DNA of 64,000 nucleotides from positions 9,734,001-9,798,000 of the forward strand of contig CM102290.1 of NCBI GenBank assembly GCA_046563655.1, given 5' to 3'. The position numbers and the translations under genes are program-made. Positions 1 through 64,000 of the stretch are shown in pieces. Position 1 is the first letter of the stretch. Each line of letters begins with the position of its first letter. The notes below the pieces were generated by a model. It saw only the letters and a list, made by a program, of their open reading frames with translations. It had not been told where the DNA came from and did not search any database. Source of the stretch: Yuukianura sp. NJ FZ-2021. Its lineage: Eukaryota.

Positions 1-1374
1 CACAACACTTGACGATGATTTCATTTATGCGAGCCTGACGGCGCCATCTTTTAAATGGATCGGGAAAAAACGGGGGACGACGCATGAAGGGGTAGAAGAA
101 AAAAGGGGGAGGAGCTAGGAAGGGGAATGGTGGAGGGGGTACAAGGGGGTATGGGGGTACAACCATGTCCAACGTCCAAGGATCTGGGGGTCCCAAGTCA
201 TAAAAATCATCTCCAGCACTTCCAACAGCGCCATCTACAAACAAAATTGTTTCATGATAATAGGGGGTTTGTGTTTCAAATCATTTATAGAAATTATAGA
301 ATTTAGTAAGTCCCGTCCCTTTCCACCCCCAGCAACCCGCTTTGTTACGGCTTCCGTTATTGGTTGATTTCAAATGTATGACGTCACTTTCCAAACTTTT
401 CTCATTTATGGAACTTATGTCCCATGTTTATAATGTGAATCCGAAAAGTTTGAAAAGTGACGTCATAAATTCTCTACTTTCTATAAGTTCTATAATTTAT
501 TGATAACGCAAACTCCCTAATTAATAGTTTATTTGCGTTTTAGCATCACTTATATGACAAAATATTGGCATAAAAAGCTATGGTTTTAGGTTCGTCAAAA
601 AAAATTTCAGACAAGATGACCTTGAACTTGCCAGAAATTCAGAGAATTTCTACGATGAAATTCGACGTGAATCAAAACTGGTAATTAAATTCCATAATGA
701 ATTTCATAAGAGTTTTTTGAGTTTCTAATGATGTCATACTTGCCGCTAACTGAACACTTAACAGCCTTTGAACTAACCGTCACCAAACAAATCTAGCCTT
801 CTCATAAATTTACGTCGCGAGTTCGCATCCCGCCAACGAAAATTCCGTTAAAATTCCCTAAAAAAGAATAACAAATCTAGTTGACCTCGAAATACTTACA
901 TTCTCCGCCTTTCGTCAAAAACAAACAACATCTTGTCATTTTTTTAAATCTCCAGCCTTCCGTTCATTTTGAACCACTCTGAACATTCCCTTGTGCATTT
1001 ATTATGAAAGACGTTGTACATTTCTTACCGAGAAAATAGGCGGCATTCCGTTTGTACACGACGCAGACTCGTAGGAGATGCCTCGTAATGGCCGACTTGT
1101 TGCAGTTCTCGTTGAGCCAGTAGGGAACTTTTGAAAAAGCGTTCGGGTAAGGGCCGACAGACCCCGTCACTAAAACAGCACATATAAGGATTAATACGGT
1201 CAAAACCCAGAGGTCAGAGGTCAATGACGTTTGGGTTGACCTTCCTCCTGCAACCACAAGAGACAATTACTTTTAGTTACATTAACAAAAGTAAATGTTA
1301 GCCTGTATATATTCATACGTGTACTTACGTCCTACAGTTCGAATCCGATCTGACATCTGATTGGTTCCCAACAT
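1..1374 (-). CDS. Insulin/relaxin-superfamily prepropeptide (gonadulin/Dilp8-like candidate), 3' end truncated by the window edge
   Basis: Three minus-strand exons, 1374-1329, 1247-1029 and 234-<1, join through GTAAG...AG phase-1 introns into one open frame: MLGTNQMSDRIRTVGRGRSTQTSLTSDLWVLTVLILICAVLVTGSVGPYPNAFSKVPYWLNENCNKSAITRHLLRVCVVYKR-NAAYFLDGAVG...PPFFPDPF-KRWRR-QARINEIIVKCC. This gives a hydrophobic signal-like core, a two-Cys B chain, KR, a C-peptide, an RxRR site and an A-chain start ending in CC. An alternative start is ATG 1356. Confidence 0.85.
262..518. mobile_element. MITE-like non-autonomous inverted-repeat element in intron 2 of the insulin-like gene
   Basis: The left end AGGGGGTTTGTGTT...TTATAGAAATTATAGAA pairs with the right end (reverse complement AGGGAGTTTGCGTT...TTATAGAACTTATAGAA). 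AAT flanks both sides (or TA if the ends are read as GGG/CCC). A second internal inverted pair lies at 377-400 / 443-466 (TATGACGTCACTTT..CAAACTTTTC). Confidence 0.7.
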
Positions 1375-1924
1375 TCAGACTCTCCTCTTCTGATTGGTCC
1401 AATGTAGCTAGGTACCACTGGTCCCTTCAAACATTTCCAGGCCTCCTTGCGACACTTCGACTTCTTACGCAAGTTTCCAGTTCACTCCAGTACACAAACT
1501 AAATTAAAAATTCCAGAGGCGTACGAATGCGACACTTGAAACGAGAAAGTCGTAAAATCTGGAGCGGCTGCTTTTGTTATGGTAAACAATGGGAAGCCAA
1601 GGAAAAACAACAACTTAAAAAAATTCTCACACGTTTCCCCTTTCAAAAACGAAAATCTTGAAAATCTCAAAGCTTTTTTGCAGATTACCAACAAGAAAGT
1701 TTAATATTTAAATAACTTTAATTAAATAACTCTGGAATATCTCGCTCCTCCTCTCCACACATCTCCTAAGCACAATTTCTTAATAAAAATTGCAATTAAA
1801 TTCATTTCAATTTTTTGAAATTTTGAATTTTAGAAACTGAAACGCTTTGATTTTTTTTTTTGGGCAAAGCCTATTTCGGAAGAATTTGGCTGTGCCACGG
1901 TGTAGCTCCATTGAATCATTTTCC

Positions 1925-4900
1925 TCACTGTCCCTTCTCTCCCTCCTCCACAGCAGCACCACTCTCTTCAATGACCTTTGACCCCTCACTTGGAACTGGT
2001 AAAACCCTCTTCTGAGACGAATTGATTTTGTCACCAAGACTTAGAGCCATTCCCTGCAAACACAAACAACATTAGCTTAGTTATGCTAATTCTATTAGGC
2101 ATTGTTTGTTTATTGTGGTTACGCACTTGACTCTTGGCCCTGATTCGGATGTGTCCTGTGACCGGCGCGTTGGGATTCTCCAGTGACTTTTCAATGCTCA
2201 AATTGGCCAAGGCGTCTTCTCCAAAAATGGATTTGGCATAAAGAGTTGCTGCCATGAAGCCACACTCACCCATCATTGCCTACAAAAGTCAACGGTTAAG
2301 TTTTTAGAAAAACTGAAAAGTACTAATAGGTAATCCAAAACTTTCAACAAAATTCAAAGTTTATAAGTCTGCAACTTATAGAAACAGTCACGGATTTCGT
2401 GGAATAAGCGTACCTTCTCAGGGGTGAGACACCGCATATTGGTTGATTTGAGCAAGTGCTGGAGGTATTGGTTCAAGTCAGTTATCGCTGTTACAACGCT
2501 CACCTAAAATAAGAATATTTTTTAAATTCATAATGTTTCTCATAAACTCAAAATGCAAACCAACCTTATTTTCCCACTCAAATTCGGCCCACATAGATCT
2601 AAACTCATGGTCAGTGCAGCTTGCTGGAAAGATGTAGTCCATGATATCAATGTGAATGTCACTCATCACCACAACGTTTCGGTCTGATCCTGCTCCACCC
2701 ACATCGTACACTAAAACCAAAAACGAAACTCACTACATATCATCCGTTTCTAAATCAAACCCAACCTCATTTCAAATTATCGATAGCTACTAATTTCGAT
2801 AGTAGGATTCCTTACCGATATTTCCAAAGATAACACCATTTTCCGTTGAGGCCACTTTGATACTGGCGCGAATGTTTGAAAAGTCATGAGGCCCAAGGAC
2901 CAGTGGCGCTGGTCGCTCTACTAATTTTAGATCCCCCAATGTGGCCAACTCCAACGTGCAGTTTTGCAACGTATCACCTGAAAGATGATCAAAAATCAAT
3001 TTTCGAATAGTACTCAAACAAAATATTTTGCCGGTAAAAAATATTGAAAATCTAAAAATGAAACCTTACTTGTTTGGTTTACAATGAGGACATCCAGGAC
3101 GATATCAAACTGATTAACGTTGATGTAAGCCTCGGCGTAGACTGGATCCGAGAATCCTGTCAGCTGTTTTACTTTGCTCAGTTTCGAAGATGAAAAGTCC
3201 ACAAAGTCCTTCTTGGTGTCAAATCCAACGGCTTGACTCAGACTGCTCTCAAAGACGTCTTCTCCATTGACCATGTCACTCTTGGACACCAACTGGGAAA
3301 ATGGAATGGGATCATCCGCCTCCACGGCAACATTTTTCTTCTTCTTTTTGGCCAGACTCTGACTGGCGGCATAGTCAGCTTGCTCCTTTAACATCGCTGC
3401 TAGAGCCTCTCCACATTGACGTGTAAAAATCATGGAAATTTTCTCATTCGATTCTCCAACGACACATAAACAAGCCTTGATTCTGTCTGCATCATCGGGT
3501 GTAATGGCTTTCACTGGAAGGCCTGATCAAACAAGTAGGATTTCATTTTGAATTTTGCTTTCTTACTGTTAACTTCGGAGATTTTGAAGTATAATTTACC
3601 CGAAAGGCCGAATCGAATAATGTTGCTCATAATGTACATGACTTCGGCAGCTAACTTATTCCGTTCAGACTCTTTTCCAACCTTCTGATCGTAGAGTCTT
3701 CGAATCATTTTGGTAAGAGAAGAACTCAGAGCAGCGCCAACGAAGAAGTCCCCATCCTTCAAAATTTTTCTAAGGGAAGGGATGCTTTCATCCTGAAAAA
3801 AACAACCATTTAAAATTCTTTAAAAAATTCTTAAAATCTAAATAAATGTTTCGTACTTTAGTTGTAGCTGGTTGCATGGAGAAGGCCGACTGTGTCGCAT
3901 AGGTTCCGTCGGAAGTGACAAGTCGTGACCCTTGGCTTCGTTCTTGCTTCACTGGAGCGATTTCTTCTGGTTTCTCTTTATTATCTGGCTGAACTTCTCC
4001 GTCCAAAAGAGCCGCCTTCTTCAATTCAGATTCAACCAATGGAAACTAAAAAAAAGAGCGGGAATTCATATTTATTTCCAGAAATCACTGGATTTCAATA
4101 TCTTGTTCACCAACGTACCTCTCCGAGACACTGTTTTACCAATCCCACAACTGTCTCCACATCTTCCTTCTCATGTGCGAACTCCCCCAAGATCCAAATT
4201 GTTGATCGAATCACTTTGGCTGAACGAATTGACGAGAACACTTCGAGCAATTTTTCGACAATGACCGGGGCAAGGCCAGAGAATTTTTGAACAGCTTCGC
4301 GCATAAATAGTAGAACGTCTGTGGCTGCCAGCTCATTTTGATCAGAGAGAAACTCTGCCAGGACTGGAACGATACTTGGAGCTACTTCAGGAAACTGAAA
4401 AGCAATACACAACACATTTGAATCTGCCAAACGATAACGAATGTAATGCATGACAGTCTGCGTTACACTCACTTTGACGCAGCATTGATGGAGAGTTCGA
4501 ACGAGCAGTTGACGATACTTGCCAGTTTCGTCATGCTCAACCGAGTTGTGTGTTCGCCCAACTTCTTTACGCAAAAACATTACGGCTTCGCTGACGGTCC
4601 GTGTCGTGAGAAGGTCAAGGGCCAAGTTGAGCGTCTTTCGTCGTAATTCTAAGTCTGGAGCAGTCAAAATTCGTAGAATGTCCATCACCATGTCTTCGAG
4701 AACCTTTTCATGAGCAGTGACTTCACGCAGTTGAGACAAACGCTCCAAAACGATGAGTTTGACGTTGTTGTCACTTTCTTTGATGATTAGTTCGATGTAG
4801 CAAGTGGCAGCGGCCTAACACAAACAAACAAATATTGAAGCAATGTTTTGCTAAGGAAAAATAAATCAATGTATGGCAAATATTATAGGACCTTGATAGC

Positions 4901-6367
4901 CGATGGCGCCGTGGAAAGTGTGACGAGCGTTCCAGCAGCTTCGTATCGGACGGCTGAGCTGGTTGAGGCGAGTAGATTATAAATACAACGAATAAACTTG
5001 GAGCGCTCCGTTGGGCTGTGATGACAAACCTGAAATTTTCAAATTAAATTTTTAAGTTAAATCACGAAGTTTACATGCTGGAAAACAAGACGAGAACATT
5101 ACAACCGACTGGAAATAAAATTATGCTACGTGGAGGATGAGTTAAGGGTATGTTAAAAGTTAGAAGTAAAGTAAAGCTAATACAAAGAGTAGCGTTACCT
5201 TTATGGCTACTCTGAAGAGTATAAGGACGTGAAGGATTTCGGAAATAGGAAGAAAGACATTTTTCATAAGGAGAAGGTGCCATTTGCCAGGCTTAGGCAA
5301 GTCCTATCAAAGCAAAAGATGAAAAACAAAAGACCGTACCTTGTAGATTAGTTCAACAATAACCAACTGAAGAATGTCACCAAAGTTGCCCACTTGATCA
5401 AGACATGAACTGAGGTAGCTTAGAGCCCGTGGCTGATCCACTTGAAGCAACATCAGAAAGGCATTTCGTCGACAGGCCATGTCTTGCTCTCCTTCCAGGA
5501 AATGGAATACTAGCTCAGGAGCATCAGGAATCAAATGATCAAAGTTTCTGCAAATTAAATTAATTGTGATGATTAGTTGTAGTTGGAACTAGCAATAAAG
5601 TTAGCAATCTAAACTGTATATTAAAATCGTACTTGTAGATGGTGAATATGGCCAGAACTGCATTTCTTCGAACGTAGGCGTGTCGATGTTCTAAACACGC
5701 AATGATAGCAGGCATAAGAGGTTCTAGAAGTTCAGGCTCACGGAGCTTGCATAGAAATCGAAGAGTGGAGCCTCGGATAAATTCGTTTGGATGTATTAAG
5801 TCCTATAGGAATCAAGTACAGTATATCAATCTCGATTGATGTGATCAGGAAATATAAAAATGATTCGAAAACAAAAGGAAACTCACTCTACGAAAAGCAT
5901 CGCACACCAGGATCATCTCATGCAAGAGTTTTCCATCTTGAGAAGTTTTTGGAACAATCTCCCAGTAGATCAGCAGCAGTTTTTTGATGACGTGGTCCTG
6001 TAGGAATCAAATGAAAATTATCCATTTGGTTATGACTCACGACATAACACATAATCCTTATGGTTGTGGCAAATGACCTGCAAGGGTAAGCAGAAACGGA
6101 TGACCGTCATGAGGAGGCCTGGAAGCTTCTCTCCATTGAGTAGCATAAAGATGACCTTCTTGAGTGTCGCCGTCTTCGTGGCCAGATCTCCTTTTTCTAG
6201 AAACAAGAGAACGATTTCATTGACATCCTTGCCATCTTCTATGAAAGTGTAATTAAGGTCATACCCAGATCGCTTCTAATCTGAATTTCGCTTGGCTGCT
6301 CCACGTCAGATGGTTGGTTTATGATGGTATAACATGGTGGTTCAGTGTTTCCGGTTCTACCCTTCAT
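1925..6367 (-). CDS. COPB1: Coatomer subunit beta (beta-COP), multi-exon
   Basis: Spliced N-terminus [38 protein letters not shown]. Internal motifs [48 protein letters not shown] and [18 protein letters not shown]. Stop TGA at 1927-1925. Confidence 0.97.
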
Positions 6368-7832
6368 GGTGCTGGCTTTAGGAAGAACAGATTGTTACAA
6401 AAATTAGACAGAGACGTTTCTCCCTGCTTTCCACCGTAAACGCTGTGCTGACGATGACGACGACAAAGGCGTAGGTATTGCGGATAAGATGTAAATACTG
6501 CAAGCAACGAATGACTAACTAACCAAATCAGTCAATTCGCTAGTTCTGTCACTTTTTCTTCAATTTACCGAATTGATTTCAGAAATCAGAAGGTAAAGTG
6601 ACGTGTGCAACTTAAGCCGAGTCCAGCAACACTGACAGAACTAAAACTCAGAAGTCGGCAATTTATACAGTAATGTTTCCAAACCTTCCAAAGTACTACC
6701 GTTGACGCAAGCACTTTAGTGTTAAAAATTTCGCTGCGAGGTAACAATTTATTAATTTTTTGTATAATATAGTAATTAAATATACTAAATATGCGGTCAT
6801 GTGTATTTCCCCGCCGATCCACAATGTAATTAAATGTCCATCAAGTTTTAAGCAGAAAGGTATTGTGATTGGTAAATGCCGAAATTTGCTGATGTGTAGA
6901 TTACTTGGTAAACACCACCGATCTCTGTTTAGTATTGCGCCGCAAAGCCATTCGCTTGTAGCTCTTATTAAAAGTTGATTACCCGAATTATCATTCAGTT
7001 AATTAATTAAAGTTTTAAATCATCTTTGCAGTTAATATTTTATGAAAATCATATTGTTAGGTAAACATTATAAAAGCGCTTTAGAACATTTACTAGCTGA
7101 AATTCTTATTCGTTCGTCCGCTAACTTTATTGTACTTGATCTCACCACATTTAATTAATTTTTATTTTTTTTTACACGATTTATAGTTAATTACAAATTA
7201 GGAATTTTTCCGGAACACATGACAATTGACACAAAAAAATTTAGCGTTTGTTTTTAAACACGGAAGTGGAGTGGCACATAACTCATATGTTGAGGCCACT
7301 GTAGAATTTTTCGGGGGTGGCTTTTTGCAATTTCCCTGGAAAATGTACAGGAATATATAGTGGCATTTGCAAAAGCCACCAACCCACCCCACTCCTGGAA
7401 ATTAATTTTTACATTGTTATCCCCACCGGTGAAGGCAGAATTATCTCTCTTATTAGCCACAACATCCTTTAAATTCGTTATTGATAATTGAATTAATCAA
7501 TTAATCATAGTATCTGCTGTTGTTTCAAATTTATCGTTTGCCTAACTCATTGACACTGCGTAAGAACATACTAATCGTAAGGTTTGGACATCTAGATTTC
7601 TGGAGTTAGATCAACATCCATTCAGTAAACAGAGTCACTGGATTTCATTCATTTTTTAGAACAACTAGGTGTCCGAGACACTTCATTAGTCAATCTTACC
7701 ATTTCCCTTAAAACTCTAGGATTTTACCATGAAGGAATCCTCCAGCAAAGCAGCTGATTAGTCAGATTTCTTCTACTTCTTAGCAGGTCAAAGCAAGAAC
7801 TTCCACATAACACAAATTATATTTCCTGGATA

Positions 7833-10800
7833 ATGAATAACAACGATAGGTAAGTGTACTGGTGACTCACATCAAACAATTTTGTGTGCTTCGAGATACT
7901 AACTTTCTAATTTAATTGTTTTAGTCGAACGTCTTCCGGGTCATCCCCATCATCTCCTCCACCGAACTCTCCACGAGCAGGTGGAGCTGGAGGAAGTCCT
8001 TGTCAGTTATTACGCTTGGCCGATTACTTCATAGTGGCTGGCTACAGTGATCAGCAAACACAAGGTTATTTAACTGCCGATTACTAATGAACATTCAATT
8101 TCACAATACTCTAAACAACCTTTATTATTTTAGAGCGGGGACCTGGAAAACTAATGCAGAGATTCCCTGTAGTGGACTGGCCGGATGAGCATTTCATTGA
8201 AACTATAGAAGTAATTCTGTCCGTTATAAGTTACTCAGAAAATGTGAGCTCTCAATTCAAAAAATTACTTTCATTTTTCAAGCTTTACCAACCTCGGGGA
8301 TGGGCGTTATCGATGGAGCCCAAGGAGCCATCGTTTTGTACTGGAGTCATGACCAATGCTTTAGGTGTAAGGAGATTTTGGGCCTGCCTGTGTTTGTATG
8401 AGAAGTATGTTCCTACAAAGGCCATCGATGAGGTACGTGCATTACTAACTACTTTTATGATTTTAAATATAGTCTTGACATCATATGTTTTTCAATGTTA
8501 TTTGCACAGGATGAAGAGGTCGTTGGAGGTGGTGACATTGGGGACTTGAACAACCCATCCTTCTACGCTCCCAAAGTGCTGTGCATTGCTTCCAGAGTAA
8601 ACCTGACTGACATTTTTCGTGTGAGTAGGATTCTGTGTTTGTTTGAAGAAACGAATAGCCAAGGATTACTATGAAATAATTTGTGATTTATTTAATTTTC
8701 CAGTACTCACTAGCCACAATTTACTCAGCCTATCTGGACCCTGCCAAACCCAAGTTAGAAATCCTCATTGGAAATTTGCTTGGTCAAGTTATGGTGCCTC
8801 CTCCGGGTGGGCCGCAAGTTCGCTTCTCAATTGGGCGTGGTGATCTCCAAATCATTCAGCCGCCACAAACGCCTACCATACCTGTGACCGGCACTTCCGT
8901 TGCCACTCTACTTCATCAGATCGGTAAACAGTTCCTCGTTCGCGTCATATACGTGATACATTTATGATACATTTTGTCAAAATCTTACTAATTAGTTTGT
9001 TGTTTTTAGGTATTAACAACTTGTTGATGCTCTTCAGCGCTGTGCTCACCGAACAGAAGATATTGTTTCACTCACGATCAGCATCTCGCCTATACGACGC
9101 ATGTTGGGCTCTGATCAGTATAATTTATCCATTCAATTGGTACCACACTTTTGTCCCTCTCTTGCCTACCTCAGTTGTCAACATGGTGCAGAGCCCTACG
9201 CCTTACATAATTGGGATTTTCTCCGATACATTGCCTTTAATTACGGAAAGTATGGTATGTAACACCAATTTATACAAAAAGATCAAACTTTTAGTTAAAC
9301 TCGCAGATCTAGAAGTTTTAATCGAGTTTTACATATTTTTTTTTTACTGGTTTAGACTGATGTGATTTTGGTGGATCTGGATGGTGGTTCAATGCATGTT
9401 CCAGACCTCATTCAAGATCCAGTTTCAAAGGCGACCGTTACCAAAAGAGAGTCCGCGCGGTCGAAGAAGTCTGGTCCAAAGGAAAGTAAGAAGGGAAAGT
9501 CAAAACTGTCAAATGTGGAGGTCAAAGGAGATTCGCCTGCTGACGTCACTTTGACTGGTGTGGAAGAGGATGACGAATCTTGTCAGAGCGTAGTCTGTCG
9601 TCCACCGCTAGTACTCTGGACACAAGCATTCGAACAGTTGACGGACATACTTCATCCAGAACTGGCTTCCTGTGATCATGCATTTCCGCCTCTTGCTATC
9701 AAGTCTGCTCCACCGTTTCAACTGGACAAGGAAATCAGAGCAGTTTTCCTTAGATTGTTAGCCAATTTGCTTCAAGGGTATAGATCATGTTTGGTGCTAA
9801 TTCGTATCCATCCTGTTCCTGTAATCAAGTTTCATCAAGTAAGTCATTCCAATTTTTATTCTGTTGAATTTTTTTGACATTGCGTTTCGAAAACTGAGCA
9901 CTAATTGGAATTGTTTTATTGATAGGCCAAGTTTCTCGGGGGGCGTGGACTTCGAAAAAACCAATTCGTTATCAACTTTCTCAACTCCCAAAGTTTCAGT
10001 CAATTCATTACAGAACGTGGACCTCCATTTCGTGCAGTTGATTTGTGGGATGAGTACTACGCTGGACTGGAAACTCAGTTAGATGAAGAAGAACGTGATC
10101 CCAAAACATTTGTTCAACATCTAGCAGTAAGCCAGCTTGATCTCACAATATAAAAGCAAATTGACTCTAACATCAACCTGGTTATTTAATTGAATTATTT
10201 TTATGTAAACTTTTTTTTTTTAGAAAACTGTGGAAGATCTTTCAGAAAATGAGTGTCCGAACGGACAGCCCTACGCTCCAAAACTCCCACGGCCTCCAGA
10301 TCCTGCTCTCTTGCAAACTGCTCATCTTAACACATTTCCACGACTGGATCCAGATCTAGTTGATGAAACCATTCGAGAGGGTTTATCAAAGCATTTAGGT
10401 CAACATACTGGTACGTCACTACGCAATCAACCAAAACGAGTCCCAGTTGGACCCAGGACACTCCAGTTCCTGGAGAAGAGATCAAATCTTGTGGACAATT
10501 CAGCTAGGCGGTTGGAGGTAAAGTATTTCATATATAAAAGAATTACTTATGTTGACAACACTAAAATATGTTGGTTTGGACAGGTACTGCGCAAGTGCAT
10601 TGCGAACATTTTTGCGAACAATATCACTTCCGCATCGAAGAGTATCCATGCTGTAAAGAAAGCTCTAAGCAGCACATCCGCCAAGTTGGTTCTGTGTGAA
10701 GAATTGAGCCGCCACGTTATGAGTGCCAATGTTGCAACGCTGGATCGTCAACAGTTCGATTTGGTTGTTCTATTGATGCAATGTGCTTTACAGGTGATTT

Positions 10801-13800
10801 AACTAATTTGTAGCTTTTATTTAAGCATTTTTAGTTATATTATATTTTGTATATTTTATATTTATTCATATTTGAATTAATTTATTTCCGACAGGGCAAT
10901 ACAGAAACTGATGAAGAGGGAGTGGCAGCAGCTCTGCTTCCGCTCGCCACGAGTTTTTGTAGAAAACTTTGTACGGGTGTGATACAATTTGCATATTCAT
11001 GCATCCAAGTAAGTAACATTTGCGATAGATGAATTTCAAATTAATTACTATATATTTCAAATACTTTTTTTCCCCGAATTCTGTTTCCTAGGACTATCCG
11101 GTGTGGAAAAATCCGAGTTTCTGGGAAGACACTTTCTATGCAGACGTTCAGCATGACTTGGTGGATCTTTACAAGGCCAAACCTGGCAGCTCATCTTCAA
11201 TAAACCATGGCCAAGGTCAGGTCAACCATACGGAGGTGAGTCTAAAACAATCACAGAAGAATACGTAAACGTAGTTTTTGGGGGAAAAATTATTATGTAT
11301 TTTTTGGTTCATTTTGTTTCAGAGAATAAATGAGACTGAGAATACTATATTCAGTGCCTTGGAAATTGCTGCCGAGCAGCTCCGACTGGCTCCGACGATT
11401 GAACCTGAAAGACTTCGTGAGTTGGGTGTAAGCGATGAGCTAACCGTTGTGAGTCAAGCGATGCACTATGTCAATCGAATGGTGTACCTTCTGACACCGT
11501 TGGAAGAATCACAACTTCGGCATGCCAAAGAACATCATCATTATCATCACACCTCAATCAACACAGGAGATAATGTTTCGATGGTCGCAAGGTATTAAAC
11601 TTCAAAAGTCGTGTTTCAATTTCAACACATAACTGAACACATGACTGTGTTTTTAGTGTGGCTGAAAGCGATGATGTGGAGAGCATGAGAGAAGAACATG
11701 TCGTAGACGTAGGGGGAATGGTTACAAAAATTGTGGGAAGATTTGTTGATAAGGTAAGAATTTTGGTTTCAAAAAAATTCCAAAAATGAGTTTTTTTTTT
11801 ATCTATCGCAGGTTGCTTCTGAAGGGGGTGTAACGGAAGTTCATCTGCGGACGTTGAACAATCTCGTTCCGAGTGTAGTCGAGATGCATTTAGAGACGCT
11901 GGAAGCCGTTAGCCGTCAATTGAAACGACTCAAACCAATTCCAAAACCGCCAGTCCCAAGTCCACAATTTGTTCCAGGAGAAGAACTAGTAATGGAAAGT
12001 ATCCGAGCATTTTTGAATATCGACGGAAGGGAGTTTGGTGAAACCGTAGGCGGAACAGTATCTGACATTCCATCGAATCTGAACAAGTCTCCAATTCCGG
12101 CAGAAGGAGCCGTCTTCTTTACGAATTACAGAATTATTTTCAAGGGAAGCTCCATGGATCAAAACGGTAAGAATGGAGTTTACACTTTTATTTTCTCAAA
12201 TGTTAAACTCCGATCTCGAATTTTGAAGTTATATTTTACTTTCTTCTCCAGTGTCTATTCCGTACATTGTGAGGGCGTTGCCTATTGCAGCGATTACGAA
12301 GGAAAAGTGGAACAATGCCGCCATTGAATTTGGTTCAACAGCACAAGAAAAAGTCACAATTCGATCCGCGACATCCGAACTGCTCAAACTCGTTTTTGAT
12401 GAAGATGTAAGTGCAGAGACACTGGACACTTTTCGAAAAACGTTGCAGAAGCTCCGATACCCTCCAGATATTTTCAAGTATTTTGCATTTGTTGGACACG
12501 TCAATCCACCTGGATCTCCGTTTACTGTTGCCAAAGACAAGAATCAAACGCTGAAGTAAAAAAAAACCTAAAGGAATACTTTGTAATTCAGAACAAAAAT
12601 TAAGTTATGACATGTTTGTTTCCTTTTAGAGTTTTTGCCAAAAAGACGTTGTTGATGACCGCCAAAAAAGTTGGAGTGAAACCAAAAGGAAATGGAAAGA
12701 AGGCGAAGTATGCTTTGAAGGGTTGGGTGCCTGGAACCAGCGGAACGCTGCCATCGAATACTAAATATGGACAATCGGCTATGATTGGATCGCTTGGAGC
12801 GAATGATGGAGACGAAGGTTCTGGTAAGTTTGTTTCAAATAACATTTTGTGTCTGAATTGCACGTTCAAACGTTAAGTTGACGTTATTGGCGACGTTGGG
12901 TTTTCGAAACGTTTTTTTTGTTGTAAAGTTTGACTTTCAAATTCATTTTTCTGACTTCCGTGTGAAAAGATTTGTTTCACTTTACCCCAATTTCTTGCAT
13001 CAAAAGCGCCTGCATGCACTAAGCCTCAGTTTCTCTCAAATCGTCTTTCTTTGCATGAAAATTTAGTTTGCTTTTGTTTTAGATTAACGTCTAAGTTAGT
13101 ATCAAAGTTCGGAAGCATCAAGAGATTTATCAACTTTCATCATAATTGCTGAGCTTGTTAAACATTTTTTTTGGAAGATGGAAGCCCACCAGGATTCAGT
13201 ACTAAGTTTGCTGAACAAGCTTAAAGTATTTGTTTGTTTATGTTCTCCATGGCTGGAGTTGAGTCACGTTCAACAAAATTCTTAGGAAGTTGACAGTTTT
13301 GACCAAACTGAAAAAAAAATTCACTTCCTTCTTTTTTTTTGTCTCTCTTTCACTCACACTCTCACTCTCTTCTGTCGTTGTCCAGTGGGTTCCTGGAGTT
13401 CCCTTTCGGAAGGTAAAGATTTCGCTTACTTCTTTAAAATTTACACTAAAAAGTTTTTTTTTTTGTGGAAATGGGAGATTGGGATTTGGGAAATAGGTTT
13501 TTAATGCCACCGCTAAAGGTTGTTGTGCTGTGCATTAATTGTTTTATTTTTATAAAAAATATTTTTGGACTAATTTGGGTTTGGATTTGGTTTCAGATGA
13601 AGAATCAATGCATTCCACGGGAGCAGCGACGTTGACTCCAGTGTACCGAGATCTCATTCCACCCGAAGTCATTTCGTTTGAACGTCTCCTGGATCGACCT
13701 TATGCAAAAGATTGGAAGCGGATTGGATTTGGAACGCCGGTGAAACCGGGTTCATCGTCAACTGCCCAGTCAATTTTGAACAGAGCAGAGAACATGCGGT

Positions 13801-16800
13801 TCACATATGCGAATGCAAACTACGCCGTTTGTCAGTCATATCCAGCTCTACTGATTGTTCCACATTCTTTAACGGACGAATCTCTAAAACGATTGGCTGG
13901 AGGATACAATGCTGGCAAGGTTCCAGTGGTCACGTGGCGACATCCTACGACCAAAGCACTTCTCCTCAGAGGAGCTGCAATGAACTCGAGAGGATTCGCA
14001 CCAAGGGTTTTCGGAGGACAGAAAACGTCTGGTTAGTACAATCAGCTGATTGAAATTAATTGAAACTAATTAATTTAACTAAAATAATTGCAGTTTGTTC
14101 GTGAGTATAAGTGGATCATATTAGCATTTTGTATCACAGTGCCCCAGAAATTTAAAAGGAAAAACTTCACAACGGGGCAAAATGCTGATTTGTTGAATGT
14201 TGATTTAATTATATGTGGCTAATGTTTTTTTAGGAAGTGGCACTGGAGAAGGAGCTCAGCTAGATTTTGACAACTTCCTACGCTTCATTCTGAACGCAAC
14301 GCCGGCAAGTATGGCAAGATCAGGTTCTGTCGTTGGACTAATTGAAAGTGCTGAGCTTGGCGGAAGTTTGGAATCAGTGTTCAAACACTCTGGGAACAGA
14401 AGCAGTGGTCATGGACATGGTCATGGACATGCGCTGGAGTCTCTCCAGAACACACCAGATGTCGGCAGAAAAGGCAACCGACCAAAACATGCCATGGATA
14501 CACTTCGGAATGCAGCTACTGCTGTAGGGTAAGTGATTGTCTCTATTACTTGAGTATTTTGCGTATTTGAGTATTGATCGATTCTACCACTGACCTTTGG
14601 TTTTGCCTGGACTTGTAGAAATCAAGGGCAAAAGGGACTAAAGAATCTCAAGATCTGGGGCAATACGGTACTCCCAAAGAAATCTCCGCAAGGTACGCAA
14701 GTACCGAAGATGCAATTTCCACCAACTCCTGCCGGAGGGGGGAAGATGATTACTTACATTAGCAAGGAAGATGACATTCCAAGACCAGAACTACCACGAT
14801 TTCCTACTTTATATGTCTTTATTGACAAAGCAAAAGTTAAGGTAAGTAAAATGTTAGGCTAACGTAACCGTATCTGTTATCAACTTATTAGCCTAACTAA
14901 TTTCATGATTAACTAAATATTATACTAATTTTAATCAGCTACTTATGGTTAGTGCTTGTCTTATATTTTGATTTTTGTGTTTTAGTCCTGGAAGATGGAT
15001 TCGTGGTTGAAAGTTGATTACGTTGCGGTACATCAGAGTCTGGAATTGGGTAAAGTCAAAGCAGCATTCAAAGCACTGCAACGAGCCTGCGTACCGAGTA
15101 CTCCAATTCAGCGATCGGAGGACAGTTTTGTGAAAGCGATTGAGCGTTCTGGATGGTTGAAGCAAGTTCAGACGCTGATGCGGCACTCGGGAGCAGTTCT
15201 TGATCTCATGGATATTCAAGGGTCGTCAGTGATGTTATGTCTTGGAGATGGTGGTGATACAGCGGCTCAGGTAAAAATAAACTTACTAGCTTGTTTTTGT
15301 TACCAATTGGAAATCACAACGTTTTTCGGGTTTTTGAACTATTTGGTTTGTTTTGTTTGACGGTTACAGTTATCCTCTTTGGCTCAATTGTGTTTGGATG
15401 CATTCTACCGAACAATGGAAGGATTTACGGTTTTACTGGAAAAGGAATGGTTTGCATTCGGGCACAAATTTTCGGAGAGAAACGATGTGACTGGGATAGA
15501 TGGACATAAGAACAAAGACAACATTACACCAGTCTTCATTCAGTTCTTGGATGCTGTTCATCAGGTATTAACTATGTTTAATTAATAAAGTTAATTAATT
15601 AATTGATTAATGGGATATGTAATTAATTAGGTTATGCTATTTGGAAGATATTTCTATAAGGCATTGGGACCCTCCACAAAAGATAGTTTTCTCTTCCAAG
15701 TTTCATATTGCCCCAGTTTGTGTGTGGAAATTTGTTCAGTCTCGTCTCTCAATGTGTCAAAATGCCCCAGTGAAATGAGTGCACATAAATAGCACAGGAG
15801 GTGCCCAATCTTTTTAATTTCTGAATTAATTATTAATTCAAATTGTAATTGAAATTGCAGATCGTTCTGCAGTATCCAACGGCCTTTGAGTTCAATCTAA
15901 CATACCTAAAGTTCCTAGCGTATCATTCCGTGTCAGGCCGTTTTCGTAATTTCTTCTTGGATTCGGAATTTGAACGTATGACGGTCGGTTTTGTGTCTCT
16001 GGATGACAGACGAAATTCAATGAAGCGTCATGGAGAAGGGCCAGAGGCACCAGAAGGTGAAGGATCGTATGGTAAGAAAATTGTGACCTTGTTGTGATAG
16101 TTTTAAGTGCAACGTTCATTGTGTTTTGTTTTGTAATTTTAGTTGAGTCGTGTATGAATTTTGTCTCAGGGCGCCCCACTTCCAACGGAACTCAGCAAAA
16201 TCCAATGGGTGAAAACATCTTTGAGTACATTGCTAGAATCAATTCTGTTTCTGGACAATTCTATAACTTTGCCTATCAGAAAAGTATGGAATTCGAGGTA
16301 ATTTGAAACCTAAAAATACATTTTAGATTGTAAATAACTTTTTTTTAGTGACTGTTAAACGAGTTTTTGGTTTTCTTTTCTTTGTTTCTAAGGTCCTGCG
16401 TCCGTATTCAAATTACCCCAATATTGAGATCTGGGATTTCTTTACTGAAGATAATCTTGGATCTGGTTCACCTTATGATCTGGAAATTTGTTCTTCGCAA
16501 GAAGCTTTGCAGGCAGAAGCTGAAGCACTAACGACAGAAATGGAACGAAGAAGTATTGCAGATGGCTTTGTTCATCCTGAACTGATTCCGTCACGAAACG
16601 ATATCCGGGAGGTTGTAACTACTGGGTCCTCGTAAGGAACTTCCAAATTTTGTTACAAAATGAAAGACGGAAAGCGTATCTTAAGAAATGTGTCGTTTTC
16701 TTTTCGTAGTGTGGAATCAGCTGATCGTGCCTTTCCAGATGCAATTCACTACTATATCTCTGAAATCAACAAACTGGACTCTGCAATTGCAAGTGGATCA

Positions 16801-18400
16801 TCAAGAACACCGTGGACTTGGAGACAGTCGGATCCTGGAATGTCCAATCCGCTGGCAATGTCAATGTTTCCACCGAGAACGGCTGCTGAGCTACGTCGCC
16901 GTTCTCTGTCAACTGGGATGAAGTCATTGCTCTTCTACAATAATCCATCAACTCTTCAAGTCAGGCGAGATCAGCTGGCAATCCACAAGAAAGCGACTGT
17001 GGACATTCTTATTCAAGGAAAAGGTGGCAGAGGTTCCGAAATCAACACGACTGCGTCGTCGCACGCTTTCATCAAACGTCCGTTTACCTCTTTTGAAATG
17101 TGTGTTATCTGTGCAACTATTATGCTCGGCAAGGTAATTTTTTTGAATTTTAGCAAAGAAAACGTGTATTTGGTCAATACTAAATTCTTGTTCGACTGGA
17201 AACAGATTGGGTTACAGTGCAGTCAGTGTGGAGCGTGTTGTCACGAAAGTTGCGTAGAGTTCATTCCTGCGTGTTACATCACTCCAGGATTTTCTGCTCC
17301 GGATGATGTATCAGCCGTCGGCGGAGGACTTACGAATGCTGGATTCGGTAAAATACATGCTCCGTACTCCAGAATTTTTTTTGGAATCTTTCTAAGGAAG
17401 ACAATCATATAGAAATTTTGTTTTTGTCGTTGTATTTTAGGTACAATTGCGATGGGTGGCGTAATTCCTGACCCAGAGGCGTACTACCTAAGTTTCCGAT
17501 CGCATGCGATGGAGTCGGTGGCATTACAGGGATTTTTGTCCAAACGTGGTGCTTTACTGAAAGCCTGGAAACCTAGATGGTTTACTCTGGACACCGTCAA
17601 ACATGAACTTCGCTACTACGAATCTCAAGCGGATGTTACCCCCAAGGGGTGTATTGGTAAGAGTGAAAGCATTGTTTCGTCGTTTTTTAATGTTTGATCA
17701 TAGTACTACTTAACCTGAAAAAAAAACAAAACATTGGAGACTTTCTGCTGAGCAAAACATCGAAAGTTTTTGTAAATGTCTCACAATACCCCAAACCCAA
17801 ATTCGAAATCGTTAGAGCAATTACAGATGATAATATAACTAAAAAAATATTTAAAATTAATTCAAAACATTAATTTAGAGAAAAAGGTCAAAACTTTTTC
17901 GCTTTTTCTAAACGTCATTTGTTAAAGTACCTAATCTGAAATATTCTATACGTTGTTCCTTATATTGTTCAAACAATTTGAAATGTCGTTGGGGTAATGT
18001 GAGATTTTACAGAAACGTTTGTTGTTTCGCCAATCGCTCGGTATAAAAATTCCCATCAGGTTAGGTTGCTAGCAGTAGTACGTTCATTAGCTACCCGAAT
18101 GCTTGAAGACGCTAACTTGGATGCTTCGACTTTGTTTTAGATTTGTCGGAAGTCAAAAAGTGCGACTTCCAGGAGCCGGTTGTTCACGATCCCTTCGACG
18201 TTACTTACAAAACCATTTTTGAGGTTAGTTTGTTGAAAATTTCGAAACTTCATGTTAATTTGAAAAATTCTCCGCTGAAAATAATGTGACAACTTTTTCT
18301 TTAGTTGAAAACGTCGAAGAGAATCTACATTTTATGTGCCAAGACTCATCAGGAGGCCTTGGAATGGGTGGAGCGAATCCAAAGCCTTATAAGTGCATGA
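7833..18400 (+). CDS. Sbf: SET-binding factor / myotubularin-related pseudophosphatase (MTMR13/MTMR5 family): DENN modules, GRAM, inactive PTP, C1 and PH domains
   Basis: [11 protein letters not shown] near the start. DENN segments [21 protein letters not shown] and [15 protein letters not shown] segment [17 protein letters not shown]. Myotubularin motifs [44 protein letters not shown] and QYPTAFEFN. Degenerate active site [12 protein letters not shown]1 domain (HAF...CVIC...CSQC...HESC...C) and PH domain ([18 protein letters not shown]). Stop TGA at 18398-18400. Confidence 0.95.
13386..13412 (+). other. Candidate 27-nt in-frame cassette microexon of Sbf (VGSWSSLSE)
   Basis: Long pyrimidine tract then TCCAG|TGGGTTCCTGGAGTTCCCTTTCGGAAG|GTAAAG. 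Phase 1-1 matches the flanking exons (TCT G|gtaag at ~12823 and tttcag|AT GAA at ~13596). Confidence 0.65.
15663..15809. repeat. Short inverted-repeat-bounded intronic element (possible degenerate MITE)
   Basis: ATTGGGACCCTCC (15663-15675) matches the reverse complement of GGAGGTGCCCAAT (15797-15809) at 11/13 positions. Internal TGCCCCAG motifs recur at ~14142 and, inverted, at ~63977. Confidence 0.35.
17706..18078. mobile_element. Palindromic MITE-like element in an Sbf intron
   Basis: Termini TA|CTACT...AGTAG|TA, with TAACCTGA / TCAGGTTA just inside. About 70-nt imperfect inverted arms: GCAAAACATCGAAAGTTTTTGTAAATGTCTCACAATACCCCAA (~17751-17820) versus TTGGGGTAATGTGAGATTTTACAGAAACGTTTGTTGTTTCGC (~17963-18030). 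Confidence 0.7.
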
Positions 18401-20078
18401 ACGAAGAGGCCAATCAATCCAATAATTCAAAAACAAAATCAGCTACAACTTAATCGTAAACTTCAATCTCTACATCAGTGTTGCCGTAGTATTACTTAAG
18501 GGAGAAGATACTTTGTCATGTGCCTTGGCCGATTACTAAGAAGATTGAGAGGTCAAGTCAATCACGTCGTGTTCAAAATTTCGAAAGCTGGAGGTCACTG
18601 ATGTCACCTCCAAAAAGAAACTGTAAGGAAGGCTAGTGCCTAAAACTCATTCCAAGAACGACAGACTCTCAAACTCAAAGCATTTAACTACTCTTCTGTA
18701 CTGCAATCATTTTGCGTTGTCAAAATGATGGTTAATTGTGCCTTCAAATTTTTGTGTATTCCAATTCAAGAGGAAGGGCGTTTTTCAACAAAAAACGTAT
18801 TTCAAAGTACGTTTTTTCTTCGAAAAATTTGTTGTCTTTTTTCCTTCCTCTGTATTCCTAAATTTTCAAAATTTTTAGAAAGAAAAAAATTGAAGGTGAA
18901 GTGATGGTATCATTGGTGGATAATGCTCGTTTGCGCACACTCTCTCGGTTTGTAGTAGCTGACAGTACTGGTACTATCAATTATCAATTAAGTTTAAAGA
19001 ATTTGTAGGAATTATTAATGATGGATCTCACGCTTGTAGGAGAAGAACTAGGATGCGCTGCGCAGTATTTTTTTGAACGGACTGCGTATGCGAGGGTTAA
19101 CATATCCAAACGAACGGGTTAACGCGTGACGGAGGCTTATGAGAAGTAATGGCTAATCAGGTTTAGCAGCAGCGTATCCTTAACTTGTCAAGAAGCTCAG
19201 CTTGTGATTGGCTGGATCCAAGACAAAGAGAACAAATTAGGGTTAAGGGGTAGTCGAAAGTTAAGTTTAAAGTTAATTTTAATTGCAAACAGTTAAAGTA
19301 ACTTCTGCCTCAAACACACCGTGATCTTTCGTACAATTCATTTTTTTTAAATTCTTTTGAATTTTGAAATGTTTTTTTTTCAGACTGGCTTTTTTTGAAG
19401 TATTGCTCAGGAACTTTTGGTTAGGAATTTAGAACGAGAGCATTTTTCCAAAAGTTTATTTCTCATTGCTTCTTCTCAAAGTTATTAGCTGGGTTGTGTG
19501 AGCATGACCTTTGAACCCCAAGGTCAGCTTGACCCGAAAGGTGAAAGGTCAATTTGACCAAGTCAAACTGCTCTCCCACGTATTTGCTTATACTCACACC
19601 AAGTCCCTCCCATAATTCCAAGTCTTTTTAATTTAAATTCTGGTCAGGACAAAACAGCTTGATATTTTGTGTATTTTATAATTTTTTTTTAAATTAATCA
19701 CGAACGTATGGAAAGTTTTTAGAAAAATTGATGTCGGTTAATCCTATGAGTTGGGATGCTCGATATGAGTTTTACAAAATATTCTTGTGATCAATCAATT
19801 AATGATTAAAATTACGTATGCATTGTTATGTAATTGTTGCACGTTAATAGATATTAATTTGAAATTTAAGGGTTCCAGGGCGGTTTTATGCGAGTGATTG
19901 TTATTGTTTTGAAGGGAGGAGTGGGTTAATCTACTTAAAAAATGGAAGCAATGACAAAATACTCAAACATCAAACATAGACCAAATCAATATGTTAATTA
20001 ATTAGTAATGAAAGTTAACTTAATTTATTAAATGAATGATGATCCTCTCTTGCCAAGAGGTGACAATAACTTGTCTGC

Positions 20079-20228
20079 AATAAAATGAAAAAGGTCAAAG
20101 TGCCTCTGAAAAACGATTTTCGAAATTTGGATTCATTGAGTTTCTTATTTCCTAAATATTTCCAGAACTACTAATTAAGTAATTGTTATTATAATAATTA
20201 TTGTAGTTGAGATTATAACGGTTCAGTT
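20079..20228 (+). promoter_or_regulatory. Candidate Sbf polyadenylation signal (AATAAA 20079-20084) followed by an arthropod-type initiator TCAGTT (20223-20228) for Rab9
   Basis: Motif matches at the expected positions between two tandem plus-strand genes. There is no transcript evidence. Confidence 0.35.
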
Positions 20229-20762
20229 AATCCATCCAGAGAGTACCAGGGACTTCTGCTTCGACGCGAGTCAGATTAAGATCATATGTTTTTTGTTCTC
20301 TGGGTTTGGAATTTGATCTTGGATTTTTTTTTATCCCATTTTGCTCTTCCTTTTGCTAATTGTCAATCTTTCGTCTTCCTGATATCCATTCTAATAAGCA
20401 AAGAGGAGGTGTCAATTTGCTGATTAGTTAATTCATTTACAACACTAACGTGATTACCAAGGAAAGCCAAGGACGGGATTTTCAGTGATTCATTTCTCTG
20501 GTGCGTTGCACTCAGCTGGACATGCAAATACTGCTGTAGGAGATCACGACCACTAATTAACTTTTGGTACTCCAAGGAACGATTTGTTGACGCCCACATG
20601 TAACCCACTTTGACGAGGAGTATGGTCAGTTACATGGTTAATTAGTTGTTTAACTGTTGACGCTACTAAAAAGACAGTAAGTTACACAAATCTTAGTCTA
20701 CGAATAAAACAAGGATATGCCATATTTAACAGATGATTGATAATTGTTTTTAGAAGTCAAAG

Positions 20763-21508
20763 ATGAGTCGAAGCGGATTGCCAATTGGAGGATCTTCTTC
20801 AAACGTTGCTCCGAAAAACATTCTCCTGAAATGTGTCCTTCTGGGTGACGGAGGCGTTGGGAAGAGTTGTATCATGAGTCGTTTCGTTTCAAATCGTTTC
20901 GATGCTCATTCGTTTCATACCATAGGAGTCGAATTTCTCAATAAGGAAATCGAAGTAGGAGGTCAAACATATACACTCCAGGTATGTGCCAAGATGATGA
21001 TTAGTTGATTTGGTTCATCTTTTATTCTGTTCCTTTTGAACTATAGATCTGGGATACTGCAGGACAAGAACGTTTCAAGTCTCTCCGTACTCCATTTTAC
21101 CGCGGAACTGACATTTGTCTCCTTACGTTCTCCCTCGAAGACCGCCAAAGTTTTCAAAATCTAGCGACATGGCGAGAAGAATTTTTGTACTACGCTGATG
21201 CATCTGACAAGGACACCTTCCCCTTCATTGTCCTCGGTAACAAAGTGGACATTGAGCCAGAAAAGAGGGAAATAGCATACGAAACTGTTCTGGACTGGTG
21301 TGGAGCCAATGGAAACATGCCCTACGTCGAGACCAGTGCCAAGGATGCCACCAATATCCAGTTAGCGTTTGTTTCGGCCTTAGAACGTTGGTCGAAATTA
21401 GAATCCAGACAAGAAAAACCTTACACTGGCCAGACCGTAAACTTAGGCAACCGAGGAGACCAGTCCGCGGGTAGAACAGAGAGTCAATTTTGCTGCTTCA
21501 CCAACTAG
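20763..21508 (+). CDS. Rab9: Ras-related protein Rab-9
   Basis: Two exons (20763-20981 and 21047-21508). GDGGVGKS P-loop, FHTIGVEF, IWDTAGQERFKSLRTPFYRG (Rab9 signature), NKVD, ETSAK and a C-terminal CCFTN prenylation motif. Confidence 0.95.
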
Positions 21509-22550
21509 AAAACTACAATAATGCGACGATGGAATGAAACCGTTTTTGGGACGAAACGAAATCTGAAGAATCTGTTATATAACTTCCATGTGATATTTAC
21601 AAAAACAAAATCGATCATTTTAAAGTTTTCTCGCAATGCAATTTTAAACACCTTATGTCTACTAAATTCATTTTCGTCTATTTTATTTAGATTTAAGGGA
21701 CCTTAGACACACACTGACTCATCTTGGACACTGTACTATGCATACACTCTCCAAAACATTCATAGCACGTTCGGAATACGTAAATTTCACGTATTTTTAA
21801 TAAATAATTAATTCAATTTTATACTGAAACATGTAACTATGTTCTTTACTTGATTTGTTTCTTTCCACTGATACCCTGCATGCAAGTTGTTATACATCGT
21901 GGATAGTAAAAGTTGTAAGTGTTAATAAGTAAATGATGCGGTAATCAGTGAATTATTCAAACGATTTTGGACGATTTTAGTTTAAGTTTAAGTTAAGTTG
22001 TGAATTATTATTGTGCTATTGTTTACAATTTATTTCATTTTTTAATTTATCATTTACTGTTTACGTACGTTTACGATATCTTCTTCTTCGCCATTTTTAA
22101 ATTTTATATCTCGAGAAGGAAAACGTTAAAGATCTCTTCGGGAAAAACTTTCAAAAAATGTGAAAAATTTTAAATATTGAAAATTCCAAAATCCAACCAC
22201 AATTTTTTCGTCATCTATGCTTTGCTTTGTTACCCTGATGCCCATGCGCGGGGTTTTCTTTGTTTGCAGTTTGCTGTGAGTGTGGGAGGATTTTCTTATT
22301 CCCACCCACTCGCAAGACAGAGCGCAGAGATGAAAGGCCAACCGTTGACCTGACCTGTCATCCTTCTTCCAACACTACTAATTAAAAGAAGGACCTTGTA
22401 CTATCTCGACTCTGGAAATTAGGGACGGTTTGACATCACATTGTTTCCGCTGGACTTTGTGTCATTCATCGACATCTTTGGGACAAGGGTAAGCAGAATT
22501 CAGATCAATAAGTCACTCTCGTAATTTGATCGGCTGATTTTGTGTTTCAG

Positions 22551-22913
22551 ATGACCGGTCGCTACCCTTCCACCGGTCGTCAGACACTGACGACTCCATC
22601 ATCGATTGTGTCGCATTACGCATACGAGGGCTGCAGTTCCGGCAATGTCTCAAGCATTTCGCCAACATGGTTCGACCTGGAAAACGACTGGCAGTATGTG
22701 GGATACGTATTGCGTCCGATTACCGCCGCTATCAATGCCACACTCGACAAGATTCTCACTCGTAAGAATCCAACTCCAGCACCGGCTATTCCAGATGCGC
22801 CTCCTAGCGGTACATTTCGTGATTGCCCGACGATGCTGGCCTACAAAGTGGCAAGTCTTGGTGCTATTGGAATCGGTACACTGGCCATCATGTCATGGAA
22901 GGCACTTTCCTGA
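22551..22913 (+). CDS. Uncharacterised 120-aa protein with a C-terminal hydrophobic anchor
   Basis: The ATG sits directly after a clean intron (AGG|GTAAGC at 22489 ... TTTCAG| at 22550). An in-frame stop in the upstream exon makes this ATG the start. The ORF is GC-richer than its flanks and ends in VASLGAIGIGTLAIMSWKALS. Confidence 0.65.
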   Translation: MTGRYPSTGRQTLTTPSSIVSHYAYEGCSSGNVSSISPTWFDLENDWQYVGYVLRPITAAINATLDKILTRKNPTPAPAIPDAPPSGTFRDCPTMLAYKVASLGAIGIGTLAIMSWKALS

Positions 22914-23399
22914 ACACCAGTCTCACAAATTAACTCAACGTCATCACACAAATTCCTCAAAATCATAATCTAACCAATACTGAAGTCAGGTATGCTATGC
23001 CGGAGATGGCCAATAGTAAGGAAAAATTATGTCAAAAGTACTTGCGTTGATCATGTAGTATAATCAAAGATATTGAAAGAAAGGCTTGAATCACAATTGT
23101 AAAACGCATTGTTCTTATGAGTAAACTACAAACTTCTTCTTAAAAATTCAATAGCCACGATTTGTCACATTGTACAATATTTCGTAATTTTTGTAAAATT
23201 GGATTTAAAACTATTTTGCATTAGATTTATTCAAAATTATTTGTCAGCCTTGTCCCTTTTCCTTTTGTAGTCCCCCTGACTTTGGACGGAAATTCACCGT
23301 TATGTTCTGTGACATTATTTTAAAGCTTCCGTTTTCAATTAATTAAAGTTTTCAATTAACTAATTACTAATATGATTGAGATTGCCACTAGGGGATAAG

Positions 23400-25840
23400 T
23401 TAGGTATTACTGTGAGCTTGTTGCGCTTGTGCGGCACCTCCCTCAACAGGTTTAGCTTGAGTGCGAGTGACACAAGTTCTAAGAATGAGCGTATCGTTTT
23501 GGATGAATCCTTGTGAAAATAATTGACTGATGGTACAGAGGTTAGAGAAGCCAAATCCTTGTTTGTTCGTGTTGTCACGAGGCCGTGCAAAGGCCATTGA
23601 GGTTGGCCTGGAGTGTACGGTCTCAGAAATTGTTAGTTTCGGATTGGGGTGGATGATGTCGAATCGGATGTCGCCGGTGAAGGGCCATTCAAGGACGTCG
23701 TCGAACTCACCTTTCATGAAATGAATGTGGGTAGTCATCGTCGTACTTTCGTCTACAAAATGAACACAGTAAAAATATTTTACCAAAATCCTAAAAATGA
23801 TAACATCTAAAGTAATTGAAGTGATTGAGACGTGTTTGTCGGTCACCTTTGTCCAGTGGTGGAAAATCTACCGGAGCACCACCAACAGCCCCATCCCTTG
23901 CGTGGTCTTGATGGTGAGTGTTGAGCCTTAAGGTAACGCACAGTTTGTACTCGTGCACTGCCGTGTAGATGGCAGGTGACATGTGGCACATACTCGGATG
24001 TTTGCGCATGTTCAAACAGCGTTGTGTAATGCCGTGGACTTTCCAGACGTAGACTCCATTGCAGTAGCGAGCTGTGAGGTCATCCATGGCTTGAGTGACC
24101 GTTGAGAACAGCTTGACTGCCGACGATAGTTGAGATTCCAGGCGGTCCAGTTTGATTTGTTTCTCTCTGTCGCTCTGTTCCAGTCGAACGAGACGATCAA
24201 ACAGCTCTTTCATATGGACTGGACTTCCACCATTGACAGATTCCGCTCCTCGGTCACCTGTTGAGTATCAAATAATCAATTAACTAAGACAATTATGATT
24301 TATGTAAGCTAATTTTCTTACCTTTTGGCAACGGTGACCCCTTTTCGTGAAATTCTCCCTTGCCTTTATTGCACAAAGATTCTTCAGACTCGGCCAACCG
24401 ATCTTCAAACCTGGTTTTTCAAAATTGGAATAGAAATCAAAATATTTTGGCGTTTTTTTGTTCATCATGTTTATAAACTATTAAAAACTTTGGAGCTTTC
24501 AACAAACCTAGGTCGTGAATGAGTTTGTCTAGCAAACCGCACCGAGTCCCAACTACGCTGCCGTCTGAACTGATAGTCATCAGCATCCATTGCTTCATCA
24601 GCTAGGAGCCACCGCGTCGAATCTCTGGAATCCTGACGCAGAAAGTGATCCTGCGGGCGAGAGAGTTTGAGGCGACGATAAGCTGCGGTAAGGAGCTACA
24701 GAAAACATAATGCAAACAAGTGAAAACAGACAGCATATGAAGGTCAAGGGTAAGTTATGCTGACCTGGAGGTGATGATGCATCTCCAGTTCGAGGTGTCT
24801 TTGGAGATTTTCCTGGGGAAAGAAATTGAGACATCCAACTTCTTTGTAGTAACACTCCACGAGGGATCCAGAATGACTTCCAGTTCCATTATTGGATTTC
24901 AAACTGGAGGATGAAGCTGACCCTGGCGGAGAATGGATCGTATGAATGTGCTTCTCTAGTTCTGATAGAGATAGTACTACGGAACATCCCTCTTTTCCAT
25001 ACGGACACTTGGCTCGACACTGTAGAATTTCACGACGTGTAAAATTGTCTAGTCAAACAGCATAAAACATATCAATAATTTAATGTTTGGACAATAAAAT
25101 AGTTTAAACACATTACAAATAATTTTTGTTTCTTAATTTTTAGTACCTGGAAAAATATTCTCATACTCCAGTGCAACTCCATCGACCGGACACTTTCCGC
25201 CCTCCTTTCTGTTGAATTAAAACCGAATTTAGCCATCGAATAAACTTAATTGACATTTAAATTAACTTGGCACGTTAAGTTAACTTACATGACCCATTTA
25301 GAAATACATCTCTCGCAAAACCGATGGCCACAGGTTGTGAGAACGGGATCACGGAGGTACAGTAGACATATTGGACATTCGTACCGGGAATCAGTGTCGG
25401 ATCCAAGGAGTTCGTAGTCGTATCCACCCTGTAACAAAAACGTTTTGAAATTATCACATCGTTGTGTTAATTGATTGGCTTAGTTGTTAACAATTAATTG
25501 TAACTTTTCAATAAGCTAATTGTTTAACCAGAAGCAATGACATGCGTAATGATGACATGGGTGACTAGACGTGTTTTATCTTATCTCAGCGAAATTCTTA
25601 GCGTTGTTGAGTAAATAATCATCCTGCCCTAATGTTTACTGAGGTTATGTCTACATGATATGTATTGATGTTAAGTTAACATTGTTAACTTTTAGTTCTA
25701 CTTGGTTGAGGTATTTATGAAGTTATTGACCTTACGTCGGTTAGGACCGTCGACGATGTACATCCACTATTGGACAATGTTCCCACCGTTGAATCTTCTG
25801 GAACTTGAGCCAATGTCGGACAGACACTCGCCCCTGACAT
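23400..25840 (-). CDS. TRAF6: TNF receptor-associated factor 6-like E3 ligase (RING, two TRAF zinc fingers, coiled coil, MATH)
   Basis: [42 protein letters not shown]...KCPVDG...[12 protein letters not shown] matches the TRAF6 pattern. MATH motifs [26 protein letters not shown] and [10 protein letters not shown]. The first in-frame ATG after an upstream stop is at 25840. Confidence 0.9.
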
Positions 25841-28240
25841 GTTCCTATGTAACGTTACGCAGTAATCAGGGTTTCACGGCAATTGCATTCCCAACGTTTG
25901 TTCCAGAATTCAAAATGTGTGCAGTACTTCACGATATGCTTTGAGGTACTTTTGACTTTTTGCAATGACGGTTCTCGTGCTCCAAGAATGTTGTTTACGT
26001 GACGCAAAACAATAGACTCAAGATTCCTGGAATTCGTTGAGCATTTGATGGTTGCTACTGCGTCGTGTGAAATTTAACCACCGGTACCCGGGTATTCCAG
26101 CAAAATGGAGCAAGGGCACACGGAGAAAGTTGTGATTGGTTGATAGGAACCTGGATTTCCAAGAATTCTTCCAGGAACTTATGATTACCCTAAAACCACA
26201 TCAACTTCTCTCAGACGTTTGGATCAATAAGTTATAGAGAGAGAGAGGACAGTAGAGGTCAACGTCAAAGTCAACGTGTGACAGTTAAGTCAACAAAAGG
26301 AGTATGACACGCGACTCAGTGGTCAGCACACACTGTGTGACCTGTGTACACGAGTGAGACAGTGACCCAGGAACTAAACAACTAATGTTTTATAGCGTAC
26401 TAAAACCTGTGTTATTCGTGGAAAGGTGTGACAATGCTCTGCTGATTCCTGATGACTCAAGGTTTTTGGAGGGGATGGGAACTTTTAGTGTTATGCTGTA
26501 ACCTGTTATAATCAGCAGGCGACTCGCATATACAGGTGTATTATTCTTTTCGAACAATGCAAAAAATACAATAGGAAATCAGTTCATTACAACGCTTACG
26601 TTATGCCAAAGGGAGCTGAACCAGAAGCTTTGTGTAAAAAATTCACCCGCTTTCAGCAGGGTAGTATACATCAAGATCACTTTTTAGCACCTTGCAAAAG
26701 CTTGCAACTTTCAATTTTTTGCAACAACCCTATCACTAGTAGTGCAAGCTGCCCAGGAGGAATCGACTTGTTTTTGCATAATTCATCGCTAGGGATTCAC
26801 AGTCTCAGGAATTCGCTTCTGGAATGTGCAAACTTATTTGCCAATTAGTTGGTGTTAATTGCAAAAACTTACAGAGGTTTCATTTTTTTTAAAGTTTAGT
26901 AGTTCAAAAGGACGATGTGTAGACAATGTGTTCCAACAAAAGAATTTCACGTTCTAAAAAAAAGTTTTCATAACGTATTTTAAAATAGTTTTAAACAAAA
27001 TCTGTTTTAATTTGTGACACAACTATTTACAATTAACAATTAAAGTAATTGCAATTTGCAAATTACTTTGGAATGTGGCGTGGTTTGGTTTGACAAACGA
27101 GTGTGTAGTGCCATCTTCCGGCGAGAAGATTTGTTATACGGCCTCTTCTGCCAGGGTTTTGTTTTTAGTACGAACGGTGCGCAGCGCGTAAATCAATCTT
27201 GTACAATTCGATTAGAGTAGTGCCCCAAAATATATACGTTTAGTATAAGTTATTAATAAGTGTGACATTATATTTAAATTTTTAGTTAATCAATATGTTT
27301 ATACTATTAATATTTAAAAATTGAATTGCTAAACGAATTTTAAATTAATTAAACAGTTTGGAATCTAAGAAGTATTTGACGGGAAGTAGTGCAGCAAAAC
27401 TCAGTGAATTCGGAATTTAGAGTTGAACTAAACAAATATTCCAGCTACACACAAGTGCGTAAACTTGCCGCACCTTTGCTACTGTGCAATAGTCTACCGT
27501 AGGCGCACCCTGGAAGTTTTATTTTATTTTATGTAATCGATTAAACTAAATAAAATTATGTTAATTGAAAGAAAATGTTTTGATTCTTGAACAATAAAGC
27601 CTATTGGATTTTACCCATTGATGCTGTTTGGTTTTAAACAGAAACGAAATTATGCTAGGGTGCGGCGTCAATTTAGTAATTGTTGTACCAAAAACAACAT
27701 TTATGGGTCGGTCTTGGAGAAGATGTGTATTTTGTACTGTTTGGAAAATTGTGCTTTCTGAATAGTACTTTCTCTCTGGAATCTTTGTTTTTGTGGAAGC
27801 GAGAAAGGCAAGGGGAGCTGTGTGTGTTGTCCATTTCGTCCAGGTAAGATCGGGGCGAGGACATTTGGAATCTTGGTCATTAATTGATCTGGAGTAGATC
27901 AATCTTCTTTTTAATTAATCCGAGACGTTAAGTGACATCCAGGAGTTGAGATAAGAGAGGCTGCGTAAATTTTGCGAAAACACCGGAGTAGGAGGATAAG
28001 ACTGCCAGTTAGTAGTGGCTGTCAAGAATCACTGGAGCTTACTGTCGCCGTCAGTGTCGGACGTTACGCAAACAACGCACAAAACACTGCAAATTCTCCC
28101 TACTTCTTACTAGTGAGACGATTGTAATTTATTCAGTATAACTTATTTATTGGTCCCATCAAATTCTCCAGAGATGAAGCCAGACGCAAACGTTAATTAG
28201 AACTGAGAGAGTGAAGGAGTAAGTTCGTCGTCGAAGAAGT

Positions 28241-31200
28241 ATGGGTCTGACAGACGGTTCTGCTGACAACCTTACAAAGATGAATACTGCCGGACCACAC
28301 GTTCCAGTTGCTGGATCTAAAAATGTTCATAACTGTAAATATGATCCTAAAGAGCTAAGTGACTTAGATGATTTAGCAACAGCCCTAATTCTGGATCCCT
28401 ACCTGGGATTTACTACTCACAAGATGAATTTACGGTAACTTAAACTCACGCTTAATTAAAATCAGAAGTGACAGTCGTTCGGTAATTTTCCTTTTGCAAA
28501 AACTAACGGATTTAAACTACTTTTTGGATTTTAGGTACCACGCCCCAAAGTTCAACCGTAGAGGACCACAAGAAATTGTGGAACGATTTATTACTAACCA
28601 TGATCTTGATGTGGCGTATCAGGAACTCGAAGAAATCGGATGGCTCAAACGTTACCTTAAAGACAAATCAGAGAGTTTCGTACAAGCTGCCAAAGAACAT
28701 GTAACTACATACTAAATGATGTATTAACTGCTGTGATCGAAATGAATCAAATTGTTTTAATCTGTTCTCTTTTTACATTTGAACAGATTTTGATTTATTT
28801 GAATATGTTCAGTCCCGATTCGGGATGTAAAATAGAGCCCTGCTTTAGGTACACTCTTGAACATCAGAAAGGCGCCAAGGTTTCTGCAACTAAAGTGTGG
28901 TATGTTTTTTTTTAAATTCAAGTTGGAAAATAATGCAGCCTTATTAACGAAATAATTGTTCAAAGCAAGGAAAACGGAAACCTTTTGTTAATATTACAGG
29001 AGGTTTTCCAGATTAGTGACGACTTTTTTTTTAATTACAGGGAAAGGAACCAACAAATTACGTCACTCGTTGGTTGTATTGCCGAACTCACGAAGGAGGA
29101 GGAAGCCGAACTTCTCTCCGCAGGCATGAACGACTTCTCGGTTATGTACAGTACTCGGAAACATTGTGCGCAACTCTGGCTCGGTCCAGCTGCGTTTATA
29201 AACCATGACTGCCGTCCGAACTGCAAAGTATGTCAACACTCTAGAACATAAACTAACTTTTATTAGTTTCAATGAATTGTCATTTTCCAATGAACTTAAT
29301 TACCGTCGAATTAATGTCATTTTCAGTTTGTAGCCACTGGACGTGACACTGCCTGTGTTAAAGCTCTTCGAGATATTCAGGTTGGGGAAGAGATAACCTG
29401 CCTTTACGGGCTTGACTTTTTCGGTGATAAGAATTCAAGCTGCGAATGTGAAACTTGTGAGAGGTAAACACAATTAAAGTAGAATTTTGTAACCTTAGTG
29501 TATAACGAGTCAATACCAGTTAAGAAAAATTTGAACTGGGTTTAACCAACCACTAACAAATGCTGTTTTTTTTTATTCCAGACGAGCGTGTGGTGCATAC
29601 TCGGTGGTGTCGCAAAAAGGAGAGGTCAAAGGTTACAACTTTCGAGACACTGACAGTCGCCTCAATCGTCGTAAGTCCCAGGCACAACGAGCAGAGCCAA
29701 TGCAGCCGATTAACCTGAGTCTAAACAAAGGTCCCAGGGGCGGAATGAAGGCATCCGGTGGACTCCAGAGCATGGAAGTTACTTGTTCAAGAGATGCTGA
29801 CGTTCCGAATCGGTTCGAGACTGACTCCGCTTCTTCAGAGTACACAAAATACAGCCCGAGGTGAGGATTTGAAATCTCCCTCCTTCTTTTGTCTGATGCT
29901 GGTTCGAAGACCACGCCTCTGCGCATCTCCGACGCCTGTGATGTCACATAACACACGTCCCTTTCATAACGTCTCTCACACTCTCCATGCATTCCTTGTA
30001 TTACCACCACCCTTTAAAACTTCAGACTTTTGAATTTTCAAAATCGTTTTTAGCACAAGCAAGGTTTAGCTATTTTTTGGGATGGGTTGGTTTTTAAAAA
30101 TCCACCATGGTTTTTTTTTTCATACTTTTCAATTTATGACATTTGTTTATATTTGTTTTAGAGCAGGGATTGATAGGCTTTGACACACATTTTGTAAATT
30201 ATTATTTTTCTTTTATTAGTTTGCATCCCCTTAAGCATGCTACCAATTCATTCTAATTAGCCCCCCTGCAATGACATGTGACTGGCACTAACGCTCCTAT
30301 CTTGTTACTAGTGTTCAGCTGAGTTAATGAAATTCAAGCTGAAAACTATAACTAATAAGACTAACAAGACTGTCTTCTAAACGTAGTTTCCGGTCCTTTG
30401 CAGGCTGTGAAAATAAATTAGGATTGGAGTTATTGAGCATGTAAAAATGACGAAAGGTGATCGGAGGTTCATAGATTACGTTATCCAAACGCTAAAGCAA
30501 TTGTATTATAACGGGTCCATGCTATTATATCTGCCAAAAATATATCTCGAGGAAAAATATCTTAAAGCCAAGTTAAGTGGCAATGAAGGTATGTCAAAAG
30601 AAATATTTTTGGGGTGTGAACCCAGCATAGTCTTCCGACCGAGTTCAGATATGTTATGGGATAATTTTGTTCGAGATACATTCCGAAATAATTTTGTTCG
30701 AGATATGTTTCGAGGTAATATTGCGGAAGATATCTTTCGAGATATATTTTATCTGAGATATAATGCGTGCTACAAAGAGATAAAGAGAATGCCATATCCA
30801 GCTTCCGCAGAATTTACTATTAACAGAAAGGCTAACCGTAGGTTATGTGACGACGCTATACCACCCTTTCCTTACCGCAAGCGTGGCTTACGTAATTTGT
30901 GAACACCGCACTCGCTAATTCATTTTCTAAATTGCTAAATTCTTTGGACACTTTAAAAAATTCTTTTTTTAATATTTTGAAAGAGAAACCAACAGCTCAT
31001 GCGTTGACTTTCTCTTTCAGTGTCAAACATCGCTCAACCTCCGCTGTCTCTCCGTCATCGTCATCATCCCCGTCTAGGGCAGCGATAGCCAAGACGACAA
31101 CAGAGAAGCGACAAACACGAGCCACTACAACGGCGGCTGCACAGGCTCAGCTGATGACCTCGTCTAAGTCCAGTAGCCATCCGTTGCCATTTGTAGCCAC

Positions 31201-31873
31201 TGACGACTCTTCCAATTCCACGTCAACTTCCTCCAGTTCCAGTTCCAACCAGAGTTGTTCCGACTCTGGAATTGACTGCCATTCGACCCACTCCACTTCA
31301 GATACTACTTCAACTACTACCATATTCAATGATCTCCAAAACCCACCGTCACCTACTGCCGTTGGTGGAATTCGGCTCCGTAGTCGGCGCGTCCTCGGCC
31401 AAACTCCACCGAATCCTAACAAATCACCACCTCCTTCAGCCGACCACCCTCCCCCGCCTGTCCGATCTCCTATTCGGATGACTTTTAGAATGAAGAAACG
31501 TCGGGCTCAAGATGACGTTCGAGAAAGTCCTACGATACGGACGGAAGTCGTTAGGAAGGAAGAGCGGGAAAATTCGCCACATTATGAAATTTTAAATTTC
31601 GAAGGGAGTCAGAGCCCTTTGCCAAGTCCAACAACGTGTCAAGGTCAACAGAGTCCTTCACCGTTTCCAAAAAAGAAGAAACGAAAGAGTAAAAAGAAAC
31701 GGAAGTCGAAAGACCGGGAAAGAGGAACGGACGGAAGCGGGATGTTCGAAATTGAGGCCGGAACAAACGGAGGGAGAGGCGGGAATCGCAGAGGGAAGAG
31801 AATTCGAATCATTCTAGGCAAGGAGTCATGTACAATTAGTCTCCAGTTGCCGGAACCTCCTCATATAGAATAA
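28241..31873 (+). CDS. Suv4-20: Histone H4K20 methyltransferase Suv4-20 (KMT5B/C family)
   Basis: [60 protein letters not shown] and [27 protein letters not shown]. The last exon is joined at CCG AG|gtgagg (29860) to tttcag|T GTC (31021) and encodes a Ser/Pro/Lys-rich tail. Confidence 0.95.
30447..30902 (+). CDS. Uncharacterised intronless 151-aa ORF nested in the last Suv4-20 intron
   Basis: Open for 456 nt in AT-rich intronic DNA, with start context AAAAATGA and frame-preserving internal repeats. No recognisable domain. Confidence 0.35.
   Translation: MTKGDRRFIDYVIQTLKQLYYNGSMLLYLPKIYLEEKYLKAKLSGNEGMSKEIFLGCEPSIVFRPSSDMLWDNFVRDTFRNNFVRDMFRGNIAEDIFRDIFYLRYNACYKEIKRMPYPASAEFTINRKANRRLCDDAIPPFPYRKRGLRNL
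30660..30740 (+). repeat. Three diverged 27-nt tandem units (DNFVRDTFR / NNFVRDMFR / GNIAEDIFR)
   Basis: GATAATTTTGTTCGAGATACATTCCGA, AATAATTTTGTTCGAGATATGTTTCGA, GGTAATATTGCGGAAGATATCTTTCGA. Confidence 0.85.
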
Positions 31874-32541
31874 GGTTAATGGTTAACTAGTCCACTTTTG
31901 ACCTTGTGACCTTGGCACAAATTCAGGGTTAACGTCACGGTTCAATTGTTATCGCATGTCAACGATGGTGTCCCCTCACTGTCCGTTCCTACTTATGGTC
32001 AGTGGTAATCCATTTATAACGCTCGCATTCCCAATTCCCTCGTCACACGGCGCATGATCCAAAGTTGGTTAGGGAAGTTCTGCAGTATTTGAAGTCGAAT
32101 GGTTTTAGTTGGTTAGGTATGTCACCGGTCGTCGCCATGTTCTTGACCTTTGACGTCTTTGGTCTGTTTCTCTCCACACCTTGATGTTCTCCCTCTCAAT
32201 CTCTGTGTTATTTTAGATATGTTAGGTTAATCACTTAACTGAATTTCATGAACTTATTTCAAACTACAAGAAATGAAAGACTGACGAAATCAGAAAGTTC
32301 TGCATTGAAATAAAACCCCACAAAATACTCCAGTCGTACAATTAATTGTCCGTGTCATTTTTTATAATAATTCGTCTATAGCTTCTATACTGTTATGTCA
32401 AAGGTTAAGAGCCCAGAAACGCCAAGAAAGTGATGCGGACGAGAGTTCAGTGAACTAAAAACTTTTATTGGAAAAGAACTTCAAAGAAACATCGTAACAG
32501 TTGTACAGTATGGATGAACCTGTCATTTCTAAGAAGGACTT

Positions 32542-32946
32542 TTACAACTTGAGTTTTGTTCGTCTCCAATGACGTCGCTTGGCGTTGTACCTGTACAAAA
32601 TAAAACCAAGATTAATTAAATAAGTTCTGAATCACTGTCGGCGGCGAAGTAACTGTAACTTCTTGGTTAATTTTTATCGAATCATGTACTTGCGTTACGC
32701 AAGTTGTGTATAACGTTTACCTGATCTTATTCCCAGTCTTCATTCGAATCCATTGGGGTATGGGTCGATTCTGGGCCTGCTTCCTGGCCAACTTCTTCTT
32801 GATTAAAAACGACTTGTGAGATGACTGCAAAAAAAAAATCAACATCCAATACAGTAAATTGCGTTTACAAAATGGAACATATGACGGATAGCCCGATGAC
32901 AACGTTACTTAAGATTCACTTAACTTAAGATCACGATTCTTACCAT
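32542..32946 (-). CDS. RpL39: 60S ribosomal protein L39 (eL39)
   Basis: Exons 32946-32944 (ATG only), 32824-32721 and 32590-32542 give [51 protein letters not shown]. Confidence 0.98.
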
Positions 32947-35900
32947 GGTTTTATTCAACGAAGGAACCAAATGCTCCTGATCTGGTCGCTTTCCACAACA
33001 AATGACCTCTTGAGTCAAGAGTCTTGACCTCACCGATTCCGAATCCAAATCCACAAAGAACCGAGACCGAGACAGCAATGACGAGAACCACGAGGACCAC
33101 AAACCGACACGAAAAAACAAATTTCTCACTCCTGTCTGCTGAAGCTGAGCTTTGAATTTTGAATTATTTGCATTTGAGTAGTTTCGTTTCTGGATACGAG
33201 AGGGAAGGGGTTGTCCATGATTAATAACGCGACGACGCTAGCAAATTTTCATTGCAGTTCGAATTGAATTCATTAGTAGTTAAATTAAACATCAATCAGT
33301 GCCAATTACTTATCTTATTTATCATTAATAAAGTCATATCAATTACAACTTAAATCTGTAATTCAAAAATATACAAAAACAAATGCTTTAACAGAAAATT
33401 GTATTTTCTCAAAAGAATTTGCTTTAGCAAATAGCACCATGCTCCTTGCTAACTATATGGTTAAAGAATCGTAGTGTTTAACATTGTAGTTAGTTTAACA
33501 ATTAGACACTTACATAGCTATTAATGGATTTGGTAAATTAAGATAGGAATGACATGTCCACTGTACGACACAGTCTGCGGCCATTGTTTTAAACCTGAGT
33601 GGTGGGGGGTGGAATGATTTACGTCAGATGAGATTCTGAATCTGATAGAGATCCATTGTAGTTCTTGCAAATCCTTCAGTACGTTCAGTTTGCTTGATGG
33701 TGACGGTGCGATTGGGTATACTAGTCCATCCACAACTTAAGTTAAGGTTGAAAAGCTAGTTTTGCAATTAGACAGTCGTCACGTGTCACCACGTCCACAT
33801 CTCTGCCTGCAGAGAAACTAAACCAATCACGGTCTACCTTAGGAACAATCTGCAATTTCCAACCGCCGCAGGCAGTGGCACAAGGACAACAGATTTTTGG
33901 CAACATAATTTTGCACATCAGTTCCTGCCTTAACCCACATTCAACTTTGAGTTTTAAACTTCCGTGCAGAGGTAACTTCACCTTTGACCGTTCGTTCGTA
34001 TCAGAAAGCAAAAATCAAAAAATCGGAAAAGTTCTGAAATCGAAAAGTAAGGCAGGATCTTTTATTGCGCAAGCAGGAAACTAGCATTTGGCTTCCAGGA
34101 AATCTTGATCAGGATTTTGACAACTTTGGACTTAAAAAAATGTTTTTGCGGAATAACAACTTTGAGTTTTTTGCTCACCCAACTTTTGTGTTTCAAAGTT
34201 GCTGAATATTTAATAGAGTCGCTTCATTTTTGCTTTTCTGAAACTTACTTTTAAATTTCAAATTTTTCTTGGAATCAGTTAAAGACGATTTGAAATCAAC
34301 AACTCTGAGAACTTACATAAACAATTTGGCCATAAAAGAAGAGATGGAATAGTAGTGCTTGTAGAAAATTTTGAAAAATTCGAACTTCCATGGAAAATTT
34401 CAGTTGAAGAAAGAAAAATTTAAAAAAATTCTCAGGTTTAGAGAAGTGTCAATTACCACAATCGAAACTACGGAAGAAGTGTATGCGCCACTTCACACGT
34501 TAATTAACTTTTTAACATCCAAAGATTACAAAGTTAGTGACTTAAGTGAGTCGAGTACTTGAGGAAGTTACTAACTAATGTCCGATTGTTTAAAAAAAAT
34601 TTTTTTTAGGAAAGTTTTTTAAAATTTTAAAAATTATTTTCGAATCTAACCTAACGACGTAATTGTGGAAATGGAATGCTCAGCAAATTTAATTTTATTT
34701 TGCACAAATGATGCTGAATATCATTCGTTATTGGCCTAACGTCCTTCGAAGTCTTGAATTTTTGCTGTAGCATCCTTGACTAGAACATTTTTCCACGAGA
34801 TTCGCAAATTCCAAATCATTTGCTAAAACTTTTGCAGATCATTCTTTTCATTGGGTCCATTTCATTTTACCTTCTTATTCTTCAAGCTTTTCTGGTTTAA
34901 AAGTGTCATTCACAAATTACGTCATGAGAACATACTACTGCCACCCTTGAACCTCTTGTTATTCTAGACACTTGAATATATAGCCATGAGACATAGAGTA
35001 ATCTACAAATCCAAAAGTAATCAATTATCTGTACTACAATTAACTGTTAAGTTAAATACACATTCAAAATACCACTTACGCTCAAACATTCTACGCCTTA
35101 CATTAGAAATTAGCAATGTTATACAAAAAACAGTGCTAGTTTGGAGGAGTTTACGATTACTTGAGGTCAAAGATTAACAGTTTACAAAAATTTTGCTGAC
35201 TTTTGGACATAGCTTGGTGCTTTGATGATTGATTGGTTGATTATGGCGGCTTATTGCATAAGATCGGGAAGGCTACTGCCTCTGGTCACGTAGCCCCACT
35301 ACACTCAATATCTGATGGTGAATGGACATTATCAGGGTGAGGTCACAGTACTTCTGAGGGTCACCGTGTTACAGGGACGCATGAAAAAATCGTGATTTTT
35401 CAATCACGGAAAGCTTTGTAGCGAATCGAGGGTTAGAGAGATAAAAGTTTTTCTGAATAGTTCTAAATTGTAAGTTACAATTTGTAACTTTTATTTTTAT
35501 CATTTTTTGTTTAAACTAACAATGATGATGAATTATTGATGATTCATGTGAGTCTAATGTTCGGAATTGTCCAGGAATTGTCCTTGGACATAACTTCAAG
35601 AGGACATTTGAGATGTTGATTGATTAACATCAGAACATGAATTATTATATTTCAGTCGTCTCGTGTTGCAATTCTTATTGGATTTTGATTACTTTCATGT
35701 TCGTTTAGTTCTATTAAATAGGTATGAAAGTATTACGATGAGTTCCTGGATTTTGTGGTTTGCTATCCCAATCCTTGTGGTTATGGAGGTAACGTTACGA
35801 CACCCGGGTATTCCTGTGTCTCATACATCTCTGTAATAGGAGTAGTGCGTGTCATATTCTTTTTCCGGTGTCACAATTCTGTAACGATACTTTTTAATTA

Positions 35901-36924
35901 ACTTTTTGTGCAAAGTTGAGTGAATTGTTACATCCATTTGGGAAATTACTCAACTTTAGGAAGTCTGTGCATGATCATCTTTGTGAATTTGAAGCAATTT
36001 CGTGAACTTATGAGTGTCTGTGACCTTTGCTGACCTCAGACTTGAATAAGGTCTTTCGTGGCATAGGTTTTTCTTTCTTGTGTGGGTAAGTTTGACTTCT
36101 GCTCTGCTTTTTGTTTTCAGTGGCTTGTTTTATGTGCAGATTAAATACAGGAGTGAAAAATTGTAAATTTCTAAAAGTGAAAGTTAGTTTGCATTTTCTT
36201 GCATAACTACGACGCCGCTCAAGGCATCATTTTTGAAAAAAATTAGAATTTTGATTTTTAAACTACGATTTTCCATTTTTGAAATGCCATACCTTCGTGG
36301 AAGTTGACGATTCATATGTTAAAATAAGTAATTGGTTTTTGCATTCTGGATTTTGCTATTGTAATTCCGTTTGCATTCAAGTGTTTTTTTTTAAATCGTG
36401 TTTTAAATACGTGAAATCTTGAGTTGACTGTTAATTAAGGTTAGTGCTTAGTTAACTACACACGAAATTATCTTTTTTAAACTATGCTGTTGATATTATT
36501 TGTAATGAGGTGAGTCCGGATGAGGGTTTTTATTCCTAAAAGAGATACAAAAGGTAAGGAAATACAAATCAAATAAATCAAGTTAATTGTATGGAAAATT
36601 ACGTTGGATGTTTAGAATCTAAAGCGAAGTGTGTAATCATATTCACAATCGGAAAGTGATTTGTAAATTGTTGTTTATAAAAGTTACAATGATGCACATG
36701 TTTACTATTTTTGTACTACGCTGATAGAGTAAATTACCTTGATGGCTGATGCTGCTGATGGTATAATGCGCCCAATATTTGCTAGGATTTTTTGTTCTTT
36801 TTAAATGTAGATACAATTTTCTAATCTAAATATGTATTTGTTTTGATTTCAGAAAGTCTTCCGGTATTTTCCTCAAGCAGATAAAGAAGGAAGGACTGAA
36901 CAAACTCCATAATTATTTTCAACA

Positions 36925-38828
36925 ATGTGTCCATTATGGCCAGCACATTACATCTTGATGTACATCCTCATCCTGGGTCCACTTTGGCTGCTGTCCTTCC
37001 AAGTCATAGGATCAGTAGCTCAAGCTACTGGTGACAAGTGGGATGTCACATTTAGCCCAGCTTCTGTGGAGAAGCTGTATATGGGTCAAATGCAGAAAGT
37101 AGAGGTACTTTTTGGCAATAATGCAACTTATAGTACCTAAGATGCAAGATAAGTCCTACTAGACACATAATCTAAATTAATTGTTTTGGTTTTAGCTGTT
37201 GTTCGATCGCTTAGCCCGAGAAAGGCTTAAAGACGAAGCTGGCGGTGGAAATGTGACTTTAGAGTATATATTAGAAGATGTTGTGGATGGACCTCCAATA
37301 GCTGAAATTGTTCCATCGGAATTGTTTAAGTTAGACTCCACCAAATTCCTCGAAGAGAACCAACCCAATCCTTGGTTCAACGTCAGTGGACTATTTTTGG
37401 GAAGGACAAAGGTTAGCGTTAATCGAACGGATGCAAATACTGGTAGAACGTTCACGTCGAACAACTTGGACGTAACTGTCCTTAGAGAGACATCTATATT
37501 GGACACGATATTTACCGGCAGTGTGGCGACTCTGGTTGCTATTATTTACATTAACATGGGCGCTGCAGTGGACACTAGAATCTTGAAAGCAACGATCAAA
37601 AAACCAATTGGTCCAGCCATTGGTTTCTTTTCTCAGTTCGTCACAATGCCAGTTGTAAGTTCCATGAATCTGAATGGCAATTGTATACCTCGCATCGTCT
37701 ACACTGACACTTATATTTAAAACTGCTTTTACAGCTCTCTTACGTTATTGCCAAAATATTTATACCGTTGGCATCTATGCAATTGGGCTTGTTCATCACG
37801 GGGTGCTCTCCTGCTGGTGGTGCTTCCAATATTTGGACACTTACACTTGGCGGTAACTTGGATTTGTCCATTACAATGACAACGATTTCTACTTTCTCTG
37901 CGTTTGGTGAGCTCCTAAAACCTAAAGTGAACGAGTTTTAGCCTATTTATTGTAGGTTGTACTTGTAACTACAGTGACTTCCTATACTTGTTTCTACATT
38001 AACATTTACTTTCTGGTTCTTCAGTTATGATGCCACTGTGGATTTTGACCTTGGGAGCAACGCTTATGCGGGAGGCCGAGTTGGGAATTCCGTACAGAAA
38101 CATTGCGACATTTGCAATTGCTCTAATTGTACCTCTCACGATCGGCATCATTATTCAAAAAACTCTGCCGAAGGTTGGGAAGTTTTTGGTTCGAATTTTA
38201 AAGCCGTTTGCCATCTTCCTGATTATTTACATCGTCGTGTTTGCTGTGTACACCAATTTGTTTCTGTTTCAACTCTTTAGTTGGCAGGTAAAACGTCAAA
38301 ACCAACTTGATGAACGTTTGCTTGATTGTGAATTAAGAATCAATTACTTGTCAGATTGTGGCCAGTGGACTTCTGCTGCCATGGCTTGGATACTTGCTTG
38401 GAGGTGGATTGGCTTGGGTGTGTCGGCAGGAACCACGTGACATCTTAGCAATTTCGATTGAAACTGGTGTTCAGAATACTGGTCTTGCTATTCTTGCTTT
38501 ACGAATGTCGCTTCCACCGCCAGAGTCCGACCTTACTACAGGTACGTTTCCAGAAAAAAAACGAAAGTAGTTTTTCAAAAAAGTTAAAACAATTGAAAAA
38601 ATTTCAATTTCAAATTCACGTACTAATAATCTTGTGTTGATTTTTGGGTTTTTAGTGCTTCCAGTGGCTGTGGCCATCTTTACGCCTGTCATCCCATGTT
38701 TTATTTTTATTGGACAAAAAATTACTGGGTGGCAGGGAGATAAAAGCACGAGTAAGCAAGACATCATCTACAATTTTCCATCGTCTAACGAAGTCTCCAC
38801 TGGAAGTACTGCTGGAAGTGAAAGCTAA
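36925..38828 (+). CDS. SLC10 family sodium/bile acid symporter-like protein (P3/SLC10A3-type N-terminal extension)
   Basis: Signal-like N-terminus and an extracellular region, then INMGAAVD, KKPIGPAIGFFSQFVTMP, GCSPAGGASNIWT, LDLSITMT, MMPLWI and AISIETGVQNTGLA, which are typical SBF/SLC10 motifs. Confidence 0.9.
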
Positions 38829-39431
38829 ACCATTGTTTAGTTGAACTAAAAGGAGTTTAGTTAGTTTAAACTTTGGTTTTGAAGCGTAAAAAACTTTAGA
38901 ACAAACTGATTCTCCTGATGCGCTAGAAAGACGAGTGTGAATTGTGTTGAAAATTATAAAGAATTAGAAGATAATAAAAAGACTTAATTTGGTTGTGCTG
39001 AATTCACTGACCTCAGACCTTATCTCCAAAGCTGACTTTGCCAACCTTAGTACTACAACATAGATTCATACTAGAATGAAAGTTTTATTTTGTAAAATGA
39101 AATACTTTACGCCTCATGTGACAATACATAATTCGTAATAAACTGGAAACAGTAGGATTTAAATTAATGAAAAGGGAGGAGGATAGATCGAGTTTTGAAT
39201 CAACTCGAGATTCGACATTTAGAGCTAAACTGTAATTGTAGTAGATTCATTACTTAGGAAAAGTGTTAGAATTTACGATAAATGTAATGTACGTTGACCC
39301 GAATTCCTCTTCTTCCTTATTTCAAACCGAAACGTTTTCATCTGGATTTACATACTTTACTGAGATAATAGTGATGATCATGACAGCTGTTTTCTCTTCC
39401 TCAGTGCTTAGTTGTCTCCTGTGGGGGTACT

Positions 39432-40059
39432 TCAGTTACGTTTCACTGTGGACAAATAACAGCGCTTTAGAATTGTGATCTTCTAACGTCATAGATCAAT
39501 TTAATTCTATCACAAAACTTGCGTTACCTTCAGTTAGTCCCTTGACTTTGAGACGCTCAGCCGTCTTCAAAAAGGCAGGAAGCGAGTCCTGAGGAACATT
39601 GACCTCTCCGGCGTACATGAACTCCAGGATGGATTGAAGGTGGTTGAATGGAATGTCCTTCAAGATGATAATCGGATGCTTGGATGGATTATTCTGTAGA
39701 GAGAAAATACTATTAGTTTATAAACAAATGAATCTTTGTCGTCTTCTCTTTTAAATATGGAATGGACAATATCGTTGTAAGTAACCGTTTACTGGCAAGA
39801 TGCCGTGTTGGTGTTACTGTTATAATTCAACGATACCATTGAAACCCTTATGTCTTTTTCTTACCTCCAGAAGTGTTTTGAAGTATGGGCTGCACGCGGA
39901 GAGTACCATTTTGTGAGCCTTGCATGTTTGCCCATCGCAAGCCAAAGTGACATCTGTAAAGCTACGTTCTGTTCGCAGGTTCTTGAATGAGCTGACAATG
40001 TTGGAATGGAAGTCATTCCATCTCAAGCAGAATTGCTGTTGCTCTTCTCCTGAAGCCAT
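39432..40059 (-). CDS. lolal: Longitudinals lacking-like (Batman), a BTB-only protein
   Basis: MASGEEQQQFCLRWNDFHSNIVSSFKNLRTERSFTDVTLACDGQTCKAHKMVLSACSPYFKTLLE/ENPSKHPIIILKDIPFNHLQSILEFMYAGEVNVPQDSLPAFLKTAERLKVKGLTE/VKRN*. The BTB domain is followed almost at once by a stop, as in lolal. Confidence 0.92.
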
Positions 40060-40711
40060 TGATGTGGATATTGCCAATGGATGATAAACGGTAAAAGGTA
40101 GACTACTGTAGTGTTGACAGGTGAAGCCTTGGTATTGCCCGGCTCTCGGTCTCGGTGTCTTGTACTTCTGAATCCGGAACCCGGCTAACGATACTGAAAT
40201 TAAGTAAATAATGCTTGTTAACAACGAGTTATCTAAGTGGTAAATTGTTTTATACTTGTCGATTACTGAAATACAAATGACACTGACCTCAGCTTCACGA
40301 TTCCTGACCTAGAAAACAAAGGATGTGAAGAGAAACTTGGAGAAGAAACAGCAAGAAGACAATTCCAAACCAATGGAAAGCAGAGTATGAAAAAAGAGAG
40401 AGTCAACGACGAGAGTTTACTACTCGCACATCGGCATGCCTCGATCAGTCATGTATATATAGTTTCCAAACAGAAATAAGGTGACATAAATTTGCGATTA
40501 CATCATATTTTACATTGGTACGAGTAATAGATAATATTAAAGGTTAAAAAAAATATTAAAGTTAAATAAAAAAGATATAAAAAAGATAAAGCTATAATCT
40601 TACTTACTTACTTAGTACATTAGTCTTTAGTTTGCAACGATAGTTTGTTAGAAACTTAAACTTGACCATTATCTTATAAAAATTACTCATTTTAAAAACA
40701 TTTGTTTTTTG

Positions 40712-40926
40712 CATGAGAGGGCCACGAAAACCTGCACACCCGATATTTGTTTTCCTAGTAACAACGAAGAAGTGTGGAAGAAAAGACGTAACGTTTGGGC
40801 TGAAAAGTTTGATTCCGTTGCACAACTATCATTTCAGGTTTTTTGTGTAACGGTTCTCCCCACGCAATTTATCAGAATAAACAAGAAGGTACTTTTGAGG
40901 TGTGCAGGTTTACGTGCACCTCACTG
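40712..40926. mobile_element. Tc1/mariner-type MITE remnant
   Basis: The right end GGTGTGCAGGTTTACGTGCACCTCACTG|TA (reverse complement TA|CAGTGAGGTGCACGTAAACCTGCACACC) pairs with the degenerate left end CATGAGAGGGCCACGAAAACCTGCACACC. A CAGTG terminus with a TA flank is characteristic of this superfamily. Confidence 0.6.
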
Positions 40927-42241
40927 TATAATATATTGAATTGTTATGCATTTTATTTTTACTTCTATGCCTTAAATGTGGTAGCCTTTTTTACTCACAA
41001 TCACTTTCACTAAATTTCATAATGCATATTTAACAATGTTATAGTGGGTACTTTATGTTATTAAAAGTAAGTGTAAAAGCTAATGCCGATGTCTGACCCA
41101 CAGAAGAAGGGGTTTACGTCAATGGAAATGGCACGTCAACTTAAAGTAAAAGGGAAAGGGGTGAGGGAGGGACGGGGTGAGAAAATTGTGAAGGGAAATA
41201 TGTAGCACTTTCTCAGTTACACTTAAACGTGTTACTCCTCGTCCTCAGACGATATTTAACTGAATAATTATCATACAATACATAGTGCAATAAATATTAT
41301 ATAAGTGTTTTCTTTTAAGTAGTCCAGTTAAATTGCCATCGAGCTGTAAGGAAAGTAATTAATTAATTGGGTTAGAAAGGAAACTCACGAGTTAAGGATA
41401 ATTGGAATAGGTTGCAATACATTTCGCCTCATGCAAGCAGGTTTGACTTTTGACCAATCCGGATGCAGGAGATAGAAAGATTTCTCCCGCGTCGCACTCA
41501 AAATCCAATTCATTCAAACTTTGCAAATTTTAAGTTTCCCTTTACTTCATTCATCAGTTTTTTTTTTATAAATCTCATTTTCGTTTCATCACTCTGTTGC
41601 GTAGCATGTAGCAGTTGATGACTGATTAGTAATTAATTTTTTTTCGTTTAAGTTAGACGAGGGCAGAGGAGCAAACCTAATCTCAATTAAACACAAACAA
41701 GACTTGAGTCGTTGCGTATCAACTTTCGTATTAATCTAATCACAAGAAACCAAACGGGGTGAGTAAACTGTTGATGCATGATGCTTCTAGTCTAATCGTA
41801 TTGAGAATAAACTCGTGTTAGTAGCCTTTATGTTTAAACTTTTAGATTTACTAGCAGGACACACGTCGAAGGACGCACGACTGGAAACGATTACGAGCTA
41901 CACCGCACGGGCATTAACGAAGGGACAAACTGTTTCTAATAACAAAACATATTGTTTGATTAATCGCCACCGTGGATAAGTCGGGGTTTTCGGAATTCAC
42001 TGAGCCTCACTTCTTCCTGAACCGAGTGGAAAGGAACTTTGAGGTCAAGGGTGACAACGCTTAAGGCTTAAAAAACCTTGTTCACTCGTGCATCAACACG
42101 CAAAGTAGAGTGTCTAACTTCTAACTGCATGCATTTTACAATTATATTAGAACAGCTTTTGCATAGTTGACTTATGATATGAAGGCAATTGGAATTTCAA
42201 CTTCAAGATTCCGTATTTTCTAGGTCTCAGTGATTATCACA

Positions 42242-43499
42242 ATGGTTGACGACAGTAGTCCAGCAACTGAGGAAACTGGAGTGGTGAACAGAGACGACAG
42301 AGATCATCATGCGAAGTCGCGGCGGATCCCTCCATCAATGGAAGTTCCCCAAAATAAGTCCAAGTTGAATGGATCAATATTGGACGTCGTCGCTGCGACG
42401 TCAATTAACGATCCAGGAGAAATTAGTGTAACGTCGCTTAACACGATCATCATCATCTCCATCTTCTTCTTCTCTGTCTGTGGTCTCATTTTTCTTACAA
42501 TGTCATTGCCAGAGTTTGAAGAGTAAGTTGAATTCTCAGAGTTACTTGATCTTGACTTTAAAATTCTCAATCAATTCACTTCCACTTTTCCTATGTAGAT
42601 CCGAGAAGCCGTTTCTGAAATTACCAACTAGTCTAGACGATGCCAAAATTCTTGGTGACATCCTTTCGCGCTACAAAGACAAATACTACTTTTCTGTTTT
42701 GGGTGGTATATTTGTGTTGTACATTTTGTAAGTTACTATTCTCTGCCCTTCATTTTTACTCAACAAGTCTAATAAGTTGTTACGTAATTTTCCATTTCAG
42801 TCTTCAAACGTTCGCAATCCCTGGTTCTATTTTTCTCTCCATCATGTCTGGATTTCTGTTTCCATTTTTCGTGGCATTGGGTCTCATTTGCTTCTGCTCT
42901 GCCACGGGAGCGTCTCTGTGTTACTTTATTTCACACAAAATCGGCCGGAAACTGGTGTACTACTATTTTCCAGAAAAAGTGGATCAATGGGCGGAGACGG
43001 TGAGTGACAAGCCAGTTGAAAATCTTGTATCTTCCCCCTAACTAACCTCAACACTAACGTTAAGATTAACTGAATACATATGTTTTTTTTTTCAAGGTGA
43101 AGCGACATCAAGATCATTTGACCAATTATATCATTTTCCTGCGTATTACGCCTTTTCTACCGAACTGGTTCATAAACATCGCAGCCCCGATACTTGATGT
43201 TCCGCTCCTTCCGTTTTGGGTCGGCACTTTTATCGGTAAACCAAACAACTTTGATTATTCTAATCAAAATCAACGTGAAGACCATCGTCTGACAATGTCT
43301 CTAATTTATTAACGTCGATCTGCCACTAGGTGTCGCTCCACCATCATTTTTGGCCATCCAAGCTGGAACAACTCTTCAGCAACTATCCTCTTCCAACGCC
43401 GTTGTGTCATGGACTTCACTTTTGCTCCTCGTTGGCGTTGGTCTTCTGTCTCTACTACCAATAGCATTCAAGTCAATGCTCAAATCTAAATTCGAATAA
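42242..43499 (+). CDS. TMEM41B: Transmembrane protein 41B / stasimon (VTT/DedA domain)
   Basis: LDDAKILGDILSRYKD, YIFLQTFAIPGSIFLSIMSGFLFPF, YIIFLRITPFLPNWFINI, GVAPPSFLAIQAGTTL and a C-terminal KSKFE*. Five exons. Confidence 0.96.
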
Positions 43500-44094
43500 C
43501 AACTTTACCAAATGTTCCAAAGTTCACTAGTCCCGAAAAAAAATGTTAACGTATAGCATTATTATCTGTCGTCTCGTTTAACGCATTTGATGGTAACACT
43601 TCACTTTCATTTTCAATTCAATCGTGAGATTTTTTTTCCAAAATTAAACCGTGATATTCGTGAGATCAAAATTCTCTCAAACCAAAAATCATTTGAAATG
43701 TTGGTTTGCAAGAGTTTTTGTTCATAGTTTCATTTGTTGCCTGGAGATATTTGAGCAATGAGCATCTGTGCGCGGGAGAGTGTGAAAGTGTTAAGTGGAT
43801 CTCACGGATGAGCTCCATGCATAACTTATGAACGTAAGATGAGCCACATGAGTCTGAACCGAGTGACGTGACCCTTGGGACCCTTCCCCCACCCCTAAAA
43901 ACGAAAACATTTTTGAAAAAAAAATCAAAACTTTTTTTTTAAGTAGCAGATCGTTGGTGGAGTAGTTTTGCAGTTTTTAGCTTAAAATGCTGCTTTATGA
44001 AGGTTTTAGTTGAAATATTTGTTCTAAAAATCTAATTGGATTTTTAGAACAATTTTGTTTTTGCTTTTAACAAGCACCGGGAGATAAACTTGCT

Positions 44095-44301
44095 GGGGCT
44101 TCGCCACAGAAATCTCTTCAACGTCTTCATCACATTTTTGTAATTGTCGGACAGTGTTGCCGGATGGATAAAATATTTCTTCCACCAACATCAAATTAAG
44201 TGAAAGTATCCAGTCGATCCATTTTATCCAGCCATTTCTTCATGATGAAACCGGATGAAATATATTATCCACTGGACTGGATATCCAATCGACGAAACCC
44301 C
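44095..44301. mobile_element. Degenerate MITE-like element with GGGG termini and internal TGGATAAAAT/ATTTTATCCA motifs
   Basis: GGGGCTTCG at the left and CGAAACCCC at the right. Several (C/T)GGAT / ATCCA motifs in both orientations lie between 44160 and 44290. Confidence 0.4.
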
Positions 44302-46782
44302 AAAAATGTAATGCTGTGAATGATTTTGTGTAGGATTGAGGATCTGGTAAAGCGTAGGCTGGGAGTAGATTATGTTTCTCTATTAACTAACGTAACCGAG
44401 TTACGAATTAGATTCCAATGACTAGAACGATGTACGGAGTGTGTTAATTGTTGAGGTGTGTGTTTGATGATAAATGGAGGGAGTGTGTGCGTATGGGGTA
44501 ATATTGGATTTGGATTTGTGAGTCAAAGGAGGTATATAGAGGCGCTAGATTTTGAATTTCTTTAGAAATAGTAGTGTAGTGGGGTGATGGATGTTGGGGG
44601 GAAAGTCCTCTTGTCAAATATGATTAATGCTTTCTCCACTGTGCAACCTATTAAGATCCGCAAATTCACAAAAGTCCCATTATCCAAACCTCCTTTCACC
44701 ATCCAAAATTATTCCAAAAATGAACAAAATCATATACACTCCCAACCACCGCAATCCCACTCCGTTCTACTTGGTCTCTGTCACGCACAAACATTTTTTT
44801 ACGAAAAAAAAAAATTAATAAAGAAGTTTCAAAAAAGGCTTCGGAAAAAAAATTCAAAATTGTTAAAATTTGCAACCTTGTTTTTGAAAAATACATTTAA
44901 TTGTTATTAGCAAGGTTCATTTCGGTGGTTTTCAGAGTAATGCTTACCAGATGCAGTTGAAACTTTTTTAGTACGCATGCATGAAATCTTTTTTTATTAA
45001 AAATTTTTGTTCCGATTTTTTTGATCACTTCCGCTTCTATATTTTCTTGAAAGAATAAATAATGGATTGAAGTGAACGTGCAGACAGTTTCACTTCTTTT
45101 TCATTTCATCATTTAGACCAATCAGCGTTCAACCTGTTTCCTCCCTTCAATATCTAATTTCTACTAATGGACTTTCTTTTTACTTGAACAAAAATACGAA
45201 AAAAAAATTTCAATTAAAAAACATTCGAAAGGATAATTTAAACAAAAGTGTATATTGCAAACAAAATTTTGAAAGTGTGGTGTGAGTCAAGAAAGTGGCT
45301 CATTGTTTTGGATTCCCAGGGGATTTTGGCGTCTGTCCACTTCTTTACTTTTAAAAAACGTTAAAGTGGGGTGATGGACCATATTGTGTCACTTCCGCAA
45401 GTCTGGAGTCCGGGAGCGGGGAAATTTGAAATCTAAAAAAAGAGAGGGAAGATGATCACATCAATCTTCAGCGGATGTCACTCCCTGTTTAAATCCAAAG
45501 TCTTTCTAAAAGATGAAAATATTCCAGAATCCGGATCAGGGGAAAGGAGGGGGAGGGTGGTTGGAGGGGGAACTTTTAAAAAAGTGACTTTGCGGTTATC
45601 GAATTTGGGCAGGAACACAAAAGCAGAATTTTAATTTATGTTCTTTCGATATAGAAAAGGCAGAGCAGGAGAAAGTATTGGGATTGATTGAAGAGAAGGC
45701 AGGAAGAAAGCATCCTCATTAATCATGTTGACAGCATTATTTGTACAAAAGGAATAAGAGACAAGGAGAGGGGAATTAGTCACTTTTCAAAAAATACGAT
45801 TTTTAAAAAAGTTGGATTTAAAAAAGTTGGGATACGAAAATATGTAATATAAACAACTCGCTTCAGAGAACTGGTTTATCGAACTTTTATTAAAAACGTA
45901 CTATTGACTGAAGCCGATCCACTTTTAAAAATAAAAAATCTTTCAAAATTCAAGCAAAAAAAAATCCAAATACTTTCCACGTTAGCGAGCACGTTTGCTA
46001 ACGTTTTTCACTTTCACTAAAACGTTTTGAACGTTTTGTTGTACTACGGGTATTTTCGTGTAACTTCAAGACAAAATAGATAGCTTATTTCGTTTCTGTT
46101 GAAATTGAAACATAACCTTACAAACGCAGTCTAATTTGTTGGAGCCACAACTTGAAAAAATTTCCTCGATTTTTTTTTTGAAAAACAACTCACGTTTTTA
46201 AAGAAAACGAAAAAAACGTTAATGGTGCTTTCTCCTGCTTGTTCTAGTCTTGATATTTTTGAGATGGGAATTTGGTGAGATGTGATTACTTTCTCATTAG
46301 GAGACGCTTTTTAGGTTAGGTTATGAAAAAGAGAAGGAAACGCAACGTTAGATTTTGTAACCTAACGAAAGCCTAACCTAAAGTACCAGTGAAAGTCATT
46401 TTCATCAACAGCGTAAAGCATTAAATCCCTTTTCTAAAAAAAAGTAATAGAACCACGCAATTCATTAATTTTCAAACTTCAATTTTCCTTCATTTCAAAT
46501 TTCATTTGAAATTGGAAGCTTTCTCGCCCATTCTCTCCACAGCTTTCTTCTCTCAATTATGATCATGCTTTCTCCATAAAAATTTTACGTTAGGTTACGT
46601 TTTTCTGGGAAGTTCAAATATGTATAAATCTTCATTTCAAAACTCGAATTTACCATATTTATCTTTTTCAACAAGTTTTTCAAAGTTTCTTTTTGTGAAG
46701 AATGTATTGCTGTTGATTCAAATGACTTTTGATGGTTGGCATATATCGTCAGTTTTTTAGGGATAACGATGGCGCAAGATGG

Positions 46783-46876
46783 AAACGAATTTTGAATGCA
46801 AGATTGGTGCCTTTTTTCCAAACGGAATTTGAATGCACGATTGGCGCGCCTTCTTTTTCAAACGGAATTTGAATGT
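46783..46876. repeat. About 2.5 copies of a 37-40 nt minisatellite
   Basis: AAACG(A/G)A(A/T)TTTGAATG recurs at 46783, 46820 and 46860, with GATTGG(T/C)GC in the first two units. Confidence 0.75.
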
Positions 46877-49850
46877 GCTAAGCGATTTGGAGTGAAAGTG
46901 GAGGAGAAAGCGTGATAAAATATTATTTATGAGGATTCTGAGCGATTATCAGTCCAGAAAGCTTCTCCCTTAGACTCCAGCCATAAGTCACTTTAAATTT
47001 ATTCTGGAAGGGAACAGTGTTAGAGAAGGAACGAAATTAAAAAAAATCTTACATAAAGTTACATGTTGATGGTTAAGGGGTGGGGTCCCCTCCTGTACCC
47101 CCTTGCTTGAGTGGGGGTGCGTGATGATGAGAGTTGACAAGACTTCGACGGTCCAATCTGTCACTTTCTTCAATTCTTTCGTCAGGGGAACTTCATTTAA
47201 AAGACTCAATTACTCTCGCCAGAAATAAATTTTATCCCCAGCCCCACCCCATAATGGGTATTGCAGGGGGCAGGGTGAGAGGTTTAGAAAAAACCAAAAA
47301 CAGAAAAAACTTTCACCAAAAGAATTTTTGTGGCGAAAAAGTAAAGATTGGTGGGGACTGGAAGTTTAAGTTTTGAAAACGGCGTGGCGGTAGCCTTCTA
47401 CTCTGTGCGTTGCGCTCCAAAAATTCAAAGTTGAAAACTTTTCACCACTGCTTTTCCTTTTATAAAAATTGATGCCTTAAGAGCTAATGAGATTTGGAGT
47501 GTATGTGTGTATGTTGGAGTGGTGGGTGGTGAAAGTGGTGTGTGCTTGTGAAGGAATTGAATGGGATTTGTGGAGATGAAGAAAGTAAGAGTGTTGTATG
47601 AATGCATTATGAGCCTCCTAGATTATTACGTTCCAAAAACATCCCTAACCTAAGGTTAACCTAATGTTAACCTAACCGTCATCGCAAAAAAGAAGCGGGA
47701 GTTGGGAAAGTATTTTAAAACATAAAACTGGGCTGGGCAACGGAAGACAAAAGGAAAGAAAGTCTTTCTGATTTGAATTCTGGAAAAAAGTTAAATAAAA
47801 GAGCGGGAAAAGGGCGCTTCCCCGCTCTCTCCTTTGTTTTCTCTCACTTTCACTTTCGACTTTTGACCCCTCAAGGCACAAGTTCAATTCAAACTCACTT
47901 CAAAAATTATTAGTTCCAACTCAAAAACTCCCGCCTCTTTGGCCCCTTTTTTGAATTTAATATTAAGAACAAACTTCTTGAACACTGAAATAAAAGTTTA
48001 TGCAAAGAGAAACAAAGAAATCCATTCGCCTCTGGACGTTGTTTTTCCTCATCTCCTTTCTCTCTTCCCCTTTCGCGTCAAAGTTTGAAAAAAAAATTAA
48101 ACTAGTTTTCTCTCTACTTTCCTCGTTTTTTGTAGTACAAACACCAAAACGCTTTGCATCTAATCAAATTTAAACCAGATTTGACAGTCGGCAAATTTTG
48201 AAATTTCAGCAAATTAAGATAAGTTTTCAATTTGTAATTTCTGGCGCTACGGAAGGGTTTGATTCTCGTAAGGTTAAGTTGGTTTGGCCCGATTATGTTA
48301 GTTAGGTTTAGATTATGTTGTATGTTAGGTCAGACCAGTTTTACGAAGTTTGAAGAAAATAATGAAAGTGGGTTTGCGTTTTCTTTTGATTTATTCATAT
48401 GGAAGGAAGCATGATTTATGCAGGCATATCAAACAGAGAACTCCCGCCAAAATCCCATTGACTTTCTCCTGTGCCCCTCCAGTCAAACAGAAATTAGATC
48501 TTGAGAAAATCCACTCAAAAGAAGCTGCAGTTCAGCACAAGTATAAGGCCCACAACACACCTAATCACAACAAACATAACTTTTTCACAAAGAAAAAAAA
48601 ACCCAAGCTCGTACGCACTAAATACTAGGTACAATTTCAAAGATTTTGGTTTCAGAATAATTTTAAGCTCGATTTACACTTCGCTCAATTTAAACAATCG
48701 CGGTTTTAGCCAAAGCCTGGTGCATACAGGCTTCGCCTGCAATTGTTTCAATTTCGCTCGCGTTGAGATTCACAACCTCCGCATAATATGAATGCAAAGT
48801 CAAATTTTTGTTTTCAAAGGAATTTAAAAAAACTTGGAAAATATTTCATTTGAAGTTTGAGACTTTTGTAAAATTATGAGAATGCATTATTTTTGTCTGT
48901 TTATTTTTTGTACGCTGAGGCATAACTACATTCGGGTTGTAATGTTAGTATTTTCTTTTGTAATTTGGCGGATGGTGGTGAGGAGGGAAGAAACAAATGG
49001 TGCGTAGTTGTAACTGGATCATAAACTTTTGAATAATAGATTCCCTCTGAGAGTGTGGAGAAAAAAGAGAGTGAGGGAGTGAAGTTCATATCGAACTGGA
49101 AAATTACACCTGGGCCCCACCACTTTCCACACACTTAACAGCCACCGAGTCAAAGTGGGGCTGACAGAAGGCCCCACCACGGCACTCCAACCCACCATCA
49201 CACTTCTTTCACAAACAACTAAAAAAGAGTCGATTCTGGAATTTTTTTTTGATAATTTGCTCTCAAATTGTTAGCTTAATTTTTTTAAGAATCAAACTTT
49301 AAAAAATTCTGAAAATGTAAACTAGGCTTAAGCAGAATTACGAATCTGTATAATTAAAGGATTTTCAGAGACTCGGCAGAAATGCTGCGGTTTCTATTTC
49401 CCAGAAATTTTAATGGTGGAAAGCGGGCTTAGCTTAAGAAAGATATTTTGCAATTCGATTCGAAATTTTTTAACCCTTTGAAAACCTGGATTCTACTATT
49501 TAATTAATTTTGTTTTTGGAGAAACTGGAGAGCGCGGGAAAATTTGTGTGATGTTTGGAGAGTTTGATTTAATTTAAGGTGGGGCGGGTGTTAGTGGGGC
49601 CAGAAGTGGATGATTGATTGTCTTCCGGCGCTCAAGTGGATCTTATCAATAAACATAGCTTTCTGTCCAACTCAGCCTCTGCTATCTCCGCAAACCGAAA
49701 ACTCTCAAAATACCCGGGAGATTTCTGGAGAACCTATCAGTATATATACTAGATCCACTTAAACTCCAGTCACACGCCAACTTTCAAATAATCCCCACCG
49801 GATTGACCTCATTTCACACCTCACTCACAAACAAAAGGTTGCACTCCTTG

Positions 49851-50099
49851 GGTTTATTGTGCAATTTACTCACTAGTGTCCGCGCATCCACTTTGAGTCA
49901 GAACCTGGGTCATGGGTTCGATTCCACCTATCTGCAACTTTTTTCTCCTGTCATTGGTATTTCATATTCTTCTGAACCCAAATTAGGTTTCCCAAAGATT
50001 AAGGTTTATTGCGCAATTTACTCATCAGTGTCCTCGAATCCATTTTGAGTCAAAACCTGAGTCGTGGGTTCGATCCCAACTGTCAGCAAGATTTTTTTT
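49851..50099 (+). repeat. Tandem pair of tRNA-derived (SINE-head-like) units with a Pol III B box and an oligo-T end
   Basis: Two ~95-nt copies 152 nt apart (49851-49944 and 50003-50099). Each has GTC(A/G)TGGGTTCGAT(T/C)CC (B boxes at 49915-49925 and 50067-50077) and ends in a T-run. No convincing A box or cloverleaf. Confidence 0.6.
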
Positions 50100-52910
50100 G
50101 TCCTGGGTGGTTCGGATTCTTAGGAAGGATGAAGTGAGAAGGTAATTAATTGCTTGTAGGGATACAAAGAAAGTGGTTTGTTTAGTTTAGAATTCTTTTG
50201 ATGAGTAATGAGAACAATGGAAGACGCTTCTTCTGGCTTCTAAAAAAAAGGTAGAAAAAAACTGTAACAAAGTGCTGATAAAATTGGAAAAGTAAATTAG
50301 AACACATTGCTTTTCTTGAGTACCTTGAACAAAGTAGGCGGGAATTCTTAGCCGCGGGAACAATTCAAATTTCAACATCTTCCTTCCTTCTCCGACTTCA
50401 TTCTTAATAGATGAGCAAACTAATTAATAAATCATCACTCAACCGTCGTCACTTGGTCAAACACTTTACTTCTGGTTTTCTTCTGGTGTCCACCGCTGTT
50501 TCTTTTGTCAGAAAAAACAATGGACGCCGTTCACGAAGTTTTCAAAATGGCGGCCAATCAGCTTCTGTCAGGCGCAGTCCCATCCAAAGACTAACTTCAG
50601 ATGTAGTGGCCCTATGGCGTCATGTTTCAAGAGTGTTGACCATCATGTCCGACTTACTGCAACATTCAAGTCGGCATGCTTCACCTATGGTGGCTGCGAT
50701 GACGGGTTTTCCCATCATGACCTTGTCGCATAGATGCGGTGACCTGCATGTAGTATTGGTTCGGTCTCGTTCGGTTCTCCATTTGTACCGAACCGGTTAT
50801 GCGGGAATGTGTTGTTGAGACAGACTTCGGTCGTTTGAAACTTGTAATCTGAAGATCTGATGAAGGGTCCGTGGCGCGTAATTTGAAATTTGTAATTAAA
50901 GACCATAGGATGATGGGAGGAAGATGTTGTGAAGATGAGTTATCAGTTATTTTTAAATCCATTGATTGGAGGGAGAGATGAAACAAAACGGAGCGGATCG
51001 GAACGAAATCTTTGAAAGACAAAAGAAACAAAAATTGTTCAACAAACTTCATATTCTTTTCTTTGACTTTCAAAAGAACCGCCAAAAAAATGAAACTAAT
51101 AAAATCCAAACAACCCAAACAAAAGTTAGTATAGAAAAATAGTTCTCCAATCACAAAGCGGGAAAAAATCCGAATAAAAAATTTCGTTTTTATTATTACA
51201 AACATTGGCACAAAACGTAAAAAAAATTCCGAAGGATCTCGAAAGTTTTTACTTCTTCAATTCAAGGTTTCAAAAGGTATCAATTTTTCAATTCAAATTT
51301 TCACCACTTATTCTTTAATTCAAATAAGTTTCACATTTAGCTTGTTGTTGTGTTTTCTTTTGTAATTTGCTGACCGCCATTTGGAAAAGTTAACAAAAAT
51401 GGAGTAGGGAGGTAAATTTTGAAACGTAGCGGGAAATTTGAATTGCTTGGAGTTCCATGTGTTGAACATGAAAAAGATTGAATGTTTTGAAAACAATTGA
51501 TTAGTGTTATTACCAGTTTCTCTCGTCTTTGTTGATTGTTTCCTATTGTTGTTTATTGTTTATAATGGGGTTCCATTGTTGTTTCTATTGTTGTTTACTT
51601 GACATTTCTCAAGACACAATTTGATGAGGTTCTATAACTCATCTACTTTGTCAATACTAATAATTATTGATTATGCGTAGATCGATCCAACAATAGAAAC
51701 CATCAAAACCAGCAAAAACAACAAAACGTCAAAAAACAACAGCAAAAAACTAAACCCCAACCTGAATTTTCATTTCGAAATCAATTTCGGGTACGTTTAG
51801 AACAAAAAACCGTGGAATAAATCGATTGTCTTTTAAAACCTATAAAACTTCAAAAATTAAAAGAAGGAATGAAAACTTTCACAAAAACAGTGTTTTTTTT
51901 TCATGTTTTCCGTTTTTTCATTGTTCAAATCAATCTATTTTTCCCTTCGTTCAACTTGTTTTGGTTTCGATCTAATTTTAAAAGTTGAACACAGTAGCTT
52001 TTTAGTAAGTGTTGTTTTTGTTGTCGTTCTGCTTCTGTGTGTTTCGTTCGTTGTCTCTCTCCTTTATGTTCCACCGTTTTTCCGAAAAAAAAACTATTGA
52101 GAAAATGGGATTTTGAAAAACCTCAAATTTCTTACGCTTGATTTCTCACACTATTCAATCTTTGTCTCAAAAAGCTTCCTTTTTTCGATTCTCTTTTGTA
52201 ACTTTGTTCTCAATTTCTATTTCGTAAATTGCCAATCACACTACAATGAATTCTCAACAAAACGTGAACAAACCACCACCGTCGTGGTTTTTCAGCAGTA
52301 GTCACAAAAGTACTAACAATTCAAAAAAGAAAACTTTTTCAACAAGAAAAGAAATCAACTTTTTCATTTTTTGGTTTCTGATTTTTAATCTGTTTTCAAC
52401 TTTTGTGTTCCCCCGCCCCCTCCCCCCAAAGGAGGAGAAGGGGAAGATGCATCTTGGCCGGGAGGGAAGGGGAGGGAAAGAGATGGAAGTTAATTGCATT
52501 TTTTTCATAATTGAAAAAGAACAAACAAAAGATGGAAACGGAAATCACAAGAAATTTTTCCCGTTTTGTTCCAAAGTCTTTTGTTTTATTAGATTAGTGG
52601 GTGTGGTCGTCTGATTATCCCTCAAACATTTAGTCAAATTAGACATTTTCAAAAAATGATTTTTTTTTTGAAATTTTTGGTTCATGCCGCCTCCTTCCAG
52701 AAGGTGGGCATTGAACCGTGGACAATGAAAAAGGCGGCGAGACGACTCAGCATGTCGCATCGCCTCAGTCGTTTTCTTTAGGCTTTCACAGCAGGAATTT
52801 GTGTCATTGAAATAAGAAGAAAAGGAGAGACCAAGGATTGGTCGAACTGGGCTGGGCACAGTCACACAAATTCAAAAACTCCCGCCTTCTTTATATCGCT
52901 GGTTCTATGT

Positions 52911-53068
52911 AATTTGGCCAAAAAGTGAAATGACCAAAATTGAACAGACCAGAAAAAAAGGCCAAAAAAGAAAATGGAACTCAAGGAACCTAACCCAAGA
53001 CTTTTGAATTCTGGCCATTTCACTTTTGGTCATTTCAATTTTGGCCAAATTTTTTTTGGTCATTTCAC
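52911..53068. repeat. Foldback element built from ~15-nt subrepeats
   Basis: AATTTGGCCAAAAAGTGAAATGACCAAAATTGAACAGACCAGAA (from 52911) is a near reverse complement of TTCTGGCCATTTCACTTTTGGTCATTTCAATTTTGGCCAAATT (53009-53051). One extra TTTTGGTCATTTCA copy follows. Confidence 0.75.
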
Positions 53069-55094
53069 CTACTACGATATTTATCACTCGCTCAACAAAT
53101 AGCCATGTATTAGGTGAAAACGGAAGAGTAAAAAGCCGTCAAACCTTGAAATCTAGGTCAACGAGGTCGTCTAAAACTTTTTGCCTAGTGAAAGTTTGAA
53201 TTAGATGAAATTTTTTCCATGTGGAGGTCATTGGTCTCTAGACTGTTGCACCACACCACAACACTGCAGAGAAGACTTGAGTTTGTCTCTAGTCCGTGTG
53301 AACCAGTTCATTGAACAAAAAATGCTTGGGGTCATTGACCGTTATACTCTAGGCCAAACTTTTAGAACAAATTAGAAAAAGTAAGATTTTTTTTAAACAA
53401 ATTCTTCAAATCAAGAGTTATAGAAATATTTGACGCGGTTTTCGTGTTTGACTCTCTGAGGCCTGTTAGTTTTCAAAGGTTAGAGGTCAAATTTGTCAGC
53501 TTAATTTTTTTTTTCGATTGAAGCGTAGTTTTGAAAGTTGTGGAGGATGTGAGTACGTGTTATATAGTTGGATCAATAAATTGTTTTCCATCCTCATACT
53601 ATACTAATATTACAGTGTTACTAGACTCCGATGGGAATAAAAGGAGCCACAAATGACACGCTCTTTTTCCTTTCACTTGGGAAAGTCACAGGCTCAATAT
53701 TACTTCAATTTTAGTCACTAATTGTAATCGATTTCTGTCACCAAAAACTCATCGAGTTCTATCCAAATTCAACTACATTAACCAAAGAAGTTTGTTTCAG
53801 CAGTCCGTGAATTGAAAAACTCTAATAAGAAAATCAGGATTAAAGTTATGATTTCCGAAAAAAAAAAACATTTTTGGTATAAAAATCACATAAATTTTGA
53901 TTATAATCCCAAAATCAGGAATTTGGAAAATCAGAAAAAACGGAAACCATAAGTGAAATGTCTCAAATGCCCATCCGAAATTAAATCCCATTCAAACGTC
54001 CACTTCATTTCTCCCGCGTTTCCCCTCTGATTCTCATAACAAAAGAAAGGTTGAATGCCCTTTTGAGTCCATCAGGGACCAACCGAGCACCAGCGGGAAA
54101 TTCAAATTCAAAAAAACGAAATTCAAAAAACTGATATAAAAAGCGGGAAATCAGAGATAGTAACGAAACCTTTTGAGACCACTTTGGACTCTTACTCTTT
54201 TGGCTTTCTAATCTCCCCAAAACGTTTTTTTAAATGGCTTCCATCTAAAAAAATACTTTTAAAAAAACGTAACTTTTTGAAATTGGCGCTAGTGGAAGGA
54301 GTGTTGATAAGGACACTTACTGGTATTCCCAACTGGGTGTATTGATTGAATCCAATTCCATATCATGAGACCATTTTCAATTGAAGGGAGCTATAACTTA
54401 AGGTTCCCCCTTCTTCTGAATCGTAAACAGAGTCTACTGGATCCCTTCAATTCTATCGCTCTGATTTATTACCGTCTTCACTGGAAACACTATCACTGAA
54501 AACACACCGAACAATGACAAAACAACATCAAACACACACCACAACAATACAACCACAAAAAAGTAACATCAAACTACCATTCTTTCCTTTTCTAAAAAGG
54601 AGACACTTTTTGCCTTTCTAAAGCACTTTTTTATTTTCTAGAAACAGTTTTCCAAAGAGAAAAAGAAGGAGTTCATGAAAAAGAAACACTTTCTAAACAC
54701 AACCCTAAAAATATTAGGAGCTTTCAAAGTACAAAGCATAAAAAAAAAATTATCGAAAACACAAACATCCACCAAATCAGAGAGGTCAAACAATTTTGAA
54801 ATTTCCCGCAACTTGCAACTTTTGAAATGTAAATTAGAAAATATATTGTCAATTGCTCGAAAAATTTAAGAAACGTTTGCACAAGTTCAAAATGGATTCA
54901 ATGTTTTGCTACGGTTTGATTTTCTTAGTTTTGGTTTTGAACTTCTAAGAAATAGTGGATACTGAACGTGAAAAATTTGGGAATTTTTCATATCTTAAAA
55001 TGTGTTCGTAAGCGTTTTAAAATAATTCCGAAGTTTGTACACATTTGACGATTCTACAGTTGGTAAAGGTGGTGAAATTAGAAAATTGGAAAGT

Positions 55095-55900
55095 TTATTT
55101 CCAAAATTTGTGAGTGTCAGGATTGATTTCCGAGTTGCCGAAGAAGTGCTAAAGTTCGTTTTCGTTCGGGAAAAATGCAGTGTGCGACGCCTCTTGGTCG
55201 GTTTTTCCGGAGTCTGTGTTGAGTTGGTTGAAAAGTGAAAGTACCGTGAAGCTGTTGTAGCCTTTCGAGGTTCCTGATGGATCCATTTCCTCTTTCTTCA
55301 CATATTTCGACTTGAGCCAAAAAAACGTCGAGTCCATACGCATGTTGTAGCCGTTTTGAAGTTGAGGACAAACAAGAAGTGATGATGTCGGTGGTGGCAC
55401 GGTGGTTGGAGTTCCTGTGTTCGCCTCAATGGCTCGAACGTGCTCCTCAAGCACTGGATGTAGACAGACGAGGGAAATTTAAAAAAGTATTTTGAAGTAT
55501 ATGGGATGAAGTACTTGAAACTAATCTGTGAGACAGGGAAGATGTTGCAGTGGGTAATGGAGTCTCCTTGACTCTCAGCCTCAATTTCAAAATAAAAAAG
55601 AGAGGGAGATTTGAAGCGGAGTCGACTGAGGTTTATGCAGATCCAACTCCCATTTTTGCCATTATCCTCTCCAATCATCACTTTCCGTGACTCACTCACC
55701 AAAAATTGTTCAAACCTAATAATTCCGCTTGATCAAAATCAATACCTTCACTTTTAAACATTCAAATCAGGGCGCATTGTGTTCCCACATTCTACGTCAG
55801 CAGTTCCAGGGGTAGGCATCCACCCACGTCTCGGGTGGGTACTCCAAATGTGTAATGTCAAAACTCCGAGCTTGGGTTTCCCTCACCAAAAAAAATCCGT
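55095..55900 (-). pseudogene. Possible decayed coding fragment of unknown origin
   Basis: A GC-richer island with overlapping long frames (55298-55702 and 55149-55454). The second continues in protein-like sequence past its TAG (ENEL*HFFGNSEINPDTHKFWK*). No domain recognised. Confidence 0.25.
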
Positions 55901-58900
55901 TGAAGGAGACATTTTTTTTACAAACTACGTCGTCAGTTCTTAGGGTCATTGGAAAACCCACCCTTATATTAAAAAAAATCAGTAGTTAAGATTTTTCTAA
56001 ATATAAAGTTCTTCCAAGTCAATTTTATTACATAATAAATATTATTCTTATGATCAGCATTTGATCCACCATTTTTAACAATTAAGAGGTCAGTGCCCCT
56101 AAGAATGACCGCTTAATTCCGTTTTTTTAAGACGAGCGAAAGAATAGTTAAGTGAACTACCCAGCGGGTACTTGACCTGATGAGTGCATGACGAACCCTG
56201 GAGCCTAATAAAGAATGAAATCCGAAAAAAGAGAGAAATGTCTTTTGTTGTTACTTATTGCATTGTGTAGACAAACAATAAGTGAAGAGAATGATTCAAA
56301 GTCTATCAGGTTCCTCCCCCCTTCAGCCTCCGAGTCTCTCTCAAATGCTAAATATTTTTCCAAATAAATGAAACGGGATGACTCTCTCTCTTTCTTTGAT
56401 ATTACATTTTTATAACTTATTTTTTAGAATGGAAATGGATACAAAAACTCACCCAAAAGAGCCCCCCTCTCTCTCTTCTTTCTGAGTTGACTGAAATTGA
56501 GCCAGGAAAAAAAGATGATGGATTAGGACTGATTCGAGGCAGAAGGGAGAAAAGAGGGAAAGTCTACAAGTGGAAAGCAGAGCAGAAGATGAGAATAGAA
56601 TTCAAGAATAATGCAAATTTGGAACACACCAAACTCAAAATGAGGCTGTCATTACGCGGCACTTTTTTTCAAAAAGTAAAAAATCTCTGCACCGTCCTCC
56701 GTCCCTTTGCTGCAGACTTCAAACGTCGTCCAAAACTTCACAAACTGATTTTCATTGGGGTTTGAAAGGAGAACAAATTCCCGCGTCTCGTCATCCTCCT
56801 CTGGACATATGCTTCAGCTTCATCCAAATTCAAAATCATTCTGCTCTTTTAGGTTGGCGGAGAGGGGCTCCAAAGTTAATGGTTTTACGGACGAGGGCAT
56901 CAAATCTAAAAAAAAGAACAAAAAAATTGTTCGAGAAAGTATTTTTCAAAAAATGTTGCAAACATCGTCACACAATTCGTCAACGGAGCTTCCCTAGTCA
57001 TGCTGACTCGGTTCACTAATTAATAAAACGAACTAAAGTTAGTTTTGTTGAGGTACGTACTTTGGCAACCCGGATCTCGGTACATTTTGGATGACGTACT
57101 ACGTGAGCAGCAACTTCGAAGATTTTGATTACCCAAAAGTGTTGTTGTGAGGAGATCAGTCACAAGAAGGAACTGTCTATCGTGTAATCTTCATCCTTAG
57201 ATAGTACAAAAACTAGACTTTTGTTGGCATATTTCACTCTGGAAGAGAAGAAAAAAATGACACGGATATTTAAATCCCCCAAAAATGACGGTAAATGCTA
57301 AAAGTTCCCCCTCCAGGAAATCTGATTTGATATATCCTTCTTACCCATTTTTCCTCTCAGATTCCCCTGAAGAGGGGAACGTGCACCGAGAGGAGAAACT
57401 GAGCTTTCACTTTTCACCTTTGGAATCCCTTTGTTAACTTGGTAAAATTGACTTTTGCAGCAAGGAGCAGCAGAAGAAGGGGTTTTTCTTACTTTTGAAG
57501 ACAGGATTTCTGCAATGGATTCGCACCGTGACAGAATCTTCTGGAAGAGGAGTCATACTATAGAAAGAAGCTGTAGCAGAAGATGACAAGGGAAGGATTA
57601 TGGCCGTGGCGGAAATAAGAACGTGAGCGGGGAAGAGTCACATCAGATTACTGCCAAGCAGACACAGTGTGACACCGTGGCAATTCTGTTCCTTTAGCAT
57701 GAACTTGCTACAAGATGAAAACAACACTCAACTCATAATTCACAACCTGGAGCTTAATGGTTATAATTGAATTGGAGACTTACAGGAGCCATGTCACACC
57801 TGACCTTTGACTTTATTATAACTTCGGGAATGACTATGCCACTAGCTGGTTACATCTCGTCGTTTCTGTACGATTCTTGACCCATAGAATGTACCCGCCA
57901 ACCTTGAATAGGTCGCGCATGTACCTGTGGACTTTACCGAAAAAGGAAATAAATCAAGATACATCTCTCGGTTCAAAAAATATGTGTTTGAAGAAGATCT
58001 GAAATAAATGGTTCATAAATCTGTTACTTTACCGTACAAGACACCGATTGTTAAAATTGGTTAATTGGCAGTTACATCAACGTCCAGACTCTTGAGACCA
58101 ACCCTTGAAATCTTCAACATAGAGTAACCTAAGGTAATCAAATAGTGTTAGCCTAACATAAAATGCATTCTTCATTCCACAATTTAAAATTGATATTAAG
58201 TGCTTACAATTGTACTAAAAAGTAAAAAATAAATGTTTAAATAAGAAGTTTAGGTGTTATCTACCGAGTCCTGATGTAATCCCATTGGACACTCAGTAAT
58301 AGCAGTAGTTTACTACCACCAATTACTTCTTAATTAAATTGATTACTAATTAATCGTTAATTAATATAAATCTTAATTTTCTCAATGTCAATCCAAAAGT
58401 AAAACGTCACCTGACATAACGGTTTGTTTATATTTTTAAAAGGTTTGGTTCCCGCGCTTCATAATATTTTATTTTTTTAAGCAAAAACGTTTTCTCATTT
58501 TCCCCGATAAAAAAAAGTAAACAAAAGCTTTGGTGGGAAAAATTGAATTCGGCGTCGTATTGTTTTTTTTTGTCTCTTCGCTTACTTTTACTTTCTCTCA
58601 TCTTGGTTTTGGTCCCCTTCAATTCAGCAACAGCAATTGACTCCTACTTTGACTTTAGTTAATTAATTACTAATACTAATTAGTGTGTTAATACTAATTA
58701 GTGACTGATTTATTGTACTCCTGAAGTGGCATACGTTCGAGTGAGTGCAGACTACGGGAGACGTAAGTTTTTTTCACTTTTTACGAAGACAATCGATATC
58801 CAGCACTAGTACTTTGAAAAAATGAAGAATTTGTAGCTTGCTGAGAAAGAAAAGGGTTACTTGATTTGTTTTTGTTGATGTTCGGGTTCGAACTTTGTAA

Positions 58901-60384
58901 ATCATGGATGTAATTGTGATTTAATCATTCTTTAATTTGATTGAAGTTGATTAGTGTTGAGGCATTTGTAAACATTAGCTCAGAAGTTGAGTGCCTTTAG
59001 GAGTACACAATCAACAATTACTTTTTCAACCTCCCCTTCTTGATTAATTTCTAGATCCATTTGTCTTTAACCTGCTCGTCGACAAGTAGCAAGAAACGAT
59101 GAACAACGAAACAAGAGGGAGAACAAGGAACAGCCGCGACCACAACTTCCCAGTCTACGTTTTTCATCTCATTACTCCATGAAGAAGTGATGACACCGTG
59201 TCAAAGTCATATGGACGTCGACAGACAGGCATACAACAAATACAAGGTAACAACAAGAACGTTTAAAAGGTTTTGGTTTTACAGCATGAAAATGTTGGGA
59301 CTGCAAAGGGCAAGTCTACCAACCAGCTGACACTAATTCCATTTCCTCTCATCCTGTCTAATTTGATTGTAATTTCTGTCCTCTTTGTTTTGATTCAGTA
59401 AAACACGGGACAGCATGGAATTTTGGATGAAATCGACAGTCGGAAAAGATGGACTTGACAAGTGCTTTCGTTTTATCGAAATTTATGCATCAGCCAGCAG
59501 AGGAGCATGAGCTGGGCGGTGGCGGGCGGGTGACGAGAAAGACAGAGAAGGCAAACGTAAGTACATATAATATGAAATAAAGAAAAGTAAGGAAAGTCCC
59601 AGATTCGTCTCGAAACCGCCTTCAATTCCCAGAATTTTTTGTCATCCGTACTTTTTGGTAGGATTCGGATGTTTCTTCTCCAATCGAACTGAAGACGAGG
59701 CGTAGCAGAGGCCTCCGACGAACCAATGAATTCTCTCGGGTTGCGCAAAGGATTTCTTCGCACTCCCAGAAAGAGAGCTTTTCTACAGTTCTTCAGACAA
59801 AGAAGGATTGAGAACTGTTGAAGACGACGAAGACGAGCAAGATCATCTCGAAAACAACTCCTTCTTCCGCATCTCCGTCTACCGACTTCGTCTTCCCCAC
59901 CAGAAGCATATTCGTTGGAATGGGAATTCTCCATTTCCATTGTTGCCTCCCTTTCTTTTGTTCTGCTCATTCCATTTCCAACTGAGGTTCGACCACGATC
60001 ACAACTCTGAATCTCTTCAACCCTCCACCACCACGATCTCCACTCTTCAACCTCAGCTCAGCTCCTAAGGGCTTCACCCCACGTGCTTAAGTACCCTCTA
60101 CACCAAATAGAGTTTACAAATCAAACTCAGCTTACCAAAGGTCAAGGTTCAGCGAGTGAACAGTTTATAATTCAACATGTTGATCACAATCGCCAATCAG
60201 TCGTCTATTTCTGGACCAAATTAAGTTCAAAATTGGAGCCTGCCACTTGACCAGTGTGTTGTGGGCACATCTCAACAACGTCTACCTTCACCCTCATCAA
60301 GGTAACCATTCCAGTAACCGAGGTAGCCTCTTTGGTAACCAAGGTTGCTACGAAGGTAACCAAGGGACCGGACCCTTGGGGGAA

Positions 60385-61082
60385 ATGTTGATGAAGATTG
60401 ACGAGGCCATGGAATCTGGGGGTGGGGAGTCAAGTGGTGACTCTCGTGGGTCACTTTCCCCTATGGCCCTGTCCAGTCGTCCCAAACAGCCATTTTCACC
60501 CCCTCCAGACAGAACGTCTCCCCACGGTCCACCGTCACAACTTCACACCTCCGCTCATCACATGATCAACAGCCTAGCAGCTTCCAGTGTGACGAAGAAC
60601 ATGACCCCGGGTCTTCTGGCCAGTTTAAGTGCGTTGAATGCCATGAGTTCAGCAGCAGCAGCAGCCTCCTTTCACCACCATGACTTTGGGGGGAGGGAGA
60701 CGTCTTCATTTGAACGGGGGTTGGATCGCCATGGACATGGTTACGGCAGTCCCCCCGCCCCCATGGCCCCTTCCAATGACCCCACAGCAAACGAGTGCAA
60801 GTTGGTGGACTACCGAGGTCAGAAGGTGGCGGCCTTTGTCATCAATGGGGACACGATGCTCTGCCTCCCACAGGCCTTTGAGCTGTTCCTCAAGCACTTG
60901 GTTGGAGGGCTGCATACGGTGTACACGAAGTTGAAGCGACTGGACATTGTGCCGCTCGTGTGCAACGTAGAGCAAGTGCGAATTCTGCGGGGACTCGGAG
61001 CCATTCAGCCAGGGGTCAATCGCTGCAAACTTCTCTCATGCAAAGACTTTGACGTCCTCTACAAAGACTGTACGACGGCAAG
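60385..61082 (+). CDS. dac: Dachshund, first coding exon with the DD1/Dachbox-N (Ski/Sno/Dac) domain; the gene continues beyond the window
   Basis: NECKLVDYRGQKVAAFVINGDTMLCLPQAFELFLKHLVGGLHTVYTKLKRLDIVPLVCNVEQVRILRGLGAIQPGVNRCKLLSCKDFDVLYKDCTTA, then the donor AG|GTAATA at 61082/61083. The first in-frame ATG is at 60385. Confidence 0.96.
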
Positions 61083-64000
61083 GTAATACGCCAATTTATT
61101 TCATTTCAGCTTTTACTTTCTTCGCTTCTTTTTACATTTTAAGAAAATCTACGTTTTAACGGCAGAATTTACGTTTTTAAATTTCAAATTCACTTCTTTT
61201 TTCTATCGGTTACAGTCATTTTCCCAAGTTTTTTTTTAAAACAAAATTTGATTAGTTTTTCACATCCGAATCTGCTCCGAATTTTTGTCATGATCATGTT
61301 ATTTTTCTCACATTAAGGTAATGCAAAAAAATTGTAGGTATTATACGTGGGTTTTTTTTTAGTTCCACGCAAAGTATGAAATTCGAAAATACTAAACGTA
61401 GTATTCGGTTTTTTCCTGAATTTTTTCGGTTTTTGCTTTTGGTCAGATTGGTTTCATTTTCCTTATTTTTGAAAAATATGCCTAGAAACACTTGAAAAAT
61501 GAGGAAAGTTTTTAAAAATAGGAGCTGTGTGCCAAGAGTTAATTCAATGAATTTTTTTTGTAAATGTTAGGAAGTAAACTGGAGGGAATTTGATTCATGT
61601 TGACAAGGGTGGCGGTGAACTGAGTCAGTTTGTCGTTGTCGTCTTTCATTTTGAAACGCTGTTTAAATTTAGTTTCCGATTACACGTTGTTACTTTACTT
61701 TCCTTCTGTTGAGCCATTTGTCATCTTTTAACTCTTTGCTGGCTGGAACAGCAGAAGTTGGAACTTTTTTTTTCTTTTTGAAAAGTTGAAAGTTTGAATT
61801 GGTTCGTATAATATGTCCGGGGGATGATGATGTTTTTGGTGTGCGAGGAGAGCATCTGCTTTCCCTCTGATAAAATAAACCCATTCGTCTCTGCACAAGG
61901 AACATTGTGCAGGGAGAGATTAGAAATTAACTTTTTTTAAATTTTGAACATTTACACAAGTCATCTTCATCCTCCCGGTTTTTTTAAAAGTGGTACTACG
62001 CTCTTAAGTGTGAAAATTGGATCCGGAGGTGTGAAAAGGGAAAAGTGGAGATAAGTGTCCAGTTTCTACTCTCAGATAAACCAGAAAATGAGGAGAAAAG
62101 TTGTCAAAAGTTTTCTTTTCTTTTGTTTGTTTTTCAGAAATTGAGATATGAAAGTTAAATTTTGAAAAGTGAATTTTGAAACTTGAAATGTGATGGTGGT
62201 TGGTCAAGTTGCGCGGGAAATTTAGAATTTGGAAGGAGATGTTGATGATGCTAGATTTTCATCCCCCGAAGTGGGAAAGTGTGAGTTTTTTTTTATTTTG
62301 GGGGAAACTAGGAGTGGATTTGGATTTTTTTTTTGGGTAAAAAAAGTTAAGTCCCGGAGGATGTCAAAGTTCACGCTCAGTGCGTGACCGAGTGTATTGG
62401 CTTAAGAAATTAATAAATTTTGGGTTAGGTTGAGCCTAACCTAAACGTAACCTAATAGGCTACGAGTGATGAAGGTTAATTCTTGGAGACGTTTATGACC
62501 TAGGGAATGGGTAGGATTTGGATTTGAACATGACACAAAGCTGAGGTTTACCACGAAAACCCAACCCCGAAATTTCACTTTCACCCATTTCCACACTACA
62601 AAACAATAACAAATAAACATTTGTCTGGATTTAGGCAAAACTTCTTCCAAATGTTCTCAAAAACATAACCCTACTGTTTCACATTTTTCAGAATTTTAAC
62701 CAATTTTTAAATTTCGTGGAAAAAAAAGTACACTTAACGCTATCTTTTTAGCAACCGAATAAATCTACGCAGTTTTAACTACGATGTAAAATCCTAGTTA
62801 AAACTGCGTGTAAATCTAGTGGCATGCACCCGATTTTACATAGACGAAAAACTTTCGGTGTCGAGTTTGAAAAAATGTCGGTTTCGAGAAATAAATTGAA
62901 ATCACAGCTACAAGTTTTTTTTCTCAGAATACAAAACAACATTCTTGAAAACGAAAAGGAAATCGGAATTTGTTTTTAACAGAATTCGCGTTTGAATTTT
63001 TAATATGCAATGTTAGATTTGATTTTTTTTTCATTTTCGGGTTACGGCTGTTTCGCACCGCATAATTTGTCAGACAAATCAAACAGAAGACAAGTTTTTT
63101 TTCTGTTTGGATTTTGGAAGCTTAGAGAACTCGGTGAGAAGTTTTTTTTGAAAGTCGTGCGATTCAAAAATTTGAAAAATGTGGTTCAACTTTTTTACAT
63201 TGAAAATTTGAAGATGTGGGATAAAGGTTTTGTTATTGTATGTAACTGGAGTGATATTTGTTTTCGGTTGACTTTGTTTTCATGTTTAAGTTTTGATGAT
63301 CTTTGGAAGATGAGGAAGTATTTTGAGTTGAAGTGACAGGGAGCAGCGAAGGAATTGGAGATGAGGCCCTTTGATGAAACGCCGCAGCAGAGGTTACAGT
63401 TACATGTTTTGAAATTTTTGAAAGTTGGCGGGGAAGTTTGAAAAGTTGGAATTGGATTGAAGCGCTGATGTGGTCCCTTGACCTTCTCCTTCCTCCTGTC
63501 CTGTTCCTGTCTAGTGCTGGATGGGAATCTAAATTTGAAGAAAGAAAAAGACAAAACGAAGGACGTAATGAACAATGGGAAATGAGAAATAAGACACAAA
63601 GGAGTCAGTGAGCCTTGAAGGGAGACTTGGGAAGGGAATTCAATAGGTTTTTGGTGAGGTTGGACTTTGTCTAAAAAATACTTTCTGGATAATTACACTT
63701 TTTAGAAAAGAAGAACAAGTTTTGGGAAGGAGGAAAAGGGCAGCTCCGAACACTCATTACAGGAAAACTCAAAAAATACAACTAAATTTAGGCACCCACA
63801 CGTAGACTTTGAGAGAAACATTTTTAGACAATGGAAATTTCATTTTTAGAGTTTCCTTTAAATGGAATAGAGTCTTGTGACCTTTGAGGAATAAACTTGA
63901 CCTTGAGAGAAAAAAAAGTGGAGAAAATTTTTGGTTTTAGAATTCAGAAGTTCGACTTCAAACGATCTGAAAAAACTGGGGCAATGTGAAGCCGGCAAAT

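Follow-up and report, generated by a model that had tools for sequence, protein, structure and literature searches.

Tail-anchored BH3-only proteins, for which we take Bik, Hrk and Bim as type names, are among the described systems closest to the locus reported here, being small and mostly disordered, with one amphipathic helix, a Leu-Arg core and a predicted C-terminal anchor, all of which also apply to P0001, the product of this locus. As in that type, the four BH3 sites and an extra N-terminal site of P0001 are hydrophobic, in a genome that carries Bcl-2-family genes; on the other hand, it has Thr-Ala in place of Gly-Asp, a Pro in the core, and no sequence homology to BH3-only proteins.

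Insects were long thought to be without BH3-only death control, and the only case described in the available text of PMC10107002 and PMC8998228 is a fly protein. In the accessible part of PMC10107002, the minimal BH3 pattern is given as L-X3-[GAS]-D, and the fly protein Sayonara, unlike P0001, is a coiled-coil family protein with the full L-X3-G-D motif. The acidic BH3 site is presented as crucial in the excerpted text of PMC9171138. Asn or Gln can stand in for the acid there, whereas Ala has a destabilising effect, and Bak BH3 binds less stably once its Asp is changed to Ala; loose BH3 patterns are given little predictive value in the same text. As far as the available passages go, a designed PUMA variant tolerates Ala at the Asp site (PMC5464773) and HBx binds Bcl-xL through a short Trp/Leu helix (PMC6642116), which together set a precedent for ligands that lack the Asp bridge. 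In the same passages, the BH3-like motif of HBx resembles P0001 in being a short helix with a Trp, a hydrophobic residue three positions on, a Gly and another hydrophobic residue, without L-X3-G-D; the comparison is an analogy only, given that HBx is viral and unrelated and that its WXXXGE register puts an acid where P0001 has Tyr52 (PMC6642116). In the open-access literature, no paper on springtail BH3 proteins was found, a viral review alone surfaced for arthropod or crustacean BH3-only proteins, and nothing surfaced on amphipathic helices of the GH3 kind, as in Grim.

A further described system is BNIP3/NIX (PF06553), in which the order of a W-x-x-L, a helix and a Gly-rich terminal hydrophobic stretch is the same as in P0001.

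The gene of P0001 lies in the window, by which the whole stretch of 64,000 nucleotides that was analysed is meant (C8:9734001-9798000 of a 98.7-Mb assembly in 22 contigs), and it is present in the assembly in one copy. The open reading frame (ORF) at 22551-22913 on the + strand comprises 120 residues and a stop, and the features of the locus, in positions of the window, are the following.

22397..22488, + strand: covered part of exon 1, which holds no ATG and is taken as 5' untranslated region (contig 25 of run X5)
22489..22550, + strand: 62-nt GT-AG intron that abuts the start codon (joint skipped in run X5; ends read)
22551..22913, + strand: coding sequence without introns, 120 residues, P0001, one copy (ORF; ungapped in the contigs listed)
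22668..22679, + strand: W40-x-x-L43 core, which fits the loose AIM definition and fails xLIR
22683..22736, + strand: degenerate BH3-like amphipathic helix, residues 45-62, with W47, V50, G51, L54, R55, I57, I61 and Pro56 as key residues and Thr-Ala replacing Gly-Asp (motif profiles; low-confidence single-sequence model)
22764..22832, + strand: Pro-rich linker, residues 72-94 (sequence; pLDDT <50 for 77-95)
22833..22898, + strand: predicted tail anchor, residues 95-116, Gly/Ala-rich and moderately hydrophobic, behind which come 4 last residues that include one Lys (hydropathy; low-confidence model)
22914..22991, + strand: covered part of the 3' untranslated region (contig 25 of run X5)

The layout described in the first-pass annotation, that is, a Ser/Thr-rich N-terminus, W40-F-D-L43, W47-Q-Y-V50, the segment 50-63, a Pro-rich linker and a hydrophobic terminus, is all in place in the sequence, as are the two caveats attached to it, Thr58-Ala59 instead of Gly-Asp and Pro56; the 62-nt GT-AG intron just 5' of the ATG and the upstream exon without an ATG come in addition to that description. 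Five public runs cover the stretch, none of which is recorded as RNA, and four of the five were compared here. In run X5, a 533-nt contig joins 22397-22487 to 22550-22991 and thereby skips the 62-nt intron, and the same run also skips a 65-nt intron of the neighbouring GTPase gene and a 94-nt intron of the TRAF gene, so that an RNA origin is the likely reading of these three skipped introns, while the GT-AG ends place the transcript on the + strand. Because it is spliced, the ORF stands beyond chance, and the spliced contig makes it very likely that this is a real gene, whose translation we infer.

No relative of P0001 was found in Pfam (nothing at E<=10), in a word search limited to lengths of 66-210 (six candidates, none at E<=1), with phmmer (no match at E<=0.001 among 1.84 billion representatives), in metagenome and viral contigs, or by exact sequence look-up, and the PDB sequences gave five compositional matches for the whole protein and 0 for residues 40-69. 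The ESM Atlas returned no usable match for the whole of P0001 or for residues 36-120, which indicates neither novelty nor absence. Synteny through the GTPase neighbour, with 80 loci retained and a best identity of 59%, provided no close relative, and tblastn of P0001 on a set of 88 loci gave nothing under E 1.3. Given that a low-complexity protein of 120 residues may escape all of these search thresholds, the term "orphan" is used here in the sense of "not found".

The single-sequence structure model of P0001 has a mean pLDDT of 43.6, with 87 of the 120 residues below 50 and no confident fold, which is weak evidence for disorder in a model of this kind; at low confidence it places one helix at 43-70 (pLDDT 50-59 in the BH3-like region) and another at 89-119. 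No Pfam family and no confident fold were thus found, as expected of a BH3-only protein, which is largely disordered and has no other BH region or Bcl-2 fold. Residues 95-116 are predicted to form a tail anchor, whose best 19-residue Kyte-Doolittle mean (1.59, against 1.88, 1.94 and 2.53 for three tail anchors of the same genome) puts this Gly/Ala-rich segment at the low end of the hydrophobicity range. A moderately hydrophobic anchor with a short tail that carries one Lys is usual for proteins of the mitochondrial outer membrane or the endoplasmic reticulum (ER).

Potential partners exist in the genome, where PF00452 finds two loci, a Bax-like gene on C6 and a divergent gene on C2. The former is a 248-residue model with a complete BH3, and its named relatives, at 58-66% identity over one exon, come from Orchesella and Folsomia, so that the animal is probably a springtail; the latter (C2:7530060-7530860; L003:1231-2030) has its best PDB matches in BCL2L10 and BOK. 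In this second gene, BH1 has Lys instead of Arg, and Gly-Asp is absent from the exon expected to hold the BH3. A search for further Bcl-2-family genes yielded two places with the BH1 pattern, both in closed frames, and the protein searches returned the two known loci, so that two is a lower bound. The genome also holds a Hid-like gene with a canonical BH3, on C7 from 10051133 (L145:634-3054), which was located by a pattern of the start motif as one of 11 places; its three exons, separated by GT-AG introns, encode 277 residues with an IAP-binding-type start, a full Gly-Asp BH3 that scores 36.4, and a tail anchor. A second IAP-binding-type start, followed by a Pro-rich stretch, lies at C2:1678485-1678502 on the - strand (L136/L146) and possibly belongs to an RHG-like gene; no BH3 was found within 5 kb of it.

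It is against these motifs that the helix of P0001 may be compared. Residues 46-62 score 24.0 against a profile of seven Bax-like BH3 motifs, which is the top score of 219,087 stop-free 17-mers from 264 kb of the genome (the window and 20 stretches; the next scores are 23.7, 23.6 and 23.0) and is reached by 21 of 20,000 shuffles. On a joint 18-residue profile of the genome's own two BH3 motifs, those of the Bax-like and Hid-like genes, P0001 is second of 208,873, at a level reached by 12 of 20,000 shuffles. These two motifs have six residues in common, four of which (W, G, L and R) are held by P0001, without the Asp; four of the six occur in 739 of 50,000 shuffles, and in 48 of 50,000 when three hydrophobic BH3 sites are required as well. 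The four hydrophobic BH3 sites, V50, L54, I57 and I61, lie with W47 on one face of the helix, whose hydrophobic moment, 0.43, lies between those of the two motifs (0.42 and 0.47), and hhalign picks the same register, with an E of 0.04 and a probability of 1.3%, against 7.4% for the canonical Hid-like BH3. P0001 does not match the minimal motif L-X3-[G/A/S]-D, reading L54-R-P-I-T58-A59 in its place, and Pro56 would be expected to kink the helix in its core. The BH3-like amphipathic helix that was first proposed from an alignment with the Bim BH3 is thus supported by its match to the Bax-like and Hid-like motifs, and given that these were unknown to the author of the proposal, the match is partly independent of the selection of the ORF.

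A tentative proposal, which we would place somewhat short of an even chance, is that tail-anchored P0001 is a low-affinity ligand of a Bcl-2-family groove, which would tune the cell-death threshold rather than trigger death. Translation would start at 22551, and residues 95-116 would insert into the mitochondrial outer membrane or the ER membrane, leaving a disordered cytosolic part in which residues 45-62 would fold on contact, so as to lay W47, V50, L54, I57 and I61 into the groove of a Bcl-2-family protein. The loss of the Asp would make for a weak grip, from which the low affinity is inferred, and the death threshold may be shifted as a result. P0001 would therefore fall outside the BH3-only class by its motif, and yet it may work like a BH3-only protein.

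Should P0001 occupy a Bcl-2 groove in spite of the missing Asp, the range of BH3 ligands would widen, which would explain why the BH3 ligands of arthropods escape motif searches. The two Bcl-2-family genes, one of them Bax-like, the Hid-like gene with its full BH3 and this degenerate BH3-like orphan would then offer, within one genome, a death network of a basal hexapod that is small, complete and testable. Without such binding, P0001 is one more small orphan gene.

The latter outcome corresponds to the explanation that survives best beside the proposed groove ligand, and which we regard as only a little less probable: that P0001 is an ordinary, lineage-restricted, tail-anchored membrane microprotein, whose amphipathic helix serves an unrelated partner or a membrane, and whose BH3 and LIR looks are due to chance. 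The missing Gly-Asp, the Pro in the helix and the homologues found nowhere are all consistent with this, and the first-ranked background match on the own-motif profiles, above P0001, is a spectrin repeat of nesprin. The strict canonical BH3 pattern points the same way, given that it occurs in nine places of the genome, none of them a BH3-only gene (seven in a short, non-coding repeated element, one with an in-frame stop and one in an unrelated frame); such motifs therefore arise by chance in this genome. A chance of about 1 in 1,000 to 1 in 1,700 per protein, multiplied by a guessed 100-200 small tail-anchored orphans, gives an estimate of about 0.1 case per genome. What speaks against chance is that the match hits precisely the residues that are common to two independent BH3 motifs of the same genome, in a protein whose small, disordered and tail-anchored build is that of the BH3-only type. 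Judged from sequence, the BH3-like helix is beyond chance for P0001 alone, and not at the scale of the genome.

A variant of the groove-ligand proposal would derive P0001 from the Hid-like gene, in which the order of helix, linker and Gly/Ala-rich tail is the same, whereas the 277 residues, three coding exons, IAP-binding-type start and full Gly-Asp of that gene have no counterpart in P0001. Six residues of the first 11 are identical between the two helices (N, W, V, G, L and R). The local score of the pair is reached by 389 of 5,000 shuffles (1,124 of 5,000 for the tails alone), and BLASTP of P0001 against the Hid-like protein gives nothing. An end-to-end alignment sets helix on helix and tail on tail, with 11 and 43 of 5,000 shuffles doing as well against the last 100 Hid-like residues, a cut chosen post hoc, and 288 and 368 of 5,000 at full length. 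A pattern built from the two helices occurs in eight places genome-wide, and none of the other six reads as a BH3 gene; all eight lie on one strand, so that the count may be incomplete, and both the 11-residue window and this pattern were chosen after the match had been seen. With regard to the N-terminal IAP-binding motif of RHG/Hid-like proteins, which we take to be an Ala after the Met, P0001 starts with M-T-G-R, and the covered first exon holds no upstream ATG.

An intron-free coding sequence behind an intron in the untranslated region would fit a retrocopy, and it is possible, if unlikely, that P0001 arose without introns from the 3' half of the Hid-like gene and lost the IAP-binding start. 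A more far-reaching form, which we hold to be improbable, is that this intron-less copy of BH3 and tail, without the IAP-binding start and without Gly-Asp, would act as a "pseudo-BH3" brake, which shares the membrane of its parent and vies with it for binding to either the Bax-like protein or the other member of the Bcl-2 family. Were this true, the pseudo-BH3 would be a natural death brake in a lineage of hexapods whose BH3 control has hardly been described, and the apparent tandem multiplication of the whole unit in a second sample (run X4, below) would make its dose variable.

A different function altogether would be that of a selective-autophagy receptor, resembling BNIP3/NIX in action only, in which the tail is anchored in an organelle and W40-x-x-L43 binds Atg8, so that the membrane is drawn into autophagosomes. 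The xLIR pattern and a looser AIM definition are both given in the available text of PMC5119064, and W40-F-D-L43 has the loose core [WY]-x-x-[LIV] and, at X2, the acidic residue that goes with it, in a stretch of low pLDDT with Ser/Thr before and acids after it. A motif test composed after W40FDL43 had been seen is passed by just 56 of 20,000 shuffles, and the genome carries Atg8-family genes, so that W40FDL43 may bind Atg8. On the other hand, both W-x-x-hydrophobic motifs of P0001 fail xLIR, which 2,778 of 20,000 shuffles and the genome's own BNIP3 pass; P0001 has three W-x-x-[LIV] words, and at least one such word occurs in 9,393 of 20,000 shuffles, which is not beyond chance. The second motif, W47-Q-Y-V50, coincides with the front part of the BH3-like helix, and a BNIP3 is already present in the genome, all of which leaves the receptor function with a small probability. 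Of the Atg8-family loci, one exon (C7:10047128-10047340) lies ~4 kb from the Hid-like gene, and two others (C1:4304590-4304938 and C1:4900840-4901200) have identical scores on opposite strands, ~600 kb apart, and represent either a recent duplication or an assembly duplicate.

It is very improbable that the locus gives a transcript that is spliced but non-coding, or very young, with an ORF from which no functional protein is made. Besides the lack of any homologue found, this would be suggested by the codon score, which does not separate the frames (0.120 for the ORF, 0.127 for one antisense frame), and by the overlapping frame at 22591-22968 on the + strand, which is open for 125 codons and has no Pfam match. 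Against it, the codon score of the ORF is above that of 99.5% of 1,434 random frames, no other ATG precedes that of the ORF in the 533-nt spliced contig, where it stands directly after the intron with an A at -3, and the ORF occupies 363 of the 533 covered bases, with an ordered build of helix, linker and hydrophobic tail that ends at the stop. Among the contigs listed, which cover it wholly or partly, the ORF is ungapped in four, one from each of four runs, and the sole difference within it, among the differences listed, is silent (22836, Leu96). Run X4 has 5 differences in 525 over the gene against 35 in 831 in the two flanks (p 0.0004), where a depth below 5 and possible errors make the lower rate over the gene weak evidence, and in the deep run X1 no clear drop is seen over the gene, which has 3 differences in 657 nt where the stretches compared with it have 4 in 1,017 and 2 plus 3 gaps in 394, as the non-coding explanation would have it.

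Finally, that P0001 is a diverged BNIP3/NIX paralogue, as the similar order of parts, the Gly-rich tail and the presence of the genome's own BNIP3 on the same contig might suggest, is close to refuted, given that P0001 has no PF06553 match, that its similarity to this BNIP3 is at the level of shuffles (whole local score reached by 4,690 of 5,000, tails by 3,811 of 5,000), and that an intron-free coding sequence stands against a part model of five exons. The PF06553 profile search locates that gene at C8:9327361-9328151, ~430 kb from the gene of P0001, and its part model has GT-AG introns and a tail stronger than that of P0001. The BNIP3-like receptor proposed in the first-pass annotation is therefore not supported, given a separate and dissimilar BNIP3 that passes xLIR where the motifs of P0001 do not, whereas a small orphan gene, spliced and with no relative found, its likely tail anchor and its BH3-like amphipathic helix all stand. 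In the exon model of the genome's own BNIP3 (L005:1974-2050), the central Trp box, which we take to be a conserved feature of the family, is half kept, due either to divergence or to a slip in the assembly.

The gene of P0001 is flanked by a Ras-family GTPase exon upstream and a convergent TRAF-type MATH exon downstream, presumably Rab9 and TRAF6, as they were named in the first-pass annotation. No TRAF-binding motif was found in P0001, and the neighbouring genes give no functional clue for it.

The surrounding DNA also presents signs of repetition. In run X4, one contig of 772 nt leads from 22948 back to 22221, at a depth of 11.9 against 2.7-4.8 in the flanking contigs; a tandem array of ~3 copies would produce such a pattern, as would a circle or an artefact of amplification. 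All of the coding sequence lies in the unit (22221-22948), together with the intron, exon 1 and ~175 nt upstream, and CGTCATC occurs near both ends. Just 5' of the gene, ~120 nt of the window (22093-22213) are a fragment, at 78-82% identity, of a 318-bp tandem satellite, for which the genome holds at least 185 further matches. Elsewhere, a dispersed element of ~190 bp, with six copies that are 94-99% identical (L125, L126 and L130-L133, at ~1460-1645) and a diverged look-alike (L129), reads as a textbook BH3 in one frame and is thus a trap for motif searches.
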